From contig MNZB01000003.1 in assembly GCA_001873435.1 (NCBI GenBank), positions 70,427 to 134,426 on the forward strand: 64,000 nucleotides of DNA, in the 5' to 3' direction. Position numbers and translations under genes: made by a program. Source of the DNA: Candidatus Pacebacteria bacterium CG2_30_36_39 (lineage in GTDB: Bacteria > Patescibacteriota > Microgenomatia > UBA1400 > PJMF01). Every line of letters starts with the position of its first letter. Positions within the stretch are counted from its first letter, which is position 1. Below the pieces are notes generated by a model. That model was not told where the DNA came from, did not search any database, and saw nothing but the letters and a program-made list of their open reading frames with translations. Below are positions 1 through 64,000 of this stretch, in pieces.

Positions 1-501
1 TTCAAATGGCAAAATACTTTTGTTTTGAATCCAGTGAAGAGGGGTTGAGCCTCGATACATCAGGTCATCAAAATGAACAACTGGAATTGTTAGGCGACTA
101 ATAAGCGAGGTTTCAATAATAATAATTATTATGAAACCAAGTATGAAGCTAATCTTGTCTTGAAGAAAAATATTTAAGATGTTTTTAGCAAGTTTTTTAA
201 TAGTAACAATTAATTGGTTGTTGTTAAAAAACTCTTTAATTATTGTTTTAAATGACAAAGTGGTAGTAAGAAAAATAAAACTTTGTGCAAGTAAAAAATT
301 AATATTGGTTAATGCTTTGAATAGAGATAAGTTGGCTGATAAGAAGGTTATATATAGTAAGAGAAAGCTGGGAAGTGATAAAAAGCTTAGTTTGTTTGTT
401 AATTTCAGTTTTTTTTGAATGACTAAAACTGTGCTAATAGCCATAAATAAGCTTAAAAAAAACATTAGTAAATCGATGATCTTGGCTAGAATTTGTAACA
501 T
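1..501 (-). CDS. hypothetical integral membrane protein (partial, runs off left edge)
   Basis: Hand translation of the minus strand from the ATG at 501 (alt starts 465, 444) gives about 167 codons with no stop, down to position 1. I checked every in-frame triplet on the + strand for tta/cta/tca. Hydrophobic multi-TM sequence (..FLSLPSFLLLYITFLSANLSLF.., ..ILGFIIIIIIETSLISRL..). Absent from the ORF track, presumably because it has no stop in the window. The listed + ORF 179..418 is its antisense shadow. Confidence 0.45.
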   Translation of the reverse strand, partial: MLQILAKIIDLLMFFLSLFMAISTVLVIQKKLKLTNKLSFLSLPSFLLLYITFLSANLSLFKALTNINFLLAQSFIFLTTTLSFKTIIKEFFNNNQLIVTIKKLAKNILNIFLQDKISFILGFIIIIIIETSLISRLTIPVVHFDDLMYRGSTPLHWIQNKSILPFE

Positions 502-821
502 TGGTAACTAATTTTGTATTTCAAAAGTAATAAAACAGTATAAGTAGTCAGCAGAAGCAAAGTAAATGATTAAAAGAATATTTTTTCTATTTTTCTTTTG
601 AGTAGTTAATAATTAAAAAACACAGTTTGTGCTCTTTCTATTGAAAAAGACTGATTTCAAAGTCCCATTTTTTTACATAGTTTTTATCTCCTAATGCTTT
701 GGGATTTCTTTGTATTGTGTGCGCTTATTAATTCTTGTATGAATGATGTCTATATAACAAAGTGTGGTATTAATATCCACCTCATGTATACAACAGGTAG
801 TGGGTAATCTAAGAGATTAAA

Positions 822-1916
822 GTGAGTTTAATTAATAAAGAGCAACAATCATATCCTTCTAATTGGCAGGAGCTAGATCATCCTTTTTATGTTTTATGCA
901 GAGATATTCTCGGTGGAAAAGGGGCAATTGGTTTAACTGAACCTAGCCAGCTGAAACCAGATCAAGAATTTTGGGGTCTCAAAGCTCCAAAAGAAATAAT
1001 TATCGCCACTGGAAGCACGAGAAAAGCTTACATGCTAAGTATTGTTCTTAATGGCATTGAGGTTCCGTTGGCTCATCCAATGGATTTTCAGCAATTCATT
1101 GTTGACGCTATTCATAATGGCGATGGGGCCTTGAAAACTAAGACATTTCTAGGTGGTTTTAATGGCGTGCCAGTTTATGCAGAGTCGGCTGCTTCTGGTG
1201 AAACTGCAGCTAATTTTCCTCAAGCGGAAGCTATAAATAAAGCCATGTGGTTATCTGATCAACCACAATATCAGGGTGATGATTATTTAATCGTTTCAAC
1301 AGATACAGTCGATTTTCTAGATCGTGATGGCAACGGACGTATTTCTGCAGGAGAAGAAGGCTTGGGCAAGCCAATGAACCATCCAGATTTTCCAAGCAAA
1401 AATAGTTTAATGAAACTTAAAAATAGTTGGTTAAAGTTTTTAGGAGAGAAAATTCATCTTTGGCAAATAAGTGAATTTGAAAAGCAATATGCAGCTGAAA
1501 ATTTTGAAGGTGGGAAAAACCTAGTACATACCAATGCTATTGCTTTATTAGAACTCTTTGCCGATGGTAGTGAAGAAGTAGTAAGACTTTGGGATGTAAT
1601 TTTGAAGAGTGAGATTGATGAAGATTTCTTTAGCAAATACAGCATGGTTCCAGATCAAGGGGGTGGTGGTGCTTCACAGCAAAATCAAAATTGGGAGTCA
1701 ACAGAAGAACTTTTGGATACATTAGATTCGGAAACAAGAAATATTATGGAGAAGTTGGCTGGAGAGGAGCCAGAATTTTTTAAGTTTTTAGTGATTTTTC
1801 AGATTTCAGGCATGCCTGCTATGAGTATTTTGCATGAGATTGAAAGATTGGCAGAATCTCGCAAAAACTCAGGTCTTAGTAAAGAAGTTGTTGTTTTTGA
1901 ACACAAAGACAGCTAG
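822..1916 (+). CDS. hypothetical protein with a single canonical EF-hand-like Ca-binding loop (DRDGNGRISAGE)
   Basis: 364-aa ORF with a GTG start. No recognisable family. 12-residue loop D-x-D-x-N-G-x-I-x-x-x-E at nt 1320-1355. Confidence 0.55.
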   Translation: MSLINKEQQSYPSNWQELDHPFYVLCRDILGGKGAIGLTEPSQLKPDQEFWGLKAPKEIIIATGSTRKAYMLSIVLNGIEVPLAHPMDFQQFIVDAIHNGDGALKTKTFLGGFNGVPVYAESAASGETAANFPQAEAINKAMWLSDQPQYQGDDYLIVSTDTVDFLDRDGNGRISAGEEGLGKPMNHPDFPSKNSLMKLKNSWLKFLGEKIHLWQISEFEKQYAAENFEGGKNLVHTNAIALLELFADGSEEVVRLWDVILKSEIDEDFFSKYSMVPDQGGGGASQQNQNWESTEELLDTLDSETRNIMEKLAGEEPEFFKFLVIFQISGMPAMSILHEIERLAESRKNSGLSKEVVVFEHKDS

Positions 1917-1928
1917 AGTGGGTAAGTT

Positions 1929-2567
1929 ATGAAACAAAAAAGAGGTATTTTAATTTCTTTGGAAGGTGGCGAGGGTGGTGGAAAAACCACCCAGGTGTTA
2001 AAGCTCAAGGAAAACTTGGAAGCTGTTGGTAGAGAAGTTGTTTCTGTCCGTGAACCAGGTGGTACTGTTATCAGCGAGCAAATTCGTGAGATTGTTTTAT
2101 CTGCAAAGAATAAAGGTATTACTGATGCTACTGAGGTATTACTTTTTCAAGCTGCTAGAGCTCAGATATATCGTGAAGTAGTAATTCCTGCTTTAAATGC
2201 TGGTAAGGTTGTAATCATGGACAGAACTCGTGACAGCAGTGTTGTTTATCAAGGGATGGTGAGGGGTTTTGGTAGAAAGATGATTGAAAGCTTAAATGAT
2301 ATTTCAACAAAAAAAATTACGCCAAATTTAACTCTTTTACTAGATGTTTCAGTTGACACTGGATTGGCTAGAAGAGCTGATTCTGGCAAAATGGATCGTT
2401 TGGATATGGAAAATAAAAATTTTCACCAACAGGTTCGCGATGCTTATTTATTACTTGCAAAAGAAGATGCTGATAATAGATGGCGCCTAATTGATGCAGA
2501 AAAAACTGTTAAAGAAGTTGAAAAGCAGATTTGGAATGTAGTTAAAGCGGAGTTGAAAACAAAATAA
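1929..2567 (+). CDS. tmk: thymidylate kinase
   Basis: N-terminal ISLEGGEGGGKTTQ P-loop, DRxxDSS motif, typical about 210-aa length. Confidence 0.9.
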   Translation: MKQKRGILISLEGGEGGGKTTQVLKLKENLEAVGREVVSVREPGGTVISEQIREIVLSAKNKGITDATEVLLFQAARAQIYREVVIPALNAGKVVIMDRTRDSSVVYQGMVRGFGRKMIESLNDISTKKITPNLTLLLDVSVDTGLARRADSGKMDRLDMENKNFHQQVRDAYLLLAKEDADNRWRLIDAEKTVKEVEKQIWNVVKAELKTK

Positions 2568-2597
2568 GGTGGGTGATAATAATTTTTAAAATCAGTT

Positions 2598-3215
2598 ATG
2601 CAAAAACTTCCAAAAGCTGTCACTCGTTTAATCGATAAATTTGAAAGATTGCCTGGAGTTGGTCCCAAATCGGCTCAGAGATTAGTTTTTTATTTATTGC
2701 ATAACCCAGAACATGAGCTGGTTGATTTTGCTGAAAAACTTTTGGCTCTCAAAAAAAATACGGTTATGTGTGAGAAGTGTCACAACATTGCAGAATCAAC
2801 TCCCTGCCCAGTGTGTAGCGATTCATCCAGAGATAAGTCTTTATTATGTATTGTTGAACAGCCCTTAGATCTATTGGCATTGGAAAAATCAGATGTTTTT
2901 CATGGTCACTATCATGTTTTACATGGTTCTATTTCTCCATTAAATAACATTGGTCCAGAACAGTTATATCTACGTGATATTACCAAACGTTTGGATGGTG
3001 TTAAGGAAATTATTTTGGCTACAAATCCCACCATGGAGGGTGAGGCAACTGCTTTATATATTACTGAGGTAATCAGAAAAAATACTGATGAAAAAATTAA
3101 TAAAATTGCGATTACTAGAATAGGTCATGGTTTGCCAATTGGAGCAGATATTGAATATGCTGATGGAGTAACTTTAGCCAGAGCACTTGAGGGTAGAAGG
3201 CAAGTTGGTACGTGA
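2598..3215 (+). CDS. recR: recombination protein RecR
   Basis: LPGVGPKSAQRL helix-hairpin-helix, C4 zinc finger (CEKCHN..CPVC), Toprim domain. Terminates with TGA. Confidence 0.9.
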   Translation: MQKLPKAVTRLIDKFERLPGVGPKSAQRLVFYLLHNPEHELVDFAEKLLALKKNTVMCEKCHNIAESTPCPVCSDSSRDKSLLCIVEQPLDLLALEKSDVFHGHYHVLHGSISPLNNIGPEQLYLRDITKRLDGVKEIILATNPTMEGEATALYITEVIRKNTDEKINKIAITRIGHGLPIGADIEYADGVTLARALEGRRQVGT

Positions 3216-3257
3216 TATACTGATTCTTAGATGGTTCAATACCGGATAGTTAAAAGC

Positions 3258-3297
3258 AACCGACAAGACTCTTAAAGAGCTAGTCGGTTTTTTATTT
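3258..3297 (+). terminator. intrinsic terminator after recR
   Basis: AACCGAC..(18 nt)..GTCGGTT stem followed by TTTTTTATTT. A second small hairpin CCAGCA-N8-TGCTGG (3298-3317) lies in the hpf 5'UTR. Confidence 0.55.
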
Positions 3298-3336
3298 CCA
3301 GCACCCGGTATTGCTGGAAAAAAGAAAGGAAAAACG

Positions 3337-3687
3337 ATGAACATTCTCGTTCATGCTAAAAATGGAGAGGCCACTAAAGCTCTTCGTTCCTTTATTAAGA
3401 ACCAGATTAAGAAGGTGGAGAAGCTAGGAGTTCCCATCCGCCAAGTACAAGTGTTTTTGGAGAATATTGCCCGCAAAGATAGTGATCCACACCGAGCATC
3501 CGTTGTGGTAGATGTAGAAGTAGCTGGAAAGAAAAAAGTTTCTGTTAGAAGCAGAGCCTATGATTTATATCAGGCTGTTGTAGATGCTTCTCAGGATGTT
3601 CTTCGTCAGGTAAGAAAGCAAAAAGAGAAAAATTTAACTAATACAAGAAAACAACAAAGAGAGATATTTAGAGAAACAGAAGAATAA
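3337..3687 (+). CDS. hpf: ribosome hibernation promoting factor / RaiA (sigma-54 modulation protein family)
   Basis: 116 aa. Conserved MNILVHAKNGEAT...VVVDVEV pattern of YfiA/HPF proteins. Confidence 0.8.
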   Translation: MNILVHAKNGEATKALRSFIKNQIKKVEKLGVPIRQVQVFLENIARKDSDPHRASVVVDVEVAGKKKVSVRSRAYDLYQAVVDASQDVLRQVRKQKEKNLTNTRKQQREIFRETEE

Positions 3688-3734
3688 CTATTTTGGTTTT
3701 TTCTACTTCAGTTCTTGTCTCTTGATCGCACCTC

Positions 3735-4142
3735 TTGTATCGTGGATGTATGTCAGATCCAACACAAGCTTCAAATCAAGCAACTCCAACGGTTGGTAGT
3801 TCACCAGATCCATTGGCGGCACTAGAGGAATTACTTCAAAGCTCTAAAGCTGATGATCCAACCAGTCATCCTTCTGCTGCTTCAGCAGAAACAAAACAAG
3901 CTGAGTTAGATTCGGCGGCAGAAGAAGAAAAGAAAAAAGCTATTCAATTGATGGAAGAAAAGCAAAAAGCTATTGATGCTAGCGATCTTCTTACACAAAT
4001 TTCTGATCTAAAATCGATTGATAGCACTCCACAAGAGCAAGCTCGCTTGGCTCAAAAAGAACAACTTGCCGATGACCAACAAACTCAAAAAGATAATCAG
4101 GGGGTTTATCAAATTCATCAATTAGGACATACTAAAATTTAG
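3735..4142 (+). CDS. hypothetical low-complexity (Q/A/S/E-rich) disordered protein
   Basis: 135-aa ORF, no domain recognised, compositionally biased. Possible start at 3750. Confidence 0.45.
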   Translation: MYRGCMSDPTQASNQATPTVGSSPDPLAALEELLQSSKADDPTSHPSAASAETKQAELDSAAEEEKKKAIQLMEEKQKAIDASDLLTQISDLKSIDSTPQEQARLAQKEQLADDQQTQKDNQGVYQIHQLGHTKI

Positions 4143-4163
4143 TTATTTTGAGGAGAAATTAAT

Positions 4164-4793
4164 ATGCCTGGACCAGGTGTGGCAGCTAGACAAGGCGGGG
4201 GATTCCGTAGTGGTTTTGGCAATTTTAATGATGAACATTTGGAAGAGCAGTCTATGGCTAATTCTTCCAAACAACATCAATTGACTCAGCAAACTAGTAA
4301 TTCAGCTCAAACAACGGCTGGTGGATCTGCTTTACAAAGAGCTGATTCTTCGCAAGAAACCCCAATACAGAAACAAACTCAGCCCAGGGAAGTTGGTACT
4401 TTTAAAGAAGAAGCTAAAAGAGCCTTAAAGGATGTGGTCGATGAAATAAAGGGTTTTTTTAGTCTTAATGATTTATTAAAAATAAACTCTGGTGATACAC
4501 CAGAAGTTAAACAAAAAAAAACTGGAATTTTGCAACGTTTCAATAATTTAACTGAAGAACAAAAACAGGTGGCTCAGAAAAACTTTCAAATAGAAATGCA
4601 GAAAAGGAAAGCTAGGGAAGAGGAAGAGCAGAAAAAGAAAAACCAAGCAGCCCAACAGAAACAAGCAAATATTGCTCCTCCTAGCAGCCCAAGAAAAGGA
4701 GCTGCTGGCCCAGCTGGTTCAAGAAAGCAGCAAGCAACTACTCAACTAGAACAAGATCGCCAAACCATAGGCAAAATGGCAAGTGCTCATTAG
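4164..4793 (+). CDS. hypothetical Q/K/E-rich disordered protein
   Basis: 209-aa ORF with a strong SD (GAGGAG) 8 nt upstream. Low-complexity coiled-coil-like composition. Confidence 0.55.
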   Translation: MPGPGVAARQGGGFRSGFGNFNDEHLEEQSMANSSKQHQLTQQTSNSAQTTAGGSALQRADSSQETPIQKQTQPREVGTFKEEAKRALKDVVDEIKGFFSLNDLLKINSGDTPEVKQKKTGILQRFNNLTEEQKQVAQKNFQIEMQKRKAREEEEQKKKNQAAQQKQANIAPPSSPRKGAAGPAGSRKQQATTQLEQDRQTIGKMASAH

Positions 4794-4825
4794 TTTCTTT
4801 GCGGTATGATAAGTCCAATAAAAAT

Positions 4826-6244
4826 ATGAAACTGTACAATACTTTAACTAGAAAAATTCAAGATTTTGTCCCACAAAATCCACCATATGTGACCTTGTAT
4901 GCCTGTGGTCCAACAGTCTATGACTACACTCACATTGGTCATGCAAGAAAATATACGATGGATGATATTTTGGTTAGAACCTTACGCCATGCTGGTTTTG
5001 AGGTTAAATTTGTTCGTAATATTACTGATGTAGGTCATCTGTCTTCTGATTCTGATACAGGAGAAGATAAGATGGAAAAAGGTGCCAAAAAATATGGTAC
5101 TTCAGTTTGGGATGTAGCCAGAAAATTTGAAGACTATTTTCATCACAGCATGGATTTAATGGGCAATGTCAGACCAAATATTACTAGTAGGGTAACTGAA
5201 CATATTCAATCACAATTAGATTTGGTACAAAAACTTGAAGCTAAGGGTTTTACTTATGTAATTCCTGGCGATGGAGTTTATTTTGATACCAGCAAATTTC
5301 CCAGATATGGAGAACTAGCAAAACTTAACAAAGAAGGAATCCAAGAAGGTGCCAGGGTAGAGATGGTGGCTGGTAAACGCAATCCAACTGATTTTGCTTT
5401 GTGGAAATTTGAGCGTGAAGGAGAAAATCGAGCTATGATTTGGCCAAGCCCTTGGTCAGCAAGAAGTTTTCCTGGTTGGCATATCGAGTGTTCAGCCATA
5501 GGTATGGAACATTTGGGAGAGCAAATAGATATTCATACTGGTGGTATTGATCATATTCCAGTTCACCACACTAATGAAATTGCTCAAAGTGAGGCTGCTT
5601 CTGGAAAACATCCATTCGTTAGATATTGGGTGCATCACAATTTTTTGTCTGTTGAAGGGCAAAAAATGAGTAAGTCATTAAATAATTTTTTTACAATTGA
5701 AGACTTAATAAAGAAAGATTACGAACCAATGGCTTTTCGTTTGCTATTGCTTTCAGCTCATTATCGTTCTGAAATGAATTTTACCTGGAAAAATATGGAA
5801 GGCGCTCAGATTACTTGGGAAAGACTTAAAGACAAAATTCAAGTTTTATTAAAAGAAAAAGAAACATCACTTGAGCCAACCGAAGAACAACGAGAGTTAG
5901 CAGAAGAATTAAAAAAACATTTTTTTGCAGCCGTTGAAAATGATTTGCATACCCCAGAGGCATTGGCAGTTATGTGGGAAATGCTATCAAGCAGTTTGAC
6001 TGCTCAACAAAAATATCATCTATTGTTGAATTTTGATGAAATATTTGGTCTTAGTTTGGCTAGTATTGAGCCTTCGGAGCAAGAGCCAGTTCCTGGAGAT
6101 GTAGCAGATCTTGTAGCTGAAAGAAAAGAAGCTAGAGAGAGCAAGAATTGGGCGTTATCTGATGATTTACGATCCAGAATTCAAGACTTAGGTTTTGATG
6201 TTATCGATGATGGCGATGAACAAATTTTGCAGAAAAAAAGATAA
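4826..6244 (+). CDS. cysS: cysteine--tRNA ligase
   Basis: HIGH motif (YACGPTVYDYTHIGHARKY) and KMSKS. The MKLYNTLTRK start aligns with bacterial CysRS N-termini. The ORF track's earlier start is 4799. Confidence 0.9.
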   Translation: MKLYNTLTRKIQDFVPQNPPYVTLYACGPTVYDYTHIGHARKYTMDDILVRTLRHAGFEVKFVRNITDVGHLSSDSDTGEDKMEKGAKKYGTSVWDVARKFEDYFHHSMDLMGNVRPNITSRVTEHIQSQLDLVQKLEAKGFTYVIPGDGVYFDTSKFPRYGELAKLNKEGIQEGARVEMVAGKRNPTDFALWKFEREGENRAMIWPSPWSARSFPGWHIECSAIGMEHLGEQIDIHTGGIDHIPVHHTNEIAQSEAASGKHPFVRYWVHHNFLSVEGQKMSKSLNNFFTIEDLIKKDYEPMAFRLLLLSAHYRSEMNFTWKNMEGAQITWERLKDKIQVLLKEKETSLEPTEEQRELAEELKKHFFAAVENDLHTPEALAVMWEMLSSSLTAQQKYHLLLNFDEIFGLSLASIEPSEQEPVPGDVADLVAERKEARESKNWALSDDLRSRIQDLGFDVIDDGDEQILQKKR

Positions 6245-6262
6245 ATTTCTAATTTATTTAAG

Positions 6263-6913
6263 TTAACTAAGTAAACCTGCTTCTTGGAATGAAAAGTGGG
6301 TTTGTTTTGCAATGATTAAATGATCCAAAAAACGAATTCCTAATTGTTCACTAACTTTTAGAAGTTTTTGACTCGAATCCTTATCAGCATCACTTGGGTT
6401 TGCATTTCCAGATGGATGGTTGTGAGCCAAAATAAAGGCAGCAGCAGGCAGAGTTAAGGCTGAACTTAAAATTTCTTTTGGTTCCATTAGAGAATAATTT
6501 AACCCTCCAATGGCTACTGTTTCAATTTTGAGTAACTCTGATCGAGCATTGAGATAAAGACACACAGTGTGTTCTTTTGTTTTATCTCTTAAGTCCTGTA
6601 AATGAGTTAGTGCTTGGTTGGGAGATAAAATTTTTTGTATTGGTGGTAAGGCATTTCTTCTACCCAGTTCCACCCCAGCTAGTAACTTGGTTGCTTTTGC
6701 TGTACCTATGCCAGCTAATTGAGTAAGCTCTTTAACTGGAGTTTGATGCAAGTTTTGTAAGGGGAATTTTTGCAAGAATTTTTTTGCTAGAGTTTTAACA
6801 TGGCATCTTTTGGTACCTGAGCCTAAAATTAAGGTACAAAGCTCTTGGTCAGTTAAATTACTCAAGCCCATTGCTTTTAATTTCTCTCTCAAACGTGGTT
6901 TTTGCTTTGCCAT
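6263..6913 (-). CDS. radC: RadC-family JAB/MPN domain protein
   Basis: HNHPSG..SxxD JAMM motif and N-terminal HhH region. Confidence 0.85.
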   Translation of the reverse strand: MAKQKPRLREKLKAMGLSNLTDQELCTLILGSGTKRCHVKTLAKKFLQKFPLQNLHQTPVKELTQLAGIGTAKATKLLAGVELGRRNALPPIQKILSPNQALTHLQDLRDKTKEHTVCLYLNARSELLKIETVAIGGLNYSLMEPKEILSSALTLPAAAFILAHNHPSGNANPSDADKDSSQKLLKVSEQLGIRFLDHLIIAKQTHFSFQEAGLLS

Positions 6914-6927
6914 GCTGCAAGTTTATT

Positions 6928-8061
6928 TTAGATTTCTGACTTTTTTTGTAACAACTCCATCAATTTGGCATAGAAATGAAGATTGTGAGTGGTAGCAAGG
7001 CTAAAAGCTAAATTATCTTTAACTTGAAAAAGGTGATGTAAATAAGCTCTTGAATAATTAGAACAAGTTTCACAATCACACCAACTACTAACAGGAGAAT
7101 GATCTGTAGCCAGCAAACCTCGCCCAATATAGAGATATTCATACCATTTTTCATCTTTAGAAAAATCTATAGTTTTTGGATCTTTGGCAAAAGTATAAAG
7201 CCGCTGGTGGCGAGCATCTCTAGTAGGTAAGACACAATCAAAAATGTCATAACCCATAGCTCTTAATTGAACGATATTTTCCGGAGAACCAATTCCCAAA
7301 GCAAAACGCAGTGCCTCTGATGGAGATGCTTCAGCGTTGACTCTACACATTTCATAATCAAAATTTCCTGCTTCATCAAATGGCCAACCACCCAAGCCAT
7401 AACCATCAAAACCAATTTTTGCTAATTCCTCACCACAATAGCGACGAAGATCATAATCTCGCTGGCCCTGGATAACTGCTAGGAGTAGGGGACGATTTTC
7501 TTTAGTAAAACCATGGATTTTACATTGTTTTTCAAATTCAATTTTACAGCGTTTGGCCCAAGAGATAGTTCTTTCAACACTTTCTTTAAGTCGTTTTGGA
7601 GAGGCATCAATTGGAGAGAAATCATCAAGACAAATTTTAATATCACTCTGAATAGAAAACTGCACCTGTATGGAGTTTTCTGGGGTGAAAAGCGTCTTTT
7701 TTTGTTGTTTCTCACCGCTATACAAAACCACTCCATCATCAATAATTTTTCCCAGCTTGGGATTTTTATGAATTAAAGAAAACAACTGAAAACCACCAGA
7801 GTCAGAAGCGGTTAAACCTTGCCAGTTCATAAATTTTTTAATTCCACCCACAGCATCCAAAACTTCGGTTCCTGGAGTAGTCATTAAATGGTAAGTATTA
7901 ATTACCACACCTTGAATGCCTGTTTGAGAGACTTGCGAACTAGAAAGACCTCTAACAACACCTAAGGTTGCATCTGGCAGATAGATTGGGAGTTGATAAG
8001 TTTTGCCCAAAATAGTAATTGTTTTAGGTCTTTTATTAGATAATGTTAACTGCTGCTTCAT
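6928..8061 (-). CDS. tgt: queuine tRNA-ribosyltransferase
   Basis: LPIYLPDAT substrate motif and a CDCETCSNYSRAYLHH zinc site. Confidence 0.9.
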   Translation of the reverse strand: MKQQLTLSNKRPKTITILGKTYQLPIYLPDATLGVVRGLSSSQVSQTGIQGVVINTYHLMTTPGTEVLDAVGGIKKFMNWQGLTASDSGGFQLFSLIHKNPKLGKIIDDGVVLYSGEKQQKKTLFTPENSIQVQFSIQSDIKICLDDFSPIDASPKRLKESVERTISWAKRCKIEFEKQCKIHGFTKENRPLLLAVIQGQRDYDLRRYCGEELAKIGFDGYGLGGWPFDEAGNFDYEMCRVNAEASPSEALRFALGIGSPENIVQLRAMGYDIFDCVLPTRDARHQRLYTFAKDPKTIDFSKDEKWYEYLYIGRGLLATDHSPVSSWCDCETCSNYSRAYLHHLFQVKDNLAFSLATTHNLHFYAKLMELLQKKSEI

Positions 8062-8094
8062 AGGGTGAATTATACCCTGCTACAATAACTAAAG

Positions 8095-9375
8095 ATGAGT
8101 GAGACGCCTACCTATTATCCTGAACCAATTCAGCCTAAAAAAGCTACTTTAGCAGATAGAGTAATCACTTGGATGGTTGATCATTGGCAAAAAAACAAAC
8201 CAGATATTAAGGCTTTTGTTGGCCGTAAAAATGAGATTACTACAGATAATGGTGATGATCTAATTGTGGCAGAAGAAAATTTGCCAGTTATTGCTGAAGC
8301 AACAGAGTTGATGAAAGCTCGACAAGCAGAAGGAAAATTAATAAACAAGGAAACAAATCCTTTAGGAGAAAACGTTAAAGATTTAACCATGATGATCTTT
8401 GGTGATCCTCATATTCCTGGCAGTGAGCTGGAAGACTCTCCTTATGAATTAAATCAACCATATAGATTGATTAAAAAAATAAGAGCGATTTTTTTGGGTT
8501 TTAAACCAACTAAGGATGTTGATAGAGATGGCGCGACTGAAACATTTAATGCTTTTCAGGCTCTAAAGCAGTCGTTTGTTAATCATCTTCAAACTAGTTC
8601 TAGAGAAGGAAGTTTTACTAATGATTCAAAGATTTTGATAACCAACGTTGGAGATAGCGGAAATACTGAACATAAGATGGGGGATAATGCTTTTGCCGCT
8701 CTACAACTTGAGGGAATGAGGGCTGACTTGGCTGATGCGGCTGAACGTAGAGAAACAGTAATGATGCATGCTCAAGGTAATCATGATAGTGATTTGAACA
8801 ATCATGGTTTGGAGCATGATTGGTTTCATCGAGAACTTTATGGTAGTCAAGTATTTTTACAAGAGATTGGTGATGATGTGGTAGTTTTATCAATAAATAC
8901 TAATTTTTACAGTACTTTTTGGCATCAGCATTTAGAACGTAGAAAACAAGGTGGTTTGAATGAGCGAGAAGAAAAAGCTTTGGCATTAATTCGTCAAGAA
9001 ATGGAAAAACAGAAGCTTTTAATCGAAAAAGCCAAACAATCTGGTAAAAGAATTGTTTTAGTTGGTCATGAGCGCGGTTATCTTGAGCAAGCTATGGGTG
9101 GCAATCTTGCTGAAACTAGTGTGGTGGCAGTAGTTAGCGGTCATACTCATAAGCACGAAAATATTGCTGATAAAAAGAAACAAAATCTAAATCATGAAGT
9201 GATTAAATATCTCAATGTTGGGGCAAATAAAAAAGCAAAGGTTGATGGTGTAAGCAAGTCTGTTTTGAGTGGTTTCTCTCTTAGAATTAGGGATGATGAG
9301 AATGGGTTGCAAATTAAAATTGATGAAATTATACCAACAGAAGTTGATTATCAAACAGCACTAAGTTCAATGTAG
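8095..9375 (+). CDS. calcineurin-like metallophosphoesterase family protein
   Basis: GDPH..GNHD..GHERGY..GHTH metal-binding motif series. 426 aa. Confidence 0.6.
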   Translation: MSETPTYYPEPIQPKKATLADRVITWMVDHWQKNKPDIKAFVGRKNEITTDNGDDLIVAEENLPVIAEATELMKARQAEGKLINKETNPLGENVKDLTMMIFGDPHIPGSELEDSPYELNQPYRLIKKIRAIFLGFKPTKDVDRDGATETFNAFQALKQSFVNHLQTSSREGSFTNDSKILITNVGDSGNTEHKMGDNAFAALQLEGMRADLADAAERRETVMMHAQGNHDSDLNNHGLEHDWFHRELYGSQVFLQEIGDDVVVLSINTNFYSTFWHQHLERRKQGGLNEREEKALALIRQEMEKQKLLIEKAKQSGKRIVLVGHERGYLEQAMGGNLAETSVVAVVSGHTHKHENIADKKKQNLNHEVIKYLNVGANKKAKVDGVSKSVLSGFSLRIRDDENGLQIKIDEIIPTEVDYQTALSSM

Positions 9376-9391
9376 TTTAAAGGAAAAAATA

Positions 9392-10168
9392 ATGGTTATC
9401 ACAAAACAACAAGCACTGGCTCCAGTTTCTGTGGTTTTCCCAGCTTTAAATGAAGAGAAGAATGTTGGTTTGGCGTTAGAGGCTTTGTTGAATCAAGATT
9501 TATTTCCAGCACAAGTTATTTTTGTTGATCACAACTCAACAGACAAGACCAGAGAGATAGCTCAATCTTATGCTAGTGAGTTTGTCCAAAATGGAATTGA
9601 TTTTAGAATTGTGATTGAGAAAAAACCAGGCATAGCTAATGCAAGAATTGCAGCTTGCCAAAAGGTTACTCAACCAATTATTGCTTCAATGGATACCGAT
9701 TGTAGACCAGTTTCTCAATGGGTGAGGGTGATTGCTGATGCTTTTGCTAATGATCAGGACTTGGATGCTTTGGCTGGTAAGATTATTTTTTTTGATGGTT
9801 CATGGTTAACAAAAACTGTTAGCAAACATGGTTCATATGCAGTTTTTTATCTCTGGATGAGAGTAGTAACTGGTTTTCATACTCTTACTACTGCTAATGC
9901 TGCTTTTCGTAAAGCTGCTTATCTCAAAGCTGGTGGTTTTAATGCTCAAATTAAAAGTATTAATGGTTTAGATGACGCTGATTTGGCAAGTAGGATTTTT
10001 AATGGTCATAACATTCGTTATGAAAAGAAGATGGTGATTTATGCATCTTCTCGTCGCTATCATAATTTTTTTAAAGCGATTCCTGACACTATAGAGCGTT
10101 TTATTGCGTTAATTAAAATAGTGAAGAAATACCGAAAGAAACAACATAAATTATTAACAAAAAAATAG
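9392..10168 (+). CDS. family 2 glycosyltransferase
   Basis: N-terminal VVFPALNEE...DxD-type (DTDC) GT-A fold signature. Confidence 0.8.
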   Translation: MVITKQQALAPVSVVFPALNEEKNVGLALEALLNQDLFPAQVIFVDHNSTDKTREIAQSYASEFVQNGIDFRIVIEKKPGIANARIAACQKVTQPIIASMDTDCRPVSQWVRVIADAFANDQDLDALAGKIIFFDGSWLTKTVSKHGSYAVFYLWMRVVTGFHTLTTANAAFRKAAYLKAGGFNAQIKSINGLDDADLASRIFNGHNIRYEKKMVIYASSRRYHNFFKAIPDTIERFIALIKIVKKYRKKQHKLLTKK

Positions 10169-10266
10169 ATTTTTCTATTTATTTTAGCTTGATATAAAAA
10201 ACCAAAACACTATTTTTGCACAATAATAATTGTAAAAAAATTAAAGTAGTTTTTAATTGGAACTAA

Positions 10267-10644
10267 TTAATCATGTTCTGCAGCCATAGCTTCTGCTTTA
10301 GTGGTATGGATGGTGCCATCAGCATGATGGGCTGGGGCGTAAATGGTATAGAGTCTTAGCATCTCACTACTGGAGGTGTTGATGATGTTATGTTGTGCTC
10401 CTGCTGGAACAATTACGGCGTCACCATCTTTAACTGTAAATTCTTGACCATCAATGATTACTTTGCCACTACCAGCTTCAAAACGGAAAAATTGATCATT
10501 ATCTTCGTGAACTTCCATACCAATATCTTCATTTGGTTGTAGAGCCATAGCAACTAGTTGCATGTTTTTGGCAGTAAAAAGAACTTTACGAAAGAAGTTA
10601 TTTTCCAAGGTAATATTTTCTATAGGAGCGTGAAAACCAGTCAT
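10267..10644 (-). CDS. cupin domain protein
   Basis: 125 aa. Conserved cupin beta-barrel motifs (G..H.H....E ; G..H..N). Confidence 0.7.
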   Translation of the reverse strand: MTGFHAPIENITLENNFFRKVLFTAKNMQLVAMALQPNEDIGMEVHEDNDQFFRFEAGSGKVIIDGQEFTVKDGDAVIVPAGAQHNIINTSSSEMLRLYTIYAPAHHADGTIHTTKAEAMAAEHD

Positions 10645-10686
10645 AATAGGTTTCCTTTCTTGATATTTATTTAATACTTATAAACT

Positions 10687-11118
10687 TTATTTTGCTAATG
10701 CAATAATTAAGGTTCCAGTAGTCATAAGTATGGCACCAATGATTACTGGCAAAGTTACGTTTTCTTTAAGAAATATTGCAGCTAAAACAATTGTAATAAC
10801 CAAACTAAGCTTATCAATTGGTACTACTTTGCTGGCTTGTCCTAGCTGTAAGGCTCTGAAGTAAAAAAGCCAGGATAAGCCAGTAGCTAGACCAGATAAA
10901 ATTAAAAAGATGAACGAAGTTTTGCTGATGTTAGTAATTTGAGGTACTTGTTTTTGAGCAAGAGCAATTCCCCAGGTAAAAACTAAGATTACAGTTGTCC
11001 TGATTGCTGTAGCTAGATTAGAATTAACATCCTTAATACCGATCTTTGCCAAAATAGAAGTGGCAGCGGCAAAAACGGCAGAAAGTAGAGCATAGGTTAA
11101 CCATTGCATATCTCCCAA
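10687..11118 (-). CDS. small DMT/EamA-like membrane transporter
   Basis: 143 aa, four predicted TM helices, EamA-like composition. Confidence 0.55.
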   Translation of the reverse strand: MGDMQWLTYALLSAVFAAATSILAKIGIKDVNSNLATAIRTTVILVFTWGIALAQKQVPQITNISKTSFIFLILSGLATGLSWLFYFRALQLGQASKVVPIDKLSLVITIVLAAIFLKENVTLPVIIGAILMTTGTLIIALAK

Positions 11119-11240
11119 GTTTACACCTTTTTAGTTACTGTTTTAAGTGGGGGGAGATATCTTGAAAATTCAATGAAAAAGTGGTAGAATATAGGCTTCT
11201 TTTTAAAAAAAGGCAAAGAAGGTGTCATCTAAAAAACATT

Positions 11241-12242
11241 ATGTCAAATCAAAAAAAGAAATTAGCTATTATCGGACTAGGTGGTCAATCAAGAAGCGAG
11301 TTAATTCCTGCACTTCTCAAACTTAGTGATAAATGCGAAATTGTGGCAATTTGTGATGTTAATGAAGAGTTTGTAAAATTGACTCAAGAAGTTTTGCCAA
11401 ATCATAAAAATTTAGTTGTTTACAAAGATTATAAAAATTTATTTTCCGCTGTTGGAGAGAATGGTTTTACTCTAGATGGAGTAATTTTGTCTGTTCCTCA
11501 CTTTTTATATAGTGAGATCGTTGAGTTAGCCATTGCTAAAAACATTGCTGTTTTCAAAGAAAAACCATTTGCCTTAAATCTTACTGAAGCTAATCGCTTG
11601 AGTACTTTAGCTTTAAAAGAAAATACTCAAATTTATACAGTTACCAAGAGACAGTTCTATCCATCCTACGCCATGGGTTTGCAATTACTTCACGATGGAG
11701 CAATAGGTACACCATATATGTATAGCGCTAGACACTTTATTCCCCACGGCAATTTATACGAGGGTTGGAGAAGTAGTGTTCAAGCAGCTGGTGGTGGCGC
11801 TATGATCGATATGGGCTATCACTTGCTTGACGTTATCATGAGATATTTTGGTGATGTGAGTCAAACAAAATTACAATGGACCAATGTCGGCAAGCCAAAC
11901 TATACCTATGAAGTAGAAGATGCAGCTAGTTTAATCACTTGGCATCCAGTTGGTGTTCAAGGGGTTTTTCAAGTTGCTGTTTTAAGTGGTCCAAAAGAAG
12001 AATCAATTGAGATTCGTGGAACAAAAGGCAGAATGTTAGTTACTAAGGCTGATGTTACTGTTTTTGATAATAATGGCGAAGAAAAAGATCACTTTGCTTT
12101 TGAAACCGATTCAATTGATGCTGTTGTTGAGGCTTTTGAACAGTTTTTACAAAATGACAAATCAATCTGGACCCAAAACATTTCTCATAACATGAAAATT
12201 ATGCGTTTAATTGATATGGCTTATGAAGGGAGATTCCAATGA
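11241..12242 (+). CDS. Gfo/Idh/MocA family NAD(P)-dependent oxidoreductase
   Basis: KLAIIGLGGQ Rossmann motif at the N-terminus. I chose the ATG at 11241 because TGGTAGAAT (-10-like) at about 11195 lies inside the longer ORF (11181). Confidence 0.75.
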   Translation: MSNQKKKLAIIGLGGQSRSELIPALLKLSDKCEIVAICDVNEEFVKLTQEVLPNHKNLVVYKDYKNLFSAVGENGFTLDGVILSVPHFLYSEIVELAIAKNIAVFKEKPFALNLTEANRLSTLALKENTQIYTVTKRQFYPSYAMGLQLLHDGAIGTPYMYSARHFIPHGNLYEGWRSSVQAAGGGAMIDMGYHLLDVIMRYFGDVSQTKLQWTNVGKPNYTYEVEDAASLITWHPVGVQGVFQVAVLSGPKEESIEIRGTKGRMLVTKADVTVFDNNGEEKDHFAFETDSIDAVVEAFEQFLQNDKSIWTQNISHNMKIMRLIDMAYEGRFQ

Positions 12243-12973
12243 AACAAATTGCTCTTGTAACTGGTGCCGCCGGCGGATTAGGCAAACAAATTTGTGAGAT
12301 CTTGGCAGAAAAAGGTTTTCAAATTGTTGCTTTAGATCTAATGGAGACTAATGCTCTTAAACAAAATCTTAAAAGTTTGGGAGATAGTTTGGAGTTAGCC
12401 ATTGGGGGAGTAGATTTTTCTAAACCAGAGACAATTATTGAATCTTTGGGATCATTTCTTCCAAATAAAGAATGGACTGTTTTAGTTAATAATGCTGGTG
12501 TAAGTGTGGGCGGAAAATTACTTGATGGTAGTTTGGCTCACTGGAACTTAATGATGAATGTTAATCTCACTGCTCCTTTTGTTTTAAGCCAAGCTTTTGC
12601 TAAGAATAGTCAAGAAAATAATATTAAAGGTTCGATCGTCAATATTTCTTCAATGGTTGGAGTTATTGGTGCCAAAAAACCTGGCTATGCAGCTTCAAAA
12701 GCTGGTTTATTGGGTTTAACTAAAGCCATTGCTATGCAAGCTGGTCCCAATATTCGTTGCAATGCTATTTATCCTGGTGCCATGGATACTCCTATGACTG
12801 CAGATTGGGATGCTGAAACAAGAAAGAAGATTGAAGCAGGAACTCCTATTGGTAGAATTGCTGATCCTAGAGAGATTGCTCAAATTGTGGCTTTTTTGGC
12901 CGATGATCAACAATCAAGTTATTTAACTGGAGCAGTAATTAATGCTACTGGAGGTCAATATTTAGGACAATAA
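12239..12973 (+). CDS. short-chain dehydrogenase/reductase (SDR)
   Basis: TGAAGGLG cofactor motif, YxxxK (YAASK) catalytic motif. 4-nt overlap with the upstream gene. Confidence 0.85.
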   Translation: MKQIALVTGAAGGLGKQICEILAEKGFQIVALDLMETNALKQNLKSLGDSLELAIGGVDFSKPETIIESLGSFLPNKEWTVLVNNAGVSVGGKLLDGSLAHWNLMMNVNLTAPFVLSQAFAKNSQENNIKGSIVNISSMVGVIGAKKPGYAASKAGLLGLTKAIAMQAGPNIRCNAIYPGAMDTPMTADWDAETRKKIEAGTPIGRIADPREIAQIVAFLADDQQSSYLTGAVINATGGQYLGQ

Positions 12974-12977
12974 GAAT

Positions 12978-13622
12978 ATGTTTTTAGCTTATCAAAACAT
13001 TTGGTTCTGTGGCTTAGCAGCTTCTGGAAAGACCACTGTTTTACGGCTAATTAATGAAACTTTAAAAGATAAAGTAGAGTTTCTTAATGATTCTTTGGAA
13101 ATGGTGGAGTTTGTTCGTCAAGACACTAAGCAAGAGCATCATACCAAGCCAACTCCAGAGAGTTTTATTCTTAAAGATTCAGAGCCTGTCTATTATTCTG
13201 TAAAAAGATTAATTGAAAAAGCTTCTAGTTCTGATAAAGATAAGATAATTGAGATTTCAAGAGGTTCAGATGAAAAGGGAATAGTTGATTTTTCTTATCA
13301 ACATTTGTTTTCTCAGCTTCCAGAAGATTTAAAGAAAAAATCAATTTTTGTTTATGTATATTCTCCAGTCGAAGATAGACGTGCTAGAAACAAACAGAGA
13401 CCTTTGTTAAGTGAAAAAGCTACTGTTTTTGAGTCATTTTTTTGTCCTGAAGAAGCTTTTGAAAGATTTTTTGTTCAAGATGATTTTTTACAAGCGGTGA
13501 GTAAGTATCCAGTTAATATTTTGTTTATTCCCAATATATATTCCTTAGATTATCTTAAAGATAAGATAAAAAAGCTTTTTTTAACTGAACATGCAAGATC
13601 TAAAGCGCAAAAAAGTTCTTAA
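12978..13622 (+). CDS. P-loop NTPase / nucleotide-kinase-like protein
   Basis: Walker A GLAASGKTT at the N-terminus. About 214 aa, kinase-like size. Family not assigned. Confidence 0.55.
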   Translation: MFLAYQNIWFCGLAASGKTTVLRLINETLKDKVEFLNDSLEMVEFVRQDTKQEHHTKPTPESFILKDSEPVYYSVKRLIEKASSSDKDKIIEISRGSDEKGIVDFSYQHLFSQLPEDLKKKSIFVYVYSPVEDRRARNKQRPLLSEKATVFESFFCPEEAFERFFVQDDFLQAVSKYPVNILFIPNIYSLDYLKDKIKKLFLTEHARSKAQKSS

Positions 13623-14154
13623 TTTATTGGAAAAAATAGAGCCTGTTGATCAACAGGAAAGTTTTGATATCCAAAAAGTTAAAGAGTTGATAGTAAAACA
13701 TGAAAATATTTTTGATCGTGATTGTTTAGTTGCTCATTTGACTGCTTCTGCTTTGGTAGTAAATCCAAGGACTAAAAAAGTTTTATTGCATAATCATAAG
13801 AAACTAAATAAATGGCTACAATTTGGTGGTCACGCAGATGGTGAAAGTGATTTAGCAAAGGTGGCCTTAAAAGAAGCTGGTGAGGAAACTGGTCTTATAG
13901 ATTTAGTTTTTTTAACTCATTTACCAATAGATTTGGAAGTCCAAAAGATACCTTTTCATAAAGGTATTCCTGAACATTTGCATTTAGATTTTCGTTTTGT
14001 ATTGATAACTGATGCAGAGAAAGTTCCAACTCCAGACGAGGTAGAGTCTCAGGAATTGCAGTTCTTTGATTTTTCAGCAATTTCTCAGATGAATTTAGAT
14101 CTAGCTTTAGTTCGTTTGGCCAATAAAGCTGAGAAGTTAATAAGTAAAGGTTAA
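13591..14154 (+). CDS. NUDIX hydrolase
   Basis: NUDIX box GGHADGESDLAKVALKEAGEETGL. Confidence 0.8.
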   Translation: MQDLKRKKVLNLLEKIEPVDQQESFDIQKVKELIVKHENIFDRDCLVAHLTASALVVNPRTKKVLLHNHKKLNKWLQFGGHADGESDLAKVALKEAGEETGLIDLVFLTHLPIDLEVQKIPFHKGIPEHLHLDFRFVLITDAEKVPTPDEVESQELQFFDFSAISQMNLDLALVRLANKAEKLISKG

Positions 14155-14159
14155 ATAAG

Positions 14160-14822
14160 ATGATCGATCAAGAATTTCAAAAAGTAGCTCAAGCAGTTGA
14201 ACTTTATTTAGTAGAGGAATCATCTGGTCATGATTTTTATCATGCTGAGCGAGTTTATAACAATGCAATGTATCTTCAGCAAAAAGAGGGTGGAGATAGG
14301 TTTGTAATTGGAGTGGCTGCTTTAGTTCATGATATTTGTAGGCCTTGGGAGAAAAAAACAGGTAAATTGCATTTTGGTCCAGAGGCTTTGGAAATAATTG
14401 GTGAAGTTTTGGTAAAAGCAGAAGTTGATAAGCAAAAGATAGAAGAAGTTTTGGCTATAGTTGAGTTTCATGATGTCTATGATTGGTCTGAAAAGATGGC
14501 TAATAAATCACTAGAGTTAATGATTGTCCAGGATGCAGATAACTTGGATGCCACTGGTGCTTTGGGTGTAGCCAGAACTTTTGCTTTTGGTGGAGCCAAC
14601 GGCTTGTCTTTGTATAATCCTGGGGAGAAGTTGGCTTTTGATCAAGATTATGTGGAAAAAACTACTGATAGAACTTCATCTGTTGCTCATTTTTATGAGA
14701 AATTACTTAAGCTTAAAGAGAATATGAATACTGCAACTGGTAAGAAATTAGCAGAAGAGCGCCACCAGTTTATGGTTGATTTTCTAGATCAATTTTTTAA
14801 GGAGTGGGAGGGTAAGTTTTAA
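14160..14822 (+). CDS. HD-domain phosphohydrolase
   Basis: H..HD...H...D metal-binding pattern (GHDFYHAE.., VHDICR, DADNLDA). Confidence 0.75.
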   Translation: MIDQEFQKVAQAVELYLVEESSGHDFYHAERVYNNAMYLQQKEGGDRFVIGVAALVHDICRPWEKKTGKLHFGPEALEIIGEVLVKAEVDKQKIEEVLAIVEFHDVYDWSEKMANKSLELMIVQDADNLDATGALGVARTFAFGGANGLSLYNPGEKLAFDQDYVEKTTDRTSSVAHFYEKLLKLKENMNTATGKKLAEERHQFMVDFLDQFFKEWEGKF

Positions 14823-14859
14823 TCATAATTTTTCTGTTTTCTTCAAGTACAATATAATC

Positions 14860-15954
14860 ATGTCATTATCTATTGGAATTGTTGGTTTACCTAACGTAGG
14901 TAAGTCAACTTTATTTAACGCATTACTCAAAAAACAGGTGGCCTTGGCTGCTAATTATCCTTTTGCGACTATTGAACCAAACAATGGTATTGCCGAGGTA
15001 CCAGATGCTCGTTTGGCAATTTTAGCTAAAATTGTAAAAACTACAGTGATTAAACCAGCAGTGGTGGAATTTACTGATATTGCTGGTTTGGTAAGAGGAG
15101 CTTCTAAGGGTGAGGGTTTGGGCAATCAATTTTTATCTCACATCAGAGAAACAGATGCCATTTGTCATGTACTTCGTGCTTTTAGTGATAAAAATGTAAT
15201 TAGAGAGGGTGCAATTTCCCCTGAAGAAGACTTGCAAACTATTAGAACTGAATTACAACTTGCTGACTTAGCGACATTAGAAAAACAAAAACAACCAAAG
15301 GGCGGGGTTGATAAAGAACTTTTTGTTCGTTGGGAATATGTTCAAAAATTTCTCACAACTCTTAATGCTGGCAAGATGATTGAAGCAGAACTAGCGAGTT
15401 ATGGAGATGAAAAATTAGCTCAAAAATATGCTAAAGAACTAAATCTTTTAACTGCTAAAGCAGAAATTTTTGTGATTAATGTCGATGAAGATGAGCTCAA
15501 AGAGCAGATGTTGAAAGTTGCTGATTGGGCTAAGAAACTTGGAGTTAGATCTGAACAAATTGTAATTGTTAGTGCCAAAATTGAAAGTGAAATTGCTGTT
15601 TTATCTACAGAAGATCAAGTTTTATATCTAGAAGAATTAGGTCTTAAAGAAAGCGGTTTGGAGAGACTTGGCAGGGTTGCTTATCAAACTCTTAAGCTTC
15701 AAAGCTTTTTAACGGCTGGAGAACTAGAGGTTAAAGCTTGGACTATTTATCAAGGTATGACGGCTCCTCAAGCTGCTGGAGTTATTCATACTGATTTTGA
15801 AAAGCATTTTATTACTGCCAGAGTTGCAAGTTACGAAGATTTTGTAGCTTGTAATGGTTGGAGTGGACTTAAAGAAGTTGGGAAGATAAGACAAGAGGGT
15901 AGAGGGTATGTGATGTCTGAGGGAGATGTGGTAGAGTTTATGATAGGAAAATAA
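14860..15954 (+). CDS. ychF: ribosome-binding ATPase YchF (Obg-family GTPase)
   Basis: GIVGLPNVGKSTLFNALT G1 motif, ANYPFATIEPN, C-terminal TGS domain. Confidence 0.9.
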   Translation: MSLSIGIVGLPNVGKSTLFNALLKKQVALAANYPFATIEPNNGIAEVPDARLAILAKIVKTTVIKPAVVEFTDIAGLVRGASKGEGLGNQFLSHIRETDAICHVLRAFSDKNVIREGAISPEEDLQTIRTELQLADLATLEKQKQPKGGVDKELFVRWEYVQKFLTTLNAGKMIEAELASYGDEKLAQKYAKELNLLTAKAEIFVINVDEDELKEQMLKVADWAKKLGVRSEQIVIVSAKIESEIAVLSTEDQVLYLEELGLKESGLERLGRVAYQTLKLQSFLTAGELEVKAWTIYQGMTAPQAAGVIHTDFEKHFITARVASYEDFVACNGWSGLKEVGKIRQEGRGYVMSEGDVVEFMIGK

Positions 15955-15971
15955 GTTTTATTATTTTTTAA

Positions 15972-16535
15972 ATGAAAATTCACCTTAATACTGCCCTCCG
16001 TATTTTGTTGGCTACCAATGGTTTGATCTTAGTTTCTGGTGCTATGTTTGGACCAATTTATGCTTTATTTGTAGAAAAAATAGGCGGTGATTTACTTGAT
16101 GCAAGTTATGCTTATGCAGCTTTTTCTGTTTCTGCGGGAACTATGGCAATTATCTCTGGTAAATTTGCAGATAGAATTAAGGAAAAAGAGTTGGTAGTAG
16201 TTTTTGGCTATGCTTTAATGGCGATTGGTTTTTTTAGTTATATTTTTGTGCAATCAGTCTGGCATTTATTGATTATCCAAGTTTTAATTGGGTTGGGGGA
16301 GGCAATATATTCTCCAGCTTTTGATGCTGTTTATTCACAACACATTGCCAAGAGTAGCTCTGGTTTGCAATGGAGTTTTTGGGAGGCAATGAACTACTTC
16401 ACAATGACTGTTGGAGCATTGATTGGTGGTTATTTAACTACATATTTTGGTTTTAATATGATGTTCGTGCTTATGGCATCATTATGTTTAATAAGTGCTT
16501 TATATATTTTGTTTTTACCTCGAAAAGTTCTCTAA
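15972..16535 (+). CDS. six-TM membrane protein resembling one half of an MFS transporter
   Basis: 187 aa, about 6 hydrophobic helices, MFS-like composition. No partner half adjacent. Confidence 0.5.
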   Translation: MKIHLNTALRILLATNGLILVSGAMFGPIYALFVEKIGGDLLDASYAYAAFSVSAGTMAIISGKFADRIKEKELVVVFGYALMAIGFFSYIFVQSVWHLLIIQVLIGLGEAIYSPAFDAVYSQHIAKSSSGLQWSFWEAMNYFTMTVGALIGGYLTTYFGFNMMFVLMASLCLISALYILFLPRKVL

Positions 16536-16540
16536 TAATC

Positions 16541-16549
16541 TGATATAAT
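16541..16549 (+). promoter_or_regulatory. extended -10 promoter element TGATATAAT upstream of rpsF
   Basis: Perfect TGnTATAAT 70 nt upstream of the rpsF ATG. The identical 9-mer precedes rpmE and rpsB. Confidence 0.5.
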
Positions 16550-16618
16550 CTGCGCCAGTACAAAGCTTGGTTCCCTCTCGCGTGTAGGCGGAGGGCTAAC
16601 AGCAAAGAAGGAAACACT
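16550..16618 (+). promoter_or_regulatory. candidate rpsF (S6:S18) autoregulatory leader
   Basis: Structured 5'UTR with a CCCUCUCGC..GCGGAGGG hairpin directly before the S6 start. The position and shape match the widespread rpsF leader. Confidence 0.35.
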
Positions 16619-16978
16619 ATGAAGCTGGTGTCCGAAACCAAGACTAATGCTTACGAGCTCACCTATTTGGTGTCCGCTGGTTTTACTGACAGCGAACTCA
16701 AAAAGGTACAAGAAGAAGTTCTAGCTTTAGTCAAAAAATTTAAAGGAGAAGTTATCTCCGAAACAGTTTGGGGTAAAAAGCCTTTGGCCTATACTTTGAA
16801 AACTGCAGGCAAGTCACATGACGAAGCCTATTTTATTCATCTAAAATTGAGCATCTCAACAGAGAAAGCTCCAGAAGTAGAGAGAGGCGTATATTTGATT
16901 AACTCGATTATTCGTCATCTTTTTGTAGTTGCAGATGAAACTAAAGTAGAAGATAAGGAAACCTCAACCGAGGAATAA
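16619..16978 (+). CDS. rpsF: 30S ribosomal protein S6
   Basis: Characteristic S6 N-terminus YELTYLV.., acidic C-terminal tail. rpsF-ssb-rpsR synteny. Confidence 0.9.
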   Translation: MKLVSETKTNAYELTYLVSAGFTDSELKKVQEEVLALVKKFKGEVISETVWGKKPLAYTLKTAGKSHDEAYFIHLKLSISTEKAPEVERGVYLINSIIRHLFVVADETKVEDKETSTEE

Positions 16979-17072
16979 TGTTAGGATAAGAAGAGTACTT
17001 TAAGTGTCATTTTTCTGTTTTAAACTTCAGAATAGTAAGAGTAATTGACACTAAAGCACGAAAGGAAAAGGT

Positions 17073-17528
17073 ATGTCAGTAAGATCTTTAAATAAAGTAA
17101 TGCTTATCGGTAATCTCACCAGAGACCCCAATTTGCGTTTTACTCCAAATAGTACTGCAGTTTGTTCTTTTGGTATTGCTACCAACAGATCTTGGACTGC
17201 TGCTGATGGTGGTGAAAAGCAAGAAAGAGTTGATTTTCATAATATCGTAGCTTGGTCAAAACTAGCTGAGATTTGTGGCCAACTTTTGCACAAGGGTGAT
17301 AAGGTTTATGTTGAGGGTAGAATTCAAACTAGAGATTGGAAAACTGAAGCTGGTGATGAGCGCAGAGTTACTGAAATTGTAATTGATAACATGATGTTAT
17401 TAAGCAATTCCAGAGGTGGAAGTGCTCCAGCCGGTGATGAAGAAATGCCAGCCCCAGAGGAAGAATCTACTGCAAAGGCAGATCAAGTAACTGAAACAGA
17501 AGATGTCTCTGACGACATTCCCTTCTAA
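17073..17528 (+). CDS. ssb: single-stranded DNA-binding protein
   Basis: OB-fold N-terminus (NKVMLIGNLTRDPNLR), acidic C-terminal DDIPF tail. Confidence 0.9.
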   Translation: MSVRSLNKVMLIGNLTRDPNLRFTPNSTAVCSFGIATNRSWTAADGGEKQERVDFHNIVAWSKLAEICGQLLHKGDKVYVEGRIQTRDWKTEAGDERRVTEIVIDNMMLLSNSRGGSAPAGDEEMPAPEEESTAKADQVTETEDVSDDIPF

Positions 17529-17552
17529 ACTAAAAAAATAAAAGGAAAAATT

Positions 17553-17747
17553 ATGTTTAAAAAAAGAATGAAAGTGTCTGATTTTTCATATACCAGACCA
17601 GAAGAACTTAAGCGTTTTATTAGCGAACAAGGCATGATTGTGCCTCGTGCTAAAACAGGCTTATCTCAAAAGCAACAACGTCGTTTGGCTACCGCTGTAA
17701 AGCGTGCACGTCATTTGGCTTTGTTGCCATTTACTCAAACTGTTTAA
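17553..17747 (+). CDS. rpsR: 30S ribosomal protein S18
   Basis: 64 aa with conserved S18 core ([17 protein letters not shown]). Confidence 0.9.
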
Positions 17748-17778
17748 AATAGTTTGTTAAAAGAAAATAATTGTGATT

Positions 17779-17805
17779 CCCCATACCGAAAGGCATGGGG
17801 TTTTG
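17779..17805 (+). terminator. intrinsic terminator after rpsR
   Basis: CCCCAUACC-GAAA-GGCAUGGGG stem with a GNRA loop followed by UUUUG. Lies inside the longer glmS ORF prediction, so it supports the glmS start at 17821. Confidence 0.55.
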
Positions 17806-17820
17806 CGTTATACTGAGATT

Positions 17821-19602
17821 ATGTGTGGCATCATTGGATATAGTTCTATCGAAGAAAAAAAGCCGGTTGAGGGGATTTTACTTGATGGTTTGAGGTCTAT
17901 GGAGTACAGAGGATATGATTCTTGGGGAGTTGCTATTGCTACCAAAAAAGGTGTATTTATTGAAAAGAAAATAGGACCAATCTCACAGCTTAACAGCAAA
18001 CCAATCGACTCATTTTCTTTAGGAATTGGTCATACTCGCTGGGCAACCCATGGCGGGGTTACTAAAACCAATGCTCACCCACATCTTTCTTCTGATGATC
18101 GCTTTGTTGTAGTTCAAAATGGCATTGTTGAAAATTTTATTGAATTAAAAACAAAACTACAAACTCTCGGTTATGCTTTTAAAACTCAAACCGACACAGA
18201 AGTAATTGTCCACTTAATCCACCTAGAACTTCAATATGGTAAGAAAAACCTTCATGATGCGGTAAGATCAACATTTTTACAACTTTCCGGAAGAAATACT
18301 TTTGTAGTTATGGATCGAGAAACTAAAACTATCATGGCTATCAGACAGGGATCACCATTAGTGGTTGGTAGATCACCAAATTCAGTTATGTTGGCTTCAG
18401 ACACACTACCTCTTTTAGGAAAAATGCCAGAAGTCATCTTTATTGATGATAACCAATTGGTTGAAATTCATGCAGCAAAAATTGCTATTTATGATGCCAA
18501 AACAGGTAAAAAAATATTATTTGAAGCAAAACCATTAACTCAAAAAGTTGAAAAAATTGACAAAGCTGGCTTTGATCACTTTATGATTAAGGAAATCTAT
18601 GAGCAAGAACACACAATTATTGATGCCACAAGCTATTCAGAAGTTGAATTACTCCCAGCTGTAAAAAAAATTAAAAAAGCTAGGCATGTTTATACACTTG
18701 GCGCTGGGACAGCAGCATTTGCAGCTGGTCACATTGCTAGATTTTTACGAGAAATTAATATTTTTACTCAAGAACTCAGGGCTTATGAAGCTGCTAGCTA
18801 TTTATCCTTAATAGACAAAAGAGATATTGTGCTGGTAGTTAGTCAGAGTGGGGAAACAGCAGATACATTGGAGGTAGTAGAATTTCTCAAAAAAAAGAAA
18901 GTCACAATCATCAGCATTGTTAACATGATTGGCTCAACTCTAAGCAGACTATCTGACTTATCTTATCTTTCCAGAACTGGTCCAGAAATTTGTGTTGCTT
19001 CAACTAAAGCTTATACCGCTCAAATTGCTTGGGGATATTTACTAGCGCAAAGTATTATTGGTAATTATCAACAAGCTAAGAAACAAATTCAGGATGTTAG
19101 TAATAAGCTGCATCATTATTTTCAGACCAAGCAAAACCAGCAGGTTCTAAAAAAATTAGCTAAGAAATTAGTAACAGCAGAACATTTTTTTGTATTAGGA
19201 AAAGAGCAACACTTTTATTCTGCTCTTGAAGCAGCTTTGAAAATTAAAGAAATTACATATAAACATATTGAAGGTTTTTCGGCTGGAGAATTAAAACATG
19301 GCGTTATCGCTTTAATTGAAAAAGGAAGCTATATTTTTGGTGTGGTGGGAGGCGAAGAATCAAAAAGAAATGAAACACTCAACGCTTTGGCAGAGGTCAA
19401 AGCCAGAGGTGCAATTGTTGTTGGTATTGCTAGTGAACCAAGTGATTTTTTTGATATTCACATTGCCGTTCCAGATGGCAAAGAACTTGATTCAATTACC
19501 AAGATCATTCCATTTCAGCTACTTGCTTATTATTTAGCTTTAAATTTAAAGAATAATCCAGACAAACCAAGGAGTTTAGCTAAAAGCGTCACGGTAAAAT
19601 AA
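17821..19602 (+). CDS. glmS: glutamine--fructose-6-phosphate aminotransferase
   Basis: N-terminal MCGIIGY catalytic Cys, two SIS domains, C-terminal ..VTVK. The ORF track start 17773 is upstream of the conserved Met-Cys. Confidence 0.9.
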   Translation: MCGIIGYSSIEEKKPVEGILLDGLRSMEYRGYDSWGVAIATKKGVFIEKKIGPISQLNSKPIDSFSLGIGHTRWATHGGVTKTNAHPHLSSDDRFVVVQNGIVENFIELKTKLQTLGYAFKTQTDTEVIVHLIHLELQYGKKNLHDAVRSTFLQLSGRNTFVVMDRETKTIMAIRQGSPLVVGRSPNSVMLASDTLPLLGKMPEVIFIDDNQLVEIHAAKIAIYDAKTGKKILFEAKPLTQKVEKIDKAGFDHFMIKEIYEQEHTIIDATSYSEVELLPAVKKIKKARHVYTLGAGTAAFAAGHIARFLREINIFTQELRAYEAASYLSLIDKRDIVLVVSQSGETADTLEVVEFLKKKKVTIISIVNMIGSTLSRLSDLSYLSRTGPEICVASTKAYTAQIAWGYLLAQSIIGNYQQAKKQIQDVSNKLHHYFQTKQNQQVLKKLAKKLVTAEHFFVLGKEQHFYSALEAALKIKEITYKHIEGFSAGELKHGVIALIEKGSYIFGVVGGEESKRNETLNALAEVKARGAIVVGIASEPSDFFDIHIAVPDGKELDSITKIIPFQLLAYYLALNLKNNPDKPRSLAKSVTVK

Positions 19603-19656
19603 GATAAAAACTCCACTGTTTCTCCTAGATGATGGAGGGTACAATAAGACATCTTT

Positions 19657-20985
19657 ATGAAATCAACCTTTCCAGAACTGTCTCCCAAAAAAAATGTAAA
19701 AAAAATAAAACTATTCAATTTACAGAACTTATTAAATGTTACCGTTGCAATTTTATTGATTTTTGTCGGCTCGATTATTGGCTATAGATTCTCTCAAACA
19801 GGAAAATTACCACTTGGAATGGAAAGAATTACCCTCATAACCAATGTTCTCTCCAAGCAACAAATAAAACAATCAACCAGATTAACTGGAAACTCTAAAT
19901 CCAGTGATTCAAAAGTAAACTTTGATTCTTTTTGGGAAGTATGGAGCTATTTAGAACGTGACTACTTAGAGCCTGAAAAACTAGATGCTGAAAAAATGGT
20001 CCATGGTGCTATCGCTGGAATGACTGCATCGCTGGGGGATCCGTATACAGCATATTTACCACCAGATGATAACCAACGAAGTGGAGAAGATTTGGCCGGC
20101 AGTTTTTATGGAGTAGGCATAGAACTAGGTTATGTTGATGGTACTTTGGCTGTTATTTCTCCATTAGATGATAGTCCTGCGCAAAAAGCTGGAGTCGAAG
20201 CTGGCGATCTAATTGTTCATGTTAAAGATGCTAAAAAAGGAATTGATGAAGACTCAAGCACTTGGACTTTAGACAGAGCAGTAAATGAAATTAGAGGTGG
20301 TAAAGGTGAACCAGTTGTTTTAACTCTGTTTAGACCAACTAGCGAAAAGAAAGAAACATTTGATGTTGAAATTATTAGGGATGAAATCATTGTTAAATCT
20401 GTAAAGTTGGAATTTGTTGAGCACAATGGTCGTAGAGTAGCTCATCTTCGTATTACTCGCTTTGGTGAAAGAACTTCCGGAGAATGGGATGAAGCAGTTA
20501 ACAAAATTTTAGCTGAAAAAAGTTCTATAACAGGTATTGTCCTTGATATGCGCAATAACCCTGGAGGATTCTTTGATACTTCTATTACTATTGCCAGTGA
20601 GTTTTTCAAAAATGGAATTGTTGTTTCACAAAAAGGCAAAGTCCAAACCCAGGATTTCAAAGCTAAGGGCAAGGCAAGATTAGTGGGAATTCCAGTTGTG
20701 ATTTTAGTTAATAAAGGCAGTGCTTCTGCTTCTGAAATCGTTGCTGGTGCTTTAAAAGACAATATTAATGCTAAGTTAGTTGGTGAAAAAACCTTTGGCA
20801 AAGGCACTGTTCAAGACCGTCGAGAACTTTCTAATGGTGGAGGAATTCATATCACCATTGGTCGCTGGTTAATGCCAAAAGGAGAATGGATTCATCATGA
20901 AGGTATTCCAGTAGATATTGAAGCTCAAGATAATAAAGAGACTGAAGAAGACGAAGTTTTATTAAAAGGAATAGAGTCTTTTTAA
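19657..20985 (+). CDS. ctpA: S41 family C-terminal processing peptidase
   Basis: N-terminal TM anchor, PDZ domain, and catalytic region (VILVNKGSASASEIVAGAL, ..K.. dyad). Confidence 0.85.
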   Translation: MKSTFPELSPKKNVKKIKLFNLQNLLNVTVAILLIFVGSIIGYRFSQTGKLPLGMERITLITNVLSKQQIKQSTRLTGNSKSSDSKVNFDSFWEVWSYLERDYLEPEKLDAEKMVHGAIAGMTASLGDPYTAYLPPDDNQRSGEDLAGSFYGVGIELGYVDGTLAVISPLDDSPAQKAGVEAGDLIVHVKDAKKGIDEDSSTWTLDRAVNEIRGGKGEPVVLTLFRPTSEKKETFDVEIIRDEIIVKSVKLEFVEHNGRRVAHLRITRFGERTSGEWDEAVNKILAEKSSITGIVLDMRNNPGGFFDTSITIASEFFKNGIVVSQKGKVQTQDFKAKGKARLVGIPVVILVNKGSASASEIVAGALKDNINAKLVGEKTFGKGTVQDRRELSNGGGIHITIGRWLMPKGEWIHHEGIPVDIEAQDNKETEEDEVLLKGIESF

Positions 20986-20990
20986 AGAAA

Positions 20991-22187
20991 ATGCCTGCCA
21001 AACAACAGCGTTTTTCAAAAAACATCTTAATAAGTTGGTTACTGGTTTTTCAGTGGGAACTATATTTTCCTATTGCCATCTGGATGTTTTACTTTTTACG
21101 TTACTTAGACTTTAGAGAAGTTGCTTTAATTGGCGCAGCCTCAACAATCGCTAGTAGTTTATTAGAAATTCCAACAGGTGCCATAGCAGATGTAATTGGA
21201 CGTAAAAAAACTTTAATCTTATCTCGTATTTTTGGCATCATCTCTTTTGTAATGATAATAGTTGGCCATGATTTTTGGATTTTCTTGATTGCTAGGCTGA
21301 TTCAAGGACTTTCTCAAGCTTTGTGGTCAGGCTCGCTTGAATCTCTACAATACGATACGTTGAAAGAACAACAACAAGAAAATAGATTTGTCAAAGTTGT
21401 TTCTCGCAACGAAACATTAAGCTGGCTAGCTTTATTCATATCTGCAGTTTTAGGAGGATTTATGTTTGATATAGATCCAACTCTTCCTTATGTCATCACC
21501 ACATTTTTTACGGTTATAGCTCTGATTGGCAGTTTCTTTTTAGTTGAACCCAAAATTGATTCTGAAGTTTTTTCTTGGAGAAAATACTTTAAACAAAACC
21601 TAGAGGGATTTAAAGAATTATTTGCTGAAAAACGTAAGCGTTCAATTTCTCTAATTTTAATAACCATTGGTTCTGGTTATATTGTCGCCTCAAAAATATT
21701 GGGAATTTCTCAGGCTAAGGAATACGGATTAAATGGCAAAGAAGTAGGATTTTTATTTGGGGCTGGTTATCTTATTGCTGCCTTAGCATCTCATTATTAT
21801 CCTAAAATCCGCCAAAGATTTTCTGCGGGAAAATTAGCTATTTTTGCTTCAATAGTTTTAATCAGTTCATTTTTGGGAGCAAAATTTGTTGGAGTGGTTG
21901 GTGGTATGTTTTTAATTTTTATGCGTATTTCCAGCTCGACAACTTTTAATAACTCAAAATCTTTATTATTAAATGAGTTTATTGATTCCAAAAACAGAGC
22001 CACCGCTCTTTCTACGATGTCTTTACTATCTGATATACCATTTGTGCTTTTATCATATTTCATTGGAGATGCGATTGAAAAAACTTCACCAAATGAATTT
22101 TCTCTAGTCTTGGGAATTGCTTTAGTGGGCTTTTTATTACCACAATTATGGAAATATCAACAACTTAAAAAAGTTATTGGAAAATAG
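20991..22187 (+). CDS. MFS transporter
   Basis: 398 aa, about 12 TM helices, MFS motif region (GAIADVIGRKKT). Confidence 0.7.
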   Translation: MPAKQQRFSKNILISWLLVFQWELYFPIAIWMFYFLRYLDFREVALIGAASTIASSLLEIPTGAIADVIGRKKTLILSRIFGIISFVMIIVGHDFWIFLIARLIQGLSQALWSGSLESLQYDTLKEQQQENRFVKVVSRNETLSWLALFISAVLGGFMFDIDPTLPYVITTFFTVIALIGSFFLVEPKIDSEVFSWRKYFKQNLEGFKELFAEKRKRSISLILITIGSGYIVASKILGISQAKEYGLNGKEVGFLFGAGYLIAALASHYYPKIRQRFSAGKLAIFASIVLISSFLGAKFVGVVGGMFLIFMRISSSTTFNNSKSLLLNEFIDSKNRATALSTMSLLSDIPFVLLSYFIGDAIEKTSPNEFSLVLGIALVGFLLPQLWKYQQLKKVIGK

Positions 22188-22188
22188 T

Positions 22189-22425
22189 TTATCTTTTTTT
22201 TCTTGCAGTTTCACCCATTTTTAAAACAGCTAGACCATATTTAAATGGTTCTTCATAAGTGGCAACTACGGCAGCATTTGCAAAAGCAACTGCTTTGGGA
22301 TGTCTAGTATTTTTTCCAGCCCAACGAATAAAATCATGCTCATGATCCAAAATACTTAAAACATCAGCAGTAGAGAATGGGGGATTTAAATGGGGAAATA
22401 GATCTTTTTCAGTTTCGTTATTCAT
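22189..22425 (-). CDS. hypothetical small protein downstream of prfA
   Basis: The ORF track gives 22189..22476. The ATG at 22425 lies just past the prfA stop, so I chose it. No family recognised. Confidence 0.35.
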   Translation of the reverse strand: MNNETEKDLFPHLNPPFSTADVLSILDHEHDFIRWAGKNTRHPKAVAFANAAVVATYEEPFKYGLAVLKMGETARKKR

Positions 22426-23368
22426 TTGTTTCAGGTGTTTGCTCGTCTTCTTTTTCAATGTTTTGTCTGACTTCAATTAACATTTTATTTAAGTCTCCCT
22501 CAAGAATTGTTTCTAAGCTATGCCAAGAAACATTAATCCGATGATCAGTGACTCTGTTTTGTGGATAGTTATAGGTACGGATTTTTTCAGCACGCATATT
22601 ACGACCAATAACTTTACGAGCGCTACCCAAAGCTTCTTGTTTTTTCTCTTCTTCAATTTCCCAAAGCTGTGCTCTAAGTAATTCTAAAGTGATTTGACGA
22701 TTTTGAACTTGTTTGCGTTCTTGGCTTGAAGTAACGACGATACCAGATGGAACGTGAGTCAAACGAACAGCGCTACTAGTTTTATTAACTGATTGACCAC
22801 CAGCTCCACCAGAACGCATAAATTGCCAAATGAGGTCTTCATCACGAATTTCAATGGCATTGGCTTTGATTTCAGGTAAAACCGCCACGGAAGCGGTTGA
22901 GGTATGAATTCTGCCTTGAGCTTCAGTGGTTGGCACGCGTTGAACTCGATGAACTCCAGATTCATATTTAAATAAGTCATAGGCATAAAGTGTTTCGCCA
23001 CCTATTTCTGCTCGACCTCTAATTTTGATCACTAAATCATCAATGTATTCCATTTTTAGACCAGCAGTTTCAATGAAACGTAGATACATGCGCAGAAGGT
23101 CGTTAGCCCAGATTTTAGCTTCATCACCACCAGCTCCACCACGAATTTCTAGAATAGCATTGGATTTACTAGTGTCAGTTTCTTCTTCTGTTTCTTGGGT
23201 GCTGTGGGCAAATTCTTCAGCTGCATCTTCAAGGGCTTTTTTTTGAATTTCAAGGTCAGCAATTTCTGCTTGAGCTAGTTCTCCTAACTCTGGATCAGTA
23301 ATTAAAGCCTGGTTTTCGGTGATTTTCTGTTCTAGCTGTTGGATTTGATCGGTATAAGGATTGTACAT
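22418..23368 (-). CDS. prfA: peptide chain release factor 1
   Basis: GGQ motif (SGGAGGQSVNKT). Tripeptide anticodon of the PxT type (RVQRVPTTEAQGRIHTS), which marks RF1 rather than RF2. No frameshift site. Confidence 0.85.
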   Translation of the reverse strand: MYNPYTDQIQQLEQKITENQALITDPELGELAQAEIADLEIQKKALEDAAEEFAHSTQETEEETDTSKSNAILEIRGGAGGDEAKIWANDLLRMYLRFIETAGLKMEYIDDLVIKIRGRAEIGGETLYAYDLFKYESGVHRVQRVPTTEAQGRIHTSTASVAVLPEIKANAIEIRDEDLIWQFMRSGGAGGQSVNKTSSAVRLTHVPSGIVVTSSQERKQVQNRQITLELLRAQLWEIEEEKKQEALGSARKVIGRNMRAEKIRTYNYPQNRVTDHRINVSWHSLETILEGDLNKMLIEVRQNIEKEDEQTPETNE

Positions 23369-23434
23369 ACAACAAAAATCCCCTTCATTATACCCTGGAT
23401 TAGCAGGGAAGGGGATCTTTCCTAGAAAACTTAG

Positions 23435-23794
23435 CTAATTAGCAGAGACTTCAACTTTTTTCTCAACAGGAGCTGTCTTAGCCTCTTGTTGTAAGGTTGA
23501 GCGTTGTTCACGCAAAATGTCTTGATATGATTTTGGAGTATTGTCTTTGTCTGTGGTTTTTTTGGCTTTTTTAGCACTTGCTTGTTTGGTTTGAGCAAGT
23601 TGCATTTTAGCTCTGAAACGATCTACACGACCTTGACGATCAACAAATCTCATTTCACCAGTAAAGAATGGGTGACAAGCACTACAGATATCTACTTGAA
23701 TGGTTTTCAATGCTGAACCAGTAGTAAAGGTGTTACCACAACTACAAGTAACTACTGTGTCATGGTTCCAATTTGGATGAATATTTGCTTTCAT
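23435..23794 (-). CDS. rpmE: 50S ribosomal protein L31 with Lys/Ala-rich C-terminal extension
   Basis: N-terminal MKANIHP..CSCGN..C..C L31 zinc-ribbon core (about 70 aa), then about 45 extra residues. Confidence 0.85.
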   Translation of the reverse strand: MKANIHPNWNHDTVVTCSCGNTFTTGSALKTIQVDICSACHPFFTGEMRFVDRQGRVDRFRAKMQLAQTKQASAKKAKKTTDKDNTPKSYQDILREQRSTLQQEAKTAPVEKKVEVSAN

Positions 23795-23831
23795 GTTTTT
23801 TCCTTAAAAAATTCTTCTTCGACGAAAGGAG

Positions 23832-23840
23832 ATTATATCA
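23832..23840 (-). promoter_or_regulatory. extended -10 element TGATATAAT upstream of rpmE-prfA
   Basis: Minus-strand TGATATAAT 37 nt upstream of the rpmE ATG. Same 9-mer as before rpsF and rpsB. Confidence 0.45.
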
Positions 23841-23877
23841 CGATCTCTAGAAATCGCCAAAGTGACAATCATAATTA

Positions 23878-25122
23878 TTAAATAGAACGGAAATTAGCTA
23901 TTTTTTCCAAAGAAATTGTCGTCTGATTGCCTGTTTTCATATTTTTAATTGAAACTGTCTTATTTTTTGCTTCTTCCTCACCAACAATTAAAACGTATGG
24001 CATCTTGTTTTGATCTGCATACTTAAATTGTTTGCCTAATTTATCAGTTTCTGGATAAAGTTCTGTTTTAACTCCTAATTTTCTAAGTTGTTGAGTGGCA
24101 AGTAGGGTTTCAGTTAAAGTATTTTTATCAAAATTAGCTACTAGTACTTCAACTCCTTGATTAATTGGGATTAACTCTAGTGCAGTTGCAGCTTCAACAA
24201 TGCGATCAAAGCCAAAAGCTACACCGGTTGCAGGCATATTTGGACCACCTAAGTCTCTTATTAATTGGTCATAACGACCGCCTCCGCCACAGGATCCAAC
24301 TGGATATTCTGGGATGATGATTTCAAAAATCATACCAGTGTAATAATCTAAGCCACGAGCTAGGATGGGGGAGAATTCCAATGCTTCTTTTGGTATTCCA
24401 AGAGAATAAACATTTTGTTCTATATTACTTAAATTTACTGATTTTTCAGCATTTTTTATTGATGTCAAAGCCTCTTCAGCCTTAGATTTTTCCAAGCCTT
24501 TTTTAACTAATTCTGCCACTACATCTTCGGGTTTAATTTTATCTAATTTATCAATGCTTTGGATGAGAGAGAAAACATTTACTTGTTCATTGGTAAATGG
24601 CTGTAAGGTTTTTATTAGGGTTTCACGATCATTGAAGCGTAAAACAATATTTTTAAAGCCTATGGCTTTAAAAGCCTGGTAGGTGCAAGCCATAATTTCT
24701 GCATCAGATAAGGGTGAGGTGCTGCCAAAAATATCAATATCACATTGAGTAAATTCTCTAAAGCGACCTTTTTGTGGTTTATCTGCACGGAAAACATTTT
24801 GAATTTGGTAGCGACGGAAATATTTTGGTAGCTTATCTTGATATTGAGTTAAAACTCTGGCGCTTGGAACCGTCTGGTCATAGCGCAGACCTATTTTACG
24901 ATCACCTCGATCTTCAAATGTATAAACTAGTTTATCTGCTTCTTCACCATATTTACCCAAAAGTAAGGAGGCGTATTCTAAGGTTGGAGTTTCAATTGGT
25001 TGAAAGCCAAATGTTTCAAAAACGGTTTTGATTTTTTGCACTACAAAATCTCGAGCTCTTTTTTCTTCTGGAAGAAAATCTCGAAAACCTTTTAATGTTT
25101 GTAATGGTTGTGTTTGTGTCAT
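23878..25122 (-). CDS. hisS: histidine--tRNA ligase
   Basis: Class II aaRS motifs, HisRS-specific LKGFRDFLPEE and GGRYD. 414 aa. Good SD (AAAGGAAAT) before the ATG. Confidence 0.9.
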   Translation of the reverse strand: MTQTQPLQTLKGFRDFLPEEKRARDFVVQKIKTVFETFGFQPIETPTLEYASLLLGKYGEEADKLVYTFEDRGDRKIGLRYDQTVPSARVLTQYQDKLPKYFRRYQIQNVFRADKPQKGRFREFTQCDIDIFGSTSPLSDAEIMACTYQAFKAIGFKNIVLRFNDRETLIKTLQPFTNEQVNVFSLIQSIDKLDKIKPEDVVAELVKKGLEKSKAEEALTSIKNAEKSVNLSNIEQNVYSLGIPKEALEFSPILARGLDYYTGMIFEIIIPEYPVGSCGGGGRYDQLIRDLGGPNMPATGVAFGFDRIVEAATALELIPINQGVEVLVANFDKNTLTETLLATQQLRKLGVKTELYPETDKLGKQFKYADQNKMPYVLIVGEEEAKNKTVSIKNMKTGNQTTISLEKIANFRSI

Positions 25123-25178
25123 ATTTCCTTTGTTATTGTACTTGTTTCTATCTGGTTTGTCTGGAGAATTTGGGTATT

Positions 25179-25200
25179 AAAAAACCCGCCTCAGTGCGGG
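25179..25200 (-). terminator. intrinsic terminator in the hisS 5' leader (attenuator terminator)
   Basis: Minus-strand ACCCGC-ACUGAG-GCGGGU stem followed by UUUUUU, 57 nt upstream of the hisS ATG. Confidence 0.55.
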
Positions 25201-25232
25201 TAATCTTCTCCAATCCAACCATAACCCACACT

Positions 25233-25283
25233 TTAGAGGAGGGTATGATGATGAACTTGAGTTGTTGCGTTAGATAACAACAT
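25233..25283 (-). CDS. candidate His-rich leader peptide MLLSNATTQVHHHTLL (hisS attenuation leader)
   Basis: Minus-strand ATG ttg tta tct aac gca aca act caa gtt CAT CAT CAT acc ctc ctc TAA. GUGUGGGU directly after the stop can pair with ACCCGCAC of the terminator (antiterminator). Promoter-like TTGACT-N17-TAGGAT at 25320-25292 would give a leaderless transcript. Confidence 0.4.
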   Translation of the reverse strand: MLLSNATTQVHHHTLL

Positions 25284-25291
25284 AGAACAAT

Positions 25292-25320
25292 ATCCTATAA
25301 GAAAATTGGGTTTTAGTCAA
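25292..25320 (-). promoter_or_regulatory. sigma70-like promoter (TTGACT-N17-TAGGAT) for the his-leader/hisS transcript
   Basis: -35 at 25315-25320, -10 at 25292-25297 (minus strand). The predicted TSS is within a few nt of the leader ATG. Confidence 0.35.
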
Positions 25321-25368
25321 GAACTAGCTAAAAAACCAGGTTAGCAATGCTACAATACTGTTATAAAG

Positions 25369-25441
25369 GGGCCACTAGCTCAGTTGGTAGAGCGTTGCAT
25401 TCGCATTGCAGAGGTCAGGAGTTCGACTCTCCTGTGGTCCA
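25369..25441 (+). tRNA. tRNA-Ala (anticodon CGC)
   Basis: Hand-folded cloverleaf: acceptor GGGCCAC/GTGGTCC with G3:U70 Ala identity pair, D-arm GCTC-AGTTGGTA-GAGC, anticodon loop TTCGCAT, T-arm AGGAG-TTCGACT-CTCCT. No encoded CCA. Confidence 0.85.
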
Positions 25442-25444
25442 CTG

Positions 25445-25972
25445 ATGAAAATTACCTTAAGACCAGCCAAAAATGAAGATTTGGCTATTTATACCAATCT
25501 CTTACAAGAATCTTATCAAGATAGTTATGTTTCACCTGAAATTGGTTTAACTCCAGCTTGTTTTGCAAAAGAAATTTTTCAGACAGAAGACACTCAGAAA
25601 TATCTTGCTACAAACTTAGTGAATAATGAGTTGCAACAAACTTGGTTGGCTTTTAATCAAGATAATTTGCTTATAGGCAGTATTACTTTGGAGCACCAGG
25701 GAAACGAGTGTGAATTACGTGGTTTTTATGTTAAACCAGGATTTCAAGGACAGGGGATGGGTAAAAAACTTTGGCAGCAAATCTTACCTTTTTCTAGAGG
25801 AAAAGATATTATTTTGAATATATATGCTCATAATTTGAGAACTATAGATATTTATAAGAATTGGGGTTTTAAAGTTGATAAAACAAAACCAGCTTTTTTT
25901 AGGCATTGGCCAGAATGGCCAGACAATGTTCAAGCAAAATGTATTTATATGCGTTTAATCCAAAAAGATTAA
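25445..25972 (+). CDS. GNAT family N-acetyltransferase
   Basis: Acetyl-CoA binding motif (RGFYVKPGFQGQGMGKKL). The ORF track start 25406 lies inside the tRNA. MKITL at 25445 is the first start clear of it. Confidence 0.7.
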   Translation: MKITLRPAKNEDLAIYTNLLQESYQDSYVSPEIGLTPACFAKEIFQTEDTQKYLATNLVNNELQQTWLAFNQDNLLIGSITLEHQGNECELRGFYVKPGFQGQGMGKKLWQQILPFSRGKDIILNIYAHNLRTIDIYKNWGFKVDKTKPAFFRHWPEWPDNVQAKCIYMRLIQKD

Positions 25973-26788
25973 GCCATAAAAAATATTTGCTACATCTTTT
26001 TTAACTTGTTCGTCGTCAATATTTATCTCTTGATTTACTAAATATAAATGTTTACTTGTAGTAAAAGCATAAAAGATTTTCTCATCAAGTTTTCCACCAG
26101 CAAAAACTATTTTTACTACGGATTTACCCCAAATACTTGTTTCTGTTGATTCAGCAATCGTCAAATTTGCTTGCTTAAGTTCTTCGTCATTATCAATTAC
26201 TGTTTGAATTTTCTCTTTTAGATTATTGGAAGTTAAATTTTCTAAGTTATTGTTGCAATAAACAGCTATTTGTCCTGGTGGGTTTTCATTTGTTTCTTCT
26301 TTGCTTCTGAACGTGGTAAGAGCAACTTGATCAAAGATATTTAGAAAAGGAATAGGGAAGTCATTGCCTACCTTCAGATATGTGAATTTCCAATCTCTAA
26401 TGATGTTATTTTGGTCATAGCCAGCAATATATGGAGATTTGGGAATCAATAGATTACAGTTTTCAACTTTATCAAAGCTCCAGCCCCATTGGTCATCTCC
26501 AGGCATTTTTGTAGGTTCAATACTTGGTTGTTTTGTTGGAGAGATGATTGATGGCTGAGGACTTGGTTGATTTGCAATTTGTTGTTTATTTTGCTCAAGG
26601 GTTTTTTCGATTCTTAATTGAATTTTTTGTTGAATTAAATAAACAGAAAGCAAGCCAAATGCCATGGAAGTTAAAAAGAAAATTACTGTAAAGCGAAATT
26701 GATGTGGATTCTTTCTAAATTTTTCTAAAGTTTCCTCTAGTTGTTTGTTTTGATCTTTACTAAGAAATTTATTTAAAATATTTTGCAT
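25955..26788 (-). CDS. hypothetical membrane-anchored protein
   Basis: One N-terminal TM helix, Q/P-rich linker, globular C-terminal domain. No family recognised. Confidence 0.5.
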   Translation of the reverse strand: MQNILNKFLSKDQNKQLEETLEKFRKNPHQFRFTVIFFLTSMAFGLLSVYLIQQKIQLRIEKTLEQNKQQIANQPSPQPSIISPTKQPSIEPTKMPGDDQWGWSFDKVENCNLLIPKSPYIAGYDQNNIIRDWKFTYLKVGNDFPIPFLNIFDQVALTTFRSKEETNENPPGQIAVYCNNNLENLTSNNLKEKIQTVIDNDEELKQANLTIAESTETSIWGKSVVKIVFAGGKLDEKIFYAFTTSKHLYLVNQEINIDDEQVKKDVANIFYGLIFLD

Positions 26789-27313
26789 TTAAATTTCCTT
26801 CACTAACTCTATTTCATCATCATATTCACCTTGCCATTTAACACTCTTTTCCTTGATTCCACATTGAGAAAAGCCCAGCTTTTGATAGAGCTTTTGGGCT
26901 GGCAAGTTTTTGCGATTACAAGAAATAAAAATTCTTTCTACCTCGGTTTTTTCTTTTACTTCTTTAAGTAAAAACTCAAATAATTTGGTAGCCAAACCGT
27001 TACCACGATAGCTTGGATCAACATAGAGATTGTACATAAAAGCAATGTGTTTTTGCTTTTCCATGTATGATTTTTCTAATTGGGCATAGCCAATTAATTT
27101 GAATTCATCTAGAAAAATACCATAGTAACCATAAACAGGAGATGACAAGGAGTAACGGATTTCAGAGGCAAAAGCGTCAATCGATCTTCTACTTTCAGAT
27201 TCTAGAGTGGCTAAATAACTTTCAGGATTATTTTGTAAGGCTTTAAGACGAAGCTCGCGGTAAGACAAAGCGTCTGAGCCAGTCATTAATCTAATAGTTG
27301 TGTTTAATTCCAT
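26789..27313 (-). CDS. GNAT family N-acetyltransferase
   Basis: 174 aa. Conserved GNAT motif A (YRGNGLATKLFEFL). Confidence 0.75.
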   Translation of the reverse strand: MELNTTIRLMTGSDALSYRELRLKALQNNPESYLATLESESRRSIDAFASEIRYSLSSPVYGYYGIFLDEFKLIGYAQLEKSYMEKQKHIAFMYNLYVDPSYRGNGLATKLFEFLLKEVKEKTEVERIFISCNRKNLPAQKLYQKLGFSQCGIKEKSVKWQGEYDDEIELVKEI

Positions 27314-27320
27314 ATTTTTA

Positions 27321-28397
27321 TTATATTTTAGTTAAGACTGTAAAGCTATTTTCTGTTAAATGCACAGTGTTTTCATGGCGATAGCCGAACTCATTTTTTA
27401 AATATATTCCTGGCTCAATAGTAAAGGTTATTCCAGCTTTCAGTGCAGTGTGATTCATCCAAGAAACAGATGGTGGTTCATGGATATCTAAGCCTATTCC
27501 ATGTCCTGTGGTATGAATGAATTCTTCTCCATATCCTTGTTGCTCGATATATTTTCGAGCAGCTTGATCTATGACAACTACTTCTTGACTGTTTGGTCCT
27601 AGTTTTATGGTTTCTTCTGCTTTTTTATAAGCAGTTTTAATTATTTCTTCTATCTCAAGAAATTTAGTAGTTGGTTGTTGGCCAAACCAATATGTTCTAG
27701 TCATGTCTGAGCGATAGCTGTTAAATTTTGCCCCAGCATCGATTAAAACAGGCATTTCTGATTTTAAAGTTTTATCTGTTGGTTGATGGTGGGGTAGGGC
27801 ACCATTTTCTCCAAAAGCCACAATGGTTGGAAAAGCCGGGCCCTCTGCTCCAAGTTCCATCATTAGACCAATGATCTTGCCAGCTAGTTGTTTTTCAGTG
27901 ATTCCATTATGAAAAAATTGAGGAATAGTTTCTAAAACATGAGCAATAATTTGTCCTGCTTTTTGTTGGTAAACCATAGCTAGCTCATCTTTTTCTAATC
28001 TATACTTCCAGAAAAAATCTGTAGAACAAGTTTCTAGTTTTCCAGTAAAATGGTTTTGTAAAAACCTGAATTCTTCCGCAGTAAGATTTTGTTCATCTAG
28101 CCAAAGAATTTTTATATTTTCTTGTTCAAGGGTTTGTTGTAATTTTTTTAAATTGGTTTGGGGTATATATGTTAATTCTGAAAAATCAGTAATAGTTGGA
28201 CTAAAACTATGATGGAAAAGAAAAGCTTTTTGATTGGTAATGCAGAGCAATGCTTCACGTTCCTCAGGGACTAGTTGTGGAAAACCGGTAAAATGAGTAA
28301 TATCCGTTGGTTTGACAACTAAGATCGCTTCATTAATGGCAATATTTTTTTGTATTTTTTTTAATCTTTGTCCGTAAAAATGAGTAACGGCCAACAT
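27321..28397 (-). CDS. M24 family Xaa-Pro aminopeptidase/dipeptidase
   Basis: Pita-bread fold metal ligands (D..D..H..E..E; HGIGLDIHEPP). Confidence 0.85.
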   Translation of the reverse strand: MLAVTHFYGQRLKKIQKNIAINEAILVVKPTDITHFTGFPQLVPEEREALLCITNQKAFLFHHSFSPTITDFSELTYIPQTNLKKLQQTLEQENIKILWLDEQNLTAEEFRFLQNHFTGKLETCSTDFFWKYRLEKDELAMVYQQKAGQIIAHVLETIPQFFHNGITEKQLAGKIIGLMMELGAEGPAFPTIVAFGENGALPHHQPTDKTLKSEMPVLIDAGAKFNSYRSDMTRTYWFGQQPTTKFLEIEEIIKTAYKKAEETIKLGPNSQEVVVIDQAARKYIEQQGYGEEFIHTTGHGIGLDIHEPPSVSWMNHTALKAGITFTIEPGIYLKNEFGYRHENTVHLTENSFTVLTKI

Positions 28398-28401
28398 ATG
28401 A

Positions 28402-29100
28402 TTAATTTTGAGAAAGAGGAGCCAGTGCTCTTACAGTAGTGGCATACAATCCATTTTCGTCTTGGTACCCAACAACCAAAATCTGATCTTCTTCTGTAAA
28501 TTGTTTTAATTTTACTTCTTCGCCATTTGAATCTTCAAAAGTAGTTGAGCTGGTAAATGAAATTGAGGAAATATTTTCATTAGTACGAGATTGAAAATCA
28601 AATGTATTACGATTAATTTTCTTTAGTGACCCAAGTTCTACGACATGGGTTTTTGGTTTTAATGTTTTTTCGGAGAAGAAAATCTTTTTGGGGGTTATGG
28701 CATCATCTTCCCATATGCCCATCACAATAGCCCAGTCTCCGACTGAGACATTTTCTGCTTTAATTTCTTTGTTGTTTTTTAATAAAGCAACTTTTTCATC
28801 AAATGGCACAATGCGTGTGATATCGTTGACGTTAAAAGCAAAAGTGGTTTCTGATACTCTTTCAACTTGACCGATATAGCCTCTTTTTTGAGTTGAATAG
28901 TCGCCTAGAACTGCCTCAACTTTGTCTTTGCGTTGTTCAACAATTTTCTCGATTCTTTCTTTGAGTTTTTCAGTAGCGGTTGGGGTAGTCTCAGAATTAT
29001 TTGTTTCTTCTGCGGCAACTGCTGAATGTGATGACAGGGTTAATTTTCCTATGACTAAAGTGAGGATTATGATTAAAAAATAAGAAGTTTTTTTTGTCAT
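28402..29100 (-). CDS. hypothetical secreted protein
   Basis: N-terminal signal peptide (MTKKTSYFLIIILTLVIGKLTLSSHSAVA). No domain recognised. Confidence 0.5.
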   Translation of the reverse strand: MTKKTSYFLIIILTLVIGKLTLSSHSAVAAEETNNSETTPTATEKLKERIEKIVEQRKDKVEAVLGDYSTQKRGYIGQVERVSETTFAFNVNDITRIVPFDEKVALLKNNKEIKAENVSVGDWAIVMGIWEDDAITPKKIFFSEKTLKPKTHVVELGSLKKINRNTFDFQSRTNENISSISFTSSTTFEDSNGEEVKLKQFTEEDQILVVGYQDENGLYATTVRALAPLSQN

Positions 29101-29103
29101 AAA

Positions 29104-29571
29104 CTAATTGCTTTCAGACGTATTCTCTGCTGAATCTGTGGCTTCTTCTACTAATGTTTCATCGCTAACAATAACTGTTCTTTCTAATTTTATTGAACGT
29201 CCGTTTTCATCGAGAACAACTACTGTAATTACGTTGGCTCCATCTTTTAATTCTAGTTGAATAGAGAAGTTTCCAGAGGAGTCTGACGAGGTAATATTTT
29301 CTTCATTACCAATGAATACCACTACAAAACTATCTGGCAAAGTAGTGCCAGAAACACTTATAGAACTCTCTTTTTGAATAGTTTCATTTGTTGGACTATT
29401 GAGGACTAATTCTCCAGCAAATTCTTCTTCAGTAGTATTAATAGATAGGGTATTTTGATCCTTATTACTTTTGGGAGATATACCAGTTTTAGCTTGATAT
29501 ACCCCATAGGTAATGAAAAGCCCCAAGGACAAACCGATTAAGATAGCGATAATAATTTCTTTTTTCATCAA
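29104..29571 (-). CDS. hypothetical membrane-anchored/secreted protein
   Basis: N-terminal TM/signal region, S/T-rich. No domain recognised. Confidence 0.5.
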   Translation of the reverse strand: MMKKEIIIAILIGLSLGLFITYGVYQAKTGISPKSNKDQNTLSINTTEEEFAGELVLNSPTNETIQKESSISVSGTTLPDSFVVVFIGNEENITSSDSSGNFSIQLELKDGANVITVVVLDENGRSIKLERTVIVSDETLVEEATDSAENTSESN

Positions 29572-29667
29572 TTTGCGCTTTGAGATGAGCGCTTGCCGTA
29601 TTATAAATGATTTGTCACGAATGGTATCATCAATACACTAAATACAGAAAAAGGAAGGTTTATATTT

Positions 29668-30327
29668 ATGATTATTACTTATCATGGTCACTCATGTTTT
29701 AAGCTCAAAGGTAAAGATAGCTCAGTAGTTATGGATCCATTTAGTGGAGTTGGTTTTACAATGCCCAACTTAAGTGCAGATATAGTAACAGTTTCTCATG
29801 ATCATTATGATCATAATAATGTTGCTGGAGTGTCTGGTACAGCTCGTAGAGAAAAACCATTTGTAATTAATAATTTAGGTGAATATGAAGTAGGTGGAAC
29901 TTCTGTTTTTGGCACCAGATCTTTTCATGATGACCAACAAGGAGTAGAGAAGGGTCCAAACAGAATTTTTACTGTTGTTATTGATGGAATTAGAGTTTGT
30001 CATTTGGGAGATCTTGGTCATGAACTAGATGAAGATGCAATAAATGAAATTGGTTCTATAGATGTATTGCTGGTTCCAGTGGGTGGTTTTTATACAATTA
30101 ATGCCAAACAAGCAGTGGCTGTTGCCAAAGCTTTGGAGCCAAGTTACGTAGTGCCAATGCATTACAAGACAGATGCTCATGACCAAAGTAAATTCGGTGA
30201 GCTTCAGGCAGTTGAAGATTTTATGAAAGAGTTTGGCTCAGAAAAAATTGAGAGACTAGACAAACTTAAGGTTGAAAAAGAGCGTTTGCCAGAAGAAAAA
30301 GAATTGGTAATTCTAGATCGTACCTAG
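29668..30327 (+). CDS. MBL-fold metal-dependent hydrolase (UPF0173-like)
   Basis: MIITYHGHSCF..HDHYDH metallo-beta-lactamase motif. Confidence 0.8.
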   Translation: MIITYHGHSCFKLKGKDSSVVMDPFSGVGFTMPNLSADIVTVSHDHYDHNNVAGVSGTARREKPFVINNLGEYEVGGTSVFGTRSFHDDQQGVEKGPNRIFTVVIDGIRVCHLGDLGHELDEDAINEIGSIDVLLVPVGGFYTINAKQAVAVAKALEPSYVVPMHYKTDAHDQSKFGELQAVEDFMKEFGSEKIERLDKLKVEKERLPEEKELVILDRT

Positions 30328-30389
30328 TTGTATTAATTAATATATTGTGACTAATTGACCCTGCCCATGGTTATGGTAGAGTGGCATAA

Positions 30390-31712
30390 ATGAGTACAGC
30401 AACAGCAAAACTCCCTCCCAGCGATGTCGAAGCAGAGCGCTCTGTTCTTGCTGCCATCTTAATCGATCCTGATGCCATTGTGAAAGTTGCTGAATTTCTT
30501 GAACCAGAAAGTTTTTATCAACCACAGAACCAAGTAATTTTTGAGGCCATGCGTGATCTTTATGAAAAACGTGAGCCTATTGATGTAGTGACTCTAACTT
30601 CTCAATTAAAAAAGAAAAAAGAACTTACTAGAGCTGGTGGTGCAACTGAATTAATTGAATTATCTAATATTCTTTCTACTGCTGCCAATGTAGTGAACTA
30701 TGCCAAGATTGTTCAAGAAAAATCCGTCAAAAGAAGATTGATTACTTTGAGTGGAGAAATGAGTGATTTGGCTTTTGATGAATCAAAAAATGCCAAAGAC
30801 ATTCTTGATCTTGCTGAGCAAAAGGTTTTGGCTGTTTCTCAAGCTCATTCAGCCAAAGACTTTATTCCTCTCAAAGATACGTTGGTCGAGAGTTTTGACC
30901 GTATTGATGAGTTGCAGAAAAATGGTGGTGAACTACGTGGTGTTCCAACTGGCTTCGAAGACTTGGATCGTGTTTTAGCTGGTCTTCAGCGTTCAAACTT
31001 AGTGATTTTAGCTGCTCGTCCTGGTATGGGTAAAACTGCTTTTTCTCTTAATATCGCTCAAAATGCCTCTGTTTTACATAAGAAAAAAGTCGGTGTTTTC
31101 TCTCTGGAAATGAGTAAAGAAGAGTTAGTTGATCGTTTATTAGTTTCTCAAGCTGATATTGACGCCTGGAAGCTTAAAACTGGAAGGTTAGATCAGCAAG
31201 ATTTCTTAAAACTATCCGATGCTATGGGTGTTTTGGCTGATGCTCAGATTTTTATTGATGATACTCCTGGTATGAGTATCTATGAAATGCGTACCAAGGC
31301 TCGTAAACTTACTTCAGAACATAAAATTGATTTACTTTTAGTTGACTATTTGCAGTTGGCACATGGTCGTACTAAAGACAATCGTGTTCAAGAAGTGGCT
31401 GAAATTTCCCAAGGCTTAAAGAATATTGCTCGTGAACTGCGTATTCCAGTTTTAGCTCTTTCCCAGTTGTCTCGTGCAATTGAAAGTAGAGGAGAGAAGT
31501 CTCCACAACTTTCAGATTTACGTGAGTCTGGTTCTATCGAGCAGGATGCTGACGTGGTTATGTTCTTGTATCGTAAAGATGATGATATTCGTGAGCAAGT
31601 TTCACTTAAGATTGCTAAGCATCGCAATGGTGCTTTGGGAGAAATAGAATTATTCTTCCGTGGTGATCGTGTGCGTTTTTATGGTATGGAAAAGAAGTCA
31701 GTTAACGGATAG
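30390..31712 (+). CDS. dnaB: replicative DNA helicase
   Basis: DnaB N-terminal domain (AERSVLAAILIDPDAI) and RecA-like core with Walker A (ARPGMGKT) and H4 (SQLSR) motifs. Confidence 0.9.
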   Translation: MSTATAKLPPSDVEAERSVLAAILIDPDAIVKVAEFLEPESFYQPQNQVIFEAMRDLYEKREPIDVVTLTSQLKKKKELTRAGGATELIELSNILSTAANVVNYAKIVQEKSVKRRLITLSGEMSDLAFDESKNAKDILDLAEQKVLAVSQAHSAKDFIPLKDTLVESFDRIDELQKNGGELRGVPTGFEDLDRVLAGLQRSNLVILAARPGMGKTAFSLNIAQNASVLHKKKVGVFSLEMSKEELVDRLLVSQADIDAWKLKTGRLDQQDFLKLSDAMGVLADAQIFIDDTPGMSIYEMRTKARKLTSEHKIDLLLVDYLQLAHGRTKDNRVQEVAEISQGLKNIARELRIPVLALSQLSRAIESRGEKSPQLSDLRESGSIEQDADVVMFLYRKDDDIREQVSLKIAKHRNGALGEIELFFRGDRVRFYGMEKKSVNG

Positions 31713-31716
31713 CATT

Positions 31717-31956
31717 TTAGGCTGCTGTAAAGCCAAAGAGCAAATAAATTAATCCTCCAGTTAAAACAGTGAAGAAAAAGAAAAAACCAAGATTTGATTT
31801 TAAGTCTTTGAGTGATTTTTCTGGATCTGGCTTATCCATGCTAACAATCACTACTAGGGCGATGCCAAGCCAAATTAGGCCTCTAGTTACAACTGACCAG
31901 ATGCTATCAACAGCGAATGCTTTTTGTAGAATTTCTTGTAATAATTCCATCATCAC
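31717..31956 (-). CDS. hypothetical small membrane protein
   Basis: 79 aa with two hydrophobic helices. Weak evidence. Confidence 0.35.
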   Translation of the reverse strand: MMMELLQEILQKAFAVDSIWSVVTRGLIWLGIALVVIVSMDKPDPEKSLKDLKSNLGFFFFFTVLTGGLIYLLFGFTAA

Positions 31957-32027
31957 TACTATGCAGAGATTTTGTTAAAAAAGCAAGTTAAAGTTAAAAA
32001 AAATGGTATAATTGCTTTTTCGAGTAA

Positions 32028-32112
32028 GCCGAGGTGGCGGAATTGGTAGACGCGTGGGTCTCAAAAACCCATGAAGGCAACTTCGTGAGGGTTCGATTCC
32101 CTCCCCCGGCAC
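32028..32112 (+). tRNA. tRNA-Leu (anticodon CAA), type II with long variable arm
   Basis: GCCGAGGTGGCGGAATTGGTAGAC...GAAG-GCAA-CTTC variable hairpin ... GAGGG-TTCGATT-CCCTC. The anticodon loop contains CUCAAAA. In my hand fold the anticodon arm and acceptor pair 5:68 are not fully canonical. Confidence 0.7.
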
Positions 32113-32156
32113 AAACTAGCACCCAAGGATGGGTGCTTTTTTTAAGCAAAATATTT

Positions 32157-32675
32157 TTATTTTAAGAAAAATATCACTGTCCAAAGAATTAGCTGAGGAA
32201 CTATGCCTATAAAAGAGGGGATAGAGTGGTGAAATTTCTCATGAAACTTATTAGTAGGATTTAAAACTTTTGGTTCCCAATGCAAAAAATTTTTTGGTGC
32301 CTCTAAGAAATCAGGTAATAAACCAACAAAAGCTCCTAACCAAATATGAAAATTAGCTAGAGCAGGGGAGCCCCAAAAAAATTTAATCGCTAGAAAAGCA
32401 ATTCCTAGGTCAATTATTCCCATAAAAATGGCTGCCAATCTAGTACGTTTACCTGTCGAGAGACCAGTGCCTACGTCCCAATGGGGAATCCAATCTTCTA
32501 AATAGTGACTAGCTAAAGCAAGAGGTCCATATAAAATTGGACTAGGTAATTGAGCGGCAATAAAAGCTCCTGTTAATCCATGCGAGAGTGAAAGCATGTT
32601 CGTATTATAATGTGGAATAGATATGTGGCCTACCATAAGTTTTTTTGGACTATTTAGTATTTCCAGTTCAGCCAT
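32157..32675 (-). CDS. hypothetical multi-pass membrane protein
   Basis: 172 aa, 4-5 hydrophobic helices, His-rich loops. Confidence 0.5.
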   Translation of the reverse strand: MAELEILNSPKKLMVGHISIPHYNTNMLSLSHGLTGAFIAAQLPSPILYGPLALASHYLEDWIPHWDVGTGLSTGKRTRLAAIFMGIIDLGIAFLAIKFFWGSPALANFHIWLGAFVGLLPDFLEAPKNFLHWEPKVLNPTNKFHEKFHHSIPSFIGIVPQLILWTVIFFLK

Positions 32676-33459
32676 TACAACAGTAATGGGTTTTTTGTTG
32701 GCTGGTTTTGTATTCTGGAGAAGAGGTAAAGAAGAACATTATTCAGAGATTCAACTAATGGATGGTTTTTTACTTTCATTTTTAGTTGGAGTTTTGGGAG
32801 CTCGTATTGGTTTTGTTATTTTTCAATGGGAGAGATTTGGACTTCATCCATTTGCTTGGCTTGATTTCTTTGGTCGTCCAGGATTACAAGGAGTCTTTTT
32901 CTTAGTTTTTGCAACCTCATTTTTAAAATCATTTGCCAAAAAAAAGAAATGGGATGTTTATGAAGTTTTAGATTTTTGGAGCTTATCTTTGGTAGCTTGG
33001 ACAGCGATGACTAGTTTTGGTCAGTTTTTAACTGGTATTGGAGCAGGTAAATTTACTGATAGTAGTTTGGGAGTGGTACTTGCAGGGTCGATTCAAAAAA
33101 CTCATCCAGTCCAATTATATTCAGTGGTTTTATTGTCTTTGCTTTATTGGTATCTGAGTTGGTCAGAAAGTCGCTATAGAACATTTGAGTGGTATCGTTT
33201 GGGTAAGAAAGCAGCACAAACTGGTTTTATGCTAAGCAATTTCTGGATATTTTATGCTTTAATCTCCGCTTTTCTTCTATTCTTTAGATTGCCGGAATTT
33301 ATTTTATTTGGTCGAGCTTTTGATGGTTGGATCTATGGTTTCATGCTATTGGTTGGAGTAAGAACTTTGCTTGGAAGGTCAGATAAACCACTTTTGCCAG
33401 AATCTTTTAAAGCCAAGTTTTCTTTTAGAAGAAAAAAAATTGATGAACAAGAGATCTAA
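32623..33459 (+). CDS. lgt: prolipoprotein diacylglyceryl transferase
   Basis: The Lgt signature region (LGARIGFVIFQWERF, HPVQLYSVV) aligns with E. coli Lgt. Multi-TM. Confidence 0.75.
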   Translation: MWPTISFFGLFSISSSAITTVMGFLLAGFVFWRRGKEEHYSEIQLMDGFLLSFLVGVLGARIGFVIFQWERFGLHPFAWLDFFGRPGLQGVFFLVFATSFLKSFAKKKKWDVYEVLDFWSLSLVAWTAMTSFGQFLTGIGAGKFTDSSLGVVLAGSIQKTHPVQLYSVVLLSLLYWYLSWSESRYRTFEWYRLGKKAAQTGFMLSNFWIFYALISAFLLFFRLPEFILFGRAFDGWIYGFMLLVGVRTLLGRSDKPLLPESFKAKFSFRRKKIDEQEI

Positions 33460-33859
33460 TTATATTTCTAGTTGGATGAGAGTTATTTTTTTGCTTCTCA
33501 TTGACCAGCTTTCTAAACACTATTTTTTTTCTAACAACTTAAATACTGGGATTAGCTTTGGTTGGTTAATTAATTTTTCTTTAGTATTTTGGTTAGTAAT
33601 AACTGCTTTTGTTTTTATCTTGATTTGGTTGATTAAAACACCAAGCAAAACTACTTATGGTCAGTGGGCAAGAGAATTGTTTATTGCTGGAGCAGTTTCT
33701 AATTTAATTGATCGTTTTTTATTTGCTGGAGTAAGAGATTGGTTACAACTTCCATTTTGGTCAGTTAGCAACAATCTAGCTGATATCTGGATTAGTTTGG
33801 GAGTTTTAGGCATAATAGCAGAAGAAAGTTTTAGTGCAAGAAAACATCAAACAAAATAA
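33443..33859 (+). CDS. lspA: lipoprotein signal peptidase (signal peptidase II)
   Basis: LspA conserved blocks (LIDQLSKHY, NTGISFGW, NLIDRFLFAGVRDW). The start at MNKRS overlaps the lgt stop by 17 nt. The ORF track start is 33371. Confidence 0.75.
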   Translation: MNKRSNYISSWMRVIFLLLIDQLSKHYFFSNNLNTGISFGWLINFSLVFWLVITAFVFILIWLIKTPSKTTYGQWARELFIAGAVSNLIDRFLFAGVRDWLQLPFWSVSNNLADIWISLGVLGIIAEESFSARKHQTK

Positions 33860-34703
33860 TCAAGAAATTGAATTGCAAATTCCCATTCTTTTTGAAGACG
33901 ATGATATCGTGGTGATTAATAAGCCAGGAAATATTGTAACTAATGCAGCAGCTTCAGTAAAAGAACCAGCCCTTCAAGATTGGTTCCAAAAATACAATAA
34001 AAATGCTTGGCCAACAAATTGGGCTAGCTGTTTACCAGATGAATTTTCTGATGAATACGGAACTCCAGAAGAAATTTATGCCGAAAGAAAAGGCATGGTT
34101 CATCGTTTAGATAAAAATACCAGCGGTGTAATGGTTTTTGCCAAACATCCTGGCAGTTTAATAAATTTATTGACTCAATTTCGTGAAAGAAAAACACATA
34201 AAGAATATCTAGCTTTAGTCCATGGAGTATTTAGAGTTCCTCACGCCATTATTAACGCCCCTTTAGCTAGAGCTAGAGTGGATCGTAGGAAATTTGCTGT
34301 AGACATTATGGGTAGGCCGGCAGAAACAGAATATCAGGTAGAAAAAGAATTTATGGGTTTTGTCACTGAAAAAGTAACTGAATTGTCACCTGAGCTCCAA
34401 AAAGAACTTAAACAAGCAATGAGGTTATATAACCAGGGTTTTGCTTTGGTTAGATGTTGGCCAAGAACTGGTCGTACCCATCAAATTAGAGTTCATCTTG
34501 CTCATGAACAACACCCATTGGCGGGCGATGTAACTTATGTGGGCAAAAAAAGAGCTAAATTCGATTCAAAATGGTGTGAACGCCAATTTTTGCATGCAGT
34601 TTCCCTAGAGTTTTTACATCCTAGGACAAATGAGCAGCTAAGATTTGAAGCTCCACTCCCAGTAGATTTACAAAAAACACTAGATTTATTAAAAATAAGA
34701 TAA
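33834..34703 (+). CDS. RluA-family pseudouridine synthase
   Basis: Catalytic HRLDKNTSGVMVFAK motif. Confidence 0.85.
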   Translation: MQENIKQNNQEIELQIPILFEDDDIVVINKPGNIVTNAAASVKEPALQDWFQKYNKNAWPTNWASCLPDEFSDEYGTPEEIYAERKGMVHRLDKNTSGVMVFAKHPGSLINLLTQFRERKTHKEYLALVHGVFRVPHAIINAPLARARVDRRKFAVDIMGRPAETEYQVEKEFMGFVTEKVTELSPELQKELKQAMRLYNQGFALVRCWPRTGRTHQIRVHLAHEQHPLAGDVTYVGKKRAKFDSKWCERQFLHAVSLEFLHPRTNEQLRFEAPLPVDLQKTLDLLKIR

Positions 34704-34716
34704 TAGAAAGCTAATT

Positions 34717-35364
34717 ATGTTTGGTGATATATCTTCAGCTACTAAAATTGATGAGATCAAATTTAAGAATATTGCTTTTCCCAATGATCCAATTCACTAT
34801 ATTGCTCCTACTTATGATGATATGAATCACATTACTTTTCTTTTGGCCAAACAAATGAGAGCCAATGGGATAACTGCAGATAGAATTGTGACTTTGGCTA
34901 AAGGTGGCTGGCCAATGACTAGATCATTGGTTGATTTTACTAAAATTAAGGAAGTGGCAAGCATTGGAGTAAAGTTTTATCAAAAACTTAATCAGCGCTA
35001 TGAAGTACCTAAGATTTATCAAGACTTACCAGTTTCAGTCAAAGGAGAAAGTGTTATTTTATTTGATGATGTGGCAGACACTGGTAAATCATTAGTTTAT
35101 GTCAAAGACTATTTACTTAAGGCCGGTGTTAAACAAGTAACTACTGTTACTTTATTTTATAAGTCTCATTCAGTAATTAAGCCAGATTTTTATGGTCCAA
35201 CTACTGCTGCTTGGATAGTGTTTCCCTATGAATCTAGAGAGTCATTCTCCTTTTTTCAACGTAAATGGACAAAGGAAGGCTTATCTAATGAAGAAATTGA
35301 CTCTCGCATGAAACAATTTGGAGCAAGACAAGCTTGGCTGGATGAATATCGACTTTTCAGTTAG
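34717..35364 (+). CDS. type I phosphoribosyltransferase (purine PRTase-like)
   Basis: PRPP-binding motif VILFDDVADTGKSL. Confidence 0.6.
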   Translation: MFGDISSATKIDEIKFKNIAFPNDPIHYIAPTYDDMNHITFLLAKQMRANGITADRIVTLAKGGWPMTRSLVDFTKIKEVASIGVKFYQKLNQRYEVPKIYQDLPVSVKGESVILFDDVADTGKSLVYVKDYLLKAGVKQVTTVTLFYKSHSVIKPDFYGPTTAAWIVFPYESRESFSFFQRKWTKEGLSNEEIDSRMKQFGARQAWLDEYRLFS

Positions 35365-35494
35365 AATAGCCAAATCATGATTAAATCTCGCTTCTTTTTT
35401 CTATCCAGTCTTTCCACTTCCTAATCGCTGAAAATGCGTTAGAGTAGAAGTAGAAAGGTCCTCCATTGGATCTAGTAAAAAAGGAATTGTTTTC

Positions 35495-36814
35495 ATGAAA
35501 AAAGACCAAATTTTTTCCTTAATTAATAAAGAATGCGTACGCCAAAAATCAATGATTGGTTTGATTCCCTCTGAGAATCATATTTCTCCAGAAGTTTCTG
35601 AAGTTTTATCTAGTTGTTTATCTAGTAAGTATGCAGAAGGATATCCTCATCGTCGATACTATGAAGGTAATCAAATCATCGATGAAATTGAGATTTTAGC
35701 CCAAGATAGAATTAAAAAACTATTTGGAGTTCCACATGTTAATGTTCAGCCATATTCTGGTTCTCCAGCAAATGGAGCAGTAGAGTTTGCCTTATTAGAA
35801 CCAGGAGATACCTTACTTGGCTTGGCTTTATCAGGAGGTGGGCATTTAACTCATGGTCATCCCAAAGTTACTTTTTCAGGTAAATATTTTAATTCAATCC
35901 AATATGGTTTGAACGATCGAGCTCGTATTGATTTTGAACAAGTTAGAGAATTGGCTTTAAAACACAAACCAAAGCTAATTATTGCAGGTAATACTGCTTA
36001 TCCTTTTGAATTGGATTTTGCTAAGTTTAGAGAAATTGCAGATGAAGTAGGCGCTTGGTTATTAGCTGATATTTCTCATGTTACTGGGTTGGTTGTAGCC
36101 GGAGAGCATATGTCTCCAGTGCCGTATGCTGATGTAATTATGTCAACGACTCATAAAACCTTTAGAGGTCCTAGAGGTGCGATGATTTTGGTTACCCAGC
36201 GTGGTTTGGATCGAGATCCAGATCTGGGCAGTAAAATTGATAAAGCTGTTTTTCCAGCTTTACAAGGAGGTCCGCATAACGCCACAACAGCAGCAATAGC
36301 TATTGCTGCTAGTGAAGCAGCTACTCCAGAATTCAAGAAATATGGTCAACAAATTCGTAAAAATGCTGATGTTCTGGCCAGCGCTTTAAAAAAACAAGGT
36401 TTAAAACTTGTTGGTGATGGTACAGAAACTCATCTAATGTTATTAGATCTAACTAATTATAGTGATGGAATGGGACTGCAAGTGGCTTTTGCTTTAGATG
36501 TGGCTGGTATCTATGCGAATAGAAATACTATTCCACATGAACCATGTTCACCATTTTATCCATCAGGAGTTAGGTTGGGTACGCCATTGGTAACTAGTCG
36601 AGGTATGAAGGAAAAAGAGATGGAGCAAATTGCTCAATGGATAGCTAGAGTGGTTGAAGAGGTAAAAACAGAGGTTTTGCCAAGTGATAAAAAAGAACGA
36701 GCCACTTTTATTAAAGATTTCAGAACTAGAGCTTTGAAAAATGAGCAGTTGCTGGCAATCCGCAGTGAAGTTGAAGATTTGGCAAAGAAGTTTCCATTAT
36801 TTACTTGGGATTAA
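35495..36814 (+). CDS. glyA: serine hydroxymethyltransferase
   Basis: PLP-lysine motif TTHKTFRGPRG and a conserved SHMT N-terminus. Confidence 0.9.
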   Translation: MKKDQIFSLINKECVRQKSMIGLIPSENHISPEVSEVLSSCLSSKYAEGYPHRRYYEGNQIIDEIEILAQDRIKKLFGVPHVNVQPYSGSPANGAVEFALLEPGDTLLGLALSGGGHLTHGHPKVTFSGKYFNSIQYGLNDRARIDFEQVRELALKHKPKLIIAGNTAYPFELDFAKFREIADEVGAWLLADISHVTGLVVAGEHMSPVPYADVIMSTTHKTFRGPRGAMILVTQRGLDRDPDLGSKIDKAVFPALQGGPHNATTAAIAIAASEAATPEFKKYGQQIRKNADVLASALKKQGLKLVGDGTETHLMLLDLTNYSDGMGLQVAFALDVAGIYANRNTIPHEPCSPFYPSGVRLGTPLVTSRGMKEKEMEQIAQWIARVVEEVKTEVLPSDKKERATFIKDFRTRALKNEQLLAIRSEVEDLAKKFPLFTWD

Positions 36815-36827
36815 AGGATAAGGAGTT

Positions 36828-37682
36828 ATGCAAACACGAAGAATAGGTGCCCATTTGTCTACTGCTGGAGGAGTGGAAAAGGCTATAGAAAGAGCTCATG
36901 CTATTGGCGCCAATGCTCTTCAGGTTTTTTCGGGAAGTCCTCGGATGTGGCAACGCACTCCATTGGATAGAGTTGATGCCAAAAAAATATCCTCAAATCA
37001 AGAAAAATATGATGTTAAACCAATCTTTACTCATGCATTATATTTAGTTAACTTGGCTTCAGACAACCCAGAGCTAGTTGATAAATCTCTCAAAGCTTTA
37101 AAGCATGATCTAGAATTTGATGCTCATATTAATGGGGCTGGGGTAGTAGTCCACTTGGGAAGTCATCAGGGCAGAGGCTTTGAGGCTGTTAAATTTGATT
37201 TGGTTAAACATATAGCTACAGTATTAGACCAAACTCCGGTAAACTCTCATTTTTTAATAGAAAATTCAGCTGGTCAAAATGGCAAGATAGCTAGTGATTT
37301 AACAGAAATTAGATGGCTTCTAGATCAAGTGAAAGGTGGAGAAAGATTGGGCTGGTGCTTTGATACTTGTCATGGTTTTGCTGCTGGCTTGAGTTTAAAT
37401 AGTCAAAAGAATGGAGCTTTAGATCAGCTGGAAAATCTAGATTTATTTGATTCTTTAAGGTGTTTACATGTTAATGATAGTAGAGATGAATTCGATACTG
37501 GCCGTGATCGCCATGCAAATATTGGTGAAGGTAATATTCCAACAACTGATTTGCAACTTTTTTTAAATGATCAAAGACTAATAAATATCCCAATGATTAC
37601 CGAAGCCCCAGGATTTGATGGTAATGGTCCTGATGAGGAGAATATTTCTAGACTTAAAAAAATTACGAGTGAAAATAAATAA
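36828..37682 (+). CDS. nfo: endonuclease IV (AP endonuclease family 2)
   Basis: IGAHLSTAGG... TIM-barrel Nfo signature and His/Asp/Glu metal ligands. Confidence 0.9.
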   Translation: MQTRRIGAHLSTAGGVEKAIERAHAIGANALQVFSGSPRMWQRTPLDRVDAKKISSNQEKYDVKPIFTHALYLVNLASDNPELVDKSLKALKHDLEFDAHINGAGVVVHLGSHQGRGFEAVKFDLVKHIATVLDQTPVNSHFLIENSAGQNGKIASDLTEIRWLLDQVKGGERLGWCFDTCHGFAAGLSLNSQKNGALDQLENLDLFDSLRCLHVNDSRDEFDTGRDRHANIGEGNIPTTDLQLFLNDQRLINIPMITEAPGFDGNGPDEENISRLKKITSENK

Positions 37683-37714
37683 CACTCAAACCAAGTAGGT
37701 GCTAAAATATATCG

Positions 37715-38626
37715 ATGCAAACGCAAATTTTAGATGGTTATAAACTAGCTGAACAGTTTCAAAAACAACTTAAAGTAGAAGTTGATGCTTTATCGGAACA
37801 GGGTATAAAGCCAACTGTGGCAGCAATTCTTTTTCGAGAAGATACTGGTAGCCAGCTTTACACTCAGTTAAAAAAAGAAATGGCTTTAAGCTTGGGTATC
37901 GAGTATAGAGTTTTTGAATTTTCAGTTTTAGATAAGATTGAAAATGTTCTGGCCAAAATTAAAGAATTAAATCAGCAAATAGAGATTACTGGCATCATTA
38001 TTCAAAAACCATGGCGTAAGACATGGGTTGATGCCCATGATTCAGAAATAAATAAAGAGGCATTTAATTCTTGGTGGGAAGAGTTAGTGGTAACCATAGC
38101 AATTGAAAAAGACATTGATGGATTGCATCCCAGTAATTTGTTGGCCATTCAACAAGGCGAGTGGAGAGAAAAAGGTCGAGTTTTACCAGCAACTTGCCAG
38201 GCAGTACTAAGATTGTTGGAGTTGGCTTTTCAAACTGATCATTTATTTTCTAAATTACGAACAGAGCAACTTAAGACAATTATTATTGGTAAGTCAGATT
38301 TATTAGGACAACCACTGCATGCTGTAATGACCTCTAAAAATTGTATGGTAGAAATGATTGGTTCTAAGGAATTAAGTAAGAGAATTGAGGATAAAGTATT
38401 TCTTAAAGATGCTGATGTTGTAGTAACTGCAACAGGCAAATACCATTTGATAAATGGCAGTTTTTTGAAAACTGGAACGGTGGTAATAGATGTTGGTGAA
38501 CCAAGGGGTGATGCAGATCAAGCCTCAGTAATGGGAATAGCAGCTGCTCTTAGCCCAGTCCCAGGCGGAGTAGGTCCTATGACGGTGATAAGTTTAATGG
38601 AAAATACTATTGAATTATTAAAATAA
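37715..38626 (+). CDS. folD: bifunctional methylenetetrahydrofolate dehydrogenase/cyclohydrolase
   Basis: FolD N-terminus (ILDGYKLAEQ), substrate Lys region, C-terminal PVPGGVGPMTV. Confidence 0.9.
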   Translation: MQTQILDGYKLAEQFQKQLKVEVDALSEQGIKPTVAAILFREDTGSQLYTQLKKEMALSLGIEYRVFEFSVLDKIENVLAKIKELNQQIEITGIIIQKPWRKTWVDAHDSEINKEAFNSWWEELVVTIAIEKDIDGLHPSNLLAIQQGEWREKGRVLPATCQAVLRLLELAFQTDHLFSKLRTEQLKTIIIGKSDLLGQPLHAVMTSKNCMVEMIGSKELSKRIEDKVFLKDADVVVTATGKYHLINGSFLKTGTVVIDVGEPRGDADQASVMGIAAALSPVPGGVGPMTVISLMENTIELLK

Positions 38627-38657
38627 ATATATTTGTTTTGTTTATCTCGAGTACTAT

Positions 38658-38666
38658 GATATAATT
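38658..38666 (+). promoter_or_regulatory. extended -10 element TGATATAAT upstream of rpsB
   Basis: Perfect TGnTATAAT about 95 nt upstream of the S2 start. Confidence 0.45.
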
Positions 38667-38672
38667 CCCGCT

Positions 38673-38761
38673 AGTAAAAAAATTGCCCCGAGTCGCCTTT
38701 AAAAGTCCTGACTACGGTGATAGGGGAGAACCGAACAAATGTTCGGAGAATAAGGACAAAT
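38673..38761 (+). promoter_or_regulatory. structured rpsB 5'UTR (candidate S2 autoregulatory leader)
   Basis: About 90-nt leader containing a CCGAACA-AAT-GTTCGG hairpin and G-rich segments before the SD (AAGGA). Confidence 0.3.
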
Positions 38762-39484
38762 ATGTTTATGGATTTTTCACAATATCCAGACAAAGCTCCA
38801 GATTATGATCTGAGAGACCTTCTAGAAGCAGGTATGCATTTTGGTCACAACAGTGCCAAATGGCATCCAAAGATGAAGGAATTTATTTACATGGAAAAAG
38901 ATGGCGTACACATCTTTGATTTGGCTAAAACAGCCAGTCAATTGCGTTTAGCCTACAATTTCATTTATGACATGGGTGCAAAGGGTAAAAAAGTTTTATT
39001 TTTGGGTACCAAACGTCAAGCTCGCGATATTGTTCGCGAAGCCGCTCAAGGCGCCGATGCTTTATATATTGCTCAACGTTGGATGGGCGGAATGTTAACT
39101 AACTGGGAACAGATTAGTAAATCCGTCAAGCGTATGGTTGATATCGAAAAAGGCTTGGAAACTGGTCGTTTTGATGGTTATACCAAATTTGAAAAACTCC
39201 AACTTGAAAAAGAAAAAGGTCGTTTGGAACGTTTCTTTGAAGGTGTTAAAACCTTAAAAGGCAAGCCAGACTGTTTAGTCGTAGTTGATCCAAAAAGAGA
39301 AAAACTAGCTGTCATTGAAGCTCAAAAAGAAGGTATTCCAGTTGTAGCTTTAATTGACTCTAATACCGATCCTAGTACTGTTTCTTTACCAGTTCCTGGT
39401 AATGATGATGCCGTCAGCAGTATTACTTTAGCTATGAAAGAATTTGCTAAAGCTTATGCTGAAGGTAAAAAATCTAGTAAATAA
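38762..39484 (+). CDS. rpsB: 30S ribosomal protein S2
   Basis: Conserved S2 core (LLEAGMHFGH...). I chose the ATG at 38762 with the AAGGA SD. The ORF track start 38717 would fall inside the predicted leader. Confidence 0.85.
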   Translation: MFMDFSQYPDKAPDYDLRDLLEAGMHFGHNSAKWHPKMKEFIYMEKDGVHIFDLAKTASQLRLAYNFIYDMGAKGKKVLFLGTKRQARDIVREAAQGADALYIAQRWMGGMLTNWEQISKSVKRMVDIEKGLETGRFDGYTKFEKLQLEKEKGRLERFFEGVKTLKGKPDCLVVVDPKREKLAVIEAQKEGIPVVALIDSNTDPSTVSLPVPGNDDAVSSITLAMKEFAKAYAEGKKSSK

Positions 39485-39504
39485 AAAATTGAGGAGAAAA
39501 GATA

Positions 39505-39963
39505 ATGGCTATTTCCATGGATGAAATTAAGAAATTAAGATTAGAGACTGGTGCTCGCGTAATGGATTGTAAGAAAGCATTAGAAGAATCTAATGGTGAT
39601 TTCAAAAAAGCCATCAAAATTGTTGAGGAAAAAGGTTTAGCTAGAGCAGAAAAAACTGCTGATCGTGAAACCAAAGCTGGCTATATTGCTACTTATGTTC
39701 ACAACAATGGTATGGTTGGTTCTATGGTTGAATTAGTTTGCGAAACAGACTTTGTTGCTCAAAATGATGAGTTCCGTAAATTGGGTAAAGAAATTGCTAT
39801 GCATGTCACAGCAATGAATCCAACTGATGTAACTGAATTATTAGAGCAAGAATTTATTCGTGATGCTAGCTTGACCATTGCTATGATGGTGAAGAGTTTG
39901 AGTGGCAAAATTGGCGAAAAAATGGAAGTAAGAAGATTTTTGCGCTATGAGGTTGGTGTTTAA
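39505..39963 (+). CDS. tsf: elongation factor Ts (short form)
   Basis: N-terminal UBA-like EF-Ts motif (IKKLRLETGARVMDCKKAL). 152 aa. Confidence 0.8.
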   Translation: MAISMDEIKKLRLETGARVMDCKKALEESNGDFKKAIKIVEEKGLARAEKTADRETKAGYIATYVHNNGMVGSMVELVCETDFVAQNDEFRKLGKEIAMHVTAMNPTDVTELLEQEFIRDASLTIAMMVKSLSGKIGEKMEVRRFLRYEVGV

Positions 39964-39987
39964 CTAAGTTGTTTTGAAATAGAATTT

Positions 39988-40034
39988 AAGGGGTGGTTGT
40001 TTTCTTTCAAATTGAAAGATGGCAGCCGCCCCTT
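39988..40034 (+). terminator. long GC-rich hairpin after tsf (putative terminator)
   Basis: AAGGGGUGGUUG...CAGCCGCCCCUU outer stem with an inner UCUUUCAA/UUGAAAGA stem, followed by a U-rich tract. Confidence 0.5.
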
Positions 40035-40060
40035 TACTGTATTGTTGATCTGCACTCATA

Positions 40061-41041
40061 ATGACTGTCGTGAAGGATTTTGTTCAAAAAGTTTCAACCA
40101 AAAAAGCTAGTAGTTTGAAAACTACTACAACCAAAACAGAAGGAGTTATTTCTTCTGGAAAGATTAAGAAAAGTGGTTTTATTATCAAACTTCAACACTT
40201 GGGCTTAGTTGTTGGATTGGTATTTTTAGTAATTTTGTTGATTAGAAATTTTCAATTTGCTGATTTATTTCGTCACCAAGAAGCTGAGGCGATGCTTGTT
40301 GTTTTCCAGAAAGTTGATAAATCTGCAGCATACATTCTTGGTGCTGATTTTAAGAATTTACGCTTAGATGTTTATCCAGTAAACACAGATGTTGAAGTTT
40401 TAGTTGGAGATTATGGCTTCTATCGTTTTCAGGCTATTTATCCATTGTTATCTTCAATTGAAAAAAAACCATTTAACTTTGTCAGATCAACTTATAGTTT
40501 CTCTTTAGGTACGATTCTCGATACTGTGTGGTTGGTTAACGAACCTTTAAAAAATTGGCAAAATGGAGTTGACATTAGGCAAGAATTTTTTTCTAAAGAG
40601 TTACTCAATTTGCCATTAAATTTTTCTCATAAACTAGCTTGGTTGGCTTTAACAATTGATGCGCGTACTGAAATATTTTTTCATCCAACTTTGGAAAAAT
40701 TACCACTAACTAAAAACCTTAGTGGTTTGAGCACAACCTCTTTTGTTTGTAGTGTGGCTCTGGTTAACACAACTTCTACTCAGGGATTGGCTGGTAAGAT
40801 TGACGATCTCTTGCATCAGGGAAATTTTTCAGTAGTTAGAGTCACAAATAGTACTCAGGAGTTGAATCAAACCCAAATTATTATTAACACTAACTTGCAA
40901 AATAATGGTGACTGTAAGAATGTACAAGCAAAAATTGAAAAAATTGTCCCTGGAAAAATAGAATATATTGAAGATGATTCACAAACCCAGCAGTATCGAG
41001 CTGATTTGGTTGTCAAACTTGGTAACGATATTGTTAAGTAG
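40061..41041 (+). CDS. hypothetical membrane-anchored protein
   Basis: N-terminal TM helix after a K/T-rich region, large extracytoplasmic domain. Possibly LytR_C/LCP-like. Not assignable by eye. Confidence 0.5.
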   Translation: MTVVKDFVQKVSTKKASSLKTTTTKTEGVISSGKIKKSGFIIKLQHLGLVVGLVFLVILLIRNFQFADLFRHQEAEAMLVVFQKVDKSAAYILGADFKNLRLDVYPVNTDVEVLVGDYGFYRFQAIYPLLSSIEKKPFNFVRSTYSFSLGTILDTVWLVNEPLKNWQNGVDIRQEFFSKELLNLPLNFSHKLAWLALTIDARTEIFFHPTLEKLPLTKNLSGLSTTSFVCSVALVNTTSTQGLAGKIDDLLHQGNFSVVRVTNSTQELNQTQIIINTNLQNNGDCKNVQAKIEKIVPGKIEYIEDDSQTQQYRADLVVKLGNDIVK

Positions 41042-41049
41042 TTTATTTA

Positions 41050-41817
41050 CTAAACTTCTTCACCGTTATTAATTTTTTCTAAAGTGGTTTCAAAATCATT
41101 GCTTTCAACGTCACCAACTTCTTCATCATCAAGATCCATGGGAATATCTTCTTCGATCAAGAATTCTTCATCCATGGGATTAATGATTTCTGGGTTATTG
41201 TTTTGGGTGTGAATTTTTCCAACTGGGAAAGAAAGAATGTGCTTGTTTTTACTTGAAGTTTTAGTTTCTTGTAAGTGAACAGCGCAATTACTTTCTGTTA
41301 AAGTATGAATTAGACATTCATACTCATTACCTCTTTGAATTAGTTTGCATAATCTAAAAGACAAGTCGTCTGGTAAAGAACCAACATAAAGACCATCGGT
41401 TGTTTCTACAGAAATATGTTTGCCACGGATTACCAATAAACATTTTTGTCCTACTTGGAGTTTTTTAAGTGAGTCTTTTCTAGTTAAACGATGTAATTCG
41501 GTAATTTTGGTTTTACCAGGTTCTTCAATAAAGTAAGTTTGAGCTAAAGATAGACTGCCAATTTGTTTGTTTTTAATATTAGCTAAATGCTTTTTAGCAA
41601 TAATATTTGATTTATCTAGCTCGACTACGTTTTGAAAAACATCCTTTGCTTTGGAAATGTCACTGAGTTGCATATAAGCAACACCCATACGATTGAGAGC
41701 GCCAATATCAGTGGTATTACGAGTTAAAATTTCTTGATTTAAGTCAACAGCCTCGCTCCAGTTTTGATTTTTAGCGGCTGCAATAGCTTCTTGGACCAAA
41801 ATAGCATATTTTTTCAT
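41050..41817 (-). CDS. TPR-repeat protein with acidic C-terminus
   Basis: N-terminal TPR-like repeats (AYMQLSDISKAKDVFQNVVELD..) and a D/E-rich tail. Confidence 0.6.
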   Translation of the reverse strand: MKKYAILVQEAIAAAKNQNWSEAVDLNQEILTRNTTDIGALNRMGVAYMQLSDISKAKDVFQNVVELDKSNIIAKKHLANIKNKQIGSLSLAQTYFIEEPGKTKITELHRLTRKDSLKKLQVGQKCLLVIRGKHISVETTDGLYVGSLPDDLSFRLCKLIQRGNEYECLIHTLTESNCAVHLQETKTSSKNKHILSFPVGKIHTQNNNPEIINPMDEEFLIEEDIPMDLDDEEVGDVESNDFETTLEKINNGEEV

Positions 41818-41877
41818 TTATCCAGTCCTTTTCTTAAGTTAAAAAACTTCGTGAAAGGATAATGGCAAAGCCCGATA

Positions 41878-41906
41878 TTGTCAACCGATAATGTGTCACA
41901 TACAAT
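41878..41906 (+). promoter_or_regulatory. sigma70-like promoter TTGTCA-N17-TACAAT upstream of yebC
   Basis: -35 at 41878-41883, 17-bp spacer, -10 at 41901-41906, 20 nt before the ATG. GAAGGAA SD. Confidence 0.5.
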
Positions 41907-41926
41907 TCAGCTAGAAGGAATAACCT

Positions 41927-42487
41927 ATGTCCGGACACAGCAAATGGAATAATATTAAGAAACGTAAAGGTGCAGTTGATGCTAAAAAAGGTAAAGTTTT
42001 TGGAATCCTAGCTCGCCAAATTCGTGCTGCTGTTAAAGAGGGTAAATCTGGTGATCCACAATTTAATCCTACTTTACGCACTATTTTAGATAAGGCTAGG
42101 GCGGAGAACATGCCCAAAGAAAAAGTTCAAAAAGCTATTGATGTTGGCTTGGGCAAGAGTTCTGGATTAGAGGTTAAAGAAATTGTTTATGAAGGTTTTG
42201 GAACTGGTGGGGTAGGAATTTTGGCTGTAGCTTTTACCAATAATCCCAATCGTACCGGTGGGGAAGTGAAGAATATTTTTTCTAAGGGTGGTGGTTCTTT
42301 AGGATCACCTGGCTCTGCAAAATATCTCTTTAGCAGAAATCTTGACGGAGGATATTCCACCGCTATTCCCTTTCAAGTAGAGGATCCAGAGCAACAAGAG
42401 TCATTGCAAAATCTAATGGATGATTTATTGGAGAATGAAGATGTTGAAGAAGTTTTTTGTAGTGGTGAGTGGGATACTAAAGAATAA
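41927..42487 (+). CDS. yebC: YebC/PmpR family DNA-binding regulatory protein
   Basis: MSGHSKWNNIKKRK N-terminus diagnostic of the YebC family. 186 aa, shorter than typical. Confidence 0.8.
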   Translation: MSGHSKWNNIKKRKGAVDAKKGKVFGILARQIRAAVKEGKSGDPQFNPTLRTILDKARAENMPKEKVQKAIDVGLGKSSGLEVKEIVYEGFGTGGVGILAVAFTNNPNRTGGEVKNIFSKGGGSLGSPGSAKYLFSRNLDGGYSTAIPFQVEDPEQQESLQNLMDDLLENEDVEEVFCSGEWDTKE

Positions 42488-42490
42488 TCA

Positions 42491-43258
42491 ATGAGAAGAA
42501 GAGAAAAATTTGTTTTAGCTGCGGCATTTTTGAGTATTGGCCTTTTAGCGGTTCAATATACTATTTTAGAATGGCGTTATTACGCCATAGTTGGTTTGAT
42601 GATAATTACTTATTTTGTTTCTGCTTGGGCTCTACGTGATGATTTACAACGCCATGAATGGTTAACAGTTCTTCCTTTTCCAGTTATTTATACGGCTGCT
42701 GTGGCTTTATTTTATTTTCTATTACCTGGTGCCTTTCTTACTAGAGTAATTTTCTTGGCGCTATTTGGTGTAGGAATGTATGGTCTTTATTTGACTAGCA
42801 ATATTTTTTCAGTTGCCAAAGGTCGCACCATACAACTGTTGTATGCCGCACACGCTGTAGCCTTGTTTTTCACCCTTTTTACTTCAATGCTGCTGACTAA
42901 CACGATCTTCTCGTTACGTCTCCCTTTTTACAGCAATGGGGCGCTTGGTTTTTTAATTCATTTTCCATTAGTAATGATGAGTTTATGGTCTATTAAGTTA
43001 GAGTCATTTGTTGGTAAAGAAATTTTTCATAAAGCTACTTTGTTAACACTTGTGATAGCTGAGCTTATTTCTATGTTATCTCTTTTGCCTTTTCCTGCCT
43101 GGCATAGTGCTCTTTTTGTAATGGGTATTTTGTATATTGGCTTGGGTGTTTTACAAAGTCAGATTAGAGAGCGTCTTTTTCATAATACTTCCAATGAATA
43201 TAGCTTGGTGGCTGTTTTCTTGGCTTTCATTTTTTTCTTACTATTGCCTTGGAAATAG
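42491..43258 (+). CDS. hypothetical polytopic membrane protein
   Basis: 255 aa, 7-8 hydrophobic helices. Confidence 0.55.
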   Translation: MRRREKFVLAAAFLSIGLLAVQYTILEWRYYAIVGLMIITYFVSAWALRDDLQRHEWLTVLPFPVIYTAAVALFYFLLPGAFLTRVIFLALFGVGMYGLYLTSNIFSVAKGRTIQLLYAAHAVALFFTLFTSMLLTNTIFSLRLPFYSNGALGFLIHFPLVMMSLWSIKLESFVGKEIFHKATLLTLVIAELISMLSLLPFPAWHSALFVMGILYIGLGVLQSQIRERLFHNTSNEYSLVAVFLAFIFFLLLPWK

Positions 43259-43298
43259 GGAAGTTATAGCTTATTTTTTCATTTTTTAATCATTTTTT

Positions 43299-43317
43299 TA
43301 GCCTGGATACCAGGCTA
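43299..43317 (+). repeat. perfect palindrome TAGCCTGG-ATA-CCAGGCTA (possible terminator hairpin and repeat family seed)
   Basis: 8-bp arms, 3-bp loop, flanked by T-runs just after the 42491..43258 gene. The half motif recurs at 43506-43517 (GATACCAGGCTA) and 43759-43766 (TAGCCTGG). Confidence 0.5.
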
Positions 43318-43445
43318 GATTTTATAGTAGAGTGCGGTGGAGTACTCGAGAAATATCTCTGGTGAATAAGTATAGGGTTATTAAGCTAAAAATTACTAAT
43401 TTACTCTGGTGAGCTGAAATATTTAAAGGAAAAGTATTTATTGGG

Positions 43446-43568
43446 TGTGGATAAGAAATAAGTTTTGTAGCCGGAAAATGGGGAAGTGATGAACAAAAAA
43501 GGGAAGTGATACCAGGCTAAACAGGGGAAAGTGATATAGTTTGATATAGTCAGATGGATTGTGGAAAA
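43446..43568 (+). repeat. DnaA-box / triple iteron / DnaA-box cluster
   Basis: TGTGGATAA (43446-43454, perfect DnaA box complement). GGGAAGTGAT at 43481-43490 and 43501-43510 (exactly 20 bp apart) and GGGGAAAGTGAT at 43524-43535. TGTGGAAAA at 43560-43568. Confidence 0.5.
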
Positions 43569-44096
43569 CTATAGGCTTTCATGTGAAAAGTTATAGGACT
43601 TATATTTAAGATACCTCGAGTAACGGTGAGGTGTTGATCTAGTTTTATGTAGTACGCTGCTCAGATAAAGCATTAATTCTGCAAGAATAATTCCAGGCAT
43701 AGCTATAAAATTGGGTACAAAATGTCTAGACAGATCTTCTCGAGTAGGGGCAATCATTTAGCCTGGTAATATCAAGTAATAAATTATTGGTAGATATGAT
43801 CTTGTCGGAGAGAGGCAGAAAATAACCCGAATAGGTTTTTTTATCGATCCAAATCTGGTTTTAAAGGCATTTTTGGAAAGAGTGATAAGAAAATATTAAT
43901 TAATTAACAAAGAAAAAGATAAAATACCCCAGCGGGGTGGTAGTAGCGAGAGACTTACTACTCTCACTATTTGTGTGCCAAAACTACTCAGAACTAATAT
44001 GTCGCACAATATAACTTTTGCGACATAGACTATATTCAAAATCCGGAATGTGAGTTTTTCTTAAATATTAGTAATTTAGCTTATCTGATACTTATA

Positions 44097-44108
44097 TTGA
44101 TATATCAA
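44097..44108 (+). repeat. palindromic motif TTGATATATCAA (copy 1 of 4 related sites)
   Basis: Perfect 12-bp palindrome. A second perfect copy at 44241-44252. Related CTATATATCAA copies at about 44746-44757 and 46337-46347. Confidence 0.5.
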
Positions 44109-44305
44109 GGTATTTATTTATTATTTCTCTTCTTCCCTCTTTTTTTGTAAATCTTTTTTTAAGTCAAATACCTGGTTTAAATGTCTTTATTTGGGTTGCC
44201 AAAATCTGTAAAAAATATCTTTGCTAAAAATAGACTTCTGATTGATATATCAAGCTATAAAGCATAGACGATACATTGGTCGTTTAAGCCAGAAAAAGCC
44301 GTTTT

Positions 44306-44331
44306 TGAGGCATTTAGAAGCCTCATTTTTT
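44306..44331 (+). terminator. orphan intrinsic terminator in noncoding region
   Basis: TGAGGC-AUUUAGAA-GCCUCA followed by UUUUUU. No ORF upstream, so it may end a small RNA. Confidence 0.45.
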
Positions 44332-44780
44332 AGGTCTTTTGCAATGAGTTTTATTAATTGTTTTTCAAATCTTTATACTTCCACTTTCTAATCTTTGGCA
44401 AATAAACATTAGAGATTATTTTTTACTAACTAATGTTTTTGCTAACTTTTTTTGTTTTGATCAATCAGTTGATTTTAAAAAATAAAACCGTTTTTGACTG
44501 GCTGATTAATTGGCTTAAATGATGTATAAGATTTGGAGATTTTTTTGGCAGCTACTAAGTAAGTTAATTGCTAAAATAGATTTGTTCGAGAACAAGTCTA
44601 TGTAAAGACATAGGAGAAGAATTTTCTTTGTTACTCAACTACTAGATAAGAACCAGATTGGTTGTCTCGAGTTGACAGCATCCTCTTTTTTATTTTTAAT
44701 ATATCTTGATTTGGCTTAATGTATCAAAATATAGCAGGATAGTTAGAGCTATATATCAAGACATTTTTTCTCATATGGCT

Positions 44781-44809
44781 ATTAGCAGAATATACAATGC
44801 TCTGCTAAT
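44781..44809 (+). other. candidate Xer recombination (dif-like) site, copy A: ATTAGCAGA-N11-TCTGCTAAT
   Basis: 9-bp inverted arms around an 11-bp centre, 200 bp upstream of the recombinase gene. Can be read as 11-bp arms around a 7-bp centre (9/11 match). Confidence 0.4.
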
Positions 44810-45010
44810 GACTCATAGTATATAAATTTCTTTATCGAGTAGAAAGTAGTATTTTTGAAAAAAAACAATCAAATAGTAAGTTTTAATTCTCACTTCTTAG
44901 CTTTAGAAAAGCTGAATATTTTGACTTCCCCCATTATATGTTGAGTTTAGTTATAGAGCAAATAAAAACTTTACCTCGCTGATTGATTTCATTTACGGTA
45001 TAACTTAAGT

Positions 45011-45955
45011 ATGGCTGTTTCTACAGAACCCACTAAGGCTTTAATAGAATTTCTAGAATCAATAGAAGTTGAAAAAAATTTAAGTCAACTTACTTTGAGA
45101 AACTATAGCCATTATTTAAGACGTTTTAACGAATGGTTTGCTCAGCATGGATATAAGGATTTGTCTGAGTTAAACCAAGACAACTTATTAAAATACCGAG
45201 TTTTTCTAGCTAGGTATATTGATGATCAAGGCAGAACTTTATCTAAGAAAACTCAAAGTTATCATATTATTTCTTTAAGATCTTGGTTTAAATGGTTAAT
45301 AAGACATGATGCTGAAGTGCTTCATCCTGAAAAGATAGAGTTACCCAAGGCAGAGTCTACGCCGATGAAATTTGCTTCTGCTGAGAAAATAGAGATTCTC
45401 TTGAGTAAGCCAGATGTATCTGAGCCTCAAGGTTTGCGCGATCGAGCTATCTTGGAGGTTTTATTTTCAACTGGCTTACGTGTTAGCGAGCTTGTGAAGC
45501 TTAATCGAGACCAAATCGATACAAAACGTAGAGAATTTGGAGTGATTGGTAAAGGTAGGCGTCCTCGGGTGGTATTTTTGAGTGATCGGGCTGCTTCTTG
45601 GCTAGAACGTTGGTTGGCAACCAGAGAAGATGATTGGAAGCCAGTTTTTGTTCGTTTCTCTGGTAGTAAAGAAGCCAGGTTTGCTGATGGTACTGAAATG
45701 AGATTAACCACTAGAAGTGTTCAGAGATTAGTAGATCGCTATAGTCGCTTGGCTCATTTGCCTATTAAATTATCTCCTCACGGTATACGTCATAGTTTTG
45801 CCACAGACTTATTAAGCAATGGCGCTGGTTTACGTGATGTTCAAGAAATGTTGGGTCATAAAAATATCGCTACTACCCAAATTTATACTCACGTGACACG
45901 ACTGCAATTACGTAAAATTCATGAAGAACATCACTCTTTGAAAAAAGCGGAATAA
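45011..45955 (+). CDS. xerC: XerC/XerD-type tyrosine site-specific recombinase
   Basis: 314 aa. Core-binding N-domain. Catalytic motifs R..(LRVSEL), H-x-x-R (HGIRHSFAT), LGHKNIATTQIYTHV with the nucleophile Tyr. Confidence 0.85.
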   Translation: MAVSTEPTKALIEFLESIEVEKNLSQLTLRNYSHYLRRFNEWFAQHGYKDLSELNQDNLLKYRVFLARYIDDQGRTLSKKTQSYHIISLRSWFKWLIRHDAEVLHPEKIELPKAESTPMKFASAEKIEILLSKPDVSEPQGLRDRAILEVLFSTGLRVSELVKLNRDQIDTKRREFGVIGKGRRPRVVFLSDRAASWLERWLATREDDWKPVFVRFSGSKEARFADGTEMRLTTRSVQRLVDRYSRLAHLPIKLSPHGIRHSFATDLLSNGAGLRDVQEMLGHKNIATTQIYTHVTRLQLRKIHEEHHSLKKAE

Positions 45956-46287
45956 CTGATTTTTGTTATGTTTATTTATATTAATATTCATATTTAGATA
46001 TATTGTTATATTTAGTATATTTTTGTTTCATTAATACATAATAAACAATATTTTGATCGTAGTAAAAATACATTTTTTTAACTTTCATTTCAATAAAAAT
46101 GTATTTGTTATTTATTACTCCCCTACTCTCTATTTTCTTTATCAATCTTATAAATTTATTTTTTTAATTAAAATAGCTACATTACTAATAATATTTTGGT
46201 GAAGTGGGCTTGTCTTTTAAATATCTAAAATAGCTTGCTATAAAAGTCCAATCATCGAGAGCATCTGGAGAAAATAGGTTATAAGTC

Positions 46288-46316
46288 ATTAGCAGACAGA
46301 TAAAATTACTGCTAAT
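46288..46316 (+). other. candidate Xer recombination (dif-like) site, copy B: ATTAGCAG-N13-CTGCTAAT
   Basis: The same 8-bp inverted arms as copy A, 330 bp downstream of the recombinase gene. Central region differs in sequence and length. Confidence 0.35.
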
Positions 46317-46446
46317 AACCTTTTTTAGCATATATAACCTATATATCAATCTATTTTATTGAATAATATAAAACGCTCTTCAATTGAATAGGCTGGTGGA
46401 ATTTTATTTCAGAGATGGTACAATTCTCTACGTTCTTTAAATATCA

Positions 46447-46523
46447 GGGCCCGTAGCGCAGTTGGTTAGCGCGTCTGTATGGCATACAGAAGGTCAGGGG
46501 TTCGAATCCCCTCGGGTCCACCA
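46447..46523 (+). tRNA. tRNA-Ala (anticodon GGC) with encoded CCA
   Basis: Acceptor GGGCCCG/CGGGTCC with G3:U70, D-arm GCGC-AGTTGGTTA-GCGC, anticodon loop ATGGCAT, T-arm AGGGG-TTCGAAT-CCCCT, ACCA 3' end. Confidence 0.9.
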
Positions 46524-46582
46524 ATTAAATAAATTAAATTACGCACCGTTTTTGAGAAGCTCAGAGGTGCGTTTTTTTAAAC

Positions 46583-47476
46583 TTAAATTACCTCATTCTC
46601 AGCAAGCATAGAAGTGATTTGATAGTTTCTTTCAGCAAGCATCAAGAGAGTTTTTTCTCTGATCAAAAATACATCTAGATCAAAATCAGCTGGTTGATTT
46701 TCAATGGTTAACCATTCAAGATTTTCACCCAAACTTTTGATTACTTGAGCGAGGTCTTGCCAATGCTGTTTGGTCATTATTTCCAATGGCAAAGAATCCC
46801 CATTGACCCCAACGGGAATATGTAAACCAGAGCCTGGCAATTGAGAAATTACTTGATAAATATTTGTTAAAACCTTCTTCCAATTTTCATCAAAAGTATG
46901 TTGGTCAAGACCATGAAGAGTTTTCAATGATTGAGTATATTCTTTAAGCGCATGAACTAGATCAATCATGATGCCAGCAGATACCTTTTCAGCTTGAAGA
47001 GCTTTAACTTGTCTTACTGTGGCTTCTAGCGACCCCACATCTAGTACATTTTCTACTAAGATATGTCCTGGGTATTCCATCGAAACAAGGGTTTGAATTC
47101 TACCAGTTCTTTTTAATTCTGGCTCATGAACTAGTAAATAGTTTCTTGATTTTCCTGCCTGGAATAATTCTGGCCTTACCTTGACTACTGGTTCTAAACC
47201 AGCCATTAATTGATCAAATACAGCTGCTTTGAATTTTTCTAACTTAGAAACAGCAGCTTCTGGACCACCAACTGGACCATGAATTCCTCTGATAGATAAC
47301 AAGGGATTTGTTTTTTCTTTAGCTTGGTTAATTAAATGTTTCCAACCAAGCATCTCAATAGCAATGGTTTCTTCGCCTAGTACTGGTAGGGATTGGGCAT
47401 AAATTCTAGCTAGTTGATCAAAGTTTCCCCATATACCAACTATGTCACTTGAGACTAATACTTCAGGTTTTTTCAT
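46583..47476 (-). CDS. hypothetical protein (possibly TIM-barrel sugar-phosphate isomerase/epimerase-like)
   Basis: 297-aa soluble protein. Fold guess only. No confident motif. Confidence 0.45.
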   Translation of the reverse strand: MKKPEVLVSSDIVGIWGNFDQLARIYAQSLPVLGEETIAIEMLGWKHLINQAKEKTNPLLSIRGIHGPVGGPEAAVSKLEKFKAAVFDQLMAGLEPVVKVRPELFQAGKSRNYLLVHEPELKRTGRIQTLVSMEYPGHILVENVLDVGSLEATVRQVKALQAEKVSAGIMIDLVHALKEYTQSLKTLHGLDQHTFDENWKKVLTNIYQVISQLPGSGLHIPVGVNGDSLPLEIMTKQHWQDLAQVIKSLGENLEWLTIENQPADFDLDVFLIREKTLLMLAERNYQITSMLAENEVI

Positions 47477-47560
47477 AAAAAAGATATTTTATACCTAAGT
47501 TTTATAAAAAAAAGACTCCAATTAAACAAGTTAAAAGGAGTCTTTAATCAATCTTTTTAA

Positions 47561-50311
47561 TTATTCTTCCGTTTGTTCTTCACCACCATCGCCATCTAAT
47601 TCTCCGGTAACAGCCACTGCGACAACTGCATCTTCAGGTTTGAGTTTCATCAAAATTACGCCTTGAGTTGGTCTGGTTAGGTAAGGAATAGACTTTTTAC
47701 TAATAGGCAATCTAATAGTTTGACCTTCTTTGGTACTGATTACCACATCTTTGTGAGTTTCATCAACAATTCTTGCTGAAGCTACATCACCAGTTTTTTT
47801 AGTAATTTCAGAAACCTTTACTCCCAAGCCAGATCTTTTTTGAACAGGATACTGATCTAGAGTAGTGCGTTTACCCATACCTCTTTCAGTTACGAGCAAT
47901 AGGGATGTTTTTTCAATATATGATTTTTCATCTGGAAAAGCTTCTACGCCAATTACATAATCATCTTTTTTCAAGGTAATACCCTTAACACCTTTAGTAT
48001 CACGTTGAGAAGATTTGACTTCTTCTTCAGTGAAGCGAATTGATTTACCCTGGTGGGTAATCAACATAATATGATCTTTGCCAGTGGTTACTCTACCCCA
48101 AACCAGCTCATCACCATCATTGAGAATAATGGCAACGATGCCGTTCTGACGAATATTATCGTAGAGTTTGACAGCAGTTTTCTTAACTAGACCATTGTGG
48201 GTAGCCAAGGTAATGAATTTTTCTTGATCTTCTTCAATATTTACCACCATTAAAGCCCTGGCGGTTTCATTTGGCTGCAAATTAACTAGGTTTACAACAG
48301 CCGTACCCTTAGCTTGTCTTGATGCCTCGGGAATTTCAAAGGCTCTCATGCGGAAAACACGACCTTGATTGGTGAATAAGAGCAAAGTGTCATGGGTGTT
48401 GCAACTTACTACGGCTTGAAGAACGTCTTCTTCTTTCATTTTGAGACCAGCGCTACCTTTTCCACCTCTAGATTGAGAGCGCAAAGCACTTGGACTCATA
48501 CGTTTAATATAGCCACTTTCTGTTAAGGTAATAACAGCTATTTCATTGGCCACAAGATCTTCTTCACTGAATTCTCCAATTTTACCCTTAACTAATTTTG
48601 TACGACGCTCATCTCCATAAAGCTCAATCATTTCTTCAGTTTCTTTGACGATGACATCTAAAATGTTTTGTGGGGAGGTAAGAAGTAGTAATAAGGCATC
48701 CATCTTTTCTTTAATGGTCTTATATTCATCTTCTATTTTTTGTCTTTCAAGGGCAGCAAGTCTCTTGAGTTGCATTTCAAGAATAGCTAAGGCTTGTTTT
48801 TCACTCAAACCAAATTTTTTCATCAATGATTCTCTAGCCGTATCTGTGTCTTTTGATTTGCGAATAGTAGCAATTACTTCATCAAGGTTTTTAAGGGCAA
48901 TTAATAAACCTTCTAAGATATGAGCACGATCTCGAGCTTCTGCCAATTCAAATTGAGATCTTTTGACTACTACTAATTGACGGTGAACGATATATTCTTT
49001 CAAGATCTGGCGCAAGTTCATTAGCTGAGGTGTTCCCTCACTATCGAGTGCGACCATGTTCATTGAGAATGTTGATTGTAGTTCTGAATATTTAAATAGT
49101 TTGTTCAAGACGACTTTTGGTCGAGCATCACGTTTTAATTCAATCACAACGCGCATGCCAACACGATCTGATTCATCGCGAAGGTTTTTAATGCCAATGA
49201 TTTTTTTATCGCGAACTAAATCAGCGATTTTCATCAACATTCTAGCTTTATTAACTTGATAAGGAATTTCAGTAACAATAATACTGAAACCACCCTTTTT
49301 CTCTTCCTCAATTGAGGCTTTGGCGCGTACAACCACTTTTCCCCTACCAGTTCGATAGCCTTCTTTAATGGCATTAAAATCATACATAATACCAGCAGTT
49401 GGAAAATCTGGACCCTGAATATGGGTCATTAATTCCTCAAATTCTACTTCAGTCTCAAATTCTCCAGACAACTCACTTGATTTTGCAGCTAGGACGGCAT
49501 CAATAGCTTCATTATTTGCTAGATCACCATTCTTTTTGATGTCTTTTTGTTCAACAACTATCTTCTCTACCGGAGATTTTCCTTTGGTAATCATGGCAAT
49601 GATTGATTTGCTTACCTCAGTTAAATTGTGAGGTGGAATCTTGGTTGCCATACCAACAGCGATGCCTTCAGAGCCCATCAACAAAAGATTGGGAAGACGA
49701 GTTGGCAAGACAGATGGCTCTGTCATAGAACCATCAAAATTATCTACAAAAGGAACGGTTTCTTTATTGATATCAGCTAAGAGCTCTTGAGAAATTTTGG
49801 CTAAACGAGCTTCTGTGTAACGCATGGCAGCTGGACTATCACCATCAACAGAGCCAAAGTTACCCTGTCCATCAACTAGTGGATAGCGCATGCTAAATTC
49901 TTGAGCTAAGCGAACCATAGCTAAATAAACAGAAGAATCACCATGAGGGTGATATTTACCTAAAACATCACCTACGATACGAGCTGATTTTTTATAAGAA
50001 CTATTGTGGTGAATACCACTTTTGTACATTGAAAACAGAATACGACGATGAACTGGTTTCATGCCGTCTCTAACGTCAGGTAAAGCTCTGGAAACGATAA
50101 CACTCATGGCGTAATCCAGATAGGATTTTTCCATTTCGCTTACGATTGAAGTATGTTTGACTTTACCAAATCTGGTTTCTTCAATGGTGCCGATTAATGA
50201 GTCGCCATTAGAATATTCTTCAGTTACTTCTTCATTCAAAGTTGGAGTAGTTTCTTCAACTATTTCTTCGTTTAACTCTTCATTTTCTAATGGTTTATTT
50301 TCGTCAGTCAT
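47561..50311 (-). CDS. gyrA: DNA gyrase subunit A
   Basis: [24 protein letters not shown] active-site Tyr region, C-terminal beta-pinwheel repeats. About 60-aa insertion before the GPDFPT motif. Confidence 0.95.
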
Positions 50312-50336
50312 ACTTTTGCTGTTTCTAATTACTTGG

Positions 50337-51284
50337 TTATTGTTTTAAGGCTTTTTCAATAGGTGGAGCGATTTCTTTTTTACGAGACATCTTGGCTCCA
50401 ATATCAATGATTTGATCGGTGACAACTCCGCCAAAGGCTTTTTGAGCAACCTTTGCTTCTTCATCGCCAATGATTAAGATTTTGCTATTAACTTTTAAGA
50501 CATCAGTAATAACAACAAATAGTAAATCAACACCTTCTTGCTCTTTTACTTGTTGCATGGCCTTTAATAGGTCTTGTTTCTTCTCCCCCACCAGTTTGTC
50601 TTGTTCAACTGTTTCTAGTTGGTCAATAAAAACTTTTTTGCCAAAATCAAAAACCTTGTAATCATTACGAATAATTTGTTCATCACTAAGACTGGAAACA
50701 TCAGATTTAGCTTTGAAAATCTCTAGAGCAAAACCATCAATGTCGGTAATTCCAGCAAGCTTGGCTAATTCCATTCCCAATTCTTTATCTTTATCAGTAC
50801 AAGTAGCTGATTTAAAACCAACTGTATCTGAAAGAATAGCAGCTAACATTATGCTGGCTAGGTTTTTGTCAGGGACCACGTTGTTTTGTTTCATGAGGAA
50901 ATAAACAATAGTGTTGGAAGATCCCCAAGTTTTAAAAGTCATGTAAATTGGTTGAGAGAAGTTTAAATTAGCCTTGTGGTGATCAATAATCTCGACAATT
51001 TGTTGTGGATTGATGCCAGGCATGCGTTGAGATTCTTCATTGTGATCAACTAGGACGATGGAGTCATCAGTAGTAATATCAGCAGCACTGATTTGTCTAG
51101 GAGCTTTTAAGCCAAATTTATCAAACAAAAAACTTGTTTCTGGATTGAGTGGATCTGCCATAACAGCCTCAGCATTGGGATGGCAAAAGCATTTTTCTTG
51201 TTGAAATAAAAACTGCAATGCCATAGCGGCAACTACTGAATCTGTATCTGGTTTAATGTGTCCAAGGATGTATGTTTTTGCCAT
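50337..51284 (-). CDS. ppaC: manganese-dependent inorganic pyrophosphatase (family II, DHH-DHHA2)
   Basis: Closely parallels Bacillus PpaC: ILGHxxPDTDS, [32 protein letters not shown] at 51284 directly after the gyrB stop. The ORF track's longer start is 51410. Confidence 0.8.
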
Positions 51285-51297
51285 AAATTTCCTTTTT

Positions 51298-53373
<2,076 letters not shown>

Positions 53374-53392
53374 CTAACCCCTCAAAATCGTC

Positions 53393-54133
53393 TTAGTGAC
53401 TATGCTGCTTGATTGTAAAAAAACAATGTTCAATAACAAGCTTCACATTACCATTTTTTTGCCATGAATCAAGAGCAGTGCTTAGACTCTTGAGAGTAAA
53501 AACAGTTTTATGTTTATTTTCTAGGAGAATTTTAATTACTTTGGTAAGTTCCTTTTCCTTATTTTCAGATTTACTCCATTGTTCTGCTAAGTTAATTAGT
53601 TCTCCATAGTTTTTGCTAGCTGGATTGAGACAGAACTCCAGAGTTGTTTCTAAGTGTTCTGGTAAATTTAGATTTTCATTATTTTTTATTTTACTAAGAT
53701 TAATTTCTTGGCAACGAGAAGTTATTGTAGCCAAAATATTCGAGCCCTGGGTTTTAACTAAAGCAAAACCAATGTTTGCTGGTGGTTCTTCAAGGATTTT
53801 GAGTAATGCATTTTGAGCTGGCAAGCTAGCTTTGTCTGCGGCGCAAAAAACATAAATAATGCTTTCATCTGCACCTCGACCATAACTTGCTTGTTGGATG
53901 ATGGTCCTAATTAGTTCTATGGGTAGATTTTCCTCAGTTGTATTTAGGAAAATTAACTTGCTATTTGGGTATTTTTTTTGTAAATACTCACGAGCTAATG
54001 ACTCATGTTCACCATTCTCTGGTACGGTAAGCAAAACTGATATAGAAAGGTCTGGTTCGAATCCTTTTTTTCTCATAGCCATTGTGTCATTATATTCTAT
54101 GAATAATGACTGAGCCTGCCCAATCAACTCCAC
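53393..54133 (-). CDS. holB: DNA polymerase III delta-prime subunit
   Basis: LLKILEEPP motif, T..SRC sensor. GTG start per the ORF track. Alternative TTG at 54127 with AGGAG 9 nt upstream, or ATG at 54082. Confidence 0.7.
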   Translation of the reverse strand: MELIGQAQSLFIEYNDTMAMRKKGFEPDLSISVLLTVPENGEHESLAREYLQKKYPNSKLIFLNTTEENLPIELIRTIIQQASYGRGADESIIYVFCAADKASLPAQNALLKILEEPPANIGFALVKTQGSNILATITSRCQEINLSKIKNNENLNLPEHLETTLEFCLNPASKNYGELINLAEQWSKSENKEKELTKVIKILLENKHKTVFTLKSLSTALDSWQKNGNVKLVIEHCFFTIKQHSH

Positions 54134-55875
54134 CGGCTCCTATTGCTGTTCCTCAACATTTTTTGGATATCTTGTTGCGGGACAAAAAGTTAACTGAAGA
54201 TCAGGTTAATCAGCTACGCAACGAGCAGTTGCAAACAAATACATCTTACGAAGATCTTCTTCTTGAAAAAAAATGGGTTTCAGAGCTAGAGCTAACCAAG
54301 GCCAAAGCTGAGTTCAATGACATTCCTTTTACTTCTATTGCTGAAACCAGTATTTTGCCTGAGGCTTTGAATTTAGTGGGAGAAAGTGTCGCTAAGCGCT
54401 ATGGAGTTTTGGCTTTTTCCTATGACAAACCAGGAAAGACTCTAAAAGTTGCCATGAAAGATCCTTTGGATATTTCGGCAATCAGTTTTATTAAGCAAAA
54501 AACTGGTTTGAATGTTGAAGTTCATGCTGCTGTTCCTTCTGAGCTAGATCAGGCTTTAGCAGAACGTTATTCTGATGATATTTCTACCGAAGTTGATCAG
54601 GCTCTTGAACAAACTGGCGGTCAATCTGACAAAGTAATTAAACAGCAAAATGCTTCTCTTCGTTCTGAAGTGATGAGAGATGCTCCAGTTAATCGTATAG
54701 TGGAGACTATTTTGGATTTTGCTTTAAAAACCAGAGCTTCTGATGTACATATTGAGCCTCAGCAAGGTAGGACCAGAATTCGTTATCGTATCGATGGTAT
54801 CTTGACTGAAAAATTAGTTTTACCTCGTACAGTGCATGATGCAGTGGTATCTCGTATTAAGATTATCGCTAACTTGAAAATCGATGAAAAAAGAGTCCCT
54901 CAGGATGGTCGTTTTAATTATGTAGCAGATAGCATGGAGATTGATTTGCGTGTCTCTACTTTACCTACCATTAATGGAGAAAAAGTGGTGATGCGTTTGC
55001 TTAAGAAAAATACTACAGTACCTACTTTTGAGGAATTGGGCCTTAATGGTTTGGCTTTAAAGAATCTACGTGATGCCATGAAAATTCCTCGTGGCATTAT
55101 TTTAGTAACAGGTCCTACTGGTTCTGGTAAAACAACAACTCTTTATTCGGTTTTACATGAAATAAATACTCCTAAAGTAAATATTATGACTATTGAGGAT
55201 CCAGTTGAGTACCAGATGGCTGGTGTTAGTCAGGTGCAAATTAATCCTCAGGCTGGTTTGACTTTTGCCACTGGTTTGCGTTCTTTCTTACGTCAGGACC
55301 CTGACATTATCATGGTGGGAGAAATTCGTGATACAGAAACTGCGGAGCTTGCCATCCAAGCTTCGCTCACAGGTCATTTGGTGTTCTCTACCCTACATAC
55401 CAATTCTGCCTCTGGCGCTATCCCCCGTTTAATTGATATGGGCATGGAGCCTTTCTTGTTGGCTTCCACAATTACTTTAGTAATGGCTCAGCGTGTAGTA
55501 CGTCGTATCAATCCAGAGTATCGAGAAGAATATGTTCCAGAAGAAGCTGTGGTAGCAAATATTAAAGAGGTGTTGGGTGAAAGATATTTACAATGGTGTC
55601 AAATCAGTAAAAAAGATCCAGCCAAACCAATCCTCTATCGCCCTTCAAACAATCGACCTGCTACAGAACCAGACTACTTGGGTCGTATTGCTATTTTTGA
55701 GGTTTTTGCTGTTACAGAAGAAATTAATCGCATGATTATTGAGCGTAAAAATGATGTTGATATTGAGAGAGTTGGTTTGAAAAATGGCATGCTTTTGATG
55801 AAACAAGATGGTTATATCAAAGCGCTTGAAGGTATTACTACCATCGAAGAAGTATTAAGAGTAGCAGAGGTATAA
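54106..55875 (+). CDS. pilB: type IV pilus assembly ATPase PilB (GspE family)
   Basis: GspII N-domain, Walker A GPTGSGKTTT, Asp box, His box, Walker B. Confidence 0.9.
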   Translation: MTEPAQSTPPAPIAVPQHFLDILLRDKKLTEDQVNQLRNEQLQTNTSYEDLLLEKKWVSELELTKAKAEFNDIPFTSIAETSILPEALNLVGESVAKRYGVLAFSYDKPGKTLKVAMKDPLDISAISFIKQKTGLNVEVHAAVPSELDQALAERYSDDISTEVDQALEQTGGQSDKVIKQQNASLRSEVMRDAPVNRIVETILDFALKTRASDVHIEPQQGRTRIRYRIDGILTEKLVLPRTVHDAVVSRIKIIANLKIDEKRVPQDGRFNYVADSMEIDLRVSTLPTINGEKVVMRLLKKNTTVPTFEELGLNGLALKNLRDAMKIPRGIILVTGPTGSGKTTTLYSVLHEINTPKVNIMTIEDPVEYQMAGVSQVQINPQAGLTFATGLRSFLRQDPDIIMVGEIRDTETAELAIQASLTGHLVFSTLHTNSASGAIPRLIDMGMEPFLLASTITLVMAQRVVRRINPEYREEYVPEEAVVANIKEVLGERYLQWCQISKKDPAKPILYRPSNNRPATEPDYLGRIAIFEVFAVTEEINRMIIERKNDVDIERVGLKNGMLLMKQDGYIKALEGITTIEEVLRVAEV

Positions 55876-55879
55876 GTTT

Positions 55880-56959
55880 ATGAGTCAGATTACGATTCAA
55901 GAATCGACGATAAAAGCATTGCTAGATTTATTGATTACTCAGAATGGTTCTGATCTTCATTTGTTGGTAGGAGTAGTTCCTACCTTGCGTGTTAATGGTA
56001 GATTGCACCCAGTAGAGAATATGGCTCCTCTTACCAATGAAGATTCTAAGGCTCTAATATTTCCTCTTTTGACCAAGAAACAACAGGAATATGTTTTGGA
56101 GAACAAAGAACTTGATTTTGGTTACGAACATACCAATCGAGCTCGTTTTCGTATTAACGTTTATTATGAAAAAGATAATTTATCTGCAGCGATGCGCTTT
56201 ATTCCTTCCAAAATTCGTTCCATTGATGAGTTGGGTTTGCCAACTATTTTTCACCAGTTTACTCAATACTCTCAAGGCTTAATTCTGATTACTGGTCCTA
56301 CTGGTGAAGGTAAATCTACAACTCTGGCAGCTATGATTGATGAGGTTAATCACACTAGAGCTGAGCATATTTTAACAATCGAAGATCCTATTGAGTTTGT
56401 TTATGAACACGATAAAAGCATTATTTCTCAAAGAGAAGTTAATAGAGATACGTTTTCTTGGGAAATGTCATTGCGCTCAGCTTTACGTGAGGATCCTGAT
56501 GTGGTTCTAATTGGTGAAATGCGTGATTTTGAAACTATCGCTGCGGCTATTACCATTGCAGAAACCGGTCATTTGGTTTTGGCTACTTTACATACCGCTA
56601 CTGCTGCCCAAACTATTGATCGTATTATTGATGTCTTTCCTGCCCACCAACAATCTCAAATTAGAATGCAGTTGGCTGGAAGCTTACAAGCGGTAGTGTC
56701 GCAACGTTTAGTTACTAAGGTTGATGGTAGTTTAACTGCTGCTTTTGAAATTATGATGGCCAATTCAGCTGTTAGAAGTATGATTCGCGAAGAGAAAACT
56801 CATCAACTTGATGGCGTAATTCAAACTTCAGCTCAAGATGGCATGATGCTTTTTGAAAATCATTTAGCTCAGCTCATTCAACAAGGAACTATTAGTAAAG
56901 ATTCCGCTCTAAGAAAAGCTTTTAGGCCAGCAGAGCTACTGAGGTTAATCGGAGAGTAA
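55880..56959 (+). CDS. pilT: type IV pilus retraction ATPase PilT
   Basis: Walker A GPTGEGKSTT, PilT-specific AIRNLIRE-like region (AVRSMIREEK). Confidence 0.9.
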   Translation: MSQITIQESTIKALLDLLITQNGSDLHLLVGVVPTLRVNGRLHPVENMAPLTNEDSKALIFPLLTKKQQEYVLENKELDFGYEHTNRARFRINVYYEKDNLSAAMRFIPSKIRSIDELGLPTIFHQFTQYSQGLILITGPTGEGKSTTLAAMIDEVNHTRAEHILTIEDPIEFVYEHDKSIISQREVNRDTFSWEMSLRSALREDPDVVLIGEMRDFETIAAAITIAETGHLVLATLHTATAAQTIDRIIDVFPAHQQSQIRMQLAGSLQAVVSQRLVTKVDGSLTAAFEIMMANSAVRSMIREEKTHQLDGVIQTSAQDGMMLFENHLAQLIQQGTISKDSALRKAFRPAELLRLIGE

Positions 56960-56968
56960 ATTTAGAAT

Positions 56969-58168
56969 ATGCCAGTTTTTACATATACAGCAAAAAACGC
57001 TCATGGCGAAACTGTTAAGGGCAAGGTTGAGTCACAGAACAAAAGCTTGGCTGCTGGTATTTTAATCTCTCGTAATTTATTGGTAATCGATATTGCTGCA
57101 GCCAATGAAACTGGTTTATTTATTTCTAGTGTACTTAATAAGGTTAAGCATGAAGATTTGGTTAATTTCACTCGTCAGCTGGCGACCATGATCGATGCTG
57201 GTCTGCCCTTGGCAACTGGTCTAACAATTCTTAAAGACCAAGATAATCCTGCTATGACTGAAGTGGTAGCTTCTTTACTAAGAGAAGTTGAGGGTGGCGC
57301 TTCGTTTGCTAAAGCTTTGGAAAAACATCCTGATGTTTTTGATCGTATTTTTGTGCAGTTGGTTAAGGCTGGTGAGGTAGGTGGTGTTTTGGATAAGGTA
57401 TTGGATAAATTAGCTGAAAATCTAGAGAAAGATAAAGAATTTAGGGCCAAAACCAAGGGAGCGATGATTTATCCTGTGATCGTTTTTATCGCCATGTTGG
57501 TGGTTGGGTTTGTAATGATGGTTTTTGTGATTCCCAAATTGACTGATATGTATAAAGATTTTGGAGCTGAGTTGCCATTACCAACTTTGATATTGATGTC
57601 TATCGCTAATTTTATGGCAAATTTTTGGTGGTTAATTCTTTTAATTGTTGGTGGTGGAGCTTCTGCATTGCGTAGCTGGAACAAAACAACTATTGGCCAG
57701 CGCAAGATTGATGAGATTTTATTTAAAATTCCGGTTTATGGTATTTTGCGACAAAAAATTATTTTAACAAGTTTTTCTAGAACCCTTTCTTTGCTTTTGA
57801 GTTCTGGTGTTCCTTTGCTTAATGCTTTGATGATCGTAACGGAATCTATGGATAGTATTCTTTATCGCGAAGCGATGATGACAATTACTAAGCGGGTAGA
57901 AAAAGGCGTGACTCTTTCCAAAGCTGTTTCCTACTTCACTCTTTTTCCTGGTATTTTGCATCAAATGTTGGGTGTAGGAGAAGAAACAGGCAAGCTTGAT
58001 GAAGTGTTATTAAAACTTTCTAAATATTTTGAATCTGAAAGTGAGCAGGCAGTTAAAAACTTAACAGCCGCCATGGAACCTTTGATCATGGTAGTTCTTG
58101 GCGTTGGTGTAGGTGCAATGGTGATTGCTATCATTATGCCTATCTATAGTTTAACCAGTCAGTTCTAG
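56969..58168 (+). CDS. pilC: type IV pilus platform protein PilC (GspF family)
   Basis: Two T2SSF repeats, 3 TM segments. 399 aa. Confidence 0.9.
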   Translation: MPVFTYTAKNAHGETVKGKVESQNKSLAAGILISRNLLVIDIAAANETGLFISSVLNKVKHEDLVNFTRQLATMIDAGLPLATGLTILKDQDNPAMTEVVASLLREVEGGASFAKALEKHPDVFDRIFVQLVKAGEVGGVLDKVLDKLAENLEKDKEFRAKTKGAMIYPVIVFIAMLVVGFVMMVFVIPKLTDMYKDFGAELPLPTLILMSIANFMANFWWLILLIVGGGASALRSWNKTTIGQRKIDEILFKIPVYGILRQKIILTSFSRTLSLLLSSGVPLLNALMIVTESMDSILYREAMMTITKRVEKGVTLSKAVSYFTLFPGILHQMLGVGEETGKLDEVLLKLSKYFESESEQAVKNLTAAMEPLIMVVLGVGVGAMVIAIIMPIYSLTSQF

Positions 58169-58250
58169 TTACTTGAAGGCTCGCCTCTTGTGCTGCTGGT
58201 TAAAAATAGTTTATAGTAAGTAAGTGTATAAACACGAAGGGATGTATAAA

Positions 58251-58883
58251 ATGAAAAAGATATTTTCACTCTTCAATCAGGTCAAACAGCAAGCTGGTTT
58301 TACAATGACTGAGCTGTTGATCGTGATTGGTATTTTGGGAATCTTGGCTGTTGCCGTTTTGGCTGCCATCAATCCTATTGAACAGATTAATAGAGGTCGT
58401 GACACTGGTAGTCGCTCTGATACGGAGCAGTTGATTAGTGCTATTGACCGTTACTATGCATTTAATGGTTATTATCCATGGCAAACAGGTGCTTCTGACG
58501 TAGGTAATGTCGCCCTTGCTTGGGTTCATTTTGAGGACACCACTCTAACTGATAGTGGTGGAACTTGTAAGTTGGGTGAAAAGCTTGGTACTGCTACAAC
58601 TGTTGGTTGTACTGGCTCTGATGAACTCAAACAAAGCTTTATCGAAAGAGTTTCGGCCGCTACTTATAACTATATTTATATTTATAACAACGGTGCTCAG
58701 GGTAGTAGTACTTATGCCTGCTATGCTCCAAAGTCAAATGCTTTTGTGCAAGAAGTAAAAGGCAGACTAGATCCGGATAATGACGGAACTTATGATAACT
58801 ACCCAGCTGACTATCCTTATAGCGATGCTATTGGTAACACTGCTCAATGTGGTGCATCTGGAAACTGTGTTTGTATTCCGTAG
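58251..58883 (+). CDS. pilA: type IV major pilin
   Basis: Class III signal ...KQQAG/FTMTELLIVIGILGILA with Glu+5. The Cys pair near the C-terminus (CGASGNCVC) forms a D-region. The ORF track start is 58224. Confidence 0.8.
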   Translation: MKKIFSLFNQVKQQAGFTMTELLIVIGILGILAVAVLAAINPIEQINRGRDTGSRSDTEQLISAIDRYYAFNGYYPWQTGASDVGNVALAWVHFEDTTLTDSGGTCKLGEKLGTATTVGCTGSDELKQSFIERVSAATYNYIYIYNNGAQGSSTYACYAPKSNAFVQEVKGRLDPDNDGTYDNYPADYPYSDAIGNTAQCGASGNCVCIP

Positions 58884-58918
58884 TCTGAAACTTAAGAAAA
58901 ATATAACTCCCCTGCCTT

Positions 58919-59782
58919 ATGGAGGGGAGTTTTTGTTGTATACTCAAGGTCATGATGTTTTTTGAAATCATTGGTTTTTTTGTTTTCCTATTTGGAGCTG
59001 CCATTGGTAGTTTTCTAAATGTTTTAGTTTATCGTTCTATGAGGGGACAAGATTGGGTTAATGAACGTTCTGTTTGTGAAAAGTGTAAGAAAAAAATTCC
59101 TTGGTATGAAAATATTCCTATTTTTTCTTATCTATTTTTGCGCGGCAGATGTTCTGGGTGTCAAACAAAAATAGATAAGATTCATCCTTTGGTTGAAACG
59201 ATGACGGGGATTTTATTTTTATGGTGGTATTTTGCTGGTTATATTTTCTTTAAAATTAGTAGTGCTCCCCTACTCTATGTTCAACCTATTTTTTGGTTAT
59301 TTATTAGTATTATTTTTATCGTTATTTTTCTGGTTGATCTCAAATATTACGTTATTCCAAATTGGACAATTTCATTTCTTACCTTTGGTACTTTGGTTTA
59401 TCGTTTTCTCCTGCTTTTTTCTGGAGAAATGCGTTGGATAGATTTTGGTTGGAGCTTGGTTTGGACTGTTTGTTTTTTTGGTTTTTTCTTTGGTTTGAAA
59501 TTAATTGCTAGTTGGTTAGCAAAAAAAGAGGCTTTTGGTGATGGAGATGTTTTGTTGGCAATTCCTTTGGGTCTGATTCTTGGTTCGTGGCAGAGGATTT
59601 TAGTAGCCTTATTCTTTTCCTTTGTAATTGGTGCAATAGTAGGGGTTATCTTGATAATATCGAATAAAAAGACTATTAAAAGTAATCTACCTTTTGGTCC
59701 TTTTCTCATCATTTCAACTCTCATCAGCTTGGTGTGGGGCTACAAAATCTTGGCTGAATATGTCAAGATAGTACTTAGATAA
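58919..59782 (+). CDS. pilD: prepilin peptidase (A24 family) PilD
   Basis: N-terminal CxxC..CxxC zinc box, 8 TM, conserved Asp pair (AFGDGDV). Confidence 0.85.
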   Translation: MEGSFCCILKVMMFFEIIGFFVFLFGAAIGSFLNVLVYRSMRGQDWVNERSVCEKCKKKIPWYENIPIFSYLFLRGRCSGCQTKIDKIHPLVETMTGILFLWWYFAGYIFFKISSAPLLYVQPIFWLFISIIFIVIFLVDLKYYVIPNWTISFLTFGTLVYRFLLLFSGEMRWIDFGWSLVWTVCFFGFFFGLKLIASWLAKKEAFGDGDVLLAIPLGLILGSWQRILVALFFSFVIGAIVGVILIISNKKTIKSNLPFGPFLIISTLISLVWGYKILAEYVKIVLR

Positions 59783-59785
59783 AGT

Positions 59786-60826
59786 ATGCGAATTTTAAAG
59801 ATTTTCTTTACTGCCATTTTCGCTTTGTTGGTCATTGGTTTCTTTGGTGGCTTGATGATGCGAGAGATTCTTTTGGTTGCGGCTCTAGGCCAAATAAAGA
59901 GCGACATTAAATATCTCAATAACCTTCCCCCGGAGGGAGATTTATTCAAACGATGTTTAGAGTATGGTGGTAGTTCATTTGTTGATGATGGCCAGCCAGT
60001 GATGAAGAATCAACTACGTTTTATTTCAGATAGAGAGTATGTTTTGGAGTCTGTTTGTCAGGTCACTAGTTCTTTACGTACTGTTATTAAGAATAAGAAT
60101 CTACCTCCCTTAGTTAGAAGAGTTAAGGGTCAATCCGGATATATTCAAGGTCAAGAAAATCATGGTTTGGAAGTTTCAATTTTTGGTCGCAATGGCATTG
60201 TTTATGATGAGGTTGGTTTACTCGCTAGCTCTACTCATGTTGATGTTGATTCTAGTGTGATTGTTAATGATGGACCAGCTACTGTGTGCGGTGGTTATGG
60301 TTACCAGTGTTGTGATGATGTTTATCAGGTGGGCCAAGAATTTCAACAAACAAATGCACTTGATTGTCCTAAATCTTGCTATGCGGGATGTCAAGAAAAA
60401 CCAGTTGCCTTAACTTTTAACACTGATCCCCCAGCTAATGAGGTGACTAAAACTATTTTTATTACTTCTGGGGATTATATGGATTTTATTTATACTATTA
60501 GTGATGTTGGTGGGGATGTTTTTTCTCAAGACAAACTTTTTGGGGCAGAGGCTGATAAATTGACTCTAATGGATAAGTTTTTTAAGATTTTAGATAAATA
60601 TGCTGGTGCCGATCAGGCCAAGCAAAATAATTATAAAATTACTCTTTCCTTTGGAGATGGTACTAGCGAAAACATTAATGAGCTTAATGGCAAGATCCCA
60701 CATACGTATACTTGCCCCGGCCCCTCTCTTTGTGTGTACAATGCAGTACTACAGGCTGAAGCTGAGGGCGGTATTAAAAGTACTTTGGGTGGTGTAGCTA
60801 AAATTCAAGTTCAAGTTAAGCCGTAG
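59786..60826 (+). CDS. hypothetical Cys-rich extracytoplasmic protein with N-terminal TM anchor (pilus-locus associated)
   Basis: One TM helix then a 300-aa domain with at least 12 Cys (CGGYGYQCCDD..CPKSCYAGC..CPGPSLC). Confidence 0.55.
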   Translation: MRILKIFFTAIFALLVIGFFGGLMMREILLVAALGQIKSDIKYLNNLPPEGDLFKRCLEYGGSSFVDDGQPVMKNQLRFISDREYVLESVCQVTSSLRTVIKNKNLPPLVRRVKGQSGYIQGQENHGLEVSIFGRNGIVYDEVGLLASSTHVDVDSSVIVNDGPATVCGGYGYQCCDDVYQVGQEFQQTNALDCPKSCYAGCQEKPVALTFNTDPPANEVTKTIFITSGDYMDFIYTISDVGGDVFSQDKLFGAEADKLTLMDKFFKILDKYAGADQAKQNNYKITLSFGDGTSENINELNGKIPHTYTCPGPSLCVYNAVLQAEAEGGIKSTLGGVAKIQVQVKP

Positions 60827-60834
60827 AGGGAAAT

Positions 60835-61287
60835 ATGAGAAAAATAAATTTTATTCAGAAAAAAAACTTAGCAGGCTTTAGTTTACTTGAGCTCTTAGTG
60901 GTAATCTCTATTATGGGTATTTTGATTTCTTTGGGTGTAGTGGCTTTTAGTACAGTGCAGAAAAAAGGTCGAGATGCTCGTCGCCGAACTGATATTAAGG
61001 CTATGCAAGATGCTTTTGAGCAGTACAAGGCTGAGAATACCACTTATACAACTTGTTCTGCTATGGCAGGTTATGATGGTGGTACTGGTCCAATTATGCC
61101 TGGTGGATTGCCAAGTGATCCAAAAAGTGCTGATAGTTATGTTTACAACACCGCTACTGGCTGTGATGCTACTGGTTACTGTGTTTGTGCTTTACTAGAA
61201 GGTGGCTCTGGTAATTCTAGCGCTCCCTCTGCTGCTGACTGTAACTTTGGAGCTGGTAATTATTATTGTCTAACAAATTTACAATGA
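60835..61287 (+). CDS. type IV minor pilin / pseudopilin
   Basis: Prepilin signal G/FSLLELLVVISIMGIL. Confidence 0.7.
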   Translation: MRKINFIQKKNLAGFSLLELLVVISIMGILISLGVVAFSTVQKKGRDARRRTDIKAMQDAFEQYKAENTTYTTCSAMAGYDGGTGPIMPGGLPSDPKSADSYVYNTATGCDATGYCVCALLEGGSGNSSAPSAADCNFGAGNYYCLTNLQ

Positions 61288-61691
61288 AAAAAAATATTTT
61301 GAAAAAGAAAAATGGCTTCTCAATGATTGAGCTCTTGGTAGTAACAACTATCATGATTATTTTGACTACTATTGCTTTGGTTAGTTATCGACAGGCAACT
61401 CAAAATAGTCGTAATGCCAAGCGCAAGACAGACATGGAGATTGTTAGACAACAACTTATTTTGTATCGCAGTGATAATGGTTGTTATCCATCAACTGCTA
61501 CTTATCTTGGTATGATCACTGAAATCGGTGAATATCTCAATGATATTCCCTATGACCCACAGGGTTCAGCCGCTAGCCCAGGATATACTTATGTTCCATC
61601 TGGTACTTGTCAGGGAACTGGTGCGTCTGGCTTTACCCTTGGTGCCACTCTTGAGCCAGATAGCACTGCTTATACAGTGCAGAATCCATAA
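61284..61691 (+). CDS. type IV minor pilin / pseudopilin
   Basis: Prepilin signal G/FSMIELLVVTTIMIIL. Start at MKKNIL gives a 4-nt ATGA overlap. The ORF track start is 61266. Confidence 0.65.
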   Translation: MKKNILKKKNGFSMIELLVVTTIMIILTTIALVSYRQATQNSRNAKRKTDMEIVRQQLILYRSDNGCYPSTATYLGMITEIGEYLNDIPYDPQGSAASPGYTYVPSGTCQGTGASGFTLGATLEPDSTAYTVQNP

Positions 61692-61702
61692 CAAAAAGAG
61701 TT

Positions 61703-62203
61703 ATGAGCTATAAATTTAGTCAATCTAAAAAAACTGGTTTTACCCTAATTGAGTTGTTGGTATCTGTTGCTATTGGCTTAGTTTTATCTAGTTTTGCTAT
61801 TGGTAGTTTTTTAGATTATCTCGATAAAAAAAATGTTAGTAATGCAGTGGATGAGCTAAAAGCATTTTTTCAAAAAGCAGAATCAGATGCTAAAGTTGGA
61901 AACTTAGGTGGTTGCAATCAATTAGCTGGTTATAGAGTTACTAGTAGTAAAACTGGCAATATTACTAGGGTAACTTCTCAAGCAGTATGTATTGTTGGCA
62001 CACCAGGATTGGCAAAATCATTTGAAATTGAGCAAAATATAGATATTACTCCAAACCTTGATTTAACTTTTAAGGTTTTGCATGCTGGAGTAGATATTGC
62101 TGGTGGTTTGGCTAGTACTGATATTACCGTTGCCAATGAAAATAATACTTATGTTTTTACTGTTTTTAGAGAAGGAAGATTTAGTGAGGGCTCTTGGCAA
62201 TGA
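61703..62203 (+). CDS. type IV minor pilin / pseudopilin
   Basis: Prepilin signal G/FTLIELLVSVAIGLVL. Confidence 0.7.
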   Translation: MSYKFSQSKKTGFTLIELLVSVAIGLVLSSFAIGSFLDYLDKKNVSNAVDELKAFFQKAESDAKVGNLGGCNQLAGYRVTSSKTGNITRVTSQAVCIVGTPGLAKSFEIEQNIDITPNLDLTFKVLHAGVDIAGGLASTDITVANENNTYVFTVFREGRFSEGSWQ

Positions 62204-62667
62204 TTAAAGTATTAAGAGGTTCTAGTTTAATAGAGTTGATTGTGGCTACTGGTGTAATGGCTTTGGTTTTAACTGCGATTGTTGCTGGCTTAACGCTTTC
62301 TTTGAAGATTGGCGCTGATTCTGAATATCGAACTCAGGCTGTAAAAAGAGCTCAAGAAGGAATGGAGGTTTTCCGTCGAGAAAGAACGCTATTGGGTTGG
62401 GATTTATTTGTTAATTCTTTGCGAGCAAGCACTACTTATTGTTTAGCTACTCTACCCGCTCCAAAAGTAGCTTTTACGCCAGGGCTTTGTTCTTCTTCTG
62501 ATGTTTTAATTATTTCTAGTCAAGAGTTTTTTCGTGAAGCTACGGTGACTATTGATGAAACCAATCCTACTGATCCTCTGGTTAAGATAACTGTTACAGT
62601 TTCTTGGGCGGCAGATGAAAAGGCTAAAGATGTGGTTTTACCTCAGACTTTTCGCAAATGGGATTAG
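62200..62667 (+). CDS. type IV minor pilin-like protein
   Basis: Degenerate prepilin signal G/SSLIELIVATGVMALVL. ATG at 62200 (ATGA overlap with the upstream stop). Confidence 0.6.
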   Translation: MIKVLRGSSLIELIVATGVMALVLTAIVAGLTLSLKIGADSEYRTQAVKRAQEGMEVFRRERTLLGWDLFVNSLRASTTYCLATLPAPKVAFTPGLCSSSDVLIISSQEFFREATVTIDETNPTDPLVKITVTVSWAADEKAKDVVLPQTFRKWD

Positions 62668-63257
62668 TTGTTTCTTAGGGTGATTCCAGTCTGAAAACTT
62701 TCCAAAGCTGTATCTCTGTCACTTATGTTGGAACTGCCGATTTTGAGGTCAAAGGTGATTCCTACGTAGTAAGAATCTTCTTCCCCGCTCAAACACATAA
62801 ATCTTAAATTAGACATAGCAACTTCATCTGAGGTGAGATAGTAGTAGTCGTTGACAGCGGTGGAGTACGAGGCGATGCGACCATTTTCAAGTGGATAGGT
62901 TTGTAGAGTTGTTATATATCCGTCTAGTCCTTGAACTGCGATGTTGGTCATTGGTGATTGGGCATCGTTATTGCAAATGGTTGTGCCATCTAGTCCTGCT
63001 ACTAGTTTTTGTGAGTTGCGGAGGATAAATTCTATTTTGGCTAGCGCCGCTTCTCCTTCGCTGTTTACTTTCTGTTCAATGCTGGCTTTGGTAGATGAAA
63101 TGATAAATGTTAGGAACATAGTAGTAACGGTCATCATGACTAATACGGTTAAAGCAGTTACTACGATTAGTTCGATTAGAGTAAAACCTGATAAGGTGTT
63201 GATGTGGGTTTTTCTCATGTTTTTATTGTAAGCTTTTTGGTTGGATTTCTCTTGCAT
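62664..63257 (-). CDS. type IV minor pilin / pseudopilin
   Basis: Prepilin signal G/FTLIELIVVTALTVLVMM. Convergent with the preceding gene. Confidence 0.7.
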   Translation of the reverse strand: MQEKSNQKAYNKNMRKTHINTLSGFTLIELIVVTALTVLVMMTVTTMFLTFIISSTKASIEQKVNSEGEAALAKIEFILRNSQKLVAGLDGTTICNNDAQSPMTNIAVQGLDGYITTLQTYPLENGRIASYSTAVNDYYYLTSDEVAMSNLRFMCLSGEEDSYYVGITFDLKIGSSNISDRDTALESFQTGITLRNN

Positions 63258-64000
63258 AGAAATGAGCAGACTTCATTTTTCCAGGGATATTGACGGTTAG
63301 GTCTGGGCGGAAGATAAAGACTTCAGCTGGCTCCTGGTTGTTTACCGAGTTGTCTCCTGGTACTGCGAAGCTACGGTTGAGTTGAATGCCTTCCCAGCCT
63401 ACAAAGGTGCCTGCGCCAATGAATTTTTTGTCGCTTACATCTTGTAGTCCGTCTATTCTTATAATTTTGTCGGTAATAAAAACACCCTCCACTAAAGGAG
63501 CATTAGCGGTTCTGGGATTGAAGGTGGCGTTTGTGTGACCGACGTTGGCTGAGATGTTGATGTTGCCATGAACGATAAAGGCTAAAAATCCTATGTTTCC
63601 TTTTTCTACTGTGATAATTTGTTGGTCTGTTCCGCTGGTGTCGTCAATGTTTAGGTCTCCGTTGATAAAGACAATGATTTGTTCAGAGTTTGTGACGTGC
63701 CAAGAGTTTAAGTCGTTGATAGTAAAGTTTCCTTCATGAAGGTAGATGCCTGGGTTGGTGCTTGGTACTGGTTTTTGTGAGCTGGGTAGGTTAATGGCTT
63801 CTTTTTGCATTTTTTTGTAGAAATAGTTGTATCCTTCTTCTGGTAAGTCAAAGCTCATGGCGTTAGCTTGAATAGCGTTGCTTCTGCTGGTGGTGGTATG
63901 TAAAAAAACGTTGCCTGTGGTTTGGCTGGTAGAGATTTTTCCTTGGTTGGTAAAGGCAAAACCAGGACTTTCCATGTTCATGTCGATATCACTATCTATT
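63223..64000 (-). CDS. hypothetical large pilus-associated protein (partial, may continue past right edge)
   Basis: No in-frame stop between the listed ATG 63981 and the window end. Beta-rich sequence. Possibly a PilY1/tip-adhesin-like protein. Confidence 0.45.
   Translation of the reverse strand, partial: IDSDIDMNMESPGFAFTNQGKISTSQTTGNVFLHTTTSRSNAIQANAMSFDLPEEGYNYFYKKMQKEAINLPSSQKPVPSTNPGIYLHEGNFTINDLNSWHVTNSEQIIVFINGDLNIDDTSGTDQQIITVEKGNIGFLAFIVHGNINISANVGHTNATFNPRTANAPLVEGVFITDKIIRIDGLQDVSDKKFIGAGTFVGWEGIQLNRSFAVPGDNSVNNQEPAEVFIFRPDLTVNIPGKMKSAHFYAREIQPKSLQ

Follow-up and report, generated by a model that had tools for sequence, protein, structure and literature searches.

[quoted passage not shown] Chromosomal dif sites have hallmarks of a different kind, including conserved arms, a variable centre and unconserved flanks, with the inner parts of the arms being the most conserved (PMC2731167). 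The canonical XerCD/dif arrangement is represented by E. coli dif (GGTGCGCATAA TGTATA TTATGTTAAAT) and by the Magnetospirillum site (CGTCGCCATAATATACATTATGCGACAA). Linkage between dif and the recombinase gene is a hallmark of single-recombinase systems (PMC5357621, PMC2731167), such as xerS-difSL and xerH-difH.

Sequences resembling both kinds of element occur in a stretch of 64,000 nucleotides from Candidatus Pacebacteria bacterium CG2_30_36_39, hereafter called the window. In this DNA, a recombinase gene (xer) is bracketed by two inverted repeats and followed by a tRNA gene:

44781-44809, strandless: copy A (S1), ATTAGCAG-N13-CTGCTAAT, full sequence ATTAGCAGAATATACAATGCTCTGCTAAT, a CIRCE-type palindrome upstream of xer
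45011-45955, plus strand: xer, coding for a 314-aa XerC/XerD-like tyrosine recombinase
46288-46316, strandless: copy B (S2), ATTAGCAG-N13-CTGCTAAT, full sequence ATTAGCAGACAGATAAAATTACTGCTAAT
46447-46523, plus strand: tRNA-Ala(GGC), a conserved neighbour of xer, with the second repeat residing 5' of it in several relatives

The gene had been described in an earlier note as a 314-aa XerC/D-like gene, and the catalytic residues are intact, R, K, HxxR, H and Y all being conserved. The protein carries Phage_integrase and SAM_1 domains and scores under both the XerC and the XerD equivalog cut-offs. Among solved structures, that of E. coli XerD is the closest, and the protein also matches XerD in sequence (5e-42), compared to only 9e-12 for XerH. 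The gene is a core syntenic gene in 80 Microgenomates species.

Copies A and B are 29 bp each, with 8-bp arms and an equal gap of 13 bp. The pair described in the earlier note was confirmed, with two instances of the paired pattern in the 64 kb compared to none in 100 shuffles. The approximate distances given for it (200 bp upstream and 330 bp downstream) were measured as 201 bp between copy A and the ATG of xer (45011), and 332 bp between the stop codon of the gene (45955) and copy B, which in turn lies 131 bp from tRNA-Ala. The lone 8-mer ATTAGCAG is found 10 times in the window against approximately 3 expected, and is part of a palindrome only in copies A and B. The 13-bp centres (AATATACAATGCT in A and ACAGATAAAATTA in B) are unrelated in either orientation, being 4/13 identical, and beyond the arms the two copies resemble each other only when one is inverted (plus strand of A, CTGCTAATGACTCATA; minus strand of B, CTGCTAATGACTTATA).

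It is tempting to regard palindromes that flank a recombinase gene as the substrates of that recombinase. The earlier note had proposed that copies A and B are dif-like Xer sites that make xer a cassette capable of excision or inversion, or else that they represent a true chromosomal dif accompanied by a decoy. Several features are agreeable with such proposals: 29 bp can be read as 11-7-11, which is inside the size range of tyrosine-recombinase core sites, the copies adjoin a recombinase gene about 20 kb from the GC-skew maximum, and their extended flanks are inverted. Nevertheless, we give this interpretation almost no credence, for the following reasons. First, the unlike centres offer no homology for strand exchange, which excludes canonical exchange between A and B. 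Second, the arrangement is static. The orientation of xer relative to its neighbours is unchanged in 80 species (co-oriented with the upstream neighbour in all), the A-to-B spacing of 1507 bp and the orientation are identical in 10/10 same-species contigs, gene order is likewise unchanged in three further same-species loci retrieved via a neighbouring gene, and no inversions or mobile-element insertions between A and B were seen among the retrieved contigs. A mobile cassette should exhibit identical crossover regions and either both orientations or empty sites, and copies A and B exhibit none of these. Third, a dif site is expected to be single copy, to be conserved together with xer across the lineage, and to be best conserved in its inner arms, whereas the repeats are present as two copies 1.5 kb apart, are seldom retained with xer in more distant Microgenomates, and are conserved at their outer nucleotides. 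Fourth, a better dif candidate, single-copy and conserved with xer, lies 755 bp upstream of copy A, as described below.

The distribution of the repeats among relatives likewise fits poorly with a recombination site. Thirty-six of the 46 species whose Xer is at least 63% identical carry a repeat within the locus, but copies on both sides of xer are present in only 5 of these 46, and 10 have none in the approximately 9 kb examined. Among 34 more distant Microgenomates that retain xer, a mere three have the repeat. An orthologue of copy A within 400 bp upstream of xer, at one mismatch or fewer, is found in 21/46 close relatives. Overall, each ~9-kb locus in relatives holds zero to two repeats at varying positions. 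The counterpart of copy B shifts between a place just past the xer stop (beginning 5-60 bp beyond it in several relatives), before tRNA-Ala, or before gyrA, and its relation to neighbouring genes is inconsistent between species. The repeats are nonetheless not products of chance, since 48 sites at one mismatch or fewer occur in 80 relatives compared to 0 in five shuffles.

The same palindrome is also found far beyond this locus. A metagenome scan with the pattern WTTAGCAG-N13-CTGCTAAW returned 120 loci, of which approximately 110 hold the site between genes. Most of these sites read TTAGCAGTC-N9-GACTGCTAA, even though the scan pattern does not demand the TC and GA dinucleotides. Genes starting within 150 bp of the scanned sites code for Cpn10/GroES (20), HrcA (16), HSP20 (10), ClpB-type proteins (7) and Lon (5), and this chaperone-linked palindrome is spread over many phyla. 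One representative resides directly upstream of a gene for a 242-aa HrcA (locus L189), and proteins 86-91% identical to this HrcA include some that NCBI names as Candidatus Levybacteria, which is a Microgenomates lineage. The palindrome also precedes genes for short HrcA proteins from clusters with members named Minisyncoccales, Uhrbacteria and WWE3. The earlier note had stated that a genome-wide presence of the same inverted repeat at many unrelated loci would speak against its proposals, and its own test counts against them, because the motif is one of a widespread family of operators located before chaperone genes. Its fallback idea, that a copy might be an operator site, is the one that the evidence favours. 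Palindromes that appear at first to be recombinase sites most likely belong to the most conserved family of heat-shock operators in bacteria.

Taken together, these observations make it probable, although by no means certain, that copies A and B are CIRCE-class operators rather than recombination sites, and that they reside beside a separate dif-like element. The version of the operator proposed here carries G in place of C at arm position 7, or TTAGCAG(TC)-N9-(GA)CTGCTAA. Like CIRCE, copies A and B have a 27-bp span, the same spacing and the outer hexamers TTAGCA...TGCTAA. They differ from CIRCE by having G/C, not C/G, at arm position 7, as does the G-variant of chaperone genes, and by having AA/AG (copy A) or AC/TA (copy B) at positions 8-9, where the consensus has TC. 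They also stand at xer and before tRNA-Ala, rather than at chaperone or protease promoters; neither xer, tRNA-Ala nor gyrA is a known HrcA target. A canonical C-type CIRCE is absent from the window at up to 3 mismatches, and chaperone genes are absent from the window and 28 kb of added flanks (92 kb in all). A literature search with the G-variant sequence gave only primers and unrelated matches. Judging from the sequences, HrcA is the probable ligand of copies A and B, and by extrapolation from Levybacteria and other Patescibacteria, this organism presumably carries HrcA and uses this form of its operator.

A competing proposal is that the repeats are operators for a lineage-specific regulator other than HrcA, whose resemblance to CIRCE would derive from shared ancestry of the binding domains or from convergence. 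Such a regulator could join a protein bound to a nearby 12-bp palindrome, TTGATATATCAA, and the two would form a nucleoprotein complex confined to the dif-xer-tRNA-gyrA region. Arm positions 8-9, which at xer sites are A/T followed by C/A/G, are unlike the TC that is typical of chaperone-linked sites, the fixed pairing with the 12-bp palindrome is not seen at sampled groES and hrcA sites, and TGATATA-type motifs recur throughout the noncoding gap around the dif-like site. In contrast, all 14 of 14 outer positions, as well as the spacing, equal those of the hrcA/groES palindrome, Microgenomates included. Moreover, half-site variants observed at xer (TTAGCAGAC, TTAGCAGTA and TTAGCAGAG) are tolerated at chaperone-linked sites as well, and the orthologous xer-upstream sites of three relatives (L055, L031 and L034) have the canonical CIRCE half-site TTAGCACTC. 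We therefore regard a regulator other than HrcA as the less likely choice, albeit one that deserves consideration.

The second palindrome is found at several positions in the region:

44097-44108, strandless: perfect 12-bp palindrome TTGATATATCAA, 70 bp to the right of the dif-like 28-mer
44242-44253, strandless: second perfect TTGATATATCAA palindrome, within the noncoding gap
44748-44759, strandless: partner box A, GCTATATATCAA, a degenerate copy of TTGATATATCAA exactly 21 bp to the left of copy A
46338-46349, strandless: partner box B, CCTATATATCAA, exactly 21 bp to the right of copy B

The spacing of exactly 21 bp between repeat and box recurs in almost all composites of relatives, and this exact pairing was found at this locus only, joined by one lexA-adjacent metagenomic locus at 23 bp. 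The blocks surrounding the two perfect palindromes are conserved as well, with 44086-44116 retained in L018, L025 and L028, and 44240-44332 in several relatives. Copies A and B are each paired with a TTGATATATCAA-type box at a centre-to-centre distance of about four helical turns, and the box is presumably bound by a second factor. This arrangement is reminiscent of the HspR/HrcA promoters, in that a CIRCE-like operator over a core promoter is accompanied by a second palindrome (upstream in those promoters, at a fixed 21 bp here), but TTGATATATCAA is unlike HAIR and the targets at the xer locus are not chaperones. The fixed pairing also distinguishes the xer-locus repeats from CIRCE, and the absence of the box from sampled chaperone-gene sites (groES and hrcA) suggests that the xer-side composite may be read by different proteins.

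Two other identities for the box were considered. The HAIR consensus is CTTGAGT-N7-ACTCAAG, and TTGATATATCAA mismatches both this sequence and the LexA consensus. Likewise, the possibility that the box serves as a -35 element, with its -10 element in the 21-nt spacer, is unsupported, as no TAnnnT signal is evident at the expected spacer positions.

Promoter-like sequences are instead found on the other side of the repeats:

44814-44819, plus strand: -10-like hexamer CATAGT, 4 nt past copy A, aligned and conserved in the window, L011 and L013
46278-46283, minus strand: weaker -10-like hexamer TATAAC, 4 nt from copy B, facing the 3' end of xer

A match to NATART at the same 4-nt offset past the repeat is present at 20/24 xer-upstream sites, and copy A and its orthologues thus resemble CIRCE in abutting a predicted core promoter. 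From its sequence, CATAGT would place copy A at about -45 to -17 of a predicted promoter reading into xer, and a repressor dimer bound over these positions would block RNA polymerase. HrcA is released under proteotoxic or heat stress. Accordingly phrased, the model is that a repressor dimer on copy A would keep xer expression low until the repressor is released. However, the start codon of xer is itself preceded, at a distance of 7 nt, by another conserved -10-like element (GGTATAAC), such that copy A may control an upstream promoter only. If HrcA does control xer (and gyrA or tRNA-Ala in relatives), its regulon would reach into chromosome maintenance in the reduced genomes of Patescibacteria, which would be unusual.

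Copy B would be a second operator of the same kind as copy A, and has no evident downstream target within the window. It might act on the tRNA-Ala side, give rise to an antisense transcript, or work together with copy A. In L029, L038 and L043, the flank equivalent to the TATAAC side of copy B faces a minus-strand tRNA-Ala located 86-90 bp away.

Inverted repeats near the ends of a gene might also function at the RNA level, as hairpins in the xer transcript, with copy A forming a structure in the 5' leader and copy B serving as a terminator or 3' stabiliser. Both copies do form hairpins better than shuffled sequences (z = -2.0 to -4.0), the copy B stem is followed four nucleotides later on the plus strand by TTTTTT, and the placement of the second copy shortly past the xer stop in several relatives would suit this role. 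However, the stems are conserved in sequence without compensatory changes, while the loops vary freely at exact length (conservation being confined to the outer 7-8 nt, with the inner 11-13 nt free to vary), which is the pattern expected of a palindrome recognized by protein. Loops of 11-13 nt are also poor for intrinsic terminators, the sites occur upstream of promoters and of gyrA as well, and a fixed 21 bp to a second DNA palindrome has no rationale in RNA. An RNA function is consequently very improbable in our view. Rfam searches of 43200-46600 identified only tRNAs, both at gathering thresholds and at E <= 1.

Could the composites be polar replication-fork barriers near the terminus, comparable to the Ter sites of RTP or Tus? 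About 20 kb separate the locus from the skew maximum, a dif-like site adjoins it, and composites A and B, each of which is bipartite and asymmetric, are opposed in orientation in this genome. Among species whose second site is upstream of gyrA, though, the two composites are in direct orientation, many relatives have a single site, the motif is common to chaperone promoters far from any terminus, and the 92 kb examined revealed no gene resembling those for RTP or Tus. The chance that these are fork barriers therefore seems slight, on a par with that of the recombination-site proposals.

We also entertain, as a distinctly improbable extension, a broader role in which the repeats, the boxes and the TGATATA-type motifs constitute one nucleoprotein architecture that gates a self-contained dif-xer module near the terminus in Pacebacteria. 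Were this true, the heat-shock repressor and a second factor would control chromosome dimer resolution, and perhaps gyrase and a tRNA as well. Alternatively, the bound proteins would be accessory or topological elements for Xer acting at the adjacent dif. Either arrangement would amount to a previously undescribed kind of Xer system, gated by stress or dependent on accessory factors.

The recombinase's own substrate is most likely a separate element:

43999-44026, plus strand: dif-like 28-mer ATGTCGCACAA|TATAAC|TTTTGCGACAT (11-6-11), 985 bp upstream of the xer ATG

One copy of this 28-mer is present in 71/83 xer loci across Microgenomates, at 0.3-4 kb from xer (median about 0.9 kb). It is unique in 92 kb of this genome, and 713 kb of sequence from relatives contain exactly one at each locus. 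No second dif-like sites were found beside insertions in relatives, save one half-site in L059, and the contigs examined show neither hybrid sites nor inserted mobile elements at the 28-mer. The element is intergenic, its arms hardly vary, its centre differs between species, and its flanks are not conserved. Specifically, an alignment of 71 species gives 1.0-2.0 bits (mostly at least 1.4) at positions 1-12 and 17-26, about 1.0-1.6 bits at positions 13-16, 0.7 and 1.3 bits at positions 27 and 28, and near 0 bits past the first one or two bases of the flanks.

The 28-mer resembles canonical XerCD/dif sites in having 28 bp, with 11-bp arms around a hexamer, and in its location between genes near the skew maximum, and its right arm (TTTTGCGACAT) matches TTATGCGACAA at 9/11 positions. 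It differs in that its inner arm bases are CAA/TTT, not TAA/TTA, and in that the identical outer 8 nt of its arms suggest the action of one recombinase. As an inverted repeat the arms agree at 9/11 positions, and this identity of the outer 8 nt fits a single recombinase on both arms, as for xerS-difSL and xerH-difH. The earlier note had likened the locus to these two systems on the strength of copies A and B. The comparison holds for the locus, given that the 28-mer is linked to xer, has near-palindromic arms and is terminus-proximal, but it fails for the sites that had been chosen, since the dif-like sequence is the 28-mer. Even so, the recombinase here is XerD/XerC-like, not XerS- or XerH-like, and the site is a classical 28-mer compared to the 31-bp difSL or the 40-mer context of difH. 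Similarity to E. coli or B. subtilis dif was uninformative as a search criterion because chance matches reach 18/28; the 28-mer itself is identical to E. coli dif at 16/28 positions, a level that the best chance matches in the region equal or exceed.

On the basis of its sequence and conservation, we conclude that the 28-mer is most likely the dif candidate and the substrate on which this recombinase would act. A literature search found no chromosome-dimer-resolution site for uncultivated Microgenomates. The arms ATGTCGCACAA-N6-TTTTGCGACAT, linked to xer across Microgenomates, provide a concrete candidate and form part of a newly recognised, probable dif-xer module. The 28-mer motif could serve for finding termini in metagenome-assembled genomes, for verifying assemblies, and for tracing mobile elements that exploit Xer.

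The position of the 28-mer on the chromosome is in keeping with this assignment. A GC-skew check had been recommended in the earlier note, and it places the terminus near the locus rather than far from it. The cumulative GC-skew maximum falls at about 66.8 kb (window coordinates, 92 kb analysed), which is approximately 22 kb from the 28-mer, and past this point the skew is negative for 12 kb and the gene strands switch. Tabulated distances from dif to the skew maximum range from 0.1 to 100 kb (PMC2731167), and the ~22 kb measured here is inside this range.

Two other identities for the locus were examined and rejected. An island integrated at tRNA-Ala is disfavoured because the recombinase is 5' of the tRNA and the synteny of xer extends over 80 species; a search for the tRNA-Ala 3' end as a direct repeat found none. 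A replication origin in the 1.75-kb noncoding gap is disfavoured by the skew and the gene strands, which point to converging forks. DnaA boxes are not enriched in the window (18 observed versus 19.7 expected), and those noted here comprise one perfect box (43446) and one conserved near-box (43560).

The earlier note described two dif-like inverted repeats on either side of a gene for a XerC/XerD-like tyrosine recombinase (xer), and both copies are indeed found flanking this gene:

44781-44809: inverted repeat copy A, ATTAGCAG-N13-CTGCTAAT
45011-45955 (+): xer ORF, a tyrosine recombinase of 314 aa with Phage_integrase and SAM_1 domains
46288-46316: inverted repeat copy B, ATTAGCAG-N13-CTGCTAAT

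Copy A lies 201 bp before the xer ORF and copy B 332 bp after it. The paired pattern occurs exactly twice in the 64-kb window and never in 100 shuffles. By itself the 8-mer is mildly enriched (10 occurrences versus about 3 expected), and it forms palindromes only at copies A and B. The encoded protein gives a full-length alignment with E. coli XerD (5e-42), carries the catalytic R, K, HxxR, H and Y residues, and scores about equally with the XerD and XerC models, in both cases under the equivalog cut-off.

Two roles had been proposed for the repeats, as the ends of an excisable or invertible xer cassette or as a true dif site plus a decoy or operator site; the data speak against a cassette and against dif, and favour operators. 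The 13-bp gaps of the two copies agree in length and are unrelated in sequence, and such differing centres exclude canonical strand exchange between A and B. Outside the arms, likeness is apparent only when one copy is inverted (A(+) CTGCTAATGACTCATA versus B(-) CTGCTAATGACTTATA). Groundwater metagenome contigs and NCBI assembly GCA_002788655.1 encode identical proteins, and the nearest species are Pacebacteria and other Microgenomates (Patescibacteria). Across about 80 species the gene order is maintained as TPR(-), YebC(+), a 255-aa membrane protein(+), a mostly ORF-free gap of 1.3-2.7 kb, xer(+), usually tRNA-Ala(GGC), gyrA(-), DHH(-) and gyrB(-), with xer co-oriented with its upstream neighbour without exception. 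The A-to-B spacing of 1507 bp is identical in 10 same-species contigs, and three more same-species loci, retrieved via a neighbouring gene, have the same gene order. This fixed spacing, order and orientation indicate that xer is a core gene at a constant place rather than a moving or flipping cassette, and no inversion or excision variant of xer was found among the species and contigs examined.

The adjacent tRNA-Ala(GGC) gene is on the minus strand in eight species (L029, L038, L039, L040, L043, L045, L046 and L050) and on the plus strand in other relatives, which implies small local inversions during evolution of the clade. Several same-species contigs break in or just after this gene (L005 and L010 end at 46502, L007 at 46534), and another, L008, starts at 44059, 33 bp to the right of a separate dif-like site discussed below. 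These breaks may reflect strain-level variation; no variant junction at these points was recovered in the same-species contigs retrieved.

We searched 80 related loci for TTAGCAG-N13-CTGCTAA with at most one mismatch and found 48 sites, compared to none in five shuffles. Sites within 400 bp upstream of xer, the position of copy A, are called S1, and second sites downstream of xer, in the role of copy B, are called S2.

Repeat sites at related xer loci
Xer at least 63% identical (n = 46): S1 in 21; S2 within 400 bp after the stop codon in 15; both flanking in 5; a site 1-4 kb away in 9; no site in 10
More distant Microgenomates (n = 34): S1 in 2; S2 within 400 bp after the stop codon in 1; both flanking in 0; a site 1-4 kb away in 0; no site in 31

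Bracketing of xer is thus the exception, and the repeat was added in one clade to an xer locus that is far older. The second site may follow the xer stop codon by 5-60 bp, precede a plus-strand tRNA-Ala by 130-440 bp or a minus-strand one by 86-90 bp (L029, L038, L043), or lie 210-280 bp upstream of gyrA (L019, L020, L022, L025, L028). Against dif, the repeat varies from species to species in position and copy number, and its co-conservation with xer does not reach beyond one clade. Moreover, the conserved part of the repeat is its outer 7-8 nt and not the bases beside the centre, the reverse of dif (PMC2731167). We therefore consider it very improbable that the repeats are recombination sites. 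Action as replication fork barriers is likewise unlikely, given that the sites are not consistently opposed in orientation and that many species have only a single site. The palindrome could also be read as an RNA hairpin or terminator, but this is unlikely because the stem sequence is maintained without compensatory change and the loop is constant in length and free in sequence.

A better match is CIRCE, the operator of the heat-shock repressor HrcA (TTAGCACTC-N9-GAGTGCTAA; PMC7464140). The repeat has the same outer hexamers and 27-bp span, and differs by a G rather than a C at arm position 7 (G-type versus canonical C-type). A scan of metagenome contigs with WTTAGCAG-N13-CTGCTAAW returned at least 120 loci. 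Among the 120 matches listed, about 110 sites are intergenic, only two are xer-gyrA loci, contig G+C ranges from 25 to 67%, and most sites have the form TTAGCAGTC-N9-GACTGCTAA, whose TC/GA was not imposed by the pattern. Also among the matches listed, 126 ORFs start within 150 bp of a site, including 20 for GroES, 16 for HrcA, 10 for HSP20, 7 for ClpB-type proteins and 5 for Lon, and the palindrome mostly directly follows or overlaps a TTGACA-N17-TATAAT-type promoter. This recurrence at many unrelated loci is an outcome that the earlier note itself had named as refuting its dif-like reading. The repeats at xer are real, non-random and clade-conserved, and are of the operator family found at hrcA, groES, clpB, hsp20 and lon. 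The shared hexamers and span, the chaperone-gene association, and canonical half-sites (TTAGCACTC) at the orthologous xer-upstream sites of L055, L031 and L034 together make membership of the CIRCE class the most likely assignment.

Some genes behind the palindrome can be assigned to lineages. The 242-aa HrcA of L189 has 86-91%-identical relatives that include NCBI-named Candidatus Levybacteria (Microgenomates lineage), the clusters of other short HrcAs include members named Minisyncoccales, Uhrbacteria and WWE3, and the GroES examples include Acidobacteriota and SAR202. Short HrcAs (226-242 aa versus about 340 aa) are encoded in L128, L131, L138, L173, L185, L189 and L191, each with a G-type CIRCE directly upstream, and those that could be named (L189, L138, L131) are all patescibacterial. 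Upstream of six metagenome groES genes lies a tandem pair of CIRCE elements, G-type (TTAGCAGTC) beside canonical C-type (TTAGCACTC) in L105, L110, L181 and L130, and with a second element that is also G-type-like in L125 and L145. These tandems hint that some bacteria have operators of two specificities or a pair of HrcA-like proteins.

The sites at xer have a promoter-like geometry and a partner palindrome, hereafter the box:

44748-44759: partner box of copy A, GCTATATATCAA
44814-44819: NATART hexamer (CATAGT), 4 nt after copy A
46338-46349: partner box of copy B, CCTATATATCAA
44097-44108 and 44242-44253: perfect TTGATATATCAA palindromes, same sequence as the box, between the dif-like site and xer

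The hexamer is conserved 4 nt after the repeat in 20 of 24 xer-upstream sites. If this -10-like sequence is a -10 element, the repeat would occupy about -45 to -17, where a repressor would sit. In most relatives 12-80 bp separate the end of the repeat from the xer ATG, and the leader is about 190 nt in the window, L011 and L013. These three loci share another conserved element, GGTATAAC, located 7 nt ahead of the start codon (44996-45010 in the window), which may be a proximal promoter yielding a leaderless xer mRNA; no Shine-Dalgarno sequence is present in this interval. The box, TTGATATATCAA, lies exactly 21 bp from every well-preserved repeat. It is distal to xer both at S1 (to the left) and at an S2 following xer (to the right), and is found to the left of gyrA-upstream sites. 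Box and repeat are 41.5 bp apart from centre to centre, or about four helical turns, a distance suggestive of two proteins bound to one face of the DNA. There is no -10 signal in the 21-nt spacer, so ordinary promoter geometry does not explain the fixed spacing.

We propose that HrcA would bind copies A and B, that bound copy A would repress xer until stress inactivates HrcA, and that a second factor would bind the box. Copy B might act on the tRNA-Ala side, drive an antisense transcript or cooperate with copy A. The main alternative, which we regard as rather doubtful, is that the repeats are operators for some regulator specific to the lineage and distinct from HrcA; in its favour are the relaxed positions 8-9 of the arms and the box, which is absent from the sampled chaperone-gene sites, and the CIRCE-like features favour HrcA. 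Weaker TTGATATATCAA copies occur at 44457 and 44716, and at 43532-43549 the TGATATA motif is found again in a conserved direct repeat, TGATATAGTTTGATATAG. Outside the xer region a single box-plus-repeat composite was found, with 23-bp spacing, on an unrelated metagenomic contig (L197, 2558-2620), 18 nt after a lexA stop codon.

The most conserved noncoding block of the gap is a better dif candidate than copies A and B:

43999-44026: 28-mer, ATGTCGCACAA-TATAAC-TTTTGCGACAT, with copy A 755 bp and the xer ATG 985 bp downstream

This separate single-copy element with dif properties accompanies xer, occurring once in 71 of 83 xer loci (the window, L011-L090, L106 and L153), including those of Gottesman-, Collier-, Levy-, Woese- and Shapirobacteria; most loci that lack it also lack upstream sequence. 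It lies 298-3938 bp upstream of xer, oriented as in the window in 66 loci and inverted in 5, and has no second copy in 92 kb of this genome, nor at any locus within 713 kb of relatives. Information is 1.0-2.0 bits (mostly at least 1.4) at positions 1-12 and 17-26 and 0.7 and 1.3 bits at positions 27 and 28, positions 13-16 vary by species (TATAAC, TATTAC, TAATAC, TGTATC, TATATC, TATACA, TGATGC and others), and conservation falls to about zero past the first one or two flanking bases, a profile like that of dif (PMC2731167). The two arms share an identical outer 8 nt, consistent with one recombinase acting on both. The right arm matches the Magnetospirillum dif arm TTATGCGACAA at 9 of 11 positions. 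Identity to E. coli dif is only 16/28, a level that chance matches in the region also reach, and the argument for dif is therefore built on the architecture of the site, its conservation, its copy number and its linkage to xer. In the single-recombinase systems xerS/difSL and xerH/difH, a dif site linked to the gene of its recombinase has been described as a hallmark (PMC5357621, PMC2731167). The analogy that the earlier note drew to these systems holds in that a dif-like site is linked to xer, with the 28-mer and not A or B as that site. By recombining the 28-mers of sister chromosomes, Xer would resolve chromosome dimers.

Operators of the CIRCE type and dif-xer modules are already known; what is new is that CIRCE-like sites stand next to xer, tRNA-Ala and gyrA within one patescibacterial clade, that each is strictly paired with a second palindrome, and that a candidate dif consensus is available for Microgenomates. 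In the literature searched, no paper connected genomes of the Candidate Phyla Radiation with dif.

GC skew within the window is positive except across the minus-strand gyrase block, which at first seemed evidence against a terminus here. When the sequence was extended by about 28 kb with contigs carrying the window-end proteins (stitched from L211 and L216), cumulative skew reached its maximum near 66.8 kb on the coordinate scale of the window, which is 2.8 kb past the window end. Beyond this point the skew is negative for 12 kb and genes change from mostly plus to mostly minus strand; the meeting point of the forks thus appears to lie some 22 kb from the 28-mer, and the peak is probably the replication terminus. 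This distance is within the dif-to-skew distances tabulated for proteobacteria (PMC2731167), and the probable terminus is near rather than far, the latter being the outcome that the earlier note had named as refuting. Because the analysis covered 92 kb, this evidence is supportive rather than conclusive.

The gap holds further conserved features. A block at 43465-43610, maintained in at least 13 species, has no Rfam match and no ORF, and contains two AGGGAAGAG repeats, the TGATATAGTTTGATATAG direct repeat, GTTATAGGAC and a DnaA-box-like ATTGTGGAAAACT (43560-43568). A perfect DnaA box, TGTGGATAA, is at 43446-43454, and three to four iteron-like GGGAAGTGAT direct repeats, 20-25 bp apart, lie at 43475-43535, just past the membrane-protein gene terminator. 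Finally, terminator-like sites are frequent in 43200-46700 (7 versus 1.5 expected), hairpins of this kind with T-runs lie in ORF-free DNA at 44306-44331 and 44661-44690 (+), and relatives maintain the 3' motif ending in CCTCTTTTTT that precedes S1. These features suggest unannotated small transcripts in the gap.
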